Origin: Actinomycetes bacterium
GTDB lineage: Bacteria > Actinomycetota > Acidimicrobiia > Acidimicrobiales > Bog-793
Direction: 5' to 3'
Assembly: GCA_021809425.1 (NCBI GenBank)
Contig: JAKBAA010000006.1
Span: 1,119-65,118 of the forward strand
Length of the DNA stretch: 64,000 nucleotides
Shown here: piece by piece, positions 1 through 64,000 of the stretch
Layout of the letters: the number at the start of each line of letters is the position of its first letter
Numbering within the stretch: position 1 is the first letter of the stretch
Notes under the pieces: generated by a model
Seen by the model: only the letters and a program-made list of their open reading frames with translations
Told to the model about the DNA's origin: nothing
Databases searched by the model: none
Made by a program: the position numbers and the translations under genes

Positions 1-903
1 CGAGGACCGCACCCTCGCCGCCGACGCCTCGGTGAGGTAGCCGGCGGGGAAGAGCATGTCGGGGGGCATTCGCAGCAGGGTGTTGAACAGGTAGTCGACG
101 TGCGGTCGCGCCCCGGCACGGGCCGCCTCGTCGGTCTCGGCGAGGTAGATCGGGACCGACCAGCCGAGCTGCTCGGGGTCGGCGGCATAGCCGTGCCGCT
201 CGGTCGCCTCCTTGAACGAGGCGAAGATGCGCCGGAGCGACTCGAGGTCGGTGAAGGTCTGCAGGTAGGTGTAGCGGCGCTCGGCGGCCCACTCGATCGT
301 CTCGCCGCTGCCCTGCGACGGGCTCCAGATCGGCGGGTGGGGCTGCTGGATCGGCCGGGGCCAGGGGTTGACGTAACGGAGCTTGTAGTGCTCCCCATAC
401 CACTCGAAGGGTCCCGGCTCGGTCCAGGCCCGCACGATCAGGTCGTGGGCCTCGTGGAACCGGTCCCGGGACGAGGCCGGGTCGAGGGCGAAGGTGTGGT
501 ACTCCGAGCCGATCCCCCGCACGAACCCGCTGACGATCCGGCCGTTCGAGAGCACGTCGAGCATGGCGACCTCCTCGGCGACCCGCAACGGGTGATCGCG
601 CAGCGCGATGGCGTTGCCGAGGAGGGCGATCGTGCCCCGCGTGCGCCCGATGAGGGTGGCGGCGACCAGGTTCGGCGCGGGCATGAGCCCGTAGGCGGTC
701 TGGTGGTGCTCGTTGACGCAGACCCCGTCGAAGCCGGCCTGGTCGTAGGCGACCAGCTCGGACAGGTAGCGCTCGTAGAGCTCCCGTCCCCGGACGGGGT
801 CGTACTCCTTGTTGCTGAGGGTCACCCACGACGCCGCCCCGCTGTCGCGGTGGGCCTCGTCGAGGTAGGGCCAGGGCATGAGATGGAACCCGTAGAAGCG
901 CAT
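1..903 (-). CDS. LLM-class (luciferase-like) flavin-dependent oxidoreductase, 3' end outside window
   Basis: Manual reverse-strand translation from ATG at 903: MRFYGFHLMPWP...GFDGVCVNEHHQTAYGLMP...HPLRVAEEVAMLDVLSNGR...PRPIQQPHPPIW, typical LLM motifs. Absent from the ORF track because it runs off the window edge. Confidence 0.9.
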   Translation of the reverse strand, partial: MRFYGFHLMPWPYLDEAHRDSGAASWVTLSNKEYDPVRGRELYERYLSELVAYDQAGFDGVCVNEHHQTAYGLMPAPNLVAATLIGRTRGTIALLGNAIALRDHPLRVAEEVAMLDVLSNGRIVSGFVRGIGSEYHTFALDPASSRDRFHEAHDLIVRAWTEPGPFEWYGEHYKLRYVNPWPRPIQQPHPPIWSPSQGSGETIEWAAERRYTYLQTFTDLESLRRIFASFKEATERHGYAADPEQLGWSVPIYLAETDEAARAGARPHVDYLFNTLLRMPPDMLFPAGYLTEASAARVRSS

Positions 904-1706
904 CACGCCACGCCCCACGTGCGCGCCGCCAGGAAGGGGGCGATCTCGGCGCGGACCGCCTCGGGAGCCTCGAGGTGGGGCAGGTGGCCGGTGCCGGCGA
1001 TCGTGACGGTCCGGGCCTTCCCGATCCCCCCGGCGTACCGCTCGGCGGTCCGGCTCGACACCACCCGGTCGTCGGCGCCCCAGACCACCAGGGTCGGTGC
1101 CGCGATCCGGTGGAGCCGGTGACCGAGGCCGGGGTCGTGCAGGTACGGGTTCCAGCCGAGGTGGGCCATGGCCGCCCGGTTCCGGAGGTAGCGGGCGTGC
1201 AGCTCGAGGTCGCCGGCGAGGCGCTCGGCGGCGAGGACCGCCTGCTCCACGGCGGAGGGCGTGTGGTACAGGGCCGTCGCCGCCTGGACCGGGTCGAGGA
1301 GGAAGAGGTCCGTCTCGTGGCCGCCCGGCGGCCGGAGACCGAGGGCCCCCACGAGCGCGAGCCGCTCGACTCGGCCGGGCTCGATCGTGGCGAGATCGGC
1401 CGCCAACCAGCCGCCGAGCCCAGCGCCCACCACGCTCGCCCGCTCGAGCGCCAGGGCGTCCATCACGTCGAGCATGAAGAAGGCCAGGTCGTGCACGCTC
1501 GAGCAGCCCGGGCGCTCGGCGCTCCCGTTGAAGCCTGCCAGGTCCGGGCGGACGACGGCGAAGCTGGCCGAGAGCCCCTCGAGCACGGCCGGCCACTCGC
1601 CGAGATCCTCCTCGTCGTGCAAGTACAGCAGTGGCGAGCCCTCGCCATCTGCGAGAACGCGGACGGCGCTGCCGCGCACGTCGACGACCTGCTCGGTGAC
1701 GGGCAA
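903..1706 (-). CDS. alpha/beta fold hydrolase
   Basis: Has WGADDRVV and GHLPHLE motifs. The nucleophile elbow reads GAGLGG, lacking the usual Ser. Stop overlaps the LLM start (TGATG). Confidence 0.85.
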   Translation of the reverse strand: MPVTEQVVDVRGSAVRVLADGEGSPLLYLHDEEDLGEWPAVLEGLSASFAVVRPDLAGFNGSAERPGCSSVHDLAFFMLDVMDALALERASVVGAGLGGWLAADLATIEPGRVERLALVGALGLRPPGGHETDLFLLDPVQAATALYHTPSAVEQAVLAAERLAGDLELHARYLRNRAAMAHLGWNPYLHDPGLGHRLHRIAAPTLVVWGADDRVVSSRTAERYAGGIGKARTVTIAGTGHLPHLEAPEAVRAEIAPFLAARTWGVA

Positions 1707-1901
1707 CAGCCGCTCCCCCTTCCGGCGTCAGCCTCCGCTTGGCCTTCCACTGGCGAGACGTGCCGCCAGGTGGACCGAGCCGATGATAGGCGAGCCGGAG
1801 CGCGACAAGCGCCTTAAGAATGGGCAGGCTGCCCGATGCGGGAGCGGCCGCCACCTCCGTACGTTCGCACTAGCGCTGCACGCGGGCGAAAGGGGCAGGT
1901 G

Positions 1902-2384
1902 ATGGATTGGAGCAAGCTCACCAAGCTCGACTACTGGGCGGCTGGCCTGGCGCTCGCGCTGGCGGTCGACCTGTTGGCCTTGCCCTGGGTCGACGTGTCG
2001 GTCGGGCCCTACTCGTACTCGAGCGCCGGCACCGGCAGCCCGGACGGCTTCCTCGGCGTGCTGGCACTTCTCGTGGCCCTCGCCGTCGCGGCCGACGTGG
2101 TGCTGGCGCGCCTGGCGCCGTCGGTGCGGGTGGCCGCGCTCGAGGCGTTCGGGCGCGGGCGCGCCCGGCTCCTTGCCGCAACCGGTGCGGCCGCGCTCGT
2201 CGTGCTGAAGCTACTCCTCCACCCGCACCCGAGCTACCTCGGCGCCGGCTGCTGGACGGCGCTCGTGCTCGCCGCCGGCCTCGTCGTCACGACCGCCCGC
2301 CTGCGGGTGCCGTCCGAGACGGTCGGTGCGCGTGGTGCGGGTGCCGGGACGACCACCCCGCGGGCTCCCGGCACGGGTGCCTGA
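1902..2384 (+). CDS. small membrane protein (about 4 TM helices), unknown function
   Basis: ATG at 1902 after AAAGGGG; four hydrophobic segments. Confidence 0.7.
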   Translation: MDWSKLTKLDYWAAGLALALAVDLLALPWVDVSVGPYSYSSAGTGSPDGFLGVLALLVALAVAADVVLARLAPSVRVAALEAFGRGRARLLAATGAAALVVLKLLLHPHPSYLGAGCWTALVLAAGLVVTTARLRVPSETVGARGAGAGTTTPRAPGTGA

Positions 2385-2555
2385 ACGCCGGTGGCCGCCG
2401 AGCGCCCGGGCCCCGGCCGCCCGCGGCACAACGTCGAGAGGATCGCCGAGGCGGCTGGACAGGCGGGGACCCGAACGAGGACCGCGGTCGTCGACAGGTC
2501 GGGTCGGCTCGGGCCACGGCGCCACGAGGGTGGGTCGTCGATCGAGGAGGTAGCG

Positions 2556-3107
2556 ATGGATCACGAGGTCGGCAAGCGTTTCGTCCGTACCTGCGCCCTG
2601 GGCGTGGTCGCAGCGACGGGTCTCGTCGCCTCGGCTGCCGCGGCGCCGCTCGCGGGGGCCATGCAGACGCCGATGCGCCAGCCCAGCTGCTCCTGGCCGG
2701 TCTCGAGCGGGCAGATCGACGCGACCCTCGGCGTGCACGTGACGAGCTCGGGCAAGGGCATGCAGTTCGCCGAGCCCGTGCCCACCGGCACCGTCCGCTG
2801 GACCATGTGCGTCTACTACGCCGACGGCGGCACCAAGGCCGGCGCGGCCGGCGACGTCTTCCTCGAGTACTTCGGCGGGGTGGGGACCCACCAGATGTTC
2901 ATGTTCCTCGAGAGCGGGTTCACCCAGTCGAAGCACATCCAGCACGTGACGACGGTGCACGGGATGGGCTCCGAGGCGTTCTACGCGATCGCCTCGCACC
3001 AGACGTATCTGATGGTGCACGTGGGCGCAACCATGTTCATCGTGGTCGCAGCGCGCCCACCGGCGAAGGTGCTCGGTCTCGGCCGGATCGTCGCCCGAGC
3101 GCTGTAG
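2556..3107 (+). CDS. secreted hypothetical protein
   Basis: GAGGAGG RBS before ATG 2556; signal-peptide-like N-terminus; two Cys in the mature part. Confidence 0.7.
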   Translation: MDHEVGKRFVRTCALGVVAATGLVASAAAAPLAGAMQTPMRQPSCSWPVSSGQIDATLGVHVTSSGKGMQFAEPVPTGTVRWTMCVYYADGGTKAGAAGDVFLEYFGGVGTHQMFMFLESGFTQSKHIQHVTTVHGMGSEAFYAIASHQTYLMVHVGATMFIVVAARPPAKVLGLGRIVARAL

Positions 3108-3270
3108 GGCGGGCCCGCGTCCTGTGGACCGCGGGACTCGCCGAGGGTGCGTCCCCGAGGCACCTGTGAAGCATCTATGACGACGTGGTGAGGAGTCGGT
3201 GATGGCCGCGCCGTGCCCGCTTCGCAGGGGTGCCGGCGTCTTACACTCCGCGCGCGAGGAGTGCACCGAT

Positions 3271-3326
3271 CCGTCATCCATCATGGGTCATCCGCCGTCC
3301 GTCGTCCGCCATCCGTCACCGGTCAG
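3271..3326. repeat. degenerate 7-bp tandem repeat (CCGTCAT-like x8), intergenic
   Basis: ccgtcat ccatcat gggtcat ccgccgt ccgtcgt ccgccat ccgtcac cggtcag. Confidence 0.6.
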
Positions 3327-3451
3327 GCGGCCGAGCGGTGGTGGGTGGGCCGGGCACAAGGGGGGGCGATGACCGCCACGACGGCGTTGGCGAGGGTGGC
3401 CCGCATCGTGCCGCTCGTGCCGTCGCCGTCCTCCCACCGCGGCGGGAGCTG

Positions 3452-5863
3452 ATGGGCCCCGTCGTGGCGCACCACCGGGTCGGGCGGCGGGCGCGGCGGG
3501 CGCGCCGGGCGCGTGGCCGTGTGGCTGGGCTCGCTGGCGCGCTCGCCATCGCCGTCGTCGTGCTCGTCCTCGTCGTGCTCGCCCTCGCCGGCCCGGCCGC
3601 CGTGGCGAGCCCGCGACCGGCGCGTGCCACCGGGGAGGCGCCCTCGCTCGGGCCGGCAGCGCGCGGCCTGATCGCCTTCCGGGACGCCGCCGGGATCGGG
3701 GTGCTCGACCCGGTGACGGGGCGGCAGCGCCTCCTGCTCGCCGTGCCGAGCGCCTGCACGGCCACCGCTGGGCTCGGGGGCGTCCCCGCCGTCGATCTGG
3801 CGGGCCCCGTCTGGGCACCTTCGACCGGCGCGGGGGCGCGCCTGTTGTTCTGGCTGACCGACTGGCAGTACCACGCCAGCCCCGGTTGCGACCTTCCGCT
3901 CCCGCCGAGCTTCGTGCGCGTGGGTGCACCGATCCTCGTGGAGGCGGACCCCTTCACGGGCACGCTCGCCGCCGTCGCCGCCGCACCCACGGGGCTTCCC
4001 TGCCAACCCGGCGCCGACGTCGCCGCCGTGCCCGGTGCGATCGCCTTCACCGACGGGGGGTGCGACGAGCCCACCGTCGAGGCCCTCGCGCTCCCCCTGC
4101 GCCCGGGCGCGCAGCCCGTGACCGCGGTGCTGCCGCCCGACCGGGCGGCGTCCTGCGGGTGCCAGACGGTCGACGCCCTCCTCGGGCCGGGCCCCGCAGG
4201 CCGGCTCCTCTACAAGCAGGTGCACGTCGGGTCGCCGGGCGCGCCGCCGCCGTCGCTCGGGTGGTGGAGCCCGACCGGGCGGGTCGCCGGGCTCCTCACG
4301 CCGGCGCCACCCCGCGTGCTGTGGAGCCACCTCGCCGATTCGGCCGCCTCCCCGAGCGGCCGCCTCGAGGCCTTTGCCGCCGGTGCCGCCGGTGCCGGCG
4401 TGCTCGACCTGGCCACCGGGGCGTGGGCGCCGATGCCGCTGCCGGCGTGTGGGCGTCACTGCGGCGGCGCCGTCGCCGTGTCGTTCTCGCCGGGCGGCGG
4501 CCGGCTGGCGGTGGCCTCGAGCGGCGACCTCGTCGTCGACCCGGCGACGGGCAAGGGCTCCCCCGCGGTCCTCCTCGGAGGGGCGGGGGTGGCGGACGCC
4601 AGCTGGTCGGGGCCCATTGGCGTCTCGCTCGCCACGACGCCCCCCGTGCCGCTGGCGCGGGCGCTCGGGTCGCTGTTCGCGTCGTTCGCCAAGTGGTGGG
4701 GATCGGGGCTCACGGCGACGTGGCGCGTGGACCCGGCGGCGATGGCCGCCCCCGCCGTCTCGGTCGTCTCGCTCCCCGGTCCGGCGAGCGCCCTCGTCAT
4801 GGTCTCCGAGGACGTCGCCCTCGCTGCCGGCGGGGGGAAGACGTGGCGCAGCACCGACGGCGGCCGGACGTGGGCCACGGTGACCGCCCACTGCGCCCAG
4901 CTCCCGATGGCCGGCTCGGACGTCCCCCCGTGCGACATCGCGCGGATGGCCGCCTTGCCGGGAGGGGTGGTGCTGGCGGCCGGTGGACCGGCGTTCGGAC
5001 CAGCCGGCGGGTCGACGGGCATCTGGCGCTCGACGGACACCGGGCTGCGATGGCAGCGCCAGCCGTTCAAGGGAAGCGTCATCGAGGGAGGGCCGTGGGC
5101 GGCCGGATCGACGGCCTACCTGCTCACCGCGGCCGCCCTGCCGAACGGCCAGCCTGTCCCCACCGCTGCCAGCCTGTCCCTGCTCGCCTCCACCGACGCG
5201 GGCCGGACCTGGCGCACGGTCCTCGCCGTCCCGCGGCGCGACCCCTCGAAGGGTGCGACGGCCGCGCGGTTCGACCGCTTCTTCGTCCTCGGCCCGGGGC
5301 GCTTCGCCGAGCTGTACGAGGCTGGCGACTGCTCGCTGCCCACCGACCTGCGGCTGAGCACCGACGGCGGGCGGACGTGGCTGCACGCGTCGCCGCCCGT
5401 CCCCCTCGAGCCCGCCGCCCTCCTCGAGACGCTCCCGGGGCGCCTCGTGCTCGGCAGTCGCTTCTGCAGCGCGGCGGCCCCTTCCTATGGGGAAGGGATC
5501 TTCACCCACCCCGCCGGCGCTCCCGGGTCCTGGTCCCCGGCCCGGCTGCCCCCCCCGTACCTCGACCGCTACGGGCTCGGGCCGGGCAGCCGCTTTCCTG
5601 CCTCGGCGCCGGGCGTCGACCCGCTGTCGGTGGCGGCGATCGCCTTCCCGAACGGGGCCGACGGCATCGCCGTCGGCTCCGCCGTGACGACGAGCACGGA
5701 CCGCTACGGCGACCCGCAGGCCGATCCGACGGTGACGGCGAGCGAGAGCCTCGTCCTCGTGAGCCACGACGGCGGGACCACCTGGTCGGACGAGTCGTTG
5801 CCGGGTAGCGGGCTCGAGCTGCTCGCCTGCGCGGGCCCGGGACACTGCCTGGCCGCGGGGTAG
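3452..5863 (+). CDS. secreted/membrane-anchored Asp-box (BNR) repeat beta-propeller protein
   Basis: Arg-rich N-terminus plus TM/signal segment; Asp boxes RSTDGGRTW, RSTDTGLRW, ASTDAGRTW, LSTDGGRTW, VSHDGGTTW. Confidence 0.8.
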   Translation: MGPVVAHHRVGRRARRARRARGRVAGLAGALAIAVVVLVLVVLALAGPAAVASPRPARATGEAPSLGPAARGLIAFRDAAGIGVLDPVTGRQRLLLAVPSACTATAGLGGVPAVDLAGPVWAPSTGAGARLLFWLTDWQYHASPGCDLPLPPSFVRVGAPILVEADPFTGTLAAVAAAPTGLPCQPGADVAAVPGAIAFTDGGCDEPTVEALALPLRPGAQPVTAVLPPDRAASCGCQTVDALLGPGPAGRLLYKQVHVGSPGAPPPSLGWWSPTGRVAGLLTPAPPRVLWSHLADSAASPSGRLEAFAAGAAGAGVLDLATGAWAPMPLPACGRHCGGAVAVSFSPGGGRLAVASSGDLVVDPATGKGSPAVLLGGAGVADASWSGPIGVSLATTPPVPLARALGSLFASFAKWWGSGLTATWRVDPAAMAAPAVSVVSLPGPASALVMVSEDVALAAGGGKTWRSTDGGRTWATVTAHCAQLPMAGSDVPPCDIARMAALPGGVVLAAGGPAFGPAGGSTGIWRSTDTGLRWQRQPFKGSVIEGGPWAAGSTAYLLTAAALPNGQPVPTAASLSLLASTDAGRTWRTVLAVPRRDPSKGATAARFDRFFVLGPGRFAELYEAGDCSLPTDLRLSTDGGRTWLHASPPVPLEPAALLETLPGRLVLGSRFCSAAAPSYGEGIFTHPAGAPGSWSPARLPPPYLDRYGLGPGSRFPASAPGVDPLSVAAIAFPNGADGIAVGSAVTTSTDRYGDPQADPTVTASESLVLVSHDGGTTWSDESLPGSGLELLACAGPGHCLAAG

Positions 5864-5872
5864 CGGCGCTTC

Positions 5873-7774
5873 CTACGGGGACGCGACGACGGGGGGGCAG
5901 GCGGGCTCGGTGACCTCGACCTTGGTCGCGACGCCCCCCGCCGCGGCCGTGGCCAGGCACGGCCCGAGGCTCACGGTGCTCGCCAAGGCGCCGCCGGGCG
6001 AGAGCCGGTAGAGGGCGCGGGCTCGGTAGGGCGTGGCACAGGCGTTGCAGGCGTCGTTGAGCGGGAGCTGGAGCCACAGCTCCTCGGTGCCGTTCGGAAG
6101 CGACCGGGCCGCCTCGAGGTCGGGGGGATAGAACACGAAGAGCGGGTTGAAGCCCGGGCGGTAGCCTCCGGCCAGGCGGTAGGCGCGCTGGAGGGTCGCG
6201 TAGGCGGGGGTCGTGAGCGACGGCAACGGCGGGCGTAGGTCGGAGGGCCGGCCGTTGAGGAGGATCCAGCCGAAGCAGCCGCAGTCCATCGGGAACTCCG
6301 AGAGGGTGTAGCCGATGTCGACCCTACCGGTGTCGAGGAAGCGGATCAGGTAGGTGCGGGTGGCCTCGAAGAAGGCGACGGCGGCGGCGGAGGCTCCGTG
6401 GGCGGCCATGTAGCGGGCCACGCAGGCCTGGACCGCGGCCGCCGAGGCCGTCGCCGCGAAGCACAGCTGGGAGACCGCGACCTGGCCGCCCCTCGTCGCG
6501 TCCGGCCACACGGCGCTCGGACCGGTGCGCCCGCCGGCGGACGGGGCGGCCGACGTGGTGATCGGGACCACCGACCACGTGCGGCCGCCGTCGTGGGTCA
6601 TGAGGAGCCGGTCGGGCGACGGACCCGTCGTCGGGCGCCCGTCGACGACGACGCCCACCGAGGGGCTGACGAAGGAGAGCCCCGACAGCCCGGCACCGCC
6701 GTCGTCGAGGGTCGTGACCGCCCAGTGCCGCCCGGCGTCGGCGGAGCGGTCGAGGAACCCCGCACCCGAGCTGGCAGCGAGCACGAGCAGTGAGGGGCTC
6801 GGTGCCGCGAACGCCTGGGTAAGCCCTTCGAGCGGGGCGGTGCCGACGGGACGGGTGGAGATCCCGCCGTCGGTCGACTCGAGCACCTGCTTCTCCTCCT
6901 GGCCGGCACCGGGGTTCCCTGCGCACAGCTCGAAGAGGGTGGAGCCCCCCGGGGAGGCCAGCTCGGCGAGGTCGATCGCCCAGGACGGCCGATAGCAGGG
7001 GTCGGGCATCCGACTCCACGACGTGCCCGCATCGGTGGTGCGCCAGATCGTCACCGCGGCGAGCGGACGCCGCGGCCACATCGCCACCCAGCCGGTTGCT
7101 CCGCCGAAGAGGAGCCGGGCGTCGGAGAAGCCGCCGATGCCGGTCACGACCTGCCAGGTGCTCGTGCCGACCCGGGCGCGCTCGAGGCGGAGGGAGGGCG
7201 CAAGGCAGCCGGGGTTCATCGACCAGCAGCTGGCGACGACGGCCCAGGCGGTGCCGGCGTCCACGGCGACGTCCAGCACCGGCCCCCCCGGGTGCAATGC
7301 CTGCCAGTGGCCCGGGCCGGCGGTGGTGGCCCACAGCCCGGGCCCGTAGGCGTAGTCGCTCGCCCTGGTGAACAGGACCGTGCCGACGGCGTCCGCCGGG
7401 ACGGCGGACGTCCCGGTGGGTGGGCTGGCGACGGGCGCCGGCGGGGCCGGCTCGCTGGTCCAGCTCCTTCCGCCGTCGGACGTGGCGGCAAGGGCGGCAC
7501 AGGTCCCCGTCGCGCACGGCGTCGCGCCGAGCACGAGTCCCTCGGTGGCCGACACGAAGCTCGCCGACAGTGGCGCGAAGCGCGCCGAGGCGCCCTGTGC
7601 CGGCCCGGCAGGCGATGCCGAGCCCCCCGACGCCCCGGCTGCGGGAAGGCGGACGACGACAAGGGCTGCGACGAGAAGCAGGGCTGCGACGACGGCGGGG
7701 CCTGCAGCGCCGACGGGGGCTGCAGCGCCGAGGCGCCCCCTCACGGCTCGGCCCCGTGCGCACCCGGTGCTCAT
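5873..7774 (-). CDS. secreted Asp-box (BNR) repeat protein with Cys-rich C-terminal domain
   Basis: ATG at 7774 after AGGGGG; signal-like segment; Asp boxes ATSDGGRSW, RTTDAGTSW, RSADAGRHW, MTHDGGRTW; C-terminal DCGC and CNAC. Confidence 0.8.
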   Translation of the reverse strand: MSTGCARGRAVRGRLGAAAPVGAAGPAVVAALLLVAALVVVRLPAAGASGGSASPAGPAQGASARFAPLSASFVSATEGLVLGATPCATGTCAALAATSDGGRSWTSEPAPPAPVASPPTGTSAVPADAVGTVLFTRASDYAYGPGLWATTAGPGHWQALHPGGPVLDVAVDAGTAWAVVASCWSMNPGCLAPSLRLERARVGTSTWQVVTGIGGFSDARLLFGGATGWVAMWPRRPLAAVTIWRTTDAGTSWSRMPDPCYRPSWAIDLAELASPGGSTLFELCAGNPGAGQEEKQVLESTDGGISTRPVGTAPLEGLTQAFAAPSPSLLVLAASSGAGFLDRSADAGRHWAVTTLDDGGAGLSGLSFVSPSVGVVVDGRPTTGPSPDRLLMTHDGGRTWSVVPITTSAAPSAGGRTGPSAVWPDATRGGQVAVSQLCFAATASAAAVQACVARYMAAHGASAAAVAFFEATRTYLIRFLDTGRVDIGYTLSEFPMDCGCFGWILLNGRPSDLRPPLPSLTTPAYATLQRAYRLAGGYRPGFNPLFVFYPPDLEAARSLPNGTEELWLQLPLNDACNACATPYRARALYRLSPGGALASTVSLGPCLATAAAGGVATKVEVTEPACPPVVASP

Positions 7775-8029
7775 GTCGCTGCCCCCTTGCGCAAACACGG
7801 CATTGACCGATCTCACGATACCCGTTCGACGACACGGTGGCGCATCTGCTCGTCGCCGGCACCCTGGAGCTGCGACGCACGGAGATCTTGCACTTGTGGA
7901 GCGCCGAGGCCGCCGCCGCACCCGCACGCGCCGCGAGGCGGGTGATCGCGGACAGCGACGCACTCGCCCGGCGCCTCGATCAGGCGGCACGCAATCGTCG
8001 AGCTCCTGCGGCGTCGCCGTTGCGTGCTG

Positions 8030-8995
8030 TCACCTCCAGAGCCGGCCCATCCACTTGAGCTGCTCGGCTCGATGGAACGCCTGGCCACCTTCGTGCCCGT
8101 TGAAGGGATACTCGATGATCTGCTTCGGGCCGCCGTAGCGGTTGTAGGCGGCGTAGACGGTCGACGGCGGGCAGATGTCGTCCATCAGCGCAACGGAGAA
8201 CAGCGCGGGAGCGCGAGCCTGCGCGGCCAGGGCAGCCGCGTCGAAGTAGGCCAGCGTCTCGAACACGGCGTCGACGTGGTCGCGGTGCACCTTGAGGTAG
8301 CGAACGAGCTCGCCGTAGGGATCGCTCTCCACGATCTCGGTCGCACGCCGGAAGTCGCACAGGAACGGCACGTCCACGAGCACACCGCAGACGTCCCCGG
8401 CCAGCGCGGCGACGGCGAGCGCGATGCCGCCACCCTGGCTGGCGCCGGCGATCGCCACGCGGTCGCTCCGTACCATCGGATGCGACCGGGCTGCCTCGAC
8501 GGCGAGGACGGCGTCGGTGTAGACGCGCCGGTAGTAGTAGTCGGCCGGGCTCAGGATGCCTCGGGTCATGAAGCCCGGATACGCCGGGGCGGCGCCCGCC
8601 GGGTCCGGGGTGTCGCCCGTCGCCCATGCCGATCCCTGCCCGCGGGTGTCCATCCGCAAGGTCGCGTAGCCGGCGAGGGTGAAGTGGTCGACCTCGACCG
8701 GGAGGCCCCGACCCCCGCCGTAGCCCTGGAACGTGACGACCGCCGGGAGCGGCTCGGTGCTCGTGGCCGGCAGCTGCAGCCAGGCGCGGATGTCGTCGCC
8801 TCGGAACCCGGAGAAGGTGACGTCGTAGGTGTCGACCAGCGTGAGGCCCGTCTCCACCCGCTCGAACCGGGGTGGGGCGGCGCAGGAACGGCTCTCCCCG
8901 AGCGTGGCCGTCCAGAAATCCGTGGCGTCGGGAGGAACGCGAAACTCCGGCGCGTACGCGCGGAGCTCCTCCTTCGGCATGTCGAGGTACGGCAA
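8030..8995 (-). CDS. acetylxylan esterase / cephalosporin-C deacetylase (CE7)
   Basis: RGQ motif, GASQGG nucleophile, DDICPPST, NGHEGG. Confidence 0.9.
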   Translation of the reverse strand: MPYLDMPKEELRAYAPEFRVPPDATDFWTATLGESRSCAAPPRFERVETGLTLVDTYDVTFSGFRGDDIRAWLQLPATSTEPLPAVVTFQGYGGGRGLPVEVDHFTLAGYATLRMDTRGQGSAWATGDTPDPAGAAPAYPGFMTRGILSPADYYYRRVYTDAVLAVEAARSHPMVRSDRVAIAGASQGGGIALAVAALAGDVCGVLVDVPFLCDFRRATEIVESDPYGELVRYLKVHRDHVDAVFETLAYFDAAALAAQARAPALFSVALMDDICPPSTVYAAYNRYGGPKQIIEYPFNGHEGGQAFHRAEQLKWMGRLWR

Positions 8996-9005
8996 CGCTT
9001 CCCCC

Positions 9006-9968
9006 TCAGTCTGCGGTGACGACGACGTCGCCCGAAGCGGTCACCTCGACCGGCAGCGGCCCGGTCAGCTCTCCGACGAAGCCGTGATCGCTCACCTCAC
9101 GGAAGGCGACGAACCCGTACTTGTCCGTGTCGGTCGGCACGAGCTTCCCGGCGTAGAGGGTCTCCCCGGGTACCGCGGCGACCGGGCGATCGCTCGGCCG
9201 CAGCACTCCGCTCCCCGACCGCCCGACGAAGGCGAACGTCCCCGTCGCCCGGCAGGAGTTGCCGAGCCGCTCGCGACGCTCGGCGGAATGGTCCTCCGTC
9301 CGGCAGGAGAAGAGGACGACGCTCCAACCGTCCACCTCGGAGAGCTGGGGAACCTCCACCTGGGCGAAGTCGCCCGGTTCGGTGATCGGGGGCAGGACCT
9401 CCCAGTCGACGAGGTCACGCGAGCGCGCGTGCGCGATCACCCCGGCGCCGTCGGCGGGGCCTTCCGGGGAGCGGGCGGTGATGAGCGCGTGCACCTCCTC
9501 CTCGCCGGGGACGCGGAACAGGAAGGGATCGCGCCAGGACTGGTCGCGCCAGCGCCCCTGGGGGAGCTGCTCGTACCAGCGGGGGTCGGCCTCGAGGACC
9601 GGGTTGGCGCCGTGGCGTCTCCAGGTGAGCAGGTCTTCCGAGGTCGCAAGCCCGATCCGCTGCACGAGTCCCTGCTCGGCCCGGTGGATGCCCGTGTAGA
9701 GCATGTGCCAGCGACCTTCGTGGCGCAGGACGCTCCCGGTCCAGACGGCGAGGTCGTCCCACGCCCCCTGTTCCCCCGGGTGCAGGGCATCGGAGAGCAC
9801 GCGCCACTCGCGAAACTCGCGCGTCACGGCGTGGCCGATCGTGGCGTGGTGATGGCGCAGCTCGGGATCACCGAGGTCTCGTGGGGCCTGGAGGTAGAAG
9901 ACGTGGTGCTCGCCGGCATCCTCCGCGAGCCAGAAGTCCCACACCCACCTGTCCGGAAGCGCAAACAT
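9006..9968 (-). CDS. five-bladed beta-propeller glycoside hydrolase (GH32/GH68-like, beta-fructofuranosidase clan)
   Basis: ATG at 9968; WVWDFW, WTGS, WRDP and QVEVPQ motifs. Confidence 0.85.
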   Translation of the reverse strand: MFALPDRWVWDFWLAEDAGEHHVFYLQAPRDLGDPELRHHHATIGHAVTREFREWRVLSDALHPGEQGAWDDLAVWTGSVLRHEGRWHMLYTGIHRAEQGLVQRIGLATSEDLLTWRRHGANPVLEADPRWYEQLPQGRWRDQSWRDPFLFRVPGEEEVHALITARSPEGPADGAGVIAHARSRDLVDWEVLPPITEPGDFAQVEVPQLSEVDGWSVVLFSCRTEDHSAERRERLGNSCRATGTFAFVGRSGSGVLRPSDRPVAAVPGETLYAGKLVPTDTDKYGFVAFREVSDHGFVGELTGPLPVEVTASGDVVVTAD

Positions 9969-9979
9969 GCCGGCGATCC

Positions 9980-10804
9980 CTAACCCTTCAACGAGCCCTG
10001 CAAGAGGGCGGTGACGAACTGCCGCTGGAACGCGATGAACAGGATGAGCGTCGGGGCGAGGATCAGGAGCGAGCCGGCGTTCAGGAGCGGGATGTTGGTC
10101 CCCCACTGGCCCTGGAACGCCCCGAGGGCGCCGGCCATGGTGCGGTTCGTCGGGACGTCGACCAGCACGATGGCGAGCAGGAACTGGTTCCAGGTCCACA
10201 CCGACAGCAGGATCCCGAGCGAGGTCAGTGCCGGGCGGGCGAGCGGGACGTGCACCCGCCAGAACAGCTGCCAGGTCGTCGCACCATCCACGCGCGCGGC
10301 CTCCGAGAGCTCGCGGGGCGCGTTGATGAAGTGCGCCCTCATCCAGTAGACGCTGAACGGCATGAACAGGCCGATCAGGGGCAGGATGAGCGCCCACCTC
10401 GTGTCGAGGAGGCCCAGGCCGCGCACCTCGTAGTACAGGGGCACGATGATGCCTTCGAGCGGGAGCGTGAGGCCCAGCAAGAACAGCACGAAGGCGACCT
10501 GGCCGCCACGGACCCGGAGGTGACCGAGGGCGAAGCCGGCGAAGGTCGAGATGAGGAGCGAGATGGGGACGACGCCGAGCAGGATGAGCCCGCTCGACTC
10601 GAGGAGCACGCCCATGTCGGCCGCCCTGAATGCCGAGAGGAAGTTGCCCCACTGCGGGTGTGCCGGCCACGAGATGCCGATGGGGTACGAGCCCGACGGG
10701 AAGAGCGCGCTCGTGAACATGCTGACGAAGGGCAGCAGGGTCACCACCATCAGCACGCCGAGGAGCAGCCAGCCCACGACGACGTTTCGGCGGGCGATGA
10801 TCAC
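9980..10804 (-). CDS. carbohydrate ABC transporter permease
   Basis: EAARVDGA (EAA) motif, WNQF, multiple TM helices. Confidence 0.95.
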   Translation of the reverse strand: MIIARRNVVVGWLLLGVLMVVTLLPFVSMFTSALFPSGSYPIGISWPAHPQWGNFLSAFRAADMGVLLESSGLILLGVVPISLLISTFAGFALGHLRVRGGQVAFVLFLLGLTLPLEGIIVPLYYEVRGLGLLDTRWALILPLIGLFMPFSVYWMRAHFINAPRELSEAARVDGATTWQLFWRVHVPLARPALTSLGILLSVWTWNQFLLAIVLVDVPTNRTMAGALGAFQGQWGTNIPLLNAGSLLILAPTLILFIAFQRQFVTALLQGSLKG

Positions 10805-11775
10805 CGGTCACCGCTTCCGCGCCGGACGTACCACTGGATGGGAAGGATGCAGACGAGGACGAGCACCATGAGGACGACCGCCAGAGCGGAGGCGAGCCCC
10901 ATCTGCCGGTTGTAGAACGCAAGCTGGTAGATCTCGAGCCCGGGGACCATCGTGGCGTTCCCCGGACCTCCCTGGGTCGAGATGTAGACGATGTCGAAGG
11001 CGGAGAGTGCGGCGATCACCGTCACCGTCACGCACACACCGATCTCTTGGCGGATGCTGGGCAGCGTCACCGAGAGGAACTCCCGAAGCGGGCCCGCTCC
11101 GTCGAGCTGCGCCGCCTCGTAGAGCGACGACTCGATCTTCGTCATGCCGGCCAGCAGCAGCACGATGCAGAGGCCGAGCAGCACCCAGGCGCCGATGATG
11201 CCGACCGAGGGCAGCGCCGTGCTGAAGTCACCCAACCAGGAGTGCGCAAGACTGCCGAGACCGACCTTCTGCAGGATCTGGTCCACCGCGCCCGTCGTCG
11301 ACAGCATCCAGTTCCAGGCGATGCCGGCGGCAACGAGAGGGACGACCTGGGGCAGGAAGAGGACGACCCGGGCGACGGCGCTCATCTTGGCGCTCACGAA
11401 CCGCCGCATCGCCGTCGCCACGGCGAGCCCGAGGACGATCGGGATCACGCTGAAGTACAGGATCAGCACGAAGGCGTGGCCGATGACGCCGAGGAGCTGA
11501 CCGTTGGTGAAGACGGTGCGGTAGTTGGAAAGGCCCGCGCCCTGGAGCGTGCTGATCCCGTCCCAGTTGTAGAAGGAATACCGCACGGTCTGCACGATCG
11601 GCCAGAGCACGAAGCCCGCGTAGGCGAGCAGCGCTGGAGCGACGAACGCCCAGTACCGGTTCGGGACACCGCGCCCCTTGCGCGGGCGTGGTGCACCGCG
11701 CTCCTTGTGGGAGCGCGGTGCACCGGCGCCGTGGGGGGCGCCTGACGGTCGCGTCAGGTCGTTCAAAGCGGTCAA
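10801..11775 (-). CDS. carbohydrate ABC transporter permease
   Basis: LYEAAQLDGAG motif, TQGGPG. Confidence 0.95.
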   Translation of the reverse strand: MTALNDLTRPSGAPHGAGAPRSHKERGAPRPRKGRGVPNRYWAFVAPALLAYAGFVLWPIVQTVRYSFYNWDGISTLQGAGLSNYRTVFTNGQLLGVIGHAFVLILYFSVIPIVLGLAVATAMRRFVSAKMSAVARVVLFLPQVVPLVAAGIAWNWMLSTTGAVDQILQKVGLGSLAHSWLGDFSTALPSVGIIGAWVLLGLCIVLLLAGMTKIESSLYEAAQLDGAGPLREFLSVTLPSIRQEIGVCVTVTVIAALSAFDIVYISTQGGPGNATMVPGLEIYQLAFYNRQMGLASALAVVLMVLVLVCILPIQWYVRRGSGDR

Positions 11776-11791
11776 CTCGGGCTCTGGATGC

Positions 11792-13222
11792 TCAGGGAGC
11801 CGAAAGCTCCTGCTGGTAGGCGCTCTGCACCGCCTGGAGCACCCCCGACGGCGTGGTCTGGCCGCCCAGCAGCTTCTGCACCGCAGGGGTGAGACCCTCC
11901 GCGTCGATGGAGCCCGTCGCGTTGGCGATGAAGCCCATCGCGCCGTCGTCGGCCGCCACCACCTTGCCGGCGGCGAGCGTCTGCGCCGTCACCGTGCCGG
12001 GCTTGACCGCCGGGATCGGGAGGCTCGACGGGCCGCCCGGGTTGGAGCCGCCCTCCTTCACGTTGAGCGCCCGAGCTGCCGGGTTCGTCTCGACCCAGTT
12101 CAAGAAGAACGCCGCACAGTTCGCGTGCTTGGCTGCCGCAGGGATGAGGTAGGTCAGCGGTGCCGACATCGCGGCCTGCTTGCCACCGGCCGTGATGGCC
12201 GGGAACAGGAAGAACCCGTACTTCCCCGGGAAGTTGGTGTCGAAGTTGCCCGACTCCCAGTCACCGTCGAAGATGAACACGCCCTGGCCGTGCTCGAAGC
12301 GGCCCATCATGGTGGAGTACGACACCGCATTGGCGTCCGAGTTGAAGTACCCCTTCTTGATCCAGGTGTCGAGGTGCTCGGTCGCGGCGAGGTTGGCCGG
12401 CGTGTTGAAGGTGGCGTGCGGCTGGTCGAAGACCCACTTGTTGATGTTGGCGACCGACCCGTACTGCTTGATGTTGTAGTCCGCCATGAGGTCCTGCAGG
12501 GGGAAGATCAGCCCGCCGTTGCCGGCGCTGTTGAACTGCTCGACGGGGAGCAGGCCCTTGGCCTTCGCCTTGGCGAGGTCGGCGTCCAACTGCGCCAGGG
12601 TCGCCGGCGGCTTGGTCATGCCGATCTTCTTGGCGTAGGCCTTGTTGTAGAACACGCCGGTCATCGAGTAGTTGATCCCCATCGCCCACAGCGGGCCGAT
12701 GCCCTGCGGGCTGCCGCTCGGCGCGACACGCAGCTGGGCGAGGTCCGAGGCGGGGAACTTGCTCCACCCGAACGTCTTGTAGTAGCCGTCCATGTTCTTG
12801 ATGAGGTGGTCCTTGACCAGGCCGGAGATCTGCGGCGCCCGCATCAGGTCAGGCGGGTTGGGGCTCGACATCACGAGCGGCGCGTCCTGGGTGATGACGG
12901 CGAAGGGGTCCTCGCGGATCTTCCACGTCACGTTCGGGTACTGCTTCGTGAACAGCTTGGTGAGATCGACGATGTCCGGGAAGCCGGTCTCGAAATAGCC
13001 CTGCATCGTGACCGGCTTGGTGCCGCAGTTCGCGGCGAAGCTCGCAGCGCCACCGGCGGCCTTCGGCCTTGCTGCAGCGTGACCGGCCGTGCGGTGGGCG
13101 ACCCGAGACCCCGACGCGGGGCCGGCCGCGAGTCCAGCGGCGGCGATGACAGCCAGCGTGGACGAGCACGCCGTCACGGTCCACCGTCGCCTTGTCGTGC
13201 CAACGGATCTCCTCAACTCCAT
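11792..13222 (-). CDS. sugar ABC transporter solute-binding protein
   Basis: AAAGGAGG RBS before ATG 13222; family-1 SBP features (FYNK, FIFDGDW); upstream of two permeases. Confidence 0.9.
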   Translation of the reverse strand: MELRRSVGTTRRRWTVTACSSTLAVIAAAGLAAGPASGSRVAHRTAGHAAARPKAAGGAASFAANCGTKPVTMQGYFETGFPDIVDLTKLFTKQYPNVTWKIREDPFAVITQDAPLVMSSPNPPDLMRAPQISGLVKDHLIKNMDGYYKTFGWSKFPASDLAQLRVAPSGSPQGIGPLWAMGINYSMTGVFYNKAYAKKIGMTKPPATLAQLDADLAKAKAKGLLPVEQFNSAGNGGLIFPLQDLMADYNIKQYGSVANINKWVFDQPHATFNTPANLAATEHLDTWIKKGYFNSDANAVSYSTMMGRFEHGQGVFIFDGDWESGNFDTNFPGKYGFFLFPAITAGGKQAAMSAPLTYLIPAAAKHANCAAFFLNWVETNPAARALNVKEGGSNPGGPSSLPIPAVKPGTVTAQTLAAGKVVAADDGAMGFIANATGSIDAEGLTPAVQKLLGGQTTPSGVLQAVQSAYQQELSAP

Positions 13223-13326
13223 CCTCCTTTGTTGGAGCCATCGTGGGTGATCGCGGCGATCCGAGGCACGCCGGGAGCGGACCAGAAGCCCTCCCCGGTG
13301 CCCGGACACCCCCCCATCCCCCATGT

Positions 13327-13342
13327 GCTAAATCGCATTAGC
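13327..13342. promoter_or_regulatory. LacI-type operator palindrome GCTAAATCGCATTAGC
   Basis: GCTAA/TTAGC arms with central CG, AT-rich, between the divergent SBP and LacI genes. Confidence 0.75.
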
Positions 13343-13434
13343 GGCGGTCTTGATGATGCAGCTTCGACCAGTCGTCGTCAAGATGGAGCCCTCACCCGGC
13401 CGTCCGGCCGTGGCGGCCGCGTATGCTCACTGCC

Positions 13435-14571
13435 ATGCCGGCACCGCCTTCGAACGGACCCCGCCGGCCGCGCCGTCGCTCTACGACCGAGGAGGAGGGC
13501 TCCGGCGCCGCAGCGAAGCCGAACCGGCGGACGACCCTTGCCGACGTCGCTCGACGCGCAGGGGTCTCCCAGACGACCGCCTCGTTCGTCCTGAGCGGGC
13601 GCCGAGAGGAGATGCGGATCTCGGCACAGATCGAGGCGAAGGTTCTGGAGGCCGTCGCGGAGACCGGCTACCGCCCGAACGTCGTCTCCCGCAGCCTGCG
13701 CACGGGCTCGTCGCACACGATCGGCTTCGTCTCCGACACCGTCGCCACCACCCCGTTCGCCGGTCACCTCATCTGGGGGGCGCTCGACGCAGCGCGCGAG
13801 CGTGACCGGCTCTTGCTCATCGCAGAGACCGAGGGTGACGCGGAGCTCGAGACGCAGATGATCGAGACGATGCGCGACCGGCAGGTGGAGGGCATCGTTC
13901 TCGCGTCGATGTACACGCGCCGGACGAACGTCCCCGCCGCCCTCCTCGACGGACCCGGCGTGCTGCTCAACATCGTGCCGACGAGAGCGTGCGCGGTACC
14001 GGTCGTCATCCCCGACGAGGCGGAGGCGGGGCGGACCGCAGCACGCCACCTGCTCGAGGCCGGCTACCGGGAGGGCATCTACCTCGTCGGCGTGGGCGTC
14101 AACCCGCCGAAGACGCCGAGGGGCGCCGTAGCCGCCTCCGAGCGGCTCCTCGGGATCATCGAGGAGCTGGCCGCCGCCGGCGTCACACCGGCGGGAGGCG
14201 CCTACGTCAAGGACTGGCAACCCAAGGGTGGCTACGAGGCGACGAAGGAGCTTCTCCGACGCCGGCACCAGCCGAAGGCGCTCATCTGCTTCAACGACCG
14301 ACTGTCCATGGGGGCGTTCCAGGCGCTGGAGGACGCAGCCCTGATGGTCGCCCGAGACGTATCGGTGATCTCCTTCGACGACGAGCCCGTCGCCTCGTGG
14401 CTCCGGCCGGCCCTGACGAGCATCGCCCTCCCCCACTACGAGCTCGGTCGTCAGGCCATCGAGCTGCTGCTGGCGCCGGGAAGCGAGGCGCCGGGCGGCG
14501 TGCACCGGGTCCCCATGCCGCTGCGCCTGCGCGAGTCGGTCGGTCGGGTCGAGCGGACGGCGACGGGATAG
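13435..14571 (+). CDS. LacI family transcriptional regulator
   Basis: TTLADVARRAGVSQTTASFVLSG HTH and sugar-binding domain. TATGCT -10 box 7 nt before ATG 13435 suggests a leaderless start. Confidence 0.95.
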   Translation: MPAPPSNGPRRPRRRSTTEEEGSGAAAKPNRRTTLADVARRAGVSQTTASFVLSGRREEMRISAQIEAKVLEAVAETGYRPNVVSRSLRTGSSHTIGFVSDTVATTPFAGHLIWGALDAARERDRLLLIAETEGDAELETQMIETMRDRQVEGIVLASMYTRRTNVPAALLDGPGVLLNIVPTRACAVPVVIPDEAEAGRTAARHLLEAGYREGIYLVGVGVNPPKTPRGAVAASERLLGIIEELAAAGVTPAGGAYVKDWQPKGGYEATKELLRRRHQPKALICFNDRLSMGAFQALEDAALMVARDVSVISFDDEPVASWLRPALTSIALPHYELGRQAIELLLAPGSEAPGGVHRVPMPLRLRESVGRVERTATG

Positions 14572-14591
14572 CGAAGGGGCCTCTCCGAGGG

Positions 14592-14628
14592 GTGGACCCA
14601 GTCGCGCTCGTCCTTCGGGTCGCCGTCG
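14592..14628 (-). pseudogene. 37-bp remnant of the 3' end of a DUF5615-type PIN toxin gene
   Basis: 34/37 identical to 17063..17099; translates DGDPKDERDWVH versus DGDPKDELDWVH. Confidence 0.7.
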
Positions 14629-14728
14629 CCCAGCGCCCGCTGAACAGGCGTTTTGCTCGGCTGATCGTGAGCCATCCACCTCGTCCAAACACGTCTGATG
14701 TTTGTCTGACGTCGAGGAGGATGGCGTC

Positions 14729-15190
14729 GTGCCCACCACCGAGCAGTTCACCTTCAGGGACCTGCTTCGCGAGCCGAAGCGGGTGTCGGAGGCCGTCGAT
14801 CGCGAGCGCCGACTCCTCATCCACCGCCGCGGTGCCCCCGACCTCGTCGTGACCCGAGCCGACCTGTTCGAGGACGAGCTCGCAGGCGCCAGCGGCCTCG
14901 GCCGTCTGCTCCGCAACCTCCTCGCCCACGTTCCCTCGAGCGAGGTCGGCGAGATCGTGGCCGACGCCCTTCCCTGGACGCGCTTTCTCAGCGAGGAAGG
15001 ACGCACCAAGCTCGCCGCCGAGCTCGGCGCAACGCTCGATGCCTGCGCCGAGCTCGAGACCTTCGTCGCCCTCGGTCAGCTCCTCGCGGAGTGGAAGGCC
15101 ACCGCGGCGGTGCAAGCCGACCCAGAGCTTCGCGCGCGCCTCGCCACGCCCGTCGAGGCCGTCGACGGCCGTAGCGTCCCTGCCTCGTGA
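14729..15190 (+). CDS. probable Phd-like antitoxin of an actinobacterial TA pair (start 14729 GTG or 14702 TTG)
   Basis: N-terminal F.DLLREPKRV...LLIHRRGAPDLVV; C-terminal PWTRFLS...EWKATAAV.ADPEL, as I recall for actinobacterial prevent-host-death/DUF6247-like proteins. GAGGAGG upstream. Confidence 0.65.
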   Translation: MPTTEQFTFRDLLREPKRVSEAVDRERRLLIHRRGAPDLVVTRADLFEDELAGASGLGRLLRNLLAHVPSSEVGEIVADALPWTRFLSEEGRTKLAAELGATLDACAELETFVALGQLLAEWKATAAVQADPELRARLATPVEAVDGRSVPAS

Positions 15191-15272
15191 CCCTTCGCTC
15201 ACCGCAGCGCCGAGGACAGCGGGTCGCGCCCCCTGCGGCCGGTAGCGAGTGGGAGCTTCGCTTCGCAACCCA
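15187..15272 (+). pseudogene. truncated 5' fragment of the cognate toxin gene
   Basis: GTGA overlap with the antitoxin stop. RRGQRVAPPAAGSEWELRFAT resembles the N-terminus of the usual partner protein, then similarity stops. Confidence 0.5.
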
Positions 15273-15319
15273 GTTGTCGCCGACCCTGGCACCGCACCGC
15301 TGGCGCCCACGATCGGAAG

Positions 15320-15813
15320 GCGGTCCTGCGGTGCACAAGGAAGCTCCTCGACGTGATCCACGCCGAGCGACTGGCAACGCCTCGGCTCGACGGCGAGAAC
15401 TGGTACGCGAACCTTCTCGTCCTCGACCGGCGCAAGTGCCTCCTGCTCACCCACCCCAGCACCTTGTTCACGGTCTTCGAGCCCGACGTCCGGGCGGCGG
15501 CCCATGCGAGCGACCCCACGACCTCGTGGTCCAACTCGCCGAGCGCGAGCTGCTCCACGAGGCCCTCTCCCTCGACGTCTTCGGCGAGCTTCGGGCCGAA
15601 CCACTGTCGCTCGCCAAGACCGCCGACCGCAGGGTGCTGGGGTGCATGAACGACATGGCCATCCACTGCGAAGTAGCCGCCGCGAGAGCCGGGAGCTTGT
15701 CCGCGGACAACGTCCGCGCTCTCAACAACGACTTGCGCCGGAACATCAACAGCGCCCGGGACGATGGGCGTCCGATCGACCTGGTGGCGGCGCGTACCGT
15801 CGCCTCGCCGTGA
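15320..15813 (+). pseudogene. DUF6933-like gene, frameshifted near 15500 and lacking a clear start
   Basis: Frame A reads VLRCTRKLLDVI...NWYANLLVLDRRKCLLLTH...DVRAA. It continues in frame B as LAERELLHEAL...LAKTADRRVLGCMND. Confidence 0.65.
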
Positions 15814-15965
15814 GTGTCCGACGCCACCTGGGGCCTTCCGTGCGTACTCGAAGCCATGGCTTCGGGCCCTCATCGAGGCCCATGGGCGGCGGCGCACACG
15901 CGACGGCTCGTGCGACTCGAACCCCACGTTCCATCTGGCTTCTTGGCCAGCCACGTTCCCTGATG

Positions 15966-15998
15966 TTGTGGGAGTTCAACTCGGTGTCGGAGGGGGGA
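15966..15998. repeat. att-like direct repeat, copy 1 (tRNA-Leu 3' end plus flank)
   Basis: ttgtgggagttcaactcggtgtcggagggggga matches 18095..18127 at 32/33. Confidence 0.9.
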
Positions 15999-16080
15999 TT
16001 GTTCCACCTACGACACGCGCGACAACGCTCGTCTTGGCGCCCCGAACAGGGCGTTCGCGCGCACATCACCGTGCCGCTGG

Positions 16081-16452
16081 TTAGCGAGCAACGACCCTCC
16101 AGCGTTCCGCTATCGCGCGCGCGTCGATGGCGCCGCGTGCGACATCGACGACGAGGTCGAATGCCTCGTCGTCGCGCAGCGCGACCTCGCAGCCGTTGAG
16201 ATCGAGGAACACGACGACCGCCAGCCATGCGAGTCGCTTGTTCCCATCGACGAGCGCGTGATTACGGGCGAGCGAGTGGAGGAGCGCGGCCGCCTTCAGA
16301 TCGATCGTGGCGTACACGTCCTCGCCAAAGGCGCTTGCCCTCGGTCTCGCCAACGCCGACTCGAGCAGACCCACGTCTCGAACCGGGCCGACCCCGAGCA
16401 CCCGAACCATGCCGAGGAGGTCCTCGAGGTCGAGGTGCTCGGTCTGCCTCAC
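16081..16452 (-). CDS. Doc/Fic family toxin
   Basis: HALVDGNKRLA Fic motif; RDVGLLESALARP. Confidence 0.92.
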   Translation of the reverse strand: MRQTEHLDLEDLLGMVRVLGVGPVRDVGLLESALARPRASAFGEDVYATIDLKAAALLHSLARNHALVDGNKRLAWLAVVVFLDLNGCEVALRDDEAFDLVVDVARGAIDARAIAERWRVVAR

Positions 16453-16655
16453 TCCCGCCCGAGACGCTCGAGCACGTCGCCCCAGCGCTCGGCAAGTCGC
16501 TGCGTGCCCTCGGCGACACGGCGTCGATGGACCATGCGTTCGTAGCGCTCCACGACCGAGCGTCGGATCACCTCTTGGCGGGAGACCCCTTCGAGCTCGA
16601 CGAGCCCATCGAGCGCCTCTTCCATCTGGTCATCCGTCCGCACCGTCAGCGCCAC
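16449..16655 (-). CDS. CopG/RHH antitoxin
   Basis: MALTVR beta strand followed by GVSRQEVIRR helix; GTGA-coupled to the doc gene. Confidence 0.88.
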   Translation of the reverse strand: MALTVRTDDQMEEALDGLVELEGVSRQEVIRRSVVERYERMVHRRRVAEGTQRLAERWGDVLERLGRE

Positions 16656-16662
16656 GCAAGAA

Positions 16663-16681
16663 TGATACCACCGTGGTATCA
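16663..16681. promoter_or_regulatory. TA autoregulatory operator overlapping a leaderless -10 box
   Basis: Perfect palindrome TGATACCAC-C-GTGGTATCA. Minus strand reads TATCAT-6nt-GTG. Confidence 0.75.
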
Positions 16682-17050
16682 GCCGCGATCCCTCGCGGTG
16701 CTTCGCGCCAGGGCCAACGCCCGATGCTGGATCCTGCGAACCGGGCGGTGTGAGATGACAGCGGCGCCTACACCACCACCATGGTGCTCGCCATCGGCCC
16801 GCTCCTGCCGGCCGGGCGCCTCGGTGGCTCGGTCGGGCAAACGGACGGGGGATCCCGCCTACTCAACTACCTCGACGGGTCGTATCCGCTCCCCGCCGGC
16901 GAGCCGTCGCGCGGTGCTCGTGGGGCGCGAGCGGCTGCACGGTGGCGACTACCGGGATGGCGAGGCGTCTGAGGGCGGAGCGAGGCGGAGATTGCAGGGA
17001 CCTACCGGAAGGCCTTGAGGCGGCGCCGAGGATTGAGGCAAGGCGCGCGC

Positions 17051-17410
17051 TCAGGAGAGCCAGTGGACCCAGTCGAGCTCGTCCTTGGGATCGCCGTCGA
17101 GCAGGGCCTGCAAGGCAGCGACGAGGTTCGCCGGGTAGGCGGCACTCCCCCGGTGGAACCGCCGCGGCGAGGTGAACACGACCCCGGCGTGATGCTCGCC
17201 TGCCGCAGCCCAGGCACGGACGATCCGGTCGAAGTCCGCCACGTTCTCCGTCACGACCGCCCGCCCCTCCCTCGTCGCAGCGCGCAGCAGGTCGTCATCG
17301 GCGAGGGAGGCGAGCACCGGGTCGCCCGAGGCCGCCACGACGTCGTGGCCAGCGCCACACAGCCGCTCGGCGGCAAGGCGGGAGTGGTGGACGTCGAGCA
17401 GCAGCCTCAC
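17051..17410 (-). CDS. DUF5615 PIN-like toxin (VapC45-like)
   Basis: MRLLLDVH...GHDVV...DDDLL..A..EGRAVVTENVADF...HAGVV. Confidence 0.88.
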   Translation of the reverse strand: MRLLLDVHHSRLAAERLCGAGHDVVAASGDPVLASLADDDLLRAATREGRAVVTENVADFDRIVRAWAAAGEHHAGVVFTSPRRFHRGSAAYPANLVAALQALLDGDPKDELDWVHWLS

Positions 17411-17832
17411 CCCGCCAGCAGGTCCTGCTGGCGGCGCCAGAGCGACTCGGCCTCCTCCGCTGCCCGCCGGTTCGCCTGGAGCTCCGCGTCGATCTCGTCG
17501 GTGAACTCGGCGTAGTAGGCGAGCGCCGCCTCCACCTGCTCCCGGCGCAGCCCGAACAGCTCGACGGCCCGCTCGACGCGCTCAGCCGGCGCCACGTCGC
17601 CGCCGACGACACCGCCGATGACCTCCCAGACGTCGGGGCCGCCGACCAGGCAGGCCCGGCGCCCTGCCGGGCCGTCCCGGAAGCCGACGAGTGGATGGCG
17701 CCGCACCCGCAGCCCCTCGTCGATCAGCTCCTCGGCGAGCGCCGAGGTCGAGGTTCCCCGCGTGCCTGCCTCCGCCTTGAGGCGCTCGGCGATGCTCGCC
17801 TCCCGGAACCGGACCGAGATGGGATGCGTCAT
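17407..17832 (-). CDS. RHH + DUF433-like antitoxin (VapB45-like)
   Basis: ATG at 17832; SVRF RHH strand, HPLVGFRDGPAGRRA, GPDVWEVI, QVEAALAYYAEFTDEID. Confidence 0.85.
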   Translation of the reverse strand: MTHPISVRFREASIAERLKAEAGTRGTSTSALAEELIDEGLRVRRHPLVGFRDGPAGRRACLVGGPDVWEVIGGVVGGDVAPAERVERAVELFGLRREQVEAALAYYAEFTDEIDAELQANRRAAEEAESLWRRQQDLLAG

Positions 17833-17847
17833 GACTACAGCGTAGTC
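17833..17847. promoter_or_regulatory. operator palindrome over a leaderless -10 box
   Basis: GACTAC-AGC-GTAGTC. Minus strand reads TACGCT-6nt-ATG. Confidence 0.6.
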
Positions 17848-18113
17848 GTAAGGTCGTTCGTGAGGTCGATCCCGTCTCGGGAGGCGTGCCGGGAGGTCGA
17901 TCCGGAATCGGGAGCCGATCCGGGAGGCCGATGTGGTCGCGCCATCACGCCTCGCCCCCGCCGAGGAACCTCCCGATCGCACCGGCCGCGCACGCAACCC
18001 TTCCCAAGCACCACGGCATGGCTTGCGAGCGGTGTCCCTAGCGACGTGAACCCCCACACGCTCCACAGCCGATTGACCAGGTCTTTCGGCGAGCTTGTGG
18101 GGGTTCAACTCGG

Positions 18114-18197
18114 TGTCGGAGGGGGGACTTGAACCCCCACGCCCTTTCGGGCACTAGCCCCTCAAGCTAGCGCGTCTGCCTATTCCGCCACTCCGAC
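18114..18197 (-). tRNA. tRNA-Leu(GAG)
   Basis: GTCGGAG/CTCCGAC acceptor stem, CTAGC-TT-GAG-GG-GCTAG anticodon arm, long variable arm, GGTTCAA T-loop. CCA not encoded. Confidence 0.97.
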
Positions 18198-18288
18198 GTG
18201 GGCCGCCGGGTCCCGGCGACGGGTGGTCATGCTAGCGCCTCGGCTGCCCTCCGCTGGCCACGCCAGCGCTCCCCCGCCGGGTCTCGCG

Positions 18289-20382
18289 CTACCCGCCCGA
18301 GGTCGGTCCGGCCGCCCCTGTCGTCCCCGCCCCTGTCGTCCCCGCCCCTGTCGTCCCCGCCCCCGACGTGGCGCCGGACGGACCACCGGCGCCCGGAGCC
18401 GTGCCGGACGCGCCCGAGGCGCCAGACGAGCCGGCCGGCACCTCGAGCACCCAATTCTGGGCGTCCCAAAGCGGGCCGAGCCAGGTGGAGCTCGGGAAGA
18501 GGTTGTAGAGCGCCCGCTCGCCGACGAGGGCGGTCGGCACCTGGTAGAGCGGCAGGCTCGGCAGGTCGCTCCAGATGACGCGGTCTGCCTGGTCGTACAG
18601 GCTGGCGGCCTGGCCCGGGTTGAGGGCGGAGAAGGCCTGGGCGAGCAGCGTCTCGAGAGCCGGGTCGCGGTAGCCGAGGACGTCACGGGTAACCGATCCG
18701 GCAGCGACCGCCCCCGGCTCGGTGGCAGTGCCGGTTTCCGGGGCGTACGCCGTGACCTGCGGGGCGGTCGTCGCCGCCTTGGTGGTGGAGGCCGGCAGCG
18801 TGGTCGTGGTCGTGGTCGACGTCGACGTGGTGGTGCCGGGGGCGGGCGGCAGGGTGAACGGGCTGCCCGTCGGCTGGGGGCCGACCGGGTCGACGTAGTA
18901 GGTGGCGTTCTCGGAGGGATAGGCGGACACCCACTCGGGGACGAGCGCCACCTGGTAGGCGCCGGTGGGCAGCACCCCCGAGAGGAGGCGGGCGAGCGGC
19001 ACCCGGACGACGTGGACGACGATGCCGGCGTCGAGCAGCTGGGCGCGCAGCTCGGCGGTCATCTGGCTGACGAGCTGACCGGAGGACGGCACGACCAGGC
19101 GGAGGACGAGCGGGGCGCCGCTCGCGCTGCGCAGGATGCCGGACGCGTCCAGCCGGTAGCCGGCCGAGGCCAGCAGCTGGTCGGCGAGCGGCACGTCCAC
19201 GAGGCCGTAGTCGCCGTCGTTCCCGGCGCTGCCCGGCGCCCCCACCTGGTACAGGTGGTTGCCCGACAGCGGCACCCCGTTGCGCTGCAGCCCGATCGAG
19301 TCGGCCACGAGCTCCGGCCGGTCCACGGCCGTGGCCACGGCACGGCGGACGGCCAGCTGGCCGACGAGCGGATCGGCCAGGTTGAAGTCGAGCTGCCACA
19401 GCACCGAGGAGGCGTAGGTCTGGGCGCCGAGGAACCGGTGCTGCATCAGGGCGTTGCGCAGGCTCGGCCCGGGGGCCACCTGGGCGACGTCGATCGTCCC
19501 CTGCTCGAGCCCGTGCAGCAGGGCGCCCTGGCCGTGCACCACGCGGAACACGATCTGGTCGAGCATCGGGGCGCGACCCCACCAGTGCGGATTGCGCCGA
19601 AGCACGAGCTCCTTGCCCGGCACCACCCGGGCGACGGCGAACGGACCACCGGACAGCAGGTGGGAAGGCGTCGCCGTCGTGAACCCGGCCGACCACCCGT
19701 ACTGGGCCGCCACCTGGGCCGGGGCGAGCTCGTGGAAGAGCGCCTCCCACTCGGCGTCGGGACGCTTGAAGGTGACCGTCACCACCTTGCCGGCCGATGA
19801 CGAGGTGATCGAGGCGATGTCCTCGTAGCCCGCCAGCGGGTCGTTCGCCGGGAGCTCCTGGCCGATGGCCAGCTGGGCATGCCACTCGGCGATGAAGTCG
19901 GCCGCCGTGATCGGCGTGCCGTCCGACCAGCGCGCCTTGGCGTCGATCGTGTACACCACCCGCTGCGGGCTCACGCTCACGTTCTCGGCAGCGTCGATGA
20001 ACGTGGTCGACGCCCGCGTGTCACCGGGCCCCACCGTGACGAAGGTCGACGGCCACACCTGGCTCATGATCTCCGCCGCGACCGGGTTGGCCCCGGCCGG
20101 CGAGGCCGGGTTGAGCGTGCTCGGCAGGTAGGGCACCGCCACGGTGACGGTGCCCCCGTGCACCACCTGCAACGGACCGGGAGCCGTCGTGGCGGTCGTC
20201 GGTCCCGACGACCCGCTGGCACCGGCGGACCCGCTCGAGCCGCTGGACCCGCTCGAGCCGCTGGCCCCGCTCGAGCCGGCGCTTCGGCCCGGCTCCGCCG
20301 CCGAGACGGCGGTGGCGGCCAGCCCGGCGACGAGCAGCCCTGCCGGGGCGAGGGCGAGGAGGCGGCGGAGCCTCAGCCCCAC
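18289..20382 (-). CDS. peptide/nickel-type (family 5) ABC solute-binding protein
   Basis: ARWSDGTPITAADF, SGGPF, LRRNPHWWG, VRRAVA motifs; low-complexity repeats at both termini. Confidence 0.9.
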   Translation of the reverse strand: MGLRLRRLLALAPAGLLVAGLAATAVSAAEPGRSAGSSGASGSSGSSGSSGSAGASGSSGPTTATTAPGPLQVVHGGTVTVAVPYLPSTLNPASPAGANPVAAEIMSQVWPSTFVTVGPGDTRASTTFIDAAENVSVSPQRVVYTIDAKARWSDGTPITAADFIAEWHAQLAIGQELPANDPLAGYEDIASITSSSAGKVVTVTFKRPDAEWEALFHELAPAQVAAQYGWSAGFTTATPSHLLSGGPFAVARVVPGKELVLRRNPHWWGRAPMLDQIVFRVVHGQGALLHGLEQGTIDVAQVAPGPSLRNALMQHRFLGAQTYASSVLWQLDFNLADPLVGQLAVRRAVATAVDRPELVADSIGLQRNGVPLSGNHLYQVGAPGSAGNDGDYGLVDVPLADQLLASAGYRLDASGILRSASGAPLVLRLVVPSSGQLVSQMTAELRAQLLDAGIVVHVVRVPLARLLSGVLPTGAYQVALVPEWVSAYPSENATYYVDPVGPQPTGSPFTLPPAPGTTTSTSTTTTTTLPASTTKAATTAPQVTAYAPETGTATEPGAVAAGSVTRDVLGYRDPALETLLAQAFSALNPGQAASLYDQADRVIWSDLPSLPLYQVPTALVGERALYNLFPSSTWLGPLWDAQNWVLEVPAGSSGASGASGTAPGAGGPSGATSGAGTTGAGTTGAGTTGAAGPTSGG

Positions 20383-20603
20383 CGCAGGCCGATGATGACC
20401 GTGGTGAAGGCGAAGACGAGGGCGCAGGTGACCGTCAGCCGGTCGAGGTTCTTCTCGGCCACGGTCGACCCGGAGGCGGCCGAGCCGATCGACGAACCGA
20501 ACATGTCCGACAGGCCACCGCCCCGGCCGGAGTGCAGGAGGATGAGCAGGATCAAGGCGAACGACGAGGCGATCTCGACGCCCACCACCACGTCCGTCAG
20601 CAC
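20373..20603 (-). CDS. secG: preprotein translocase subunit SecG
   Basis: LLHSGRGGGLSDMFG...EKNLDRLT; downstream of tpiA. Confidence 0.95.
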   Translation of the reverse strand: MLTDVVVGVEIASSFALILLILLHSGRGGGLSDMFGSSIGSAASGSTVAEKNLDRLTVTCALVFAFTTVIIGLRWG

Positions 20604-20729
20604 CGCGCTCCTCCTGCCACCTGGTCCGACTCCGGCCAGGCAGGCTAGCAGCCGGACCGCCGCCGTCCCGGTCGGCCAGCCGGCCGACCCGGCCGGCCCG
20701 GCGCCGTCGGGGGGCGACGAACAGCAGCG

Positions 20730-21509
20730 CTAGCCGGCGGCGCGGGCGATGGCGTGGAAGCTGGCCGCCTCAAGGCTCGCCCCACCGACGAGCAGCCCGT
20801 CGACGTTCGGCTGGGCGAGCAGCTCGGCGGCGTTGTCCGGGTTGACCGACCCGCCGTACTGGATCCGGGTGGTCTCGGCCGCCGGGCCGGCGAGCCGGGC
20901 GAGCTCGGCCCGGATGGCGGCGCACATCTGCTCGGCGTCGTCGGGGGTGGCGGTGACCCCGGTGCCGATCGCCCAGATCGGCTCGTAGGCGACGACGGCG
21001 GCGGCGACGGCGGCGGACGGCCGACCGTCGAAGGCGGCGTCGACCTGCGCGCGGACCCGGTCGAGTGCGGCGCCCGAGGCGCGCTCGTCGGCGTCCTCGC
21101 CGACGCAGACGATCGGGACCATGCCGTGGCGGAGGATGGCGTCGACCTTCGCCCGGACCATCTCGTCGGTCTCGCCACACCCCCGGCGCCGCTCGGAGTG
21201 GCCGGCGATCACGTACCGGACGTTCAGCTTGGCGAGCATCTCGGCGCTGACCTCGCCGGTGAAGGCACCCTTGTCGGCGTGATGGCAGGTCTGTGCCCCG
21301 AGCGCGAGGGGCACACGGTCGGTCTCGACGGCGGTCTGGACCGTGCGCAACGAGGTGAACGGCGGGTGCACGCTCGCCGCACAGCCCTCGGGCAGCGCCT
21401 GGGCGCGGAGGAGCGCCGCCAGCTCCTGCACGAGCTTCAGCGCCTCGAAGTGGTTGATGTGCATCTTCCAGTTGCCGCTCACGAGCACGCCCCGCTCGCC
21501 GACGCCCAC
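20730..21509 (-). CDS. tpiA: triosephosphate isomerase
   Basis: GNWKM, GHSERR, AYEPIWAIGTG, YGGSV, LVGGASL. Confidence 0.98.
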   Translation of the reverse strand: MGVGERGVLVSGNWKMHINHFEALKLVQELAALLRAQALPEGCAASVHPPFTSLRTVQTAVETDRVPLALGAQTCHHADKGAFTGEVSAEMLAKLNVRYVIAGHSERRRGCGETDEMVRAKVDAILRHGMVPIVCVGEDADERASGAALDRVRAQVDAAFDGRPSAAVAAAVVAYEPIWAIGTGVTATPDDAEQMCAAIRAELARLAGPAAETTRIQYGGSVNPDNAAELLAQPNVDGLLVGGASLEAASFHAIARAAG

Positions 21510-21523
21510 GCCGTCCTCCTTGG

Positions 21524-22677
21524 TCAGGCCCGGCGGCCGGCGCGCAGGGCGGCCAGGCCGGGAAGGTCGCCGTACTCGAGCAGCTCCAGGGTGGCCCCGC
21601 CGCCCGTCGACACGTGGGTGATCGCCTCGGCCAGGCCGAGCCGGTCGATGGCGGCCACCGAGTCGCCGCCGCCGACGACGGTGAACCCGCCGCAGGACGC
21701 CACCGCCTTCGCCACCGCCTCGGTTCCCGCCGCGAAGCGGGCGTCCTCGCACACCCCCATCGGGCCGTTCCACAGCACCGTGCCGGCACCTGCCAGCGCC
21801 TCGGCGAAGGCCGCCCGGGTCGCCGGGCCGATGTCGTAACCTCGCCAACCTTCCGACAGGTCCTGGCCGCGCACGGCGACCTGGCCGGTCGCCTCGGCCT
21901 CCGGGTGCCCGCCGAAGTTGGCCTCGCCGTCGGGAGAGAGCGCCACGAGGTCGCTCGGCAGCAGGATGTCGGCAGCGCCCGCCAGCAGCGCGCGGCAGGC
22001 GTCCAGCTTGGAGGTGTCGACGAGCGAGCCTCCCGCCTCGTGGCCGAGGGCGGCCAGGAAGGTCGCCGCCATGCCGCCGCCGACGAGCACGGCGTCGGCG
22101 CGGGCCGCCAGGGCGTTGAGCACGCCCAGCTTGTCGGCCACCTTCGCCCCGCCGACGATCGCCACGAACGGCCGCTTCGGCGCCTCGAGCAGGCCGCCCA
22201 GCACCTCCACCTCGCGCTGGAGCAGCCGGCCGGCGGCGCACGGGAGGAGCGCCGGCGGTCCCACCACGGAGGCGTGCGCCCGGTGCGACACGCCGAAGGC
22301 GTCGTTGACGTAGGCGTCCTTGCCCTCGACGAGGCGCCGGACCAGCTCCGGGTCGTTCGCCTCCTCACCCGGGTCGAAGCGGAGGTTCTCGAGCAGCTCC
22401 ACCCCCGGCGCCAGCTCGGCGAGGCGCGCCCGGACCGGTGCCAGGTCGTAGCGGGGGTCGGGGGCGCCCTTCGGACGGCCGAGGTGGGTGCAGACGGTCA
22501 CCTCGGCCCCGTGCTCCTGCAGCCACGACAGCGTCGCCACGCTCTGGCGGATGCGGAAGTCGTCGACCACCACCTTGCCGCTCGGGCCGTCGGCGAGCGG
22601 TACGTTGAGGTCGGCGCGCACCAGCACCGACCGGCCCTCGAGCGGCAGCAGGTCCTCGAGGAGCGGCAGGCCGCTGC

Positions 22678-22681
<4 letters not shown>
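21524..22681 (-). CDS. pgk: phosphoglycerate kinase
   Basis: RADLNVP, LLENLRF, NDAFG, WNGPMG, STGGGA. Confidence 0.98.
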
Positions 22682-23697
<1,016 letters not shown>

Positions 23698-23808
23698 CTC
23701 GTCACCCTCCGCTCAGGTTCACGGCCGGCACGCCACCGGCTCGCGGTCCGGGCCGGCCGGCGCGCGGCGACCCCGACGATAGTTGGCCTGCCAGGAGCCT
23801 AGGAACGC

Positions 23809-24687
23809 TCAGCCGGCCAGCGCGGCCAGGGCGGCCCCGAGCAGTGCCTCGTCGTGCACCTGGGGCCGGCCGGGCACGGTGAGGGACGCCTCCACCACGC
23901 GGGTGGCGTCCGCCGGCGAACCGAGGGCGAGGCCGCCGCGCTCGACGAGCATCACGTCGGGGACGACCCCGTGGGCGACGAGGGCGTCGAGGTGCATCCC
24001 GGCGTCGAACCCGGCCGTCTCGGGGTGCTGCTCGGCGAGGTTGCACACGTACACCACGGTCGCCGAGGCCGCCGCCACCGCCGCCGCCAGCTCGGCGGCG
24101 GCCAGGCAGGCGAGGACGCTCGTGAACAGCGACCCGGGCCCGAGCACGATCTGGTCGGCCTGCCCGATCGCGGCGAGGGCGCCCGGCGGGGTGGTGGCGC
24201 CCGGCGGGTCGAGCGCCACCGCCTCGACGCCGCCGACCGACATGACGGCGACCTGGCCGCGCACCGAGGCCCCGGCAGCGGTCCGGGCGCGCAGCACCAC
24301 CGCCTCGTTGGTCGCCGGGAACAGCTCGCCGACCGTCTGCAACAGCTGGCACGCCCGCGCCACACCCTCGGCGAACCCGCCCCGCTCGGCGGCAAGGGCG
24401 CCGAGCAACAGGTTGCCGAAGGCGTGGTGGTCGAGCTCGCCCGGGAAGCGGTGCTCGAGGGCGTTGCCCATCGGCGAGCCCTCCGGCAGGAGCGCCCCGA
24501 GGCAGCGCCGCAGGTCGCCCGGCGCCGGGATGCCGAGCGCCTGGCGCAGCCGCCCGCTCGACCCGCCGTCGTCGGCCACCGACACCACCCCCCACAGCCG
24601 CCCGGCGTAGCGGCGGGCGGCCCCGAGGGTGCGGGCGAGCCCGTGGCCGCCGCCGATCGCCACGACGGCCGGGGCGGGGCGGGTCAA
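23809..24687 (-). CDS. yvcK: YvcK/GlmR (gluconeogenesis factor) family protein
   Basis: AIGGGHG, DDGGSSG, PGDLRRC, GPGSLFTS. Confidence 0.92.
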   Translation of the reverse strand: MTRPAPAVVAIGGGHGLARTLGAARRYAGRLWGVVSVADDGGSSGRLRQALGIPAPGDLRRCLGALLPEGSPMGNALEHRFPGELDHHAFGNLLLGALAAERGGFAEGVARACQLLQTVGELFPATNEAVVLRARTAAGASVRGQVAVMSVGGVEAVALDPPGATTPPGALAAIGQADQIVLGPGSLFTSVLACLAAAELAAAVAAASATVVYVCNLAEQHPETAGFDAGMHLDALVAHGVVPDVMLVERGGLALGSPADATRVVEASLTVPGRPQVHDEALLGAALAALAG

Positions 24688-25538
24688 CGCTGCACGTCCC
24701 GGTGGTGCACGCTCGGGTCGAAGCCGCGCCGGCGGATCCGGCGGGCCAGCTCCTCGGCGACCGCCACCGAACGGTGCCGCCCCCCCGTGCAGCCGATGGC
24801 GATCGAGAGGTAGGCCTTGCCCTCGGCGGCATAGGCCGGGAGGAGGAACCCGAACAGGTCGTCCAGGCGGGCCAGGAACTCCTCGGCCTCCGGCCGGTCG
24901 AGCACGTAGGCACGCACCTCCGGGTCGAGCCCCGTCTGGACCCGGAGGTGCTCAACCCAGTGCGGGTTGGGCAGGAACCGGCAGTCGAGCACGAGGTCGA
25001 CGTCGAGCGGGAGCCCGTGCTTGAACCCGAACGACACCACCGCCGTCGTCATCCCGCCGGGGGCCTCGCGCGACGAGAACAGCTCGACGAGGCGCGCCTT
25101 CAGCTCGTGGACGTTGGTGTCGCTCGTGTCGACCACCACGTCGGCGTCGTCGCGCAGCGGGTCGAGCAGCGCCCGCTCCGCCCGGATGGCCTCGAGGACG
25201 CCCTCCGCCTCGAGCGGGTGGCGGCGCCGGGTCCCCTCGTAGCGCCGGACGAGCACCTCGTCGCTGGCGTCGAGGAACAGCACCCGCACCCTGGCCCCGG
25301 TCGCCCGCAGGGCGGTGACGGTCGGGGCGAGCTCGACCACCGACTCGGCACCGCCCCGCCCGACGACGAAGCAGAAGCGCTCCAGCTCCGACCCTGGCTG
25401 GCCGGCGAGCTCGGCCACCTTTCCGATGAGCGGCGCCGGCAGGTTGTCGATCACGAACCAGCCGAGGTCCTCGAGGGTCGCCGCCGCGCTGGAGCGGCCG
25501 GCGCCCGACAGGCCCGCCACGATCAGGTACTCGGCCAT
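24684..25538 (-). CDS. rapZ: RNase adapter RapZ
   Basis: GLSGAGRS, DNLP, SFGFKHG, RFLPNP, GCTGGRHRSV. Confidence 0.97.
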   Translation of the reverse strand: MAEYLIVAGLSGAGRSSAAATLEDLGWFVIDNLPAPLIGKVAELAGQPGSELERFCFVVGRGGAESVVELAPTVTALRATGARVRVLFLDASDEVLVRRYEGTRRRHPLEAEGVLEAIRAERALLDPLRDDADVVVDTSDTNVHELKARLVELFSSREAPGGMTTAVVSFGFKHGLPLDVDLVLDCRFLPNPHWVEHLRVQTGLDPEVRAYVLDRPEAEEFLARLDDLFGFLLPAYAAEGKAYLSIAIGCTGGRHRSVAVAEELARRIRRRGFDPSVHHRDVQR

Positions 25539-25575
25539 CGCCCGACCCCTCCTCCTCGCCGCCCACCTGCCCGCC

Positions 25576-26370
25576 CTACCTGCCGCCGGTCGCCTCGTCC
25601 CAGTCTCGCACCCGGGCGGCCGGCGGTGGCCGGGCCTCGAAGCGCAGCGAGAGCAGGCGCGGGATGGCCGACTCGAGGGCCGGGTCGAGCGAGGTGGCGA
25701 GCAGCTCGGCCGGCGGCCGTGGCTCGTCCATGCGGACCAGCACCACGTCACGGGCGCCGAGCGGGTTGACGTAGCGCGACAGCGGGCGGTGGGCGAAGGC
25801 GATGGCCACCCCCGGGTCGACCTCCTCGTAGGCGACCGACTCGTCGAGGTACGGGCCGACCCGCCAGTAGCGCTCGCCCAGGATCTGGTCGTCGATGAAC
25901 CCGGAGCCGGTGCCCTGGTAGAGCGGGTGGTTGACGAGCAGGACGAGCCGTCCACCCGGGGCGAGGACGCGGGCCATCTCGGCGAGCACGGCGTCCGGAT
26001 CGTCGGCGTGCTCGATGACGAGGCAGCAGACCACGGCGTCGAAGGTGGCGTCGGCGAAGGGGAGCCGCTCCCCCCTCCCTTGCACGAAGCACGGCCCGCC
26101 GCCGGCTCCGGCGGCGAAGGCCAGCTGGGCCCCGGAAGGGTCGATCCCGACGACCCGCCGGTCGGCCGGCCCGCACGCCTGGAGGGAACGGGCCACCTGA
26201 CCCTCGCCGGTCCCGACGTCGAGGACGCGCCGCGCCCCCTCGCCCACCTCGCGGCGCACGAGCGGCACGATCTCCCGGTCGTACTCCGGGTCGGCCCCGC
26301 CGGTGAAGGTGGCCTTCCACCAGGCGGCGTGCGCGTCCCACGGATGACCCCCGGCGGCCTGCTCGCTCAC
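25576..26370 (-). CDS. class I SAM-dependent methyltransferase
   Basis: VLDVGTGEG, LPFADATFD, RVLAPGG; GTGA-coupled to uvrC. Confidence 0.9.
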   Translation of the reverse strand: MSEQAAGGHPWDAHAAWWKATFTGGADPEYDREIVPLVRREVGEGARRVLDVGTGEGQVARSLQACGPADRRVVGIDPSGAQLAFAAGAGGGPCFVQGRGERLPFADATFDAVVCCLVIEHADDPDAVLAEMARVLAPGGRLVLLVNHPLYQGTGSGFIDDQILGERYWRVGPYLDESVAYEEVDPGVAIAFAHRPLSRYVNPLGARDVVLVRMDEPRPPAELLATSLDPALESAIPRLLSLRFEARPPPAARVRDWDEATGGR

Positions 26371-28241
26371 CGCCCGGCGCCCTCGTGGACCCGGGCGTGG
26401 ACGGCCCGGGCGACCGGCTCGGGCAGCCACGACAGGGCGAGCAGCTCGTCCAGGCTGGCCTGGCGCACGCCGCGCACGCCGCCGAGCTCGGCGACGAGCC
26501 GCTGGCGGCGCGCCGGGCCGAGGCCCGGGACGTCGTCGAGGGCCCCGCGGGTCATCCGCTTGCCGCGCAGCTGGCGGTGGTAGGTGATGGCGAAGCGGTG
26601 CGCCTCGTCGCGGACCTGCTGGAGCAGGTAGATGGCCGGCGAGTCCCGCGGGATGCGCACCGGTGCCGACCGCCCCGGGAGGAACACCTCCTCGAACTGC
26701 TTGGCGAGGGCGGCGAGGGCGAGCCGGCCGGTCAGGCCGAGCTCGGCGAGCACCCGCTCCCCGACGTGCAGCTGGCCGAGGCCGCCGTCGAGCAGGAGCA
26801 GCTGCGGCGGGTAGGCGAACCGGACCGGACGGCCGTCGGCCGGGGCCGGCCGGGCGGACTCGTCGTCGAGCAGGCGGCGGAGCCGCCGGGTGAGCACCTC
26901 GTGCATCGCCCCGTAGTCGTCGTTGCCCTGGACGGCGCTCACCCTGAAGCGCCGGTAGTCGCTCCGCTTGGCGAGCCCGTCCTCCATGACGACCATCGAG
27001 CCGACGTAGTCGGTCCCCTGCAGGTGGCTCATGTCGTAGCACTCGATGCGAAGGGGGGGCTCGTCGAGGCACAGGTGTGCCTGCAGCTCCTCGAGCGCCT
27101 GGGCCCGGCTCGTGAGGTCGGACGAACGCCGCATGGTGTGCCGCTGCAGCTGCTCGGCGGCGTTCTTCTCGGCGACCTCGAGCAGGCCCCGCTTGCGCCC
27201 GCGCTGGGGCACCCGCACCCCGACCCGCGACCCGCGCCGCTCCCCGAGGAACTCCTCGTAGGTCGCCGCCTCCTCGGGCAGGTCGCGCACGAGGACCTCC
27301 TTCGGGACGCCGAGCGGGGTCTCGGCGTACTGCTGCTCGAGGGCCCGGGCGACGAGCTCGGGGCGGGTGAGCGGCTCGACCTTCTCGAGGACGAATCCCT
27401 GCCGGCCGACCACCCGGCCGCGCCGGACGTGCAGCACCTGGACGGCCGCCTCCAGCTCGTTCTCGGCGACCGCGACCACGTCGAGGTCCTCGGGCGTGTC
27501 GACGACCATCTCCTGGCGCTCCACCGCCAGTCGGAGCGCGGCCAGCCGGTCACGAAGGCGCGCCGCCAGCTCGAACTCGAGGTCGTCGGCGGCCGCCGCC
27601 ATATCGGCCTCGAGCCGGGCCGTCACCGGCCCGGTGTCGCCGTCGAGGAACCCCATCAGCTCCTCCACGAGCACCCGGTACTCCCCCGGCGACACCTCGC
27701 CGACGCAGGGCCCGGAGCAGCGCTCGATGTGGAACAGCAGGCACGGCTTGCCGAGCCGCTCGTGCCGGTTCAGCTTTGCGTTCGAGCACGTCCGGATCGG
27801 GAACGACCGCAGCAGCAGGTCGAGCGTCTCTCGGATGGCGTAGGCATGCGCGTACGGGCCGAAGTACCGCGTCCCCTTGCGTCTCGCCCCCCGCATGACC
27901 GTGGCGCGCGGCCACTCCTCATCGAGGGTGACGGCCAGGTACGGGTAGCTCTTGTCGTCGACCAGGCGGATGTTGAAGCGGGGCCGGTGGGCCTTGATCA
28001 GGTTGTACTCGAGCATGATCGCCTCGACGTCGCTGCGGACCTGGATCCACTCGACCGAGGCGGCCCGTGCCACCATCTGCGCCGTGCGCGGGTGCAGCAG
28101 GCGCGGGTCCTGGAAGTAGTTGGACAGCCGCTGGCGGAGCGAGCGCGCCTTGCCCACGTAGATGATCCGGCCGTCGGCATCCTTGAACTGGTAGGACCCC
28201 GGGCCGTCCGGTATCGCTGGCGGTCGCTCGAGCACTACCAT
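26367..28241 (-). CDS. uvrC: excinuclease ABC subunit C
   Basis: GIY-YIG motif YVGKA, IECYDMSH, RDEAHRFA, HhH GLGP. Confidence 0.98.
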   Translation of the reverse strand: MVVLERPPAIPDGPGSYQFKDADGRIIYVGKARSLRQRLSNYFQDPRLLHPRTAQMVARAASVEWIQVRSDVEAIMLEYNLIKAHRPRFNIRLVDDKSYPYLAVTLDEEWPRATVMRGARRKGTRYFGPYAHAYAIRETLDLLLRSFPIRTCSNAKLNRHERLGKPCLLFHIERCSGPCVGEVSPGEYRVLVEELMGFLDGDTGPVTARLEADMAAAADDLEFELAARLRDRLAALRLAVERQEMVVDTPEDLDVVAVAENELEAAVQVLHVRRGRVVGRQGFVLEKVEPLTRPELVARALEQQYAETPLGVPKEVLVRDLPEEAATYEEFLGERRGSRVGVRVPQRGRKRGLLEVAEKNAAEQLQRHTMRRSSDLTSRAQALEELQAHLCLDEPPLRIECYDMSHLQGTDYVGSMVVMEDGLAKRSDYRRFRVSAVQGNDDYGAMHEVLTRRLRRLLDDESARPAPADGRPVRFAYPPQLLLLDGGLGQLHVGERVLAELGLTGRLALAALAKQFEEVFLPGRSAPVRIPRDSPAIYLLQQVRDEAHRFAITYHRQLRGKRMTRGALDDVPGLGPARRQRLVAELGGVRGVRQASLDELLALSWLPEPVARAVHARVHEGAGR

Positions 28242-28277
28242 CGAGGCTACGCCGGCCTGGCATCCCGGCGGACAGAT

Positions 28278-28347
28278 CACGACTCGAGGCCGACAACCCC
28301 GCGGATGGGCGACCAGGCTGTCCCCGCCGGCCGCAGTACGAGCCGTG
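28278..28347 (+). ncRNA. candidate NAD+-I (nadA motif) riboswitch-like aptamer
   Basis: GGCCG/CGGCC stem, one-sided ACAACCCC bulge, GCGG/CCGC stem and an outer stem, ending about 20 nt before the nadA ATG. Confidence 0.6.
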
Positions 28348-28366
28348 CAGAAGGCAAGGGGCCACC

Positions 28367-29461
28367 ATGTTCCGCCTACAGACACCACTGCCCGAGCGCT
28401 ACGTCCACGCCGCGCCCGAGGAGCTCGAGACGTGGATCCGGCAAGCCCGCCAGCGCCTCGGCACCCGCTGCGTGGTCCTCGGCCACCACTACCAGCGCGA
28501 CGAGGTCATGCGCTGGGCCGACGCCCGGGGCGACTCGTTCGGGCTGGCCCGCTTCGCCGCCGACCAGCGCGCCGCCGACTACGTGGTGTTCTGCGGCGTC
28601 CAGTTCATGGCCGAGTCGGCCGACGTGCTCACCGCCGCCCACCAACAGGTGGTGCTGCCCGACCTGAACGCCGGCTGCTCGATGGCCGACATGGCCGACC
28701 TCGAGGCCGTCGAGACGGCCTGGGACGAGCTCGCCCGGGTGGTCGACCGCTCGACGGTGCTGCCGATCACCTACATGAACTCGTCGGCCACCCTGAAGGA
28801 CTTCGTCGGCCGCAACGGCGGTGCCGTGTGCACGTCCTCGAACGCCGCCGCCGTGGTCACCTGGGCGCTGGAGCGGGCCGACAAGGTGCTCTTCTTCCCC
28901 GACCAGCACCTCGGCCGCAACACCGCCGTCGCCCTCGGCTACGACCTGGCCGACACCCGGGTCTGGGACCCGCGCCTCGCCCTCGGCGGCCTCGAGGACG
29001 TCGACGTGAAGGCGGCCCGGTTCCTGCTCTGGAAGGGCCACTGCTCGGTCCACCAGCGGTTCCGGCCGGCTCATGTCGAGGCGTTCCGGGCGGCGCACCC
29101 GGGCGGGGTGGTGGCGGTGCACCCGGAGTGCAGCCACGAGGTGGTCGCCCTCGCCGACGTGGTCGGCTCGACCGACGCCATCATCCGCTACGTCGACCAG
29201 GCGCCGGCCGGCACGGCGATCGGGATCGCCACCGAGATCCACCTCGTGCACCGGCTCGCCGACGAGCACCCTGAGCTCGCCGTCAGCTCGCTCGACCCGC
29301 TCGTGTGCCCGTGCTCGACCATGTTCCGCATCGACGAGCCGCACCTCGCCTGGGTCCTCGAAGGGCTCGTCGAGGGCGAGGTGCGCAACCGGATCGTGGT
29401 GCCCGGCGAGGTCGCCGAGGGTGCCCGGATCGCCCTCGAGCGGATGCTCTCGATCAGCTGA
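28367..29461 (+). CDS. nadA: quinolinate synthase
   Basis: GHHYQ, FCGVQFMAE, AGCSMAD, YMNS, GHCSVH, HPEC, CPCSTM. Confidence 0.97.
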   Translation: MFRLQTPLPERYVHAAPEELETWIRQARQRLGTRCVVLGHHYQRDEVMRWADARGDSFGLARFAADQRAADYVVFCGVQFMAESADVLTAAHQQVVLPDLNAGCSMADMADLEAVETAWDELARVVDRSTVLPITYMNSSATLKDFVGRNGGAVCTSSNAAAVVTWALERADKVLFFPDQHLGRNTAVALGYDLADTRVWDPRLALGGLEDVDVKAARFLLWKGHCSVHQRFRPAHVEAFRAAHPGGVVAVHPECSHEVVALADVVGSTDAIIRYVDQAPAGTAIGIATEIHLVHRLADEHPELAVSSLDPLVCPCSTMFRIDEPHLAWVLEGLVEGEVRNRIVVPGEVAEGARIALERMLSIS

Positions 29462-30308
29462 CCCGGCCGGCGGCCGGCGGCGCCGCCCCCGCCGAAGCCT
29501 CCTGGCGGGCGCGCTTTGCCTCGTACATCTCGACGTCGGCGGCGGCGAGCGCGGCGTCGATCGAACCGCCCGGCGGCACGACGGCCCGCCCGGTCGAGCA
29601 GCTCACCGTGCGGGTGGTGCCGTCCGGCAGCCCGACCACCAGCCCGGACAGGCGGCCGTCGGGCGCGCCGGGCGCGCCGGGGCCGGCCGCCGCCAGAACG
29701 GACGGGTCGAGCTCGGCGAGGACGACGAACTCGTCGCCGCCGAGGCGCGCCACGTCGGCACGGCCGGCGAGCTGGCGCAGCGAGCTGGCGATCACGTTGA
29801 GCACGGCGTCGCCGGCGGCGTGGCCGAAGCGGTCGTTGACCTCCTTGAAGTTGTCGACGTCGACCACCGTCACGGCGAGCGCCTTGCCGGCGGCTGCCGT
29901 GGCGCGCTCGAAGAAGCCACGCCGGTTGAGCAGGCCGGTGAGCGGGTCACGGCGGGCCAGCTCCTCGAGGCGCCGCTGCACGGCGATCCCCTCGGCCACC
30001 TCGTCGGCGAGCGCCCGGCGGGTCGCTTCGACCTCGGCGAGCAGGGCGGCGATGCGCTCGTTGGCCCGGGCGAACGGGTAGGCGGCCAGCGGGGCCACGA
30101 GCAGCGGGGTGGCGAGCGGCGCCACGATCATCACGACACCCCCCACCCCGCCCCCGCCGATCGACAGCCCGAGCAGGGCGTACAGCAGGAAGCACACCCC
30201 TCCCGAGCCGGCCACGGCGAGGGCGGTCTCGGCGAGCACCCGGCGCCACATCCGCCGGCGGGCGGCCGCCGGCAGCGTGCCGCGTGCCGACCCGCGCCGA
30301 GACGTCAT
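29454..30308 (-). CDS. membrane-anchored GGDEF diguanylate cyclase
   Basis: Two TM helices, DPLTGLLNRR, DVDNFKEVND.FGH, RLGGDEF. Confidence 0.9.
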   Translation of the reverse strand: MTSRRGSARGTLPAAARRRMWRRVLAETALAVAGSGGVCFLLYALLGLSIGGGGVGGVVMIVAPLATPLLVAPLAAYPFARANERIAALLAEVEATRRALADEVAEGIAVQRRLEELARRDPLTGLLNRRGFFERATAAAGKALAVTVVDVDNFKEVNDRFGHAAGDAVLNVIASSLRQLAGRADVARLGGDEFVVLAELDPSVLAAAGPGAPGAPDGRLSGLVVGLPDGTTRTVSCSTGRAVVPPGGSIDAALAAADVEMYEAKRARQEASAGAAPPAAGRVS

Positions 30309-30388
30309 CTGCTCCAGACGACCACCACGGGGGTGCCGTTGAGCCCCTTCGCCACGGGCGTCGTGCCGGGGGGACGGGGGCGGCGGCG

Positions 30389-33331
<2,943 letters not shown>

Positions 33332-33381
33332 GGGTCCCGGCACCCTATCGGCTCGCCGGTCGGCGTCGACCACTGCTCGGC

Positions 33382-35463
33382 TCAGCCAACCTCTCGGAGC
33401 TCCCGCTTCAGGGTGCGCACCTCGTCGCGAAGGCGCGCCGCGTACTCGAAGCGCAGCTCGGCGGCCGCCAGGCGCATCTCTGCCTCGAGGGTGTCCACGA
33501 GGCGGCGCAGCTCGTCGCCCGCCAGCTCGCTCGGGTCGTCGGGCAGGGCGACCCCGGCGTGCTCGGCCGCCCGCCGTCCCGTGCGCCGGGCGCGGTCGGA
33601 CCGGCCGTGGTGGCCGGTCGGCAGCGGCGCACCCTTTGCCTCGACGAGCTCCCCCGTCCCGGCCGCCGCACGGAACTGGGCCACGAGGTCGGTCACCGCC
33701 TTACGGATCGTCTGCGGGTCGATCCCGTGCGCCTCGTTGTGCGCCTGCTGCAGCGCCCGGCGCCGCTCCGTCTCGGAGATGGCGGCGCGCATCGAGTCGG
33801 TGATCACGTCCGCGTACAGGATGACCCGGCCGCCGACGTTGCGGGCCGCACGCCCCATCGTCTGGATGAGCGACGTGGCCGAGCGGAGGAACCCCTCCTT
33901 GTCGGCGTCCAGGATGGCGACGAGCGACACCTCCGGCAGGTCGAGCCCCTCACGCAGCAGGTTGATCCCGACGAGCACGTCGAACTCGCCGAGGCGCAGG
34001 TCGCGTACGATCTCGATGCGCTCGATCGTGTCGATGTTCGAGTGCAGGTACCGCACCCGGACCCCCGACTCGAGCAGGTAGTCGGCGAGATCCTCGGCCA
34101 TCTTCTTGGTCAGCGTCGTCACGAGCACCCGCTCGCCCTTCGCCACGGTCGCCTCGATCTCGGCCAGCAGGTCGTCGATCTGGCGCTTCGTCGGCTTCAC
34201 GACCACGGCCGGGTCGAGCAGACCGGTCGGCCGGACGATCTGCTCGGCCACCACCGTCGACACCTCGAGCTCGTAGGACGACGGGGTCGCCGACATGAAG
34301 ATCACCTGGTTCAGCCGCTCCTCGAGCTCCGCGAAGCGCAACGGCCGGTTGTCCAGGGCCGAGGGCAGGCGGAACCCGTGCTCCACCAGCACCTCCTTGC
34401 GGGACCGGTCCCCGGCGTACTGGCCGTGCAGCTGGGGGACGGTCACGTGGCTCTCGTCGATCACGAGCAGCCAGTCCTTCGGGAAGTAGTCGAGCAGGGT
34501 GAACGGCGGGTCGCCGGCGCTGCGCCCGTCGAGGTGGCGCGAGTAGTTCTCGATGCCGTTGCACGTGCCCACCTCGGCCAGCATCTCGAGGTCGTGCTCG
34601 GTGCGCATCCGCAGCCGCTGCGCCTCGAGCAGCCGGCCGTCGCCCTCGAGCTCGCGCAGGCGCTCGCCGAGCTCCACCTCGATCGAGGCGATCGCCCGGC
34701 GCATCCGCTCGTCGCCGGCCACGTAGTGCGACGCCGGGAACACGACGAGCTCGTCCAGCTCGCCGAGCAGCTCGCCGGTCAGGGCGTCGAAGCGGGTGAT
34801 CCGCTCGATCTCGTCGCCGAACAGCTCGACCCGTACGGCCGTCTCCTCGTAGGCCGGGTGCAGCTCGAGGGTGTCCCCCCGCACCCGGAAGCGTCCGCGC
34901 ACGAGGTTGAGGTCGTTGCGCTCGTAGTGCATCTCGACCAGCCGGCGCAGCACGTCCCGCTGGTCGTGGGACTCGCCCGGGTGCAGCACGAGGATCCGCC
35001 CCTCGTACTCCTCCGGCGAGCCGAGGCCGTAGATGCACGAGACCGAGGCCACGACGATCGTGTCCCGGCGCGTCAGCAGGCTCGCCGTCGCCGAGTGGCG
35101 CAACCGGTCGATCTCGTCGTTGATCGACGAGTCCTTCTCGATGTAGGTGTCCGTCTGCGGCAGGTACGCCTCGGGCTGGTAGTAGTCGTAGTAGGACACG
35201 AAGTACTCGACGCGGTTCTCCGGAAAGAACTCGCGCAGCTCGCCGGCGAGCTGGGCGGCGAGCGACTTGTTCGGCGCCAGCACGAGGCTCGGTCGCTGGG
35301 CCGCCTCGATGGTCCAGGCGATCGTGGCGCTCTTGCCCGACCCGGTGATCCCGAGCAGGGTCAGGAAGCGCTCACCCCGGCCGAGACCGTCGGAGAGCTG
35401 CGCGATCGCCTTCGGCTGGTCGCCGGAGGGCGAGAACTCGGAGACGACGCGGAAGGGGGGCAC
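33382..35463 (-). CDS. uvrB: excinuclease ABC subunit B
   Basis: [33 protein letters not shown]-terminal UVR domain. Confidence 0.98.
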
Positions 35464-35507
35464 GGGAGCATCGTACCGAGGGGGTGCGCGCTCGCTCCCG
35501 GCGACGG

Positions 35508-36239
35508 TCAGGCCGTCAGGCGGCGCGCCTCCAGGCGGGCCTCGACGGCCGTCGCGCCGGCGCGGGTGACCCGGTAGGCAGCCTTGCCGTCGACCTCGGA
35601 GACGACCTCGACGAGGTCGGTGCCCTCGTAGACGAGGCCGACGCCGTCGTCGGTGGCATAGGCATCCGGCAGGGTGCCGTCGGCGACGAGGGCCTGGAGG
35701 AGGGGGCGGCGGCGGGCCTCGGAGTCGTAGTGGACGCCGTTCGCGTACGGGAGGAGCCCGAGCCCGTTCGTGACGGGCGCCAGCTCCGGGCCGAAGGAGT
35801 CGGTGGTGCCGCCGACATGCCAGCACAGGGAGCCGGCGGACACCCCGCCGAGCACGACGCCGGCACGCCAGGCCGACGCCATGGCGGCGTCGAGGCCGTG
35901 CAGGCGCCACAGGGCCAGCAGGTTGGCCACGCTGCCGCCGCCCACCCAGACGGCGTCGCAGCTGCCGACGTAGTCGGCGAGGTCGGCCGACGGCGGCATC
36001 GGGAACAGGTTGCAGTGCCGGACCACCACCCCGACCGCCTCGCCGGCCTCCGACAGCTGGGCGTTGCGCCAGCGCTCGTCGCCCATGGCGGTGCCGACAT
36101 GGCAGAGCACGGGCGCCCGGCCGGTGACGCCGGCGCGCTCGAGCAGGTGGTGGAGGAGCGGGCCGAAGCCGTACAGGGTGCGCTCGCCACGCACGAGGCC
36201 GCCCGAGGTGGCGACGATGGTCGGCCGGTCAGCAGGCAC
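35508..36239 (-). CDS. peptidase E (S51 family)
   Basis: [26 protein letters not shown]. Confidence 0.9.
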
Positions 36240-36942
36240 GGCCGCCCCCCGCCCCGGCGGGCCGCCCCGCCCGAAGGTCCTCGATCCAGGACCACGCCCG
36301 GGCGACCATCGCGTCGAGCTCGTCGCGGGTCCCGAGGTTCTCGATGACGAAGTCGGCGAGGCGCATGCGGGCGAGCCGGTCGCCCTGTGCCGCCATGCGC
36401 GCCCGGGCGTCGTCGGGGTCCATGTGGCGGTGGCGCACGAGCCGGTCGAGGGCGACCTCCTCTGGGACGTCGACGACGAGCACGCCGTCGACCCGGGCGG
36501 TCGGGGCGCCGTCGGGTCCGCGCAGCAACGGGAGGTCGAGCACGATCACGTCGTCGCTGTCGGCGTGCGCCGCCAGCACCTCGTCGGTCGCCCGGCGGAC
36601 GACCGGGTGGACGATGGCCTCGAGCGCCGCAAGTGCCGCCGGGTCGTGGAACACGACGGCCGCCAGGCGGGCCCGGTCGATCGGGGGCGGCACCGGGCCG
36701 CCGGCGGGCGACCGAGCCGGCTCGGGGTCGCCGGCACCCGGTCCCGGGAGCGGGCCCGGGGTCCGGACGAGGACGTCCGCGCCGAAGCGGGCAACCACGG
36801 CCCCGTACCCCGGGCCGCCCGGGTCGAGGGCCGCCCGGGCGAGCGCGTCGGCGTCGACGACGACGGCGCCGCGCCGCCCGAGCAATCCGGCGACGGTCGA
36901 CTTGCCGGCACCGATGCCACCGGTGCAGGCGATGACCAGCAG
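36229..36942 (-). CDS. coaE: dephospho-CoA kinase (start uncertain, probably CTG at 36942)
   Basis: TGGIGAGKST, DADALAR, IDRARLA, LEAIVHP; downstream of rpsA. Confidence 0.92.
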   Translation of the reverse strand: MLVIACTGGIGAGKSTVAGLLGRRGAVVVDADALARAALDPGGPGYGAVVARFGADVLVRTPGPLPGPGAGDPEPARSPAGGPVPPPIDRARLAAVVFHDPAALAALEAIVHPVVRRATDEVLAAHADSDDVIVLDLPLLRGPDGAPTARVDGVLVVDVPEEVALDRLVRHRHMDPDDARARMAAQGDRLARMRLADFVIENLGTRDELDAMVARAWSWIEDLRAGRPAGAGGGRAC

Positions 36943-36943
36943 G

Positions 36944-38479
36944 TCAGGACTCGGCGGTCGCGTCCGGCTCCGCGGCGTCGGCCGGCACGGCGTCGGCCGG
37001 CGCAGCATCGGCCGGAACGGCGTGGGCCGGCGCAGCATCGGCCGGCACGGCGTCGGCCTGCGCAGCGTCGGCCGGCCCGCCAGCGGGGGCGTCGTCTGCA
37101 GCTGAGTCGGCCCCCTCAGCCGGGTGCTCGACGGCCTCGCCGGCGAAGTCGGCCCAGGCGGCCTGCGCCTCGGTCTCAGGGGTGAACTCGGCGGCCTGGT
37201 AGTCGAAGCCGCCGATGTAGTTGCCCTCGGCGTCGTAGGCGTGCTCGCCGAACGCCTCGCGGTACTCCTCGGCCACCTCGCCGCCCTCGGCGGCCTGCTT
37301 GATGGACAGGCTGATCCGGCGGCGCTGGAGGTCGATGTCGATGATCTTCACCCACAGCTCCTCGCCGGGGCTGACCACCTGCTCGGGCAGGTCGACGTGG
37401 TGGGCGGCCATCTCCGAGATGTGGACGAGACCCTCGATGCCGTCGCCCACCTGGACGAAGGCGCCGAAGGGGACGAGCTTGGTGATGCGGCCGTACACGA
37501 GCTCGCCGACCCGGTGGGCGCTGGCGAACTCCTGCCAGGGGTCGGACTGGGTGGCCTTCAGCGAGAGGCTGATCCGCTCCTTGTCCAGGTCGACGTCGAG
37601 CACCTGGACGGTGACCTCGTCGCCGACCGACACCACCGAGGAGGGGTGGTCGACGTGCTTCCAGGACAGCTCGGAGACGTGGACGAGGCCGTCCATGCCA
37701 CCGAGGTCGACGAAGGCGCCGAAGTTGACCACCGACGACACCGTGCCCTTGCGGACCTCGCCCGGCTTCAGGTTGACGAGGAACTCGCCACGCTGCTCCT
37801 TCTGGGTCTCCTCGAGCCAGGCCCGGCGCGACAGGACGACGTTGTTGCGGTTCTTGTCGAGCTCGATGATCTTGGCCTCGAGCGTCTTGCCGACGTAGGG
37901 CTGCAGGTCGCGGACCCGGCGCAGCTCGACGAGCGAGGCCGGCAGGAAGCCGCGCAGGCCGATGTCCAGGATGAGGCCGCCCTTGACGACCTCGATGACC
38001 TGGCCCTTGACGACCCCGTTGGCCTCCTTGGTCGTCTCGATCTGGCCCCAGGCCCGCTCGTACTGGGCGCGCTTCTTGGAGAGGACGAGGCGGCCCTCCT
38101 TGTCCTCCTTCTGGAGGACGAGCGCCTCGACGTCGTCGCCGACGGACACGATCTCGTGCGGGTCGACGTCGTGGCGGATCGAGAGCTCGCGGGCCGGGAT
38201 GACGCCCTCGGACTTGTAGCCGATGTCGAGGAGGACCTCGTCCTTGTCCACCTTCACGACCGTCCCCGAGACGAGGTCGCCGTCGTCGAAGTCCACGATG
38301 GTCTGCGCAACGGCGTCGTCGAAGGAGAGGCTGCCGAGGTCGTCCTCGACCACCTGGCGAGGGATGTAGTTGCCTTCGGCATCGAACGTGCCGTAGGCCT
38401 CCTCTGCTCGGGTGGCGACGGCGGTGGGCGCGCCGCCACTCGTCGGCGCGTCGCTCGGGTAGGTCGTGGGATCGGACAT
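36944..38479 (-). CDS. rpsA: 30S ribosomal protein S1
   Basis: Four S1 domains of actinobacterial type; acidic repeat tail. Confidence 0.98.
   Translation of the reverse strand: MSDPTTYPSDAPTSGGAPTAVATRAEEAYGTFDAEGNYIPRQVVEDDLGSLSFDDAVAQTIVDFDDGDLVSGTVVKVDKDEVLLDIGYKSEGVIPARELSIRHDVDPHEIVSVGDDVEALVLQKEDKEGRLVLSKKRAQYERAWGQIETTKEANGVVKGQVIEVVKGGLILDIGLRGFLPASLVELRRVRDLQPYVGKTLEAKIIELDKNRNNVVLSRRAWLEETQKEQRGEFLVNLKPGEVRKGTVSSVVNFGAFVDLGGMDGLVHVSELSWKHVDHPSSVVSVGDEVTVQVLDVDLDKERISLSLKATQSDPWQEFASAHRVGELVYGRITKLVPFGAFVQVGDGIEGLVHISEMAAHHVDLPEQVVSPGEELWVKIIDIDLQRRRISLSIKQAAEGGEVAEEYREAFGEHAYDAEGNYIGGFDYQAAEFTPETEAQAAWADFAGEAVEHPAEGADSAADDAPAGGPADAAQADAVPADAAPAHAVPADAAPADAVPADAAEPDATAES
36974..37075. 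repeat. 15/30-bp coding tandem repeat in the rpsA tail (ADAVP/ADAAP)
   Basis: Repeated gtcggccggcacggc / gtcggccggcgcagc units. Confidence 0.8.
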
Positions 38480-38540
38480 GGGTGGGGTTCGCCTTCGAGG
38501 TGCTCGTCGGACAGGTGAACCGCGATGCTACACCCGGGTC

Positions 38541-41285
38541 TCAGCCCTGCTTCGCGTCCGCCCACGTCGGGCCCCAGGCCAGGTTGACCTCGAGCGGCAC
38601 CGAGAGAGGGAATGCGGCGCGCATCGCCTGGAGGGTGTGGGCCTCCAGCTCGGCCTGCTCGCCGTCGGGGACCTCGACGACGATCTCGTCGTGCACCTGG
38701 AGCACGATCCGGGCGGCGAGGCGCCGCTCCTCGATGGCGGCGTCGAGCCGGACGAGGGCCACCTTGAACAGGTCGGCGGCGAGCCCCTGGATGCCGGCGT
38801 TCATCGCCTGACGCTCGGCCGCCTGCCGGACGCGGAAGTTGTCGGAGGCCAATTCGGGGAGGTAGCGGCGCCGGCCGAGGGCGGTCTCGGTGAAGCCCCG
38901 CCTGCGGGCCTCGACGACGGTGTCCTCCATGTAGGCCCGGACGGCCGGGAAGGCGGTGAAGTACTGGGCGAGGATGGCGGCGGCCTCGTCGACGGGGATG
39001 GCGAGCCGCTGGGCGAGACCGTAGGCCTCCATGCCGTAGGCGAGGCCGTAGGAGACCATCTTCGCCTTGGCCCGCTGCGCCGGGGTGACGGCGTCGGGGG
39101 CCACCCCGAAGATGGCGGCGGCGGTCGTGGCGTGGATGTCCTGGCCGGTCGAGAAGGCGGCGAGGAGCCCGGGGTCGCCCGACAGGTGGGCGATGACGCG
39201 CAGCTCGATCTGGTTGTAGTCGGCCACCAGCAGCAAGGTGCCCGGTGGGGCGACGAACGCCTCCCGGAAGCGCCGTCCCTCGGGGGTGCGGACGGGGATG
39301 TTGTGCAGGTTGGGCTGGTCCGACGACAGGCGGCCGGTGCGGGCGACGGTCTGGTTGAAGCTGGCGTGGATGCGGCCGTCGGCGGCCACCTCGGCGAGGA
39401 GGCCGTCGCCGTAGGTGGAGCGGAGCTTCTCCACCTCGCGGTAGCGGAGCAGGGTCTCGACGAGCGGGTGCTCGTCGCGCAGCTTCTCGAGGGTGGCGGC
39501 GTCGGTCGAGTAGCCGGTCTTGGTCCGCCGCTGCGGCTTGAGGGCGAGCTTGTCGTACAGGACGACGCGCAGCTGGGTGGTCGAGTTGACGTTGAACGGC
39601 TCGCCGGCGAGCGCCTGCACCTCGGCCTCGAGGGCGGCGGCGTCGTGGGTGAGCTCGTCGCCGATCGCCTTCAGCCGGTCCCGGTCGACGGCGATGCCGG
39701 CGACCTCCATACGGGCGAGGACGCGCACGAGCGGTCGCTCCACCTCCTCCCACAGGCGGCGCTCGCCGACCTCGTCGAGCCCCTCGGCGAGCCGCCGGGC
39801 GAGCGCCCCGACGACGCTGGCCCGCTCGCCGGCCGCCTCGGCCGGCGAGACGGCGGTGGCGTCGAGGTCGAAGCCGAGCTGGCCACCGGCCGCCTCGCTC
39901 GTGGCGGGCGCCACCAGGCCGAGCCTGCCGGCGACCTGGTCGAGCGACGCCTGGCCCTCGGCCGGGTCGACGAGGTAGGCGGCCACGGCCGTGTCGAGGT
40001 CGAGCCCGGTCAGGTCGATGCCGAGGGGCAGGAGGACGCGCAACAGCTCCTTCACCCGGTGTCCGACGACCCGGCGAGCCCCGCCGGTGCCGGCCCGGAG
40101 GGCGTCGGCGAGGGCCGCCCGGACCGCTGCCGCTTCGAGCAGGTGGCCGGGGAGGTAGCCGACCTGGTCCCGCCCGACGACGAGGACGGCGAGGCCCTCG
40201 AGGGGCGACCGGCCGGGCGGGCCGGACCAGCTCGGCTCGACCACGACCGGGCCGGGAGCGGCGGCCGCCTCGGCGAGGAGGGCGAGGGCACCGGCCGGGT
40301 CGAGGACGGTGACCGGCAGGGCGGTGGGGCCGGCCGGGGCGGGGCCGACCTGGGTGGGGCCGACGGCGGGGTCGAGCGGTCCGGCGGGGCCCCCGGCGGA
40401 GCGGCCGAGCTGGTCGAGCACGCCGAGCAGGCGCTCGCGCGGGGCACGCAGCTCGAGCAGGTCGAACAGCCGGCCGAGCGCCTCCCGGTCCTCCTGACCG
40501 AGCCCGAGGGCGCCGGGGTCGAGCTCGAGCGGCACGTCGCGCACGGCCGGGGTGAGCTGAAGGTTGCGGCGCACCTGTGCCTCGCAGTCGGCCAGCGAGG
40601 CCCGCAGCTTCGGAGTGCAGGTGGCCAGGCCGGCGTACAGGGCGTCGACGTCGCCGTAGGTGACGACGAGCTTCGCCGCCGTCTTCTCCCCGACCCCGGG
40701 CACGCCGGGAAGGTTGTCGGACGGGTCGCCCCGGAGGGCGGCGAGGAACGGGTACTGCGCCGGTGGAACCCCGGTGCGCTCGGCGATGCCTGCCTCGTCG
40801 TACAGGACGTAGTCGCTGACGCCGCGGCGGTTGTACAGGACCCGCACGTGCGGGTCGGCCACGAGCTGGAAGGCGTCGCGGTCGCCCGTTACCACCACCA
40901 CGTCGTCGCCGCCGGCGGCGAGGGTGCCGGCGACCGTGGCAAGGACGTCGTCGGCCTCGAACCCGGCGGCGTCGAGGGCCGGCACCCCGAGGGCGGTGAC
41001 GAACTGGCGGATCAGCCCGAGCTGCTGGCGGAGCGGCTCGGGGGTCGGCGGCCGCCCGGCCTTGTAGTCGGGGGCGAGCTCGTCCCGGAAGGTCGGCTCG
41101 GACCGGTCGAAGGCGACGGCCATCCCGTCGGGGCGGAAGTCGCCGAGCAGCTTGGTGACCATCGACACGAACCCGTACACCGCCTGGGTCTCCTGGCCCG
41201 ACGACGTCCGCATGCCGGCCTCCTGGAGGGCGAACCACGCTCGGTAGGCGAGCGAGTGACCGTCGAGGAGCAGGTAGGTCGCCAT
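38541..41285 (-). CDS. polA: DNA polymerase I
   Basis: 5'-3' exonuclease motifs DGHSLAYR and EADD; polymerase motifs DYNQIELR and QVHDE. Confidence 0.98.
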   Translation of the reverse strand: MATYLLLDGHSLAYRAWFALQEAGMRTSSGQETQAVYGFVSMVTKLLGDFRPDGMAVAFDRSEPTFRDELAPDYKAGRPPTPEPLRQQLGLIRQFVTALGVPALDAAGFEADDVLATVAGTLAAGGDDVVVVTGDRDAFQLVADPHVRVLYNRRGVSDYVLYDEAGIAERTGVPPAQYPFLAALRGDPSDNLPGVPGVGEKTAAKLVVTYGDVDALYAGLATCTPKLRASLADCEAQVRRNLQLTPAVRDVPLELDPGALGLGQEDREALGRLFDLLELRAPRERLLGVLDQLGRSAGGPAGPLDPAVGPTQVGPAPAGPTALPVTVLDPAGALALLAEAAAAPGPVVVEPSWSGPPGRSPLEGLAVLVVGRDQVGYLPGHLLEAAAVRAALADALRAGTGGARRVVGHRVKELLRVLLPLGIDLTGLDLDTAVAAYLVDPAEGQASLDQVAGRLGLVAPATSEAAGGQLGFDLDATAVSPAEAAGERASVVGALARRLAEGLDEVGERRLWEEVERPLVRVLARMEVAGIAVDRDRLKAIGDELTHDAAALEAEVQALAGEPFNVNSTTQLRVVLYDKLALKPQRRTKTGYSTDAATLEKLRDEHPLVETLLRYREVEKLRSTYGDGLLAEVAADGRIHASFNQTVARTGRLSSDQPNLHNIPVRTPEGRRFREAFVAPPGTLLLVADYNQIELRVIAHLSGDPGLLAAFSTGQDIHATTAAAIFGVAPDAVTPAQRAKAKMVSYGLAYGMEAYGLAQRLAIPVDEAAAILAQYFTAFPAVRAYMEDTVVEARRRGFTETALGRRRYLPELASDNFRVRQAAERQAMNAGIQGLAADLFKVALVRLDAAIEERRLAARIVLQVHDEIVVEVPDGEQAELEAHTLQAMRAAFPLSVPLEVNLAWGPTWADAKQG

Positions 41286-41342
41286 GCCCCGATGCTACGA
41301 GCCCCCCGGAGGCAACGCCCCGGCGGCGGTACCATCGTGACG

Positions 41343-42098
41343 ATGCCCCCCGGCTTCCACCCGCCGCTCGAGGAGTACCTCGAGACGATCTACGGGCTCG
41401 TCGAGGAGGGCGTCCCGGTCATCCAGGCCCGCCTCGTCGAGCGGCTCGGGCACAGCCCGCAGGCGGTGTCCGAGATGGTCCAGCGCCTGGCCGCCGACGG
41501 CTACCTGGCGCGCTCGGGGCGTGGCCTGCTGCTGACCGAGGCCGGCCGGGCCGAGGCCGAGCGGGTGGTGCGCCGGCACCGCCTGGCCGAGCGCTTCCTC
41601 GTCGAGGTGGTCGGGCTGCCCTGGCACCAGGCCCACGTCGAGGCCGGACGGTGGGAGCACGTCATCTCCGACGACGTCGAGCGGCGCTTCGCCGAGATCC
41701 TCGGCCACCCGGCCACGTGCCCCCACGGCAACCCCATCCCGGGCGAGGCCCGGGACGAGACGCCCCAGGTGGCCCTCGCCGAGGTCGCTCCCGGCGAGCG
41801 GCTGCGGCTGGCACGCATCACCGAGAAGGTGGAGACCGACCACGACGCCCTCGTCTACCTCAACCGCCACGGCCTCGTCCCGGGACGCTCGGCGCGGGTC
41901 CAGTCGGTGGCCCCCGACGGCACCACCATCCTGGAGCTCGAGCCGGTACCGGTCGGCCTGGCGTTCCTGGCCAGCCAGTCGGACGGCGCCGACACGGTGG
42001 CCCTCGGGGCCGAGCTGTGCCGTGAGCTGTACGTCAACGCCCTCTCCGACCCCCACCGGGCCGGGACGCCCGCGGGGGCGGGCGCCGGGGCGGCCTAG
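41343..42098 (+). CDS. DtxR/IdeR/MntR metal-dependent regulator with FeoA domain
   Basis: EEYLETIY, RRHRLAERFL, EAGRWEHVIS, CPHGNPIP. Confidence 0.93.
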   Translation: MPPGFHPPLEEYLETIYGLVEEGVPVIQARLVERLGHSPQAVSEMVQRLAADGYLARSGRGLLLTEAGRAEAERVVRRHRLAERFLVEVVGLPWHQAHVEAGRWEHVISDDVERRFAEILGHPATCPHGNPIPGEARDETPQVALAEVAPGERLRLARITEKVETDHDALVYLNRHGLVPGRSARVQSVAPDGTTILELEPVPVGLAFLASQSDGADTVALGAELCRELYVNALSDPHRAGTPAGAGAGAA

Positions 42099-42110
42099 CG
42101 GCCCGGGCCA

Positions 42111-42166
42111 GCGGCCCGAGCTGGCGGGAGGGCCGGAGCTGGCGGCCCGAGCTGGCGGGAGGGCCG
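42111..42166. repeat. 25-bp direct repeat x2 between convergent genes
   Basis: gcggcccgagctggcgggagggccg at 42111 and 42142. Confidence 0.8.
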
Positions 42167-42763
42167 CTAGGGTGCGAGGCCGCCCTCGACGACCTCACGG
42201 GCGATCGCCCGCATGGTCGTGCGGCGGCGCATGGCGCTGTCACGGATGAACGTGAACGCCTCCGACTCGGACAGGGCCTGGTCGTCCATCAGGCGGCCCT
42301 TGGCCCGGTCGACCCAGCGGCGCGTCTCGAGCTGCTCCTCGAGGCCCTGCTTGTCGTCGGCCAGCGAGGCGTTCTCGGCCTCGAGCGCCTGCAGCTCGGC
42401 GAAGCGGCCGAGGGCGACCTCGATCGCCGGCAGCAGCTCCTCCTTCTGGAAGGGCTTCACCAGGTAGGCGAGGACCCCGGCGTCGCGGGCCTGCTCGACG
42501 AGGTCACGCTGGCTGAAGGCCGTCAGGACGAGGACAGCGGTGCGCGGGCCCTGCTGGATCTGGCGGGCGGCAGCCAGGCCGTCGAGCCCGGGCATCTTGA
42601 TGTCGAGCACGACGAGATCGGGCTGGAGCTGGCGGACGAGCTCGACGGCCTCGTCGCCCCGGCCGGTCTCGCCGACGACCTCGAAGCCCTCCTCCTCGAG
42701 GGTCTCCCGCAGGTCGAGCCGCACGATGGCCTCGTCCTCGGCGATCACGACCGTCCGCGCCAA
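42167..42763 (-). CDS. ANTAR-domain response regulator (PdtaR-like)
   Basis: AEDE, LDIKMP, YLVKPF, and ANTAR motif VDRAKGRLM. Confidence 0.95.
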   Translation of the reverse strand: MARTVVIAEDEAIVRLDLRETLEEEGFEVVGETGRGDEAVELVRQLQPDLVVLDIKMPGLDGLAAARQIQQGPRTAVLVLTAFSQRDLVEQARDAGVLAYLVKPFQKEELLPAIEVALGRFAELQALEAENASLADDKQGLEEQLETRRWVDRAKGRLMDDQALSESEAFTFIRDSAMRRRTTMRAIAREVVEGGLAP

Positions 42764-42880
42764 CCTGCTCCCCTTCCTGCGCCGACGGCGCGCCCTGCGG
42801 CGCCGTGGCGCCGATGCGCACAATGTAGGCCGCCCGACCGGCTCCCGGGCGAACCGCCGGGCGACGGGCGCGACGGCCGG

Positions 42881-43192
42881 TCAGGCGAGCGGCACCAGCA
42901 GGTCGTCCAGGGCGACGTCCTGGGCGGCCTCCAGCTCGGCCAGCTGCTCGCGCGCCCCTGCCAGGGCGCTGGCGGCGGCCTCCACCTCCCGCCGGGCCGC
43001 CTCGAGGGCGCGCTGGGCCCCCGGGGTCTCCGCCGCCAGGGCGCGCCGGCGGGCCTCCTCGGCGCCGCGGCGGGCGGCGTCCAGGTGGGCGCCGAGGACG
43101 CCGGCGAGCTCGCGGGCGACGGCGAGGGCGGCGTGGGCCTCGAACAGGCGGCGCTCGGCGCGCAACCGGCGCAGCTCGGGCTGGGCACGCAT
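42881..43192 (-). CDS. small coiled-coil hypothetical protein
   Basis: ATG at 43192, 6 nt after TACGAT; Ala/Glu/Arg-rich helical sequence. Confidence 0.6.
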   Translation of the reverse strand: MRAQPELRRLRAERRLFEAHAALAVARELAGVLGAHLDAARRGAEEARRRALAAETPGAQRALEAARREVEAAASALAGAREQLAELEAAQDVALDDLLVPLA

Positions 43193-43218
43193 CGGCCCAT
43201 CGTACGCTGCCGACCTGC

Positions 43219-44484
43219 TCAGCGGCTCGCGCCGGTCCCTGGTCGGCGGCCCGGCTCGACGGCGCCGGCGAGGCGACCCCCGGCGGCGGCGAGCGCCGCG
43301 GCGAGCGGGCGGCGTCCGACGCCCGGGCCCGGCGGCACCGCCAGCTCGCCGTCGACCACCACGTGCGGCTCGGTCAGGTCGCCGGCGAAGTACCGGTCGC
43401 TCCCCCCGAGGTCGCCCGGGAGGTCGAAGGCGGGCAGGGCGGCCACGGCCAGGCTGGCGGCCCGCCCGAGCCCGGTCTCGAGCATCCCGCCGAGCGCGCA
43501 CGACCACCCGAGCTGGCGGGCCCGACCGGCCAGGCGGGCGGCGGCGAGCAGGCCGCCGGAGGGGCCCGGCTTCACCACGAGGCCACGCCCGGCGCCGAGG
43601 GCCGCCGCCGCCTCCAGCTGGCCGATCGTGCGGACGGCCTCGTCGAGCAGGACCGGCGTCTCGAGATCGGCCGCCAGCCGGCCGTGGCCGACGAGGTCGT
43701 CCGGGTCGAGCGGCTGCTCGATCGCCGCCAGGCCCAACCGGTCGAGCAGGCGAAGGTCGTCGGCGTCGTCCCGGTCGTCGAGGCGGTAGGTGCCGTTGGC
43801 GTCCACCACCAGCGCAACCTCCGGCAGGGCGCGCCGCACGGCGGCCACCTGGGCGGCGTGGCGACCGGGTGCCACCTTGCACTTGAGCCGGCCGTAGCCC
43901 GCTCCGACGGCGGCGGCGGCGGCCTCGACCAGGGCGGCGGCGCTCCCCTGCAGCCCGACGGTCGCCCCGGCCGGCACCCGGTCGCGGCTGGCCCCGAGCG
44001 CGTCGGCCAGCCGGCGGCCCTCGCCGCGCAGGGCGGCGTCCACCACCGCCATCTCGAGCGCCGCCTTGGCCATCCGGTGCCCCCGTACCGGCGCCATCGC
44101 CGCCAGCGCCGCCTCGGCGCTCTCGAGCGCCGTCACCGCCCCGGCCAGCCGGGCGTCGGCCAGGACCCTCGGCGCCAGGTGGTCGAGCAGCACCGGGACG
44201 ACGCCGGCGGCGTGCTCCTCGCTGTAGGCCGGCTCCGCCAGCGCCACGCACTCGCCCCACCCCTCGCCCGCACCGCCCGTGCCGAACGCCCCGGCGGCCC
44301 CAATAGCCGGGTCGGCCCCGATCGCCGGGTCGGCCCCGATAGCCCCGTCCCACCCGGCCGCCGCATCTGCGACGAGCACCCGGACGAGCACCACCGGGCG
44401 GCGTGCCTCTGCGCCGAGGCCGGTGGCGAGGGGGTGGCGGAGGGTGAGCTGGGCGACGTGCACCTCGATCCGGTCGATCTGCAC
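43219..44484 (-). CDS. menC: o-succinylbenzoate synthase / N-acylamino acid racemase (enolase superfamily)
   Basis: GWGECVA..EPAYSEE, AKAALEMA, KCK, VDANG, IEQPL, GGMLETG. Confidence 0.85.
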   Translation of the reverse strand: MQIDRIEVHVAQLTLRHPLATGLGAEARRPVVLVRVLVADAAAGWDGAIGADPAIGADPAIGAAGAFGTGGAGEGWGECVALAEPAYSEEHAAGVVPVLLDHLAPRVLADARLAGAVTALESAEAALAAMAPVRGHRMAKAALEMAVVDAALRGEGRRLADALGASRDRVPAGATVGLQGSAAALVEAAAAAVGAGYGRLKCKVAPGRHAAQVAAVRRALPEVALVVDANGTYRLDDRDDADDLRLLDRLGLAAIEQPLDPDDLVGHGRLAADLETPVLLDEAVRTIGQLEAAAALGAGRGLVVKPGPSGGLLAAARLAGRARQLGWSCALGGMLETGLGRAASLAVAALPAFDLPGDLGGSDRYFAGDLTEPHVVVDGELAVPPGPGVGRRPLAAALAAAGGRLAGAVEPGRRPGTGASR

Positions 44485-44597
44485 GCCCGATGCTTAGCCG
44501 GCGCACCGGAGCCATGCCGGCGGCGCCCGGCGCGGGTAGCCTGCCGGGGGCCGCCGTGCGCGGCCCGGCTCGGCGGCGGTGCAACGGCCGGCGGCGG

Positions 44598-44680
44598 GCC
44601 CGGATGGCGGAACGGCAGACGCGGCGGCCTCAAAAGCCGCTGTCCGAGAGGGCGTGCGGGTTCGAGTCCCGCTCCGGGCA
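44598..44680 (+). tRNA. tRNA-Leu(CAA)
   Basis: GCCCGGA/TCCGGGC acceptor stem, GCGGC-CT-CAA-AA-GCCGC anticodon arm, long variable arm, GGTTCGA. Confidence 0.97.
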
Positions 44681-44795
44681 CGGGACCGGCGAGTGGCCGG
44701 TGGCTGTAACCGGCGGCGGTCGTGCCGGGTCGAACCCGTAGGGGTTGCGACAGATGGGCGGCCGCGCACGAGCGGGACGCGAAAGGGGCAGTTGG

Positions 44796-46055
44796 TTGCT
44801 GGCGTTCACCTTCCCGGGGCAAGGCTCCCAGCGGCCGGCGATGGGGGCGAGCTGGACCGGGCACGAGTCGTTCGAGCTCGTCACCCACGCCAGCGAGGTC
44901 GTCGGCCTCGACGTCGCCGCGCTGCTGCTCGAGGCAGACCAGGAGACGCTCACCCGGACGGCGAACGCCCAGCTGGCCACGTTCGTGACGAGCCTCGTGG
45001 TGCTCGACGCCGCCGAGCGGCTCGGGCTGGAGCCGGCCGCCTGCGCCGGGCACAGCCTGGGCGAGTACACCGCCCTCGTCGCCACCGGGGCGCTCACCTA
45101 CGAGGACGGCCTGCGCCTCGTGTGGGAGCGCGGCGCCGCCATGCAGGACGCCGCCGACCAGCGCGCCGGCACCATGATGGCGGTGCTCGGGCTCGATGAC
45201 GACGACGTGGCCGCCGCCTGCCAGCGGAGCGAGGGCGAGGCGTGGGTGGCCAACTACAACGCCCCCGGCCAGGTGGTGATCGCCGGCGACCCGGCCGCCC
45301 TGGCGGAGGTGGCCGAGATCGCGAGGTCGCTCGGGGCGAAGCGGGTGCTGGCGTTCCCGGTCGGGGGGGCCTTCCACACGCCGTTCATGACACCGGCCCG
45401 CGACCGGCTGCGCAAGGCGCTCGCCACCGTCACCTTCCACCCGGCCGAGCCGGTCGTGGTCGCCAACGTCGACGCCCGCCCGCATCCCGAGCCGGACGAC
45501 TGGCCCGGGCTGCTGTCGGCCCAGCTGTGCGGCCCGGTGCGGTGGCGCCAGAGCCTCGCCACGCTGCACGGGGCCGGTGCCCGCACCTTCGTCGAGCTGG
45601 GACCGGGCGGGGTGCTGACCGGGCTCGTCAAGCGGGCGCTGCCCCCCGACGGGGTGACCGCCGTGTCGGTCGCCACGCCGGCCGACCTCGAGGGGCTGGT
45701 CGAGCGGCTAGCCGGCGCTGCGGCGGCGACGGGACGGGAGACGGCGCACGACAACGAGCGGTTCCTCATGACCGAGCGGCTCATCGTGGCGCCGGCTACC
45801 GGCCGGTTCCGGCCGGAGCCGGCGTTCGCTGCGGCGACGCCCCAGCTGCCGACCCGCCGCGACCGGGATGGCGACACCGCGGCCGCGCCGGCGGGACAGC
45901 TCCAGGTGGCGGTCGGCGACCGGGTCGGGTGGGCGGGCGAGGCCGAGATACGCTCCGCCTTCGCCGGGAGCCTCGAGGGCCTGCTCGTCCTCCCCGGCGA
46001 GCGTGTGGTCCCCGGCCAGCCGGTGGCCTGGCTGCGAGCGAGCGAGGAGCGCTGA
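44796..46055 (+). CDS. fabD: malonyl-CoA:ACP transacylase with C-terminal biotinyl/lipoyl-like extension
   Basis: FPGQGSQ, GHSLGEY, GAFH, ELGPG, plus about 110 extra C-terminal residues. Confidence 0.93.
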   Translation: MLAFTFPGQGSQRPAMGASWTGHESFELVTHASEVVGLDVAALLLEADQETLTRTANAQLATFVTSLVVLDAAERLGLEPAACAGHSLGEYTALVATGALTYEDGLRLVWERGAAMQDAADQRAGTMMAVLGLDDDDVAAACQRSEGEAWVANYNAPGQVVIAGDPAALAEVAEIARSLGAKRVLAFPVGGAFHTPFMTPARDRLRKALATVTFHPAEPVVVANVDARPHPEPDDWPGLLSAQLCGPVRWRQSLATLHGAGARTFVELGPGGVLTGLVKRALPPDGVTAVSVATPADLEGLVERLAGAAAATGRETAHDNERFLMTERLIVAPATGRFRPEPAFAAATPQLPTRRDRDGDTAAAPAGQLQVAVGDRVGWAGEAEIRSAFAGSLEGLLVLPGERVVPGQPVAWLRASEER

Positions 46056-46999
46056 TGGGCATCGCCATCACCGGCTGGGGCACCGCCCTGCCGGACAAGG
46101 TCGTGACGAACGCCGACCTCGAGGTGCGCCTCGACACGTCCGACCAGTGGATCGTCGACCGGACCGGCATCCGGGAGCGGCGGGTCGGCGGCACGACCAG
46201 CGCCCTCGCCATCGAGGCCTGCGAGCGGGCCCTCGTGCGGGCAGGTCGCTCGGGCGACGACGTCGGCCTCGTGGTGCTCGCCACCACGACCCCCGACCAG
46301 ACCATCCCGGCCTCGTCGGCGTCGATCCACCACGCCCTCGGCTGCCGGGGCGGGGCGTTCGACCTGAACGCCGCGTGCGCAGGGTTCGTGTACGCCCTCG
46401 TCACCGTCGACGCCCTCCTCCAGAAGGGTGGCGGGCGGGCGCTCGTGGTCGGCACCGACACGCTGTCACGGGTCACCGACCACGACGACCGCTCGACGGC
46501 CATCCTGTTCGGCGACGGCTCGGGCGCCGTGCTGCTCGACGCCGAGGCCGGCGGGGCGGGGCCGCTCGTGCTCGGAGCCGACCTCGGCGTGGACGGGTCG
46601 GCCGCCGGGCTGCTGTTCGCCGAGGTGGGTGGCACCATCCAGATGGAAGGTCGCGAGGTCTTCCGCCGTGCGGTGCGGGCCGAGATCGACTCGATCACGA
46701 AGGTGCTCGACACCTGCGGGATCACCCCGGACGACCTGGCCCTGTTCGTGCCGCACCAGGCCAACGTGCGGATCATCGACGCCGTCAACGAGCGGCTCGG
46801 CTTCCCGTCGGAGCGCACGGCGCTGGTGCTCGAGCGCACCGGCAACACCTCGGCCGCCTCGATCCCGCTCGCCCTGTGCGAGGCGGCCGACGCCGGCCGG
46901 CTTCGCGACGGCGACCTCGTCCTGCTCTCCGGGTTCGGCGCCGGGATGACCTGGGCCTCGGCGGTCATCCGCTGGGGCACCGCCGCTCCGGCTCGATGA
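46055..46999 (+). CDS. fabH: beta-ketoacyl-ACP synthase III
   Basis: RTGIRERR, AACAG, HQAN, GNTSAAS, GFGAG. Confidence 0.96.
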   Translation: MGIAITGWGTALPDKVVTNADLEVRLDTSDQWIVDRTGIRERRVGGTTSALAIEACERALVRAGRSGDDVGLVVLATTTPDQTIPASSASIHHALGCRGGAFDLNAACAGFVYALVTVDALLQKGGGRALVVGTDTLSRVTDHDDRSTAILFGDGSGAVLLDAEAGGAGPLVLGADLGVDGSAAGLLFAEVGGTIQMEGREVFRRAVRAEIDSITKVLDTCGITPDDLALFVPHQANVRIIDAVNERLGFPSERTALVLERTGNTSAASIPLALCEAADAGRLRDGDLVLLSGFGAGMTWASAVIRWGTAAPAR

Positions 47000-47724
47000 G
47001 CGGGCGCGTCGCCCTCGTCACGGGCGGGTCGCGCGGCATCGGGCTGGCCTGCGCCCGGTGGCTCCAGGCGGCCGGCGACCGGGTGGCCGTGACCTACCGG
47101 ACCAAGCCGCCCGAGGTCGACGGGCAGGACGGGACGGCACCGCTGCTCCCGGTGGCCTGCGACGTCACCGCTCCCGACGAGGTCGAGGCGGCCTTCGCCC
47201 AGGTGGAGGAGCGGCTCGGCAAGGTCGAGGTGCTGGTGTGCGCCGCCGGCATCGCCGACGACGGGCTGCTGCTGCGCATGAGCGACGCCCAGTGGGACGC
47301 CGTGGTCGACACCAACCTGACCGGCTGCTTCCGGGTCGTCCGTCGGGCGCTCCCGGGGATGGTGCGCGCCCGCTCCGGCCGGATCGTGCTGGTGTCGTCG
47401 GTTGTCGCCCTGCTCGGCAACGCCGGCCAGGCCAACTACTCGGCAGCCAAGGCCGGCCTCATCGGCTTCGCCCGGTCGGCCGCCCGCGAGGTGGCGTCGC
47501 GTTCGGTGACCGTCAACGTGGTGGCGCCCGGCCTGATCGACACCGATATGCTCTCGGCGCTCGGCGACGAGCGCACGGCGGCCTTCGCCGAGCGGGTTCC
47601 GCTCGGCAGGATCGGCACGCCCGACGAGGTGGCGGCCGTCGTCGGCCTGCTCTGCTCGCCCGAAGCCTCCTATGTCACGGGGGCCGTCGTCCCCGTCGAC
47701 GGCGGCCTCGGCATGGGACACTGA
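46996..47724 (+). CDS. fabG: 3-oxoacyl-ACP reductase
   Basis: TGGSRGIG, NYSAAK, VDGG. Confidence 0.95.
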   Translation: MSGRVALVTGGSRGIGLACARWLQAAGDRVAVTYRTKPPEVDGQDGTAPLLPVACDVTAPDEVEAAFAQVEERLGKVEVLVCAAGIADDGLLLRMSDAQWDAVVDTNLTGCFRVVRRALPGMVRARSGRIVLVSSVVALLGNAGQANYSAAKAGLIGFARSAAREVASRSVTVNVVAPGLIDTDMLSALGDERTAAFAERVPLGRIGTPDEVAAVVGLLCSPEASYVTGAVVPVDGGLGMGH

Positions 47725-47804
47725 CAGCCGCTGGGCCGGCCCGACCGGCCCGCGACACGCCCGGGGGCAACGGCGCCGCCGGCACGACAAGGAGAACCAA
47801 CAAG

Positions 47805-48041
47805 GTGGCAGACGACACGTTCGAGAAGTTCCGTGCCTGCGCGGTCGACGTGCTGCAGGTGCCGGCCGAGAAGGTCGTGCCCGAGGCGACCTTCGCCGGT
47901 GACCTCGACGCCGACAGCCTGGACCTCGTGGAGTTCGTGATGGCCCTCGAGGAGGCCTTCGAGATCACCGTCGACGAGGCCGAGCTGCAGGGTGTCGAGA
48001 CGGTCGGCCAGGCGTACGAGCTCGTGACCAACAAGCTCTGA
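47805..48041 (+). CDS. acpP: acyl carrier protein
   Basis: DLDADSLDLVE; AAGGAG RBS. Confidence 0.95.
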   Translation: MADDTFEKFRACAVDVLQVPAEKVVPEATFAGDLDADSLDLVEFVMALEEAFEITVDEAELQGVETVGQAYELVTNKL

Positions 48042-49240
48042 TGGCCGAGCCCTTCCCGAAGCGGCGCGTCGCGGTCACCGGCCTCGGCATCCTCTCGTGC
48101 TGCGGGTCCGGCCTCGACGCCTTCTTCGGGGGGCTCTGCGGCCCGGCTCCGGCCGGGCCGCACACCGTCGTCGGCTACGACCCGACCGCCTACTTCGACG
48201 CGAAGGAGGCCCGCCAGACCGACCGCTTCGCCCAGCTGTCCATTGCCTCGGCAGCGATGGCCCTCGACGACGCCGGCGAGGTCGGCACCGACCCGCTGCG
48301 CTCCGGCGTCGTGTACGGCACCGGCGTCGGGGGGCTCGAGACGCTCCAGGAGCAGATCGGCGCCCTCATCGAGAAGGGGCCGCGGCGGGTCTCGCCGCGG
48401 CTCGTTCCGATGATGATGGCCAACGCCGGGGCCGCCGGCATCTCGATGCGCTTCGGCTGGACCGGCCCGTGCGAGACGGTCGTGACGGCGTGCGCCGCCG
48501 GCGCCCACTCGATCGGCAACGCCTACCGGCTCATCGCCTACGGGCGCTGCGACGCCGTCATCGCGGGCGGCGCCGAGGCGGCGATGACCCCGGTCGGCGG
48601 CCGGCCGGCCGTCGGGGAGGTGGCGTTCGCCAACATGACGGCGCTGTCGACGAGCGGCGTCTCGCGCCCCTTCGACCGCCGGCGCGACGGGTTCGTCCTC
48701 GCCGAGGGGGCGGCCACCCTCGTGCTCGAGGAGCTGGAGCACGCCCGGGCCCGGGGCGCACGGATCTACGCCGAGCTGCTCGGCGCCGCCTCGACGGCCG
48801 ACGCCCACCACATCACGGCCCCCTCCCCCGACGGGACCGGCGCCGTCGCCTGCATGGAGCTCGCCCTCGCCGATGCCGGGCTGTCGCCGGGCGAGGTGGC
48901 CCACGTGAACGCCCACGGCACCTCGACCCCGCTCAACGACCTGGCCGAGGCGCAGGCCATCCGCAAGGTCTTCGGCGCCTCCGCACCGCCGGTGACCTCG
49001 ATCAAGGGCGTCACCGGGCACGCCCTCGGTGCCGCCGGGGCGATCGAGGCGGTGGCGGTGGCCCTCACGATCGACCGCCGCCTCATCCCGCCGACCGCCG
49101 GCCTCGAGGAGGTCGACCCGGAGATCGAGCTCGACCTCGTGCGCCAGCCACGCCCGTTCCAGCCGGGTCCGGTGCTGTCCAACAACTTCGGGTTCGGCGG
49201 GCACAACGGGTGCCTCGTCCTCGGCCCGGTCGCACCCTGA
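48041..49240 (+). CDS. fabF: beta-ketoacyl-ACP synthase II
   Basis: TACAAG, HGTST, GHALGAAG, FGFGG. Confidence 0.95.
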   Translation: MAEPFPKRRVAVTGLGILSCCGSGLDAFFGGLCGPAPAGPHTVVGYDPTAYFDAKEARQTDRFAQLSIASAAMALDDAGEVGTDPLRSGVVYGTGVGGLETLQEQIGALIEKGPRRVSPRLVPMMMANAGAAGISMRFGWTGPCETVVTACAAGAHSIGNAYRLIAYGRCDAVIAGGAEAAMTPVGGRPAVGEVAFANMTALSTSGVSRPFDRRRDGFVLAEGAATLVLEELEHARARGARIYAELLGAASTADAHHITAPSPDGTGAVACMELALADAGLSPGEVAHVNAHGTSTPLNDLAEAQAIRKVFGASAPPVTSIKGVTGHALGAAGAIEAVAVALTIDRRLIPPTAGLEEVDPEIELDLVRQPRPFQPGPVLSNNFGFGGHNGCLVLGPVAP

Positions 49241-50835
49241 CGGGCGCCACCGACCGCCCGGGCGACGCCGGGGACCTCGCCGTCGGCGCCTTCCGGGAGG
49301 ACGGGCCGTGGCTCGTCGAGCCCGACCGGCTCCGCTGGCGGGTCGGCCTGGCGGAGGTCCGCCGGCACACCCATGCCGAGGTGCCGGGCCTCATCCGCCG
49401 GCGCCGCCTGCCGCCGGCGCGGCGCATGGCGACGGTCTCCTGGCACATCGGCCTGGCCCTCGCCGGCTGGTACCTGCGCGACCGGCGCTGCGGGCGGGAG
49501 CGCTCCCGCGCCGGCCTGTCGCGGCGGCTGCGGCGTGCCTTCCAGGCACTTGGCCCCACCTACATCAAGCTCGGCCAGGTCCTCTCCTCGGGCGAGGGCA
49601 TCTTCCCGCCCGAGCTGGTCGCCGAGTTCAAGCTGCTCCGCGACCGGGTGCCGGCCGAGGACTTCGCCACCGTGCGGGCCACCGTCGAGGCCGATCTCGG
49701 TCGGCGCCTCGAGGAGGTGTTCGCCTTCTTCGACCCGACCCCGCTCGCCGCCGCCTCCATCGCCCAGGTCCACCCGGCGCGCCTGGCCGACGGCACCGAC
49801 GTCGTCGTCAAGGTCCAGCGCCCACGCGTCGCCCAGCTCGTGCGGGACGACCTCGCCGCCATGAGCTACCTCGCGCCCCACCTGGTCGGCCGCATCCCGA
49901 TCGCCGTGCTGGCCAACCCGCCGGCCCTCATCGAGCTGTTCGCCGAGACCATCGTCGAGGAGCTCGACTTCCGCCTCGAGGCGGAGAACATGCTGGACAT
50001 CGCCGGCATCCTCGTCCGGACCGGGCAGCGGGCGATCGTCGTGCCCCGCCCGCACCCCCGCCTCGTCACCCCGCGCGTCCTCGTCATGGAGCGGCTCGAC
50101 GGCTTCGCCTGGGACGAGGTCGGGGCCATGCGGGCGGCCGGCATCGACACCGAGGCGGTCCTGCGGGCCGGGGTCGTCTCCTTCCTCGAGGGTGCCCTCC
50201 TCTACGGGGTGTTCCACGGCGACCTGCACGGCGGCAACCTGTTCGTCCAGCGCGACGGGCGGGTGGCCCTGCTCGACTTCGGGATCACCGGCCGCCTCGA
50301 CGAGACCCGCCGCCTCGCCTTCCTGCGCCTCGTGATGGGCGGCACCATGAACGACGTCCGCTCCCAGGTGGTCGCCCTACAGGCCCTCGGCGCCCTCCGC
50401 CCCGACGCCGACGTCGACCAGGTGATCGCCGACCTCCACCTCGACGCCGCGCCGACCGACGTCACCCAGCTGACCGCCGAGGAGCTCACGGCGCAGCTGC
50501 GAGACCTCACGCGCCAGCTCCTCGCCTACGGGGCGAAGCTGCCGAAGGAGCTCATGCTGTTCGTCAAGGACATCCTGTTCCTCGACGGCGCCGTCGCCGC
50601 CTTCGCCCCCGACGTCGACCTGCTCGGCGAGATCGCCGGGATCGCCACCTACTTCGCCAGCCGCCACGGCGGCCGGATCGCCGACGACATCGGGGTGGAC
50701 CCCCGCCAGCAGGCCGTCGACCTCGACGGCGTGCGGTCGTCGCTCGGTGTCGGCAGCGACATCGAGCGCCTCAGCTACCGGGACCTCCAGGAACGGCGGG
50801 CCACCCTGCGCCGCAAGCTCGGCCCGGACCGGTGA
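49237..50835 (+). CDS. ABC1/UbiB/AarF atypical kinase (probable CTG start)
   Basis: [43 protein letters not shown]. Confidence 0.92.
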
Positions 50836-51866
50836 CCGATGACCAGGCCGGCGACCCGGCCGGCGACCCGCCGCCGGCACCGGCCCGGACCGCCACCCGG
50901 TTGCGCCGTGGCCGGTGCCGCGGCGCGCTCGGTGCCGCCGTCGCCGCCATGGCGATCCTGGTCGGCACCGTCGCCACCCCGGCCGAGGTGGGCACGGCCA
51001 CCGGGGCGGCGCCCCCGACCGGCGGCATCCTGCTCGCCCTCGGGGACTCGCTGGCCGCCGGCTACCAGCCGACCGACGGCCGCCGGCTGCCGCCCACGAG
51101 CCCGTCGAGCGGGCTACCCGACCAGGGCTACCCGGGCGGCTACGCCCGCGCCGTGGCGGCCGCCGAGCACCTCCACCTCGTCGACCTCGCCTGCCCGGGC
51201 GAGACCACCGCCAGCTTCGCCGGCCGGCCGGCCCAGCCGGCCTGCGCCACCCTCTACCGCGCCGCCACCGGCGCCCGGTCCCAGCTCGGCGCCGCGCTCG
51301 CCTTCCTGGCCACCCACCGCGGCACCGTCCGGCTCGTCACGATCGACCTCGGGGCGAACGACGTCGTCGGCTGCCAGTCCGGGAGCACCGTGTCGCTCTC
51401 CTGCGTACGCGCCACCACCGTGCGCGTCCGGGCGCGCCTCGACCACGACCTCGCCCGCCTCGCCGCCGCCCTCCACGCCGACGACCCGACCGCCCGGCTC
51501 GCCGGCATGACCTACTACGACCCGTTCCTCGCCCTCGCCTACCAGCCGGGCGGGCTGGCCGGGCTGGCCGAGGCGGCGTTCAGCCTCGCCGCCGTGGGCA
51601 CCTTCGATGCCGCCCTCACCACCGTGTACCGGGCGCACGGTGCCGTCGTCGCCGACGTCGCCGGCGCCTTCGACACGGGCAGGTCGCGCCCGGTCGAGAC
51701 CTACCGGGGGGTCCGCCTCGCCCTCGACGCGGCCGTCGTCTGCCGGCTCACCTGGATGTGCCCCCTCCCCCACCACGCCACGCCGGACATCCACCCGACG
51801 ACCGCCGGCTACGCCCGCATCGCCGCCGCCTTCGTGGCCGCCCTCCGGCGCGCACCCGCCCGCTAG
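50832..51866 (+). CDS. secreted SGNH/GDSL hydrolase
   Basis: ALGDSLAAG, LGAND, DIHP; hydrophobic N-terminal segment. Confidence 0.88.
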   Translation: MTDDQAGDPAGDPPPAPARTATRLRRGRCRGALGAAVAAMAILVGTVATPAEVGTATGAAPPTGGILLALGDSLAAGYQPTDGRRLPPTSPSSGLPDQGYPGGYARAVAAAEHLHLVDLACPGETTASFAGRPAQPACATLYRAATGARSQLGAALAFLATHRGTVRLVTIDLGANDVVGCQSGSTVSLSCVRATTVRVRARLDHDLARLAAALHADDPTARLAGMTYYDPFLALAYQPGGLAGLAEAAFSLAAVGTFDAALTTVYRAHGAVVADVAGAFDTGRSRPVETYRGVRLALDAAVVCRLTWMCPLPHHATPDIHPTTAGYARIAAAFVAALRRAPAR

Positions 51867-51970
51867 CCTTCCTTCCGGCCCGGGCCGTCTCGGGAGCCCC
51901 GCTCCCCTCGTCTGCTGCGCAGCGTCCCCCGCCCTGTCGGAGGAACCTGCGCCCTCCGAAGGAGCGTTCC

Positions 51971-52342
51971 GTGTCCTTGCATCCCGACCTCGTCGCGGTG
52001 GAGACCCTCCGAGCCCACCTCCCGTCCTTCGCCGGGCCGTACCTCGAGCTCGCCGCCGACTACGGCGAGGACCTCACCGCCCAGGTGGTCTTCCACGAGC
52101 TCGCCGATCTCGTGGCGGCGGCGCTGCGCACCGGGACCCACGAGCGGTTCCTCGAGGAGGCCTTCGACGCCCTCGAGCACGTCGCCGCCCTCGAGCGGGC
52201 CGACGCCGTCGAGGCGGTCGGGCTCTGCTTCCTCGGCGCCCTCCCGGACGAGGTGCTGGCGCTCGCCGACACCTACCTCGGGCCACGAACCGAGGCCATG
52301 CTCGACGCGCTGCTCGAGGGGACGCTCGACCTGGAGGGCTGA
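51971..52342 (+). CDS. small acidic helical hypothetical protein
   Basis: GAAGGAG RBS then GTG at 51971; strong coding-like codon bias. Confidence 0.7.
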   Translation: MSLHPDLVAVETLRAHLPSFAGPYLELAADYGEDLTAQVVFHELADLVAAALRTGTHERFLEEAFDALEHVAALERADAVEAVGLCFLGALPDEVLALADTYLGPRTEAMLDALLEGTLDLEG

Positions 52343-52362
52343 AGCCGGCGGTCGCCCTCGCG

Positions 52363-55029
52363 TCAGGCGCGCAGGATCGCCCCGAGCCGCTCGGCGGCAA
52401 GCGCGATGGCGGCAGAGCGGAAGGCCGCGACGTCCTGGTCGGACAGCGTCCGCTCGAGGGCACGAAGGCGCGTGCGCACGGTGACCGAGCGCGTGCCGTC
52501 CCCGGCGCGGTAGGCGTCGAGGACGGCGACCGCCTCGCCGAGGTCGCCGGCCGCCTCCCGCACGACGGCGACCAGGTCGTCAGCCGGGCGAGCCTCGGCG
52601 AGGACGAAGGCCAGGTCGACGTCGCTCGACGGGTAGCGGCTGACCGGCCGGGCGAGCGGGCTCCGCCGGGGGGTGGCGAGCAGGCCGGCCACGTCGCACA
52701 CGAGCCAGCCGACCCGGCGGCCGGGCGGCAGGTCGAAGGTGGCGAGCAGCGACGGATCGACCTCGCCGAGCGCCCCGACACAGCGCCCCGACGAGCCCGA
52801 GCCCTGGCGGATCCAGGCGGCGCGGCTCGGGTGACAGCCGGCGAGGAGGTCCCCGACAAGGCCCTCGCCGGCGCCCCCGCCGGCACGGTCCCCGTCGCCA
52901 CGGCCGGCACGGTCCTCCGCTGCTGCAGCGCCGGCCCGCAGCCGGGGCTGGTCGAGCGCCAGCGCGTCCGGGTCCAGGCCGAGCCCGTCGACGAGGCGCC
53001 ACCAGCAGGCGACGGCGGCGCTCGCGTCGTCGCCGGGTGCGCCGAGCAGGACGCCCACGAGCTCGCGCTCTTCGACGTGGGCCTGGAGCAGGCCGTCGCC
53101 GGCGGGACCGGGCGTCGCGGGGGCGGTCGGGCGGGCGGCGAAGACGGCGCCGAGCTCGAAGAGGCGGACGTCGTCGTTCTGGCGGCTGACGTTGCGACGC
53201 AGGGCGTCGAGCAGGCCGGGCAGGAGGTGCGTGCGCAGCGCCGACTCCTCGGCCACCATCGGGTTGGCGAGCGCGACGGCACCGGCCCGCACCTCGAGCC
53301 GGCGGGCGACCGTCGGGTCGACGATGGAGCTCGTCCAGGCCTCGTCGACCCCGGCGCCGGTGAGCAGCCGGCGGAGCCGCCGCCGCAGCACCTGCCCGTC
53401 GCTCAGGCGGCCCACGCCGGGAGCGCGCCGCGGGGTGCCGGCGATGCGCTCGTAGCCGTAGTGGCGGGCGACCTCCTCGACGACGTCCACCTCGAGGGTG
53501 ACGTCGGGGCGGAACGACGGGACGGTCACCTCGAGGCCGCCGGGGAGGGGCGAGGTCGTGAAGCCGATCGGCTCGAGGCAGCCGGCCGCCTCCTCGGCGG
53601 CGAGGGCGGTGCCGAGCACGCCGTTCAACCGGTCGGTGCGAAGGACGATCCGCCGCGCCGGGCGCGCCACGGCACGCACGTCGACCACGCCGGCGGCCAC
53701 GAGCGGGGCAGGGGCGCCCGCCGCCGCGGCGGCGGCCGCAACGAGCTCGACGACACGGTCGGCGGCGCGCACGAGCCCTTCGGGGTCGATGCCCCGCTCG
53801 AAGCGCACCGACGCCTCGCTGCGCAGCCCGTGGTGGCGCGCCGAGCGCACGATGCGGCGCGGCTCGAAGGCTGCCGCCTCGAGCAGCACACGGGTCGTCG
53901 TCGCGCTGACCTCGGTGGCAGCCCCACCCATCACCCCGGCAAGGCCGACCACGTGGTCGTCGAGGTCGGCGACGACGCACTCGTGGCGAACGTCGGCCTG
54001 GCGTTGGTCGGCCCCGGCAGCGGCGCCGACCGGCAGGGTGAGCTGGCCGAGGTGGCGCTCGACGCCGTCGAGCGTGACGAGTTGCTCGCCCGGGCGCGCG
54101 AGGCGCACGGCGATGCCACCGCCGCCCAGCCGGTCGAGGTCGTAGGCGTGGGTCGGCTGGCCGAGCTCGAGCATGACGTAGTTGGTCGCGTCGACGACGG
54201 CCGAGATCGGGCGCATCCCGGCGAGGACCAGCCGGCGCTGCACCTGCGGCGGCGAGGCGACCGGCACCAGCTGCTCGACGACCCGCACGACCAGCCGCTC
54301 GCAGGCCTCCGGGGCGGCCACCTCCGCCCGGGCCAGCCCGGCGGCCGGCGGCCCGGCCTCGACCGGCTGCGGCGTCGGGACGGTGAGCGGCAGCCGTGCC
54401 ATCGCGGCAAGGTCGCGGGCGACGCCGAGGATGCACAGGGCATCCGGCCGGTTGGGCTCGACGGCGAGGTCGAGGACGACGTCCGGTCGCAGACCGAGGT
54501 GCTCGGCGAGCGGCTGGCCGAGCGCGAGTGCGCCGGGAGCACCGGCGGCTGCCTCGTGGGCGCCGTCACCGACCCCCCGCTCGAGCACGAGGATGCCGGC
54601 GGCGTCGGTCGCCAGCTCGAGCTCGGCGCTCGAGCAGAGCATGCCGTTCGAGGTCACCCCACGGAGGGCCCGACGCTCGATGCGCATCCCGCCGGGCAGC
54701 GTCGTGCCGACGGTGGCGAGCGGCACGACGTCACCGAGGCCGAAGTTCCAGGCGCCGCAGACGACCTCGACGGGCTCGTTGCCGCCGGCGTCGACGAGGA
54801 CGCGCCGGATGCGATCGGCCCCCTTGATCGGGCCGATCTCGACGACCCGCGCCAGCACGACGCCCGGCAGGTCGCCAGGGACGGGGGTGACGCGCTCCAC
54901 CACGAGGCCCAGGCTGTCGAGCGTCTCGGTGAGCCGGCGCAGGCCGGGGCCGGTCACCGGCACGCCGCCGGGGCCGAAGAAGGCCTCGAGCGGCACGAAG
55001 TCGCCGAGCCACGAGAGCGGGACGAGCAC
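52363..55029 (-). CDS. pheT: phenylalanine-tRNA ligase beta subunit
   Basis: VPLSWL, VVCGAWN, PNRPD, RFERG, FDX-ACB domain. Confidence 0.97.
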   Translation of the reverse strand: MLVPLSWLGDFVPLEAFFGPGGVPVTGPGLRRLTETLDSLGLVVERVTPVPGDLPGVVLARVVEIGPIKGADRIRRVLVDAGGNEPVEVVCGAWNFGLGDVVPLATVGTTLPGGMRIERRALRGVTSNGMLCSSAELELATDAAGILVLERGVGDGAHEAAAGAPGALALGQPLAEHLGLRPDVVLDLAVEPNRPDALCILGVARDLAAMARLPLTVPTPQPVEAGPPAAGLARAEVAAPEACERLVVRVVEQLVPVASPPQVQRRLVLAGMRPISAVVDATNYVMLELGQPTHAYDLDRLGGGGIAVRLARPGEQLVTLDGVERHLGQLTLPVGAAAGADQRQADVRHECVVADLDDHVVGLAGVMGGAATEVSATTTRVLLEAAAFEPRRIVRSARHHGLRSEASVRFERGIDPEGLVRAADRVVELVAAAAAAAGAPAPLVAAGVVDVRAVARPARRIVLRTDRLNGVLGTALAAEEAAGCLEPIGFTTSPLPGGLEVTVPSFRPDVTLEVDVVEEVARHYGYERIAGTPRRAPGVGRLSDGQVLRRRLRRLLTGAGVDEAWTSSIVDPTVARRLEVRAGAVALANPMVAEESALRTHLLPGLLDALRRNVSRQNDDVRLFELGAVFAARPTAPATPGPAGDGLLQAHVEERELVGVLLGAPGDDASAAVACWWRLVDGLGLDPDALALDQPRLRAGAAAAEDRAGRGDGDRAGGGAGEGLVGDLLAGCHPSRAAWIRQGSGSSGRCVGALGEVDPSLLATFDLPPGRRVGWLVCDVAGLLATPRRSPLARPVSRYPSSDVDLAFVLAEARPADDLVAVVREAAGDLGEAVAVLDAYRAGDGTRSVTVRTRLRALERTLSDQDVAAFRSAAIALAAERLGAILRA

Positions 55030-55071
55030 CGGGCTCCTTTCGGTGGGAAGGGGGACGGGGGGACGGGGTTG

Positions 55072-56223
55072 TCAGAGCTGGCGCAGGAAGCGCACGTCGT
55101 TCTCGATGAACGTGCGCAGGTCCTCCACCTCGTGGCGCATGAGGGCCAGCCGGTCGATGCCGAACCCGAAGGCGAAGCCCGACCACTCCTCCGGATCGAC
55201 CCCGGTGGCCTGGAACACGGCCGGGTGGACCATGCCGCAGCCGCCGAGCTCGATCCAGCCCACCTGGCCGCAGGTGCGGCAACCCTCGCCACCGCAGATG
55301 GTGCAGGTCACCTCGAACTCTGCCGACGGCTCGGTGAAGGGGAAGTAGGCCGGCCGGAGCCGGGATCGGGTGCCCTCGCCGAAGATGGCCCGGACGAACG
55401 TGTCGATCGTGCCGACGAGGTCGGCGAAGGTGACGCCGCGGTCGACGACGAACCCCTCGATCTGGTGGAACACCGGCAGGTGGCGGGCGTCGGCGGTGTC
55501 CCGGCGGTAGACACGGCCGGGGGCGACGGCGTAGATGGGCAGCTGGCCGCGCTCGAGCAGGCGGACCTGCACCGGGGAGGTCTGGCTTCGAAGCAGCAGC
55601 GAGGCGCCCCCGGCGAGGTCCAGGTAGAAGCTGTCCTGGGCGCTGCGCGCCGGGTGGTCGGGCGGCATGTTGAGCGCCGTGAAGTTGTGCCAGTCCGACT
55701 CCGCCTCGGGCCCCTCGGCGATCTCGTAGCCCATCCCGACGAACACGTCCTCGAGCTCCTCGCGCACCTGGGTGACCACGTGCAGGTGCCCCGGCCGCCA
55801 GCGCGCCGTGACCTCGGTCAGGTCGAGGGCGTCCGCTGCCAGCTGGGCGGCGCGCGCCTCGGTGGCGAGCTCGGCGGCACGCGCCTCGGCGAGCGACTCC
55901 AGCTCGGCACGCCGGTCGTTCAGCACGAGCCCCACCCGGCGGCGCTCGTCCGGGTCGAGCGCCCCGAGGCTGCGCCGCCAGACGAGCAGGGGCGAGCTCC
56001 GTCCGAGATGGGCGTGGCGGGCGGCCTCGAGCGCCTCGAGCGAGCCGGCCGCCTGGAGGGCCCCGCGGGCGGCGGCGGCGGCGGCCTCGACCGCTCCGGG
56101 GTCGGGGGGCGCCTCGGTCCCCGTTCCGCCCGTCGTGTCGTCGCCCATCGTCCCGTCCTCGCCCTCGGCCCGCCCACCCCTGCCGTCGCCCGCCGGGCGG
56201 CCCCGGGCGGGCAACCTGCTCAT
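55072..56223 (-). CDS. pheS: phenylalanine-tRNA ligase alpha subunit
   Basis: HPAR, FHQIEG, YFPFTEPS, GFAFGFG. Confidence 0.97.
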   Translation of the reverse strand: MSRLPARGRPAGDGRGGRAEGEDGTMGDDTTGGTGTEAPPDPGAVEAAAAAARGALQAAGSLEALEAARHAHLGRSSPLLVWRRSLGALDPDERRRVGLVLNDRRAELESLAEARAAELATEARAAQLAADALDLTEVTARWRPGHLHVVTQVREELEDVFVGMGYEIAEGPEAESDWHNFTALNMPPDHPARSAQDSFYLDLAGGASLLLRSQTSPVQVRLLERGQLPIYAVAPGRVYRRDTADARHLPVFHQIEGFVVDRGVTFADLVGTIDTFVRAIFGEGTRSRLRPAYFPFTEPSAEFEVTCTICGGEGCRTCGQVGWIELGGCGMVHPAVFQATGVDPEEWSGFAFGFGIDRLALMRHEVEDLRTFIENDVRFLRQL

Positions 56224-57065
56224 CGTAGGTGCTCGCCCGCCGACGCCTGGCCGGCGCGGCGACGGCGGGCGGCCTCGAAGCAGAGCACCGTGGCGGCCAT
56301 CGCCACGTTGAGGGACTCACCGCCTCCGGCCATCGGGATCGTGACCACCCCGTCCAGCTGCGCCTGCAACGACGGGTCGAGCCCGTTGGCCTCGTTGCCG
56401 AGCACCAGGGCCACCGGTGGCTCGAGGGAGGCCGACAGGTAGTCGTCGCCGTGGCGGGCCACCGTGGCGAGGGACCGCACCCCGGCGGCCCGCAGCGCCT
56501 CGAGCACCCCGGCAGGGTCCCCCCCGACGGCCAGGCGGACCCGCACGAGTGCCCCGGCCGAGGCCCGGACGACCTTCGGGTTGTACGGGTCGGCGCTCTC
56601 CCCGCAGACCACCACGCCGGCGCACCCGGCGGCGTCGGCGCTGCGCACGATGGCCCCGAGGTTGCCCGGGTCGCGCACCGTGACGCAGACCACCACCGGC
56701 CCCTCGGCGAGCGCCGCCGGCGCCAGGAGGTCGCCGAGCGGGACGTCGACGAAGGGCGCCACGGCGCACACCGGCTGCGGGGTCACCGTGTCGCTCACCG
56801 CCTCGAGCAGCCCGGGACGCAACGTGAACACCCGGGCGCCGGCGTCCCGGGCGCGCCCGATCAGCGCGCCGACGCCGCGCGCCTCCTCGGCGCCCGGCGC
56901 GTGGAACACCGCTTCGAGCGGCACCGCCGCCTCGAGGGCGGCCTCGACGAGCTTGGCGCCCTCGAGCACGAACCGCTCCTCGTGCTGGCGGGCCGCCCGC
57001 TGGTGGATGAGCCGGCGGAGCCGCTGCACCCGCTGGTGGCGCGGGCCGAGCAGCAGCTCGCTCAG
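56220..57065 (-). CDS. TrmH/SpoU family RNA methyltransferase (probable CTG start)
   Basis: [22 protein letters not shown]. Confidence 0.93.
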
Positions 57066-57457
57066 GAAGCCGCCTCCGCCCCCTCCAGGCCGGCGTCGTC
57101 GCCGGCGAGCGACTCGCCCGCCACGGCGACGAGGGCGCGGAAGGCCGCCTCGTCCCGCACGGCGAGGTCGGCGAGGATCTTGCGGTCCACCTCGACCCCG
57201 GCCCGGTGCAGGCCGGCGATGAAGCGGCTGTAGCTCATCCCCTCCGCCCGGGCCGCCGCGTTGATCCGCTGGATCCACAGCTTGCGGAAGTCGCCCTTGC
57301 GGGCCCGGCGGTCACGATAGGCGTACTGCAGGGAGTGCATCACCTGCTCGTTCGCCGCCCGGTACGACCGGGACTTGTTGCCGTAGTAACCCTTTGCCCG
57401 CTCGAGGACGGCTCTGTGGTGCTTCTTTGCGTGGACGGCGCGCTTCACCCTGGCCAT
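57062..57457 (-). CDS. rplT: 50S ribosomal protein L20
   Basis: MARVKR...[11 protein letters not shown]. Confidence 0.98.
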
Positions 57458-57530
57458 CGGGGTGCTCCTTTCGACGAGATCGACGTGGCCCGGCACCGAA
57501 GCCGGGTCCGTGTGCGGTGCGGTAGTGCGC

Positions 57531-57725
57531 TCAGATCCCGAGCAGCCGCCTCACCTGCCGGCGGTCGCCGGCCGAGATCTCGACGTCGTGGCCGAGGCGG
57601 CGGGTGCGCCGGGTCGGCTTCTTCTCGAGCAGGTGCTTGCGGTTGGCCTGGCGGCGCAGGATCTTGCCGCTCCCGGTCACCTTGAAGCGCGCGGCCGCAC
57701 CCCGGTCGGTCTTCATCTTGGGCAT
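57531..57725 (-). CDS. rpmI: 50S ribosomal protein L35
   Basis: MPKMKT...RFKVTGSGK. Confidence 0.98.
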
Positions 57726-57728
57726 CGC

Positions 57729-58553
57729 TCAGGCATCTCCGCTGGTCGTCGGGGCGCCGCCGATGGCCGGCGCTCCCAGCTGCTGTGGTCGGGGTGCACC
57801 GTCGGTCGCCGGTGCCGCCGCGACGGCCATCTGCGGGGCCGGCGCGGCGCCGTTGGTGGTGGGGCCGTCGGCGGTGGGGCCGTCGGCGGTGGGGCCGTCG
57901 GTGGTGGGGCCGCTCGTGGTGGGGCCGCTCGTGGTGGGGCCGCTCGTGGTGGGGCCGCCCGCAGGGTCCGCCGAGACCGGCTCGCCCGAACCGCCCTGGG
58001 CCGTCTTGGCCGCCTGGGACTGGCGGGCCCGCTTGTCGGGGGCCAGCACCATCACCATGTTGCGGCCGTCGAGGCGTGCCTCGGACTCGATCTTGGCGAC
58101 GCCGGCGACCCGCTCGGCGATCCGGTCGAGGATCCGCTTGCCGAGCTCGGAGTGGAACACCTCGCGGCCGCGGAACATGATCGTGACCTTGACCTTGTGG
58201 CCGTCTGCCAGGAACTTCTCCACCTGACGGGTCTTCGTGTCGAAGTCGCCCGGGCCGATCTTCGGCCGGTACTTCATCTCCTTGATGCCGACGTTGGTCG
58301 CCTTGCGCCGCGACTCCTTGGCCCGCTGCGCCTCGTCGAACTTGAACTTGCCGTAGTCCATGATGCGGGCCACCGGCGGGGAGGCCAGCGGGGCCACCTC
58401 GACGAGGTCCAGGTCCATCTGACGGGCGATCGCGAGGGCTTCCGGCAACGGCTTGATGCCGAGCTGCTGGCCTTCCGGATCGACGAGGCGGACCTCACGA
58501 GCCCGGATACGGTCGTTCAGGCGTGGCTCGTTGGCGGTCGTGGCGCTGGAGAT
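57729..58553 (-). CDS. infC: translation initiation factor IF-3 (ATC start)
   Basis: Frame extends 5' of the ORF-track start to ATC TCC...EPRLNDRIRAREVR. An in-frame TGA lies three codons upstream; SD is GAGGAG. Confidence 0.95.
   Translation of the reverse strand: MSSATTANEPRLNDRIRAREVRLVDPEGQQLGIKPLPEALAIARQMDLDLVEVAPLASPPVARIMDYGKFKFDEAQRAKESRRKATNVGIKEMKYRPKIGPGDFDTKTRQVEKFLADGHKVKVTIMFRGREVFHSELGKRILDRIAERVAGVAKIESEARLDGRNMVMVLAPDKRARQSQAAKTAQGGSGEPVSADPAGGPTTSGPTTSGPTTSGPTTDGPTADGPTADGPTTNGAAPAPQMAVAAAPATDGAPRPQQLGAPAIGGAPTTSGDA
57855..57957. repeat. 15-bp coding tandem repeat x7 (GPTTS/GPTAD) in the IF-3 tail
   Basis: Repeated gtggtggggccgctc / gcggtggggccgtcg units. Confidence 0.85.
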
Positions 58554-58561
58554 CTGGCATC

Positions 58562-58700
58562 ACTCCTCTCGGTGGGAGCCCCGCTCTCGCAGGGCGCCGG
58601 CGGGGTACGCGACGCGATCGGCTCGACCACCGAGACCCGGTGCACGCGCACGAGGGCGGTGACCGGGTGGGAGTCACCGTGGTGGCCCCGCTTTCCCCAG
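58562..58700 (-). promoter_or_regulatory. structured 5' leader of infC-rpmI-rplT (possible L20 autoregulatory leader)
   Basis: Hairpin CGGTGAC/GTCACCG whose loop contains ACCCG, complementary to a downstream CGGGT (pseudoknot potential). Position fits an L20 leader. Confidence 0.45.
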
Positions 58701-58725
58701 TTCAGTTTGGTTCTAGGCTAGCAGC

Positions 58726-59238
58726 ATGAGCAGCCTGTGGACACCGGGCGGAGAGCACCGTGTGCCCCGCGAGGGCGCCGGCGGGCACGACGGCGGCCGG
58801 GGCGGGTACGACGGCGGCCGGGGCGGCCCCGCCGGCTCGCCGGGGCGGGCGGGCGGCGAGGTCGAGGTGGACGGGGTGGCGGGCGACGGGATCGCCGAGG
58901 CGGAGCTGGCCGCCGAGGAGCTGGCGGCGCTCGAGGCCGAGCTGGCCGCCGTGCCGGCCGCCGACGTCGTCGCCAACCACTGCTACGGGCTGTTCGAGCT
59001 GGCGGCGGTGCACCTCCGCCAGCAGCCGCCCCGCCTGGACCAGGCGGCAGTGGCGATCGACGCCCTGGGCGCCGTCGTCGAGCGGCTCGGGGCGCGCCTC
59101 GGTGCCTCGGCCGCCCAGCTGCAGGAAGGGCTGACGTCGATCCGGCTGGTGTACGTCCAGCTCGCCTCGCCGCCACCCGCCGACCCCGATGCGGCCGGCG
59201 CCGAGGTGCCGCCGGCAGGCACGGAGACGGCCAGCTGA
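58726..59238 (+). CDS. DUF1844-like protein
   Basis: LWTPGGE, ANHCYGLFELAAVHL, AIDAL; typical position divergent from infC. Confidence 0.8.
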   Translation: MSSLWTPGGEHRVPREGAGGHDGGRGGYDGGRGGPAGSPGRAGGEVEVDGVAGDGIAEAELAAEELAALEAELAAVPAADVVANHCYGLFELAAVHLRQQPPRLDQAAVAIDALGAVVERLGARLGASAAQLQEGLTSIRLVYVQLASPPPADPDAAGAEVPPAGTETAS

Positions 59239-60059
59239 CGTTCCGCCTGGTCGCCACCGACCTCGACGGGACGCTCGTGCTCCCTGACGGCTCGGTGAGC
59301 GAGCGCAATGCGGCGGCGCTCGCCCGCGCGGCGACCGCCGGGGCGACCATCGTGCTCGTCACCGGCCGACCCCACCGGCGGGTGGAGGCGCTGGCTCGGT
59401 CGCTCCCCTGCCACCCCATCGTGCTCTGTGCCAACGGCGCCCTCGTCTACGACGCCTCCGCCGGCAAGGTGGTCAGGGCGCACCCGATCGACCCGGCCAC
59501 GGCAGCGGTGGTGGTGGCCCGCCTGCGGGCGGCACTCCCCGACGCCGCCTTCGCCGTCGAGCACGTCGGCGGGTTCGGCTACGAGCCGGGGTACCCGCTC
59601 ACCTACGACGTCCCCGACGGCGCCCTCGTGGCCGTCGTCGAGGAGCTCGTCGCCGTCGGGCCGACCAAGCTGCTCGCTCGCGGGCCCCGGCCGGACGGCC
59701 CTGTGGCAGCGCCGCCGCCGGGCTGGGCGGACCCCGAGGCGTTGTACGCCCTCGCCCGGGCGGCCGTCGGCGAGCTCGCAGAGCTGACCATGTCGGCCAC
59801 CGACGGCCTGCTCGAGGTGGCCGCCCGAGGCGTCACCAAGGCGGTCGCCCTCGCCGGGCTCGCCAGGGAGCTCGGGGTGACCGCCGAGGAGGTCGTCGCC
59901 TTCGGCGACATGCGCAACGACATCCCCATGCTCGAGTGGGCCGGGCATGGCGTCGCCATGGGCAACGCACCCGCCGACGTCCAGGCGGTCGCCGACGAGG
60001 TGACCCGCCGCTTCGACGAGGACGGCGTGGCCGTCGTCCTCGAGCGCGCCTTCCCCTGA
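59235..60059 (+). CDS. Cof-type HAD hydrolase (probable CTG start)
   Basis: ATDLDGTL, TGR, GVTKA, FGDMRND, AMGNA. Confidence 0.93.
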   Translation: MTFRLVATDLDGTLVLPDGSVSERNAAALARAATAGATIVLVTGRPHRRVEALARSLPCHPIVLCANGALVYDASAGKVVRAHPIDPATAAVVVARLRAALPDAAFAVEHVGGFGYEPGYPLTYDVPDGALVAVVEELVAVGPTKLLARGPRPDGPVAAPPPGWADPEALYALARAAVGELAELTMSATDGLLEVAARGVTKAVALAGLARELGVTAEEVVAFGDMRNDIPMLEWAGHGVAMGNAPADVQAVADEVTRRFDEDGVAVVLERAFP

Positions 60060-60080
60060 GCGGGACGCCCCGGACGGGCG

Positions 60081-60383
60081 TCAGGCCGCCGGGGCGGGGG
60101 TGGCAACGAGCTGGACGGCCTCGAAGATGCCACCGTGGGCCGCCCGAAGGGCGAAGACGACCGGCGTGCCCTCGGCGATGCGGCGAGTGCCGTCGGCGAT
60201 CTCGACACAGTGGAAGGGGTACCGGCCGCGCTCGTCCTCGACCTCGCCGGTGCAGCGCTCGGACGAGAAGGCGACGACGCGGCCCTGGCGCAACGAGGCG
60301 AGGCGGCCCGGCTGGGTCGCCACCGGCCGGGCCTCGCCGAGCTGGGCCTCGCCGAGCTGGGCGCCTCCTGCCGGGTCGGTCAC
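60081..60383 (-). CDS. small cold-shock/OB-fold-like protein
   Basis: QGRVVAF...YPFHCVEIADGTR.I..G.PVVF; coupled to hisG. Confidence 0.65.
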   Translation of the reverse strand: MTDPAGGAQLGEAQLGEARPVATQPGRLASLRQGRVVAFSSERCTGEVEDERGRYPFHCVEIADGTRRIAEGTPVVFALRAAHGGIFEAVQLVATPAPAA

Positions 60384-61255
60384 GGGACGATCTTGGAGAG
60401 CGGCAGCTCGATGAGGTCGGTGGCGCCACGCTCTTTCAGCTCGGGGATGAGCGTGTTGATGGTCGACTTCGGCACGACCGCCTCGAGGGCGAAGCCGTCG
60501 GTGCCGAAGAGCTGGGAGACCGTCGGCGACTTCATCGAGGGCAGCACCTCGATGACGGCGTCGAGGTGGGCGGCGGCAACGTTGAGCTTGACGAGCACGT
60601 TGCGGCGGGCGTCGAGCGCGCCCTGGAGCAAGGTGCGGATCTGGTGCATGGCGTGGGCCTTCGCCGGGTCGGCGGCCGCCTCCTTGCTGGCGACGAGCTC
60701 GGTGTAGGAGGAGAGCACCTCCGCCACGATCCGCAGCCCGGCCGCCCGCAGCGCCCGCCCGGTCTCGGTGATCTCGACGACGGCGTCGGCGATGTCGGGG
60801 ATCTTCGCCTCGGTCGCCCCGTAGGAGAGGCGGACGTCGGCCTTGACGCCGTGGTCCAGGAGGAAGCGCTCGGTCAGGTTGGGGTACTCCGTGGCCACCC
60901 GGGCACCGGCCGGCAGGTCCTCGACGGCCTGGATCGGCGAGCCGGCGTCGACGGCGAGCACGACCCGGATCGGCCGGTCGGTCGCCTTCGAGTACGGGAG
61001 CACGCCGAGCGACACCACCTCGGCGCCGCGCTCCTCGATCCAGTCCCGACCGGTCACGCCGAGGTCGAACAGCCCCTCGGCGACGTAGACCGGGATCTCC
61101 TGGGGACGCAGGATGCGGACCTCGTCGATGCGCGGATCGTCGATGCTCGCCCGATAGTCGACGTCGGATCGGCGCCGCACGGCCAGGTCGGCGGCCTCGA
61201 ACAGCTCGAGCGTCGGACGCTCGAGCGAGCCCTTCGGAAGCACCAGGCGCAGCAT
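60380..61255 (-). CDS. hisG: ATP phosphoribosyltransferase (long form)
   Basis: LPKGSL, RPQEIP, DLGVTG, ATEYP, GATE, ETGRAL, C-terminal regulatory domain. Confidence 0.96.
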   Translation of the reverse strand: MLRLVLPKGSLERPTLELFEAADLAVRRRSDVDYRASIDDPRIDEVRILRPQEIPVYVAEGLFDLGVTGRDWIEERGAEVVSLGVLPYSKATDRPIRVVLAVDAGSPIQAVEDLPAGARVATEYPNLTERFLLDHGVKADVRLSYGATEAKIPDIADAVVEITETGRALRAAGLRIVAEVLSSYTELVASKEAAADPAKAHAMHQIRTLLQGALDARRNVLVKLNVAAAHLDAVIEVLPSMKSPTVSQLFGTDGFALEAVVPKSTINTLIPELKERGATDLIELPLSKIVP

Positions 61256-61259
61256 CGCC

Positions 61260-61868
61260 CTAGCCTGCCACGGCGCCGAGCATGCGCAGGACGGCGGCCA
61301 TCTCGAGCGCCGTCTCGACCGCCTCGGCACCCTTGTCGCCGTGATCGCCGCCGGAGCGTGCCAGCGCCTGGGCGCGGTCCTCGGTGGTGAGCACCCCGAA
61401 CACGACCGGGATGCCCGTGTCCAGCTGGACGGCCTGGCAGCCGGCTGCGCACTGGCCGGCCACGAAGTCGTAGTGGCTCGTCTCCCCCCGGATCACCGCC
61501 CCGAGGCAGGCGACGGCGTCGACGCGGCCCGACCGGGCGAGGGCGCCGGCCGCCAGCGGCAGCTCGAAGGCGCCGGGGACCTCCACGACGACGACGTCGC
61601 CGTCGTCGATCCCCGCCGCCCGCCACCCGGCACGCGCCCCGACGAGCAGCCGCCCGGTGACGTCGCCGTTGAACCGGGCAGCGACCACCCCGAGCCGCAC
61701 CGGCACCCCGCCCGGGGCAGCCTCGGGCTCGGCGGTGAGGTAGGTGACGGCACCCGCACCGAGCGCCGCTTGCAGGGCGCCACGCGCACCGGGGCCGTGG
61801 TCGCCCGGTCCCTGGCTGCCAGCGGTGGCGGGGGCGGGGGCGGCGGAGGGCAGCTCAGTCGAGGCCAT
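61260..61868 (-). CDS. ribH: 6,7-dimethyl-8-ribityllumazine synthase
   Basis: [25 protein letters not shown]. Confidence 0.96.
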
Positions 61869-63066
61869 CGAGAAGGTGGCCGAGACGCTCGCGCTTCGTG
61901 CGCAGGTAGGCGATGTTCTCCGGCGTCGGGCTCGTCTCTACCGGCACCCGCTCGGTCACGTCCAGCCCGAAGCCGTTGATCCCGCCGTACTTGGCCGGGT
62001 TGTTGGTCATCAGCCGAAGCTTGCGCACGCCGAGGGCGACGAGGATCTGGGCGCCGATGCCGTACTCGCGCGAGTCGACGGGCAGGCCCAGGTCCAGGTT
62101 GGCGTCGACCGTGTCCCGACCTTGCTCCTGGAGGGAGTAGGCACGCAGCTTGTGGCCGAGTCCGATCCCCCGTCCCTCCTGGCCACGCAGGTAGACGACG
62201 ACCCCGCGGCCGGCGTCCGCGATGGCCTCGAGGGCGAATTCGAGCTGGGGTCCGCAGTCGCAGCGGCGGGAGCCGAAAACGTCCCCGGTGAGACACTCGC
62301 TGTGCACCCGGGTGAGCACGGGGGCGCCGTCGGCGACGTCGCCGAGGACGAGCGCCAGGTGCTCCTCGCCGTCGAGCAGCGACCGGAACACGATCCCGTC
62401 GAATTCGCCGTGTGTCGTCGGGATACGCGCCCGGCTCACCTCCTCGACCAGCCGCTCGGCGCGGTGGCGGTAGGCGACGAGGTCGGCGATGGTGACGAGG
62501 GCGAGGTGGTGCTCGGCGGCGAACGCCTCCAGCTCGGGCATCCGGGCCATGGTGCGGCGGTCCTTCGCCACCACCTCGCACAGCACCCCGGCCGGCACGC
62601 ACCCGGCCATCCGGGCGAGGTCGATGGCCGCCTCGGTGTGGCCGGCGCGCTTCAGCACGCCGCCCTCCCGGTAGCGCAGCGGGAGCACGTGGCCGGGGCG
62701 GGCCAGGTCGGCCGAGCGGGTCTCGGGGTCGACGAGCGCCCGGATGGTCGCCGCCCGGTCCTCGGCGGAGATGCCGGTCGTGGTCCCGTGGACGGCGTCG
62801 ACGGTCACCGTGAAGGCGGTGCGCTGCGACTCGGTGTTGTTGGCCACCATGAGCGGCAGGTCGAGCGCGTCGAGGCGGTCGCCGAGCAGGGGCACGCAGA
62901 TCAGCCCGGAGGTGTGGGCGAGGAAGAAGGCGACGTGCTCGGGCGTGGCGAACTGGGCGGCCATGACGAGGTCGCCCTCGTTCTCCCGGTTCTCGTCGTC
63001 GACGACGACGACGATCTCGCCACGCGCGATCGCCGCCACCGCCTCCTCGACCGGCGTGCTCGTCAT
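61855..63066 (-). CDS. ribBA: bifunctional DHBP synthase / GTP cyclohydrolase II
   Basis: [36 protein letters not shown]. Confidence 0.97.
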
Positions 63067-64000
63067 CAGCCCTCCTCGGCCTCGAAGGCCCCGATGCTAC
63101 CGGGGGTGGCAGTCGGCTCCAGCACCACCTTGAGGTCGTCACCCAGGCGGGTCACCTCGACCATCCTCCCCCGCCACAGCGAGGCCACGTCGGGGGCGCC
63201 CGCACCGGCGAAGGCCGGGCGGGCGTCGTCCCCGCCGGCGAGGGCCGGGGCGAGGTACAGCACGTAGCGGTCGACCAGGCCGGCGGCGTGCAGGTCGTGG
63301 GCGACCCGGGCGCCCCCCTCGACCAGCAGCTGGAGCACGCCACGCCGGCCCAGCTCGTCGAGCACCGTGGCCGGCTCGCCGGACAGCTCGAGCGCCGGCT
63401 GCACCCGGGCCCCCGCCGGCGCCCGTCCGAGCACCACCCGGAGCGGCTGGGCGAGCGGCCCGGCCGGCCCACCGACGTTGGCGTCGCCGGCGGTTCGCAC
63501 CGTGAGCGCCGGGTCGTCGGCCCGCACGGTGCCGGCGCCGACGAGCACGGCGTCGGCATCGGCCCGCAGGCGGTGGCCGTCGGCGCGGGCTGCCGGGCCG
63601 GTGATCCAACGCGCCGAGCCGTCGGGGGCGGCGATCCGCCCGTCCAGGGTGGTGGCGAGCTTGAGCACCACGAACGGCCGGCCGGTCCGGCGCTGGTGGA
63701 GGTAAGGGGCGAGCTGCTCGGCCACCTCGACCGCCCGCACGCCCACCGTCACCTCCACCCCGGCGGCCCCCAACCGTGCGAGGCCACGCCCGGCGACCGA
63801 CGGGTCCGGGTCCACGACGCCGACCACCACCCGGGTGATGCCCGCCGCCACCACGGCATCGGCGCACGGGCCCGTCCGCCCGGTATGGGCGCACGGCTCC
63901 AGCGTGACGTACAGCGTCGCCCCGGCCGCCGCCTCACCGGCTGCCTGGAGGGCGACGATCTCGGCGTGGCGCCCGCCCGGCGGCTCGGTGGCGCCGCTCC
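63066..64000 (-). CDS. ribD: bifunctional riboflavin deaminase/reductase, 5' end outside window
   Basis: HAE...[15 protein letters not shown] deaminase motif; [19 protein letters not shown]. Confidence 0.96.

Follow-up and report, generated by a model that had tools for sequence, protein, structure and literature searches.

The nadA gene is the first committed gene of de novo NAD synthesis, and the question raised by this locus is whether the leader that precedes it in a genome of the Acidimicrobiia, a mostly uncultured class, acts as a riboswitch, and of which kind. The window, i.e. the whole stretch of 64,000 nucleotides analysed, had received an initial annotation in which this leader was read as a single-domain NAD+-I (nadA motif) aptamer. 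The assignment of the leader to the nadA gene of an actinobacterium was confirmed: the downstream open reading frame (ORF) encodes NadA (Table 1), and the genome belongs to the Acidimicrobiia.

The spacer between the divergent uvrC (minus strand) and nadA (plus strand) genes occupies positions 28242-28366 of the window (about 125 bp), and the 3' neighbours of nadA, encoding a GGDEF protein and UvrA, lie on the opposite strand. The uvrC ORF is 673 aa long and carries UvrC domains; because its GIY-YIG domain begins at residue 65 of the ORF, the true uvrC start is predicted to be the ATG at 28241..28239. A purine-rich stretch is seen in the sequence ahead of the nadA ATG at 28367. The -10-like box of nadA (28233-28242 region of the window) overlaps the start codon of the divergent uvrC, in relatives as well, and the divergent uvrC-nadA pair is retained across much of the class, including genomes that have lost the RNA.

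Table 1. Positions in the window of the parts of the nadA leader and of the nadA gene.
Feature	Position	Strand	Remarks
-10-like promoter hexamer TACCAT (TANNNT type)	28236..28241	+	predicted; overlaps uvrC start codon
5' hairpin (stem 28250-55/28265-70, loop 28256-64)	28250..28270	+	6/6 stem pairs changed on both sides
Pseudoknot strand a, CCUGG, in 5' hairpin loop	28256..28260	+	pairs with 28313-28317
Single-stranded junction GACAGAU	28271..28277	+	commonest form in the class ACAUAUC
Outer stem P0, 5' strand	28278..28286	+	pairs with 28339-28347; 8/8 modelled pairs changed on both sides
P1, 5' strand	28288..28292	+	pairs with 28328-28332; 4/5 pairs covary
One-sided 8-nt bulge ACAACCCC	28293..28300	+	class-wide consensus ACANCCCC
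P1a, 5' strand, 4 bp	28301..28304	+	pairs with 28324-28327; second pair C-G 42, U-A 23
Internal loop (AUG on 5' side, C28323 on 3' side), P1b (28308-10/28320-22), apical loop (28311-19)	28305..28323	+	
Pseudoknot strand b, CCAGG, in apical loop	28313-28317	+	pairs with 28256-28260
3' strands of P1a, P1 and P0, with 3'-side internal loop 28333-28338	28324..28347	+	alignment, RNAalifold
SD-like AAGGGG (28356-61) and nadA start codon (28367-69)	28356..28369	+	sequence; P0 ends 8 nt 5' of SD
nadA, quinolinate synthase	28367..29461	+	Pfam NadA PF02445, E 2.6e-91; monocistronic here

The nadA leader is a structured RNA

The MFE fold of 28249-28347 (-36.0 kcal/mol) was identical to that proposed in the initial annotation, with P1, the bulge ACAACCCC, P1a and the outer stem at the same positions, except that it contained in addition the 5' hairpin (28250-28270), which had been omitted together with its pseudoknot. 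Folding of 28270-28370 gave a different structure (z +1.64) and not the expected one, because the 5' hairpin was cut off. In a longer fold (28249-28390) a competing structure was obtained (-46.8 kcal/mol), in which the hairpin region was paired with 28303-28320; it was taken as a chance structure, as the extra CAUCC/GGAUG pairing was absent in relatives when these were inspected by eye. An extension of P0 through the flanking AUAU runs was also discarded, since by eye it was not conserved across sequences. The single-sequence stability of 28249-28347 was at chance level (energy z +1.08; 174 of 200 shuffles folded at least as well), and ACANCCCC occurred 10 times in the 64,000-nt window, for 9.25 occurrences expected. 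The leader fold is not above chance on a single sequence; its support is comparative.

NadA relatives were present in 23 of 41 related genomes, and the upstream sequence was examined for 21 nadA loci. A strongly conserved leader was found at 19 of these, and RNAalifold applied to the 19 relatives recovered the outer stem, P1, the 8-nt bulge and P1a. The 19 relatives were used to build a covariance model (R1), and a second model (R2) was built from 65 sequences. In the 65-sequence alignment, standard pairs occupied 96.6% of cells and 25 of 31 pairs had changed on both sides, counts that are biased towards helices as the alignment was fitted to the nested helices. None of 500 shuffles reached any of the observed pairing measures, and slid controls were 22-50% paired. 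The conservation of the bulge and of its flanking stems in related nadA leaders, on which the initial annotation had made its proposal depend, was observed at the 19 loci and in the alignment, and the alignment also showed covariation.

Pairing in the 5' hairpin stem, which also forms in the MFE fold, was found in 95.1% of cells. P1a had been described as capped by a 5-bp hairpin; the three inner pairs, which constitute P1b, were kept and all three covary in the 65-sequence alignment, but the first and fifth pairs received no support, the pair 28307/28323 not being conserved (column 83: G36/U15/A9/C2). P0 carries here a single A.C mismatch (28282/28343). One P1b pair was G.U in 45 of the 65 sequences, and these G.U pairs identify the nadA sense strand as the RNA strand.

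The penultimate P1 pair, beside the bulge (C28291:G28329), was C:G in 65/65 sequences (columns 66/115), and P1a was 4 bp long and opened with a G:C pair in all 65. The composition of the bulge was, position by position, A61/C4, C65, A65, N, C52/A12, C63/A2, C65 and C65. It read exactly ACANCCCC in 46 sequences and deviated in 19, of which 12 had A at position 5, a variant frequent in the source organism's own family, and 4 had C at position 1. On the 3' side, the internal loop between P1a and P1b was a single C (C58/A6), facing 2-3 variable nucleotides on the 5' side. The GA that precedes and the CU that follows the pseudoknot strand in the apical loop were nearly invariant, and the motif ACA[U/C] was present in 39 of the 65 junctions between the 5' hairpin and P0.

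The pseudoknot CCUGG/CCAGG was absent from the model used for the alignment; its covariation is therefore an independent test. At the middle position, 52 sequences had U-A, 6 had C-G and 4 had G-C, and the pair was never broken; the outer pair was C-G in 61 and U-A in 2. Among 120 further loci listed, the exact complement of the apical pentamer lay at most 75 nt upstream in 118, and it was present at 16 of the 16 listed loci in which the middle base was not A (G, C or U). These substitutions show that a covarying 5-bp pseudoknot joins the 5' hairpin loop to the apical loop. In conclusion, the comparison of leaders shows that 28249-28347 specifies a real structured RNA of about 100 nt, on the sense strand of nadA.

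Two weak members of the family, of about 29 bits (L078:1510-1604 in G060 and L079:316-410 in G065), lacked the CCUGG/CCAGG loops; by eye, they had UUCCC 5' of the hairpin and GGGAA in a longer apical loop. Their -10-like hexamer lay about 10 nt further upstream to match, and the spacer to nadA was 72-76 nt.

Distribution of the RNA and its link to nadA

In the source genome, R1 had a single match, the nadA leader (99 bits). At E<=0.01 it matched 47 of 151 genomes of the class, with one copy each, and two more when filters were turned off; it had no match in 140 genomes sampled from the phylum's other classes. One R2 match outside the class (G226, 33.1 bits) was rejected, as it fell inside a 485-aa ORF and its bulge was mismatched.

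Each of the 65 aligned copies directly precedes a NadA start and shares its strand, the distance being 9-85 nt, mostly 9-22. A scan of named genomes with an exact pattern gave at least 120 loci: NadA follows in 119 of the 120 listed, and only 141 nt of downstream sequence was available for the remaining one. The labels of 80 listed loci were nearly all those of metagenome-assembled genomes (MAGs) of Acidimicrobiia, Acidimicrobiales, Acidimicrobiaceae, Microthrixaceae or Iamiaceae, or of MAGs with a name no finer than Actinomycetota/Actinomycetes. Three listed MAG loci (L119, L150 and L153) were labelled Burkholderiales or Bifidobacteriaceae, which probably reflects mislabelling or a binning error rather than transfer.

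A NadA match was found in 74 of the 151 genomes of the class, and 58 of them had the same NadA type as the source organism. The RNA was present in 49 of these 58 (47, plus the two detected with filters off). The other nine, four small AT-rich genomes among them, had NadA of the same type with no such leader, and the 16 genomes of the class with a distant NadA type (about 40% identity) all lacked the RNA. A family of 35 genomes of the class (about 1.1 Mb) had no NadA match at all. Taken together, these counts show the link of the RNA to nadA, which was exclusive among the copies compared, and they point to an RNA family specific to Acidimicrobiia.

Predicted transcript start and putative read-out

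In 62 of the 65 aligned leaders, a TANNNT hexamer starts 17 to 11 nt upstream of the base at which pairing of the 5' hairpin begins. This fixed distance predicts a transcript start at about 28248-28250, at the foot of the 5' hairpin, so that the whole element would be transcribed. The transcript is accordingly predicted, from the position of the hexamer, to begin at the base of the 5' hairpin, which would make the leader the very 5' end of the nadA mRNA. In metatranscriptome contigs from four libraries, belonging to four studies, the aptamer core is continuous with the nadA coding sequence of relatives; these contigs weakly suggest that the leader is transcribed with nadA, as carried-over DNA is possible in such libraries. 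Contigs cannot show transcript starts, and in four runs no RNA-library contig covered 28240-28273 at 80% likeness.

A promoter and terminator scan with an E. coli-type consensus, which does not fit here, returned no site. The lack of a terminator-like site, together with a space before the start codon that is mostly too short, favours translational control. As P0 ends a few nucleotides before the Shine-Dalgarno (SD) sequence, the read-out is probably at translation initiation. We modelled the partition function of 58 leaders with the aptamer either enforced or blocked, the blocked state being one in which the 5' strands of P0 and P1 are blocked. The unpaired probability of positions -14..-5 averaged 0.43 in the enforced state and 0.41 in the blocked one, and the SD region was less unpaired with the aptamer enforced in 28 of the 58 leaders; in these models, SD exposure did not depend consistently on formation of the aptamer. 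Steric hindrance beside the SD, Rho termination and 5'-end-dependent decay are all possible read-outs.

In about 27 of 50 copies outside the 15 leaders most similar to the one studied here, a C-run comes right after P0 and is followed by a G-rich SD (counted by eye and without a control); in the source organism's own family the C-run is located after the SD instead. Two members (L211:50-157 in G055 and L212:176-281 in G044) have about 100 nt from the aptamer to the nadA start, compared with the usual 20-30, and may use a different expression platform.

Relationship to known NAD+ riboswitches and candidate function

To our knowledge, no ligand has been shown for the second domain of NAD+-I riboswitches. 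As described in the crystallographic report, domain 1 consists of a P1 with a penultimate C:G pair, the ACANCCCC bulge, a 7-bp P1a, a GYG loop and P1b (PMC7297122). The GYG is on the 3' strand, and its two G pair with two cytosines of the bulge, docking the bulge; C6:G47 and A8 bind the adenosine of the ligand, the neck of the bulge holds a Mg-diphosphate, and the domain sees the ADP moiety only (PMC7297122). In the survey of Malkowski et al. the nadA motif occurs in Acidobacteria only, and every complete example is tandem (PMC6859854).

The Acidimicrobiia leader shares with NAD+-I its position upstream of nadA and, with domain 1, an 8-nt ACANCCCC bulge that lies on the 5' strand and is unopposed. 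Both RNAs have C:G as the penultimate pair of P1, C28291:G28329 corresponding in position to C6:G47, and P1a opens with G:C in both. There are seven stacked pairs (4+3 in the leader) from the bulge to the conserved unpaired bases that come next, and control is presumably translational, near the SD. The resemblance noted in the initial annotation is therefore genuine as far as the bulge sequence, its topology and the downstream gene are concerned: from the predicted transcript start to the ATG of nadA there is a single bulged stem, with a ACANCCCC-type bulge. The bulge, the C:G pair and the G:C pair of P1a are the parts that touch the ADP and the Mg ions in the NAD+-I crystal structure.

The two RNAs also differ in several respects. 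The leader belongs to Actinomycetota (Acidimicrobiia) whereas NAD+-I belongs to Acidobacteria; it has a 4-bp P1a, an internal loop and a 3-bp P1b in place of the 7-bp P1a; and its last P1 pair is G:C instead of A:U. The GYG loop that pairs with the bulge cytosines in NAD+-I is absent, and the pocket may differ for this reason. The tandem domain 2, with the SD inside its stem, is also absent, whereas P0, the 5' hairpin and the covarying pseudoknot between hairpin loop and apical loop are extra. Position 1 of the bulge, which stacks on the ligand in NAD+-I, is C in four members of the present family. As P1a and P1b amount to seven stacked pairs, the apical GA/CU and the pseudoknot helix would lie at the distance of the NAD+-I docking loop, and from this geometry we infer that they may take over its role.

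In searches with the Rfam nadA model (RF03013) there was no match in the leader (28200-28420), either at gathering (37.5 bits) or at E<=10, and no match at E<=5 in 20 other family members. In the source genome the best match (15.5 bits) was elsewhere than the leader, and in the 151 genomes of the class no match exceeded the cut-off and no sub-threshold match was located at a nadA leader. No family of Rfam 15 matched this RNA or 20 other members. The leader RNA is not a member of RF03013 as defined.

The novelty of an actinobacterial single-domain RNA, which the initial annotation had put forward, holds only in part, since a variant of domain 1 has been published in actinobacteria, as the ubiB motif (nine examples, Nocardia; PMC6859854). 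The ubiB motif has in common with the leader its actinobacterial origin, a bulged stem resembling domain 1 and the lack of a second bulged domain. Compared by description, it retains two features of domain 1, the 7-bp spacing and the internal loop, and is followed by a plain ribosome-binding-site (RBS) hairpin; it sits on ubiB and not on nadA, and the published description mentions no pseudoknot. NAD+-II (pnuC motif, Streptococcus), according to the reports on it, is likewise NAD-related and uses a pseudoknot, but is unlike the leader in sequence and fold and in its gene, pnuC; it recognises the nicotinamide side, and the RBS takes part in its pseudoknot (PMC7749635; PMC10085692). Only two classes of NAD+ riboswitch have been reported (PMC10702441), the first being NAD+-I. 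A search of the full-text literature, confined to main texts outside subscription papers, found no account of a nadA RNA from actinobacteria or Acidimicrobiia.

We favour the reading that the leader is a pseudoknotted riboswitch that controls nadA in response to NAD+ or to the ADP part of it, a reading to which the comparative evidence leads us to give a probability of about 0.6. It would probably be an undescribed kind of NAD-sensing switch, in which the NAD+-I bulge is set in a different, pseudoknotted scaffold; the RNA may descend from the NAD+-I binding module, and it is possibly a riboswitch class of its own. In this riboswitch candidate, which would act in cis, the aptamer would be the segment 28249-28347 at the 5' end of the nadA mRNA; it would form a long bulged stem (P0, P1, 8-nt bulge, P1a, P1b) whose apical loop kisses the 5' hairpin loop. 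An ADP-type pocket, as in NAD+-I domain 1, would be formed by the junction of P1 with the ACANCCCC bulge and by the invariant C:G pair, and the pseudoknot and 5' hairpin would replace the 7-bp P1a and the GYG loop in holding the shape of the bulge. As to ligand, sign and read-out, we infer that NAD+ (or its ADP moiety) would be sensed, and that plentiful cofactor would lead to less NadA synthesis, probably at translation initiation. A more specific version is tentative, and we consider it doubtful rather than probable: the RNA would constitute a third structural class of NAD+ riboswitch, in which the ADP module was kept or reinvented, a kissing-loop clamp replaces the GYG, and a domain made of the pseudoknot, the conserved ACAUAUC junction and the GA/CU recognises the nicotinamide half, a recognition that NAD+-I lacks.

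Four other explanations were weighed against a NAD-sensing riboswitch. One, that the leader is an ordinary NAD+-I member missed by the Rfam model, which was the one-domain reading of the initial annotation, accounts for the shared gene, bulge sequence and side, C:G pair and P1a G:C start. We nevertheless regard it as very improbable, given the absence of RF03013 matches (in the leader at E<=10, in 20 members, and over the cut-off in 0 of 151 genomes), a P1a of 4 and not 7 bp, the lack of the GYG and of domain 2, and the added hairpin and pseudoknot; in the reverse direction, R2 gave only 12.3 bits (E 0.52) on a NAD+-I-like element. Conservation could in principle act on DNA, through a promoter or operator common to the divergent uvrC and nadA, and the short intergenic space and the overlap of the -10 box with the uvrC start would suit such an arrangement. 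Compensatory changes that keep pairing over 10 to 70 nt, pseudoknot included, G.U pairs that fit one strand only, and the location of the element downstream of the predicted -10 leave this explanation with next to no likelihood.

A riboswitch for another ligand is less likely than the favoured reading but a more serious alternative than these two. The ligand would be ATP/ADP (as a measure of energy), a precursor of NAD such as NaAD, NaMN or quinolinate, or ADP-ribose, and the bulge a generic ADP/phosphate pocket or a product of convergence. NAD+-I RNA has been reported to bind ATP and ADP in vitro as well as NAD+, and the full-length RNA to bind ATP at least as well as NAD+ (PMC10702441), while its domain 1 recognises only the ADP moiety (PMC7297122); a shared core is therefore no proof of specificity for NAD+. 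The differing scaffold (pseudoknot, conserved junction, GA/CU) could moreover add a second pocket, and bulge position 5 varies between C and A. Against another ligand, the RNA is tied to nadA alone, as end-product control predicts, and, with one match per genome, no copy was found at an energy or nucleotide gene. A leader that is structured but has no metabolite as ligand is improbable, if not to the same degree as the two explanations weighed first; it could be a protein site (for a NAD-responsive RNA-binding regulator or for NadA itself), a 5'-end stability element or a ribosome-standby element. No expression platform emerged from the folding models, and a hairpin at the predicted 5' end could govern 5'-end-dependent decay; however, the unpaired core, invariant and information-rich, agrees with the ligand pocket of a riboswitch already proven for nadA, and aptamers typically show what is seen here, a fold that is compact (about 100 nt) and pseudoknotted and has conserved junctions.

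The NAD-sensing reading bears on a puzzle raised by the published work on NAD+-I, in which domain 1 sees ADP only and the RNA as a whole fails to discriminate between NAD+ and ATP. With the same core and the same gene on another scaffold, an independent family of hundreds of members would allow a direct test of the core by itself, and of the contribution that specificity and switching require from a second element. It would also test the proposal of Huang et al. (PMC7297122) that the ADP module is old and can be reused as a building block. If the third-class version were true, the family would be a natural experiment on which parts of the NAD+-I aptamer are essential. The RNA would be the first class-specific riboswitch candidate for Acidimicrobiia and would add to Rfam a family missed by current annotation.

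Three sub-threshold RF03013 matches were observed in the same class, away from nadA. One (L083:1501-1579 in G105, 23.7 bits) lies inside an HsdM methylase ORF and is probably due to chance; another, L081:1501-1575 in G179, scored 29.2 bits. The third (L082:1501-1579 in G062, 24.7 bits) has no clear downstream gene and is a near-textbook NAD+-I domain 1, with a ACAUCCCC bulge, a 7-bp P1a and a CAGUG loop.
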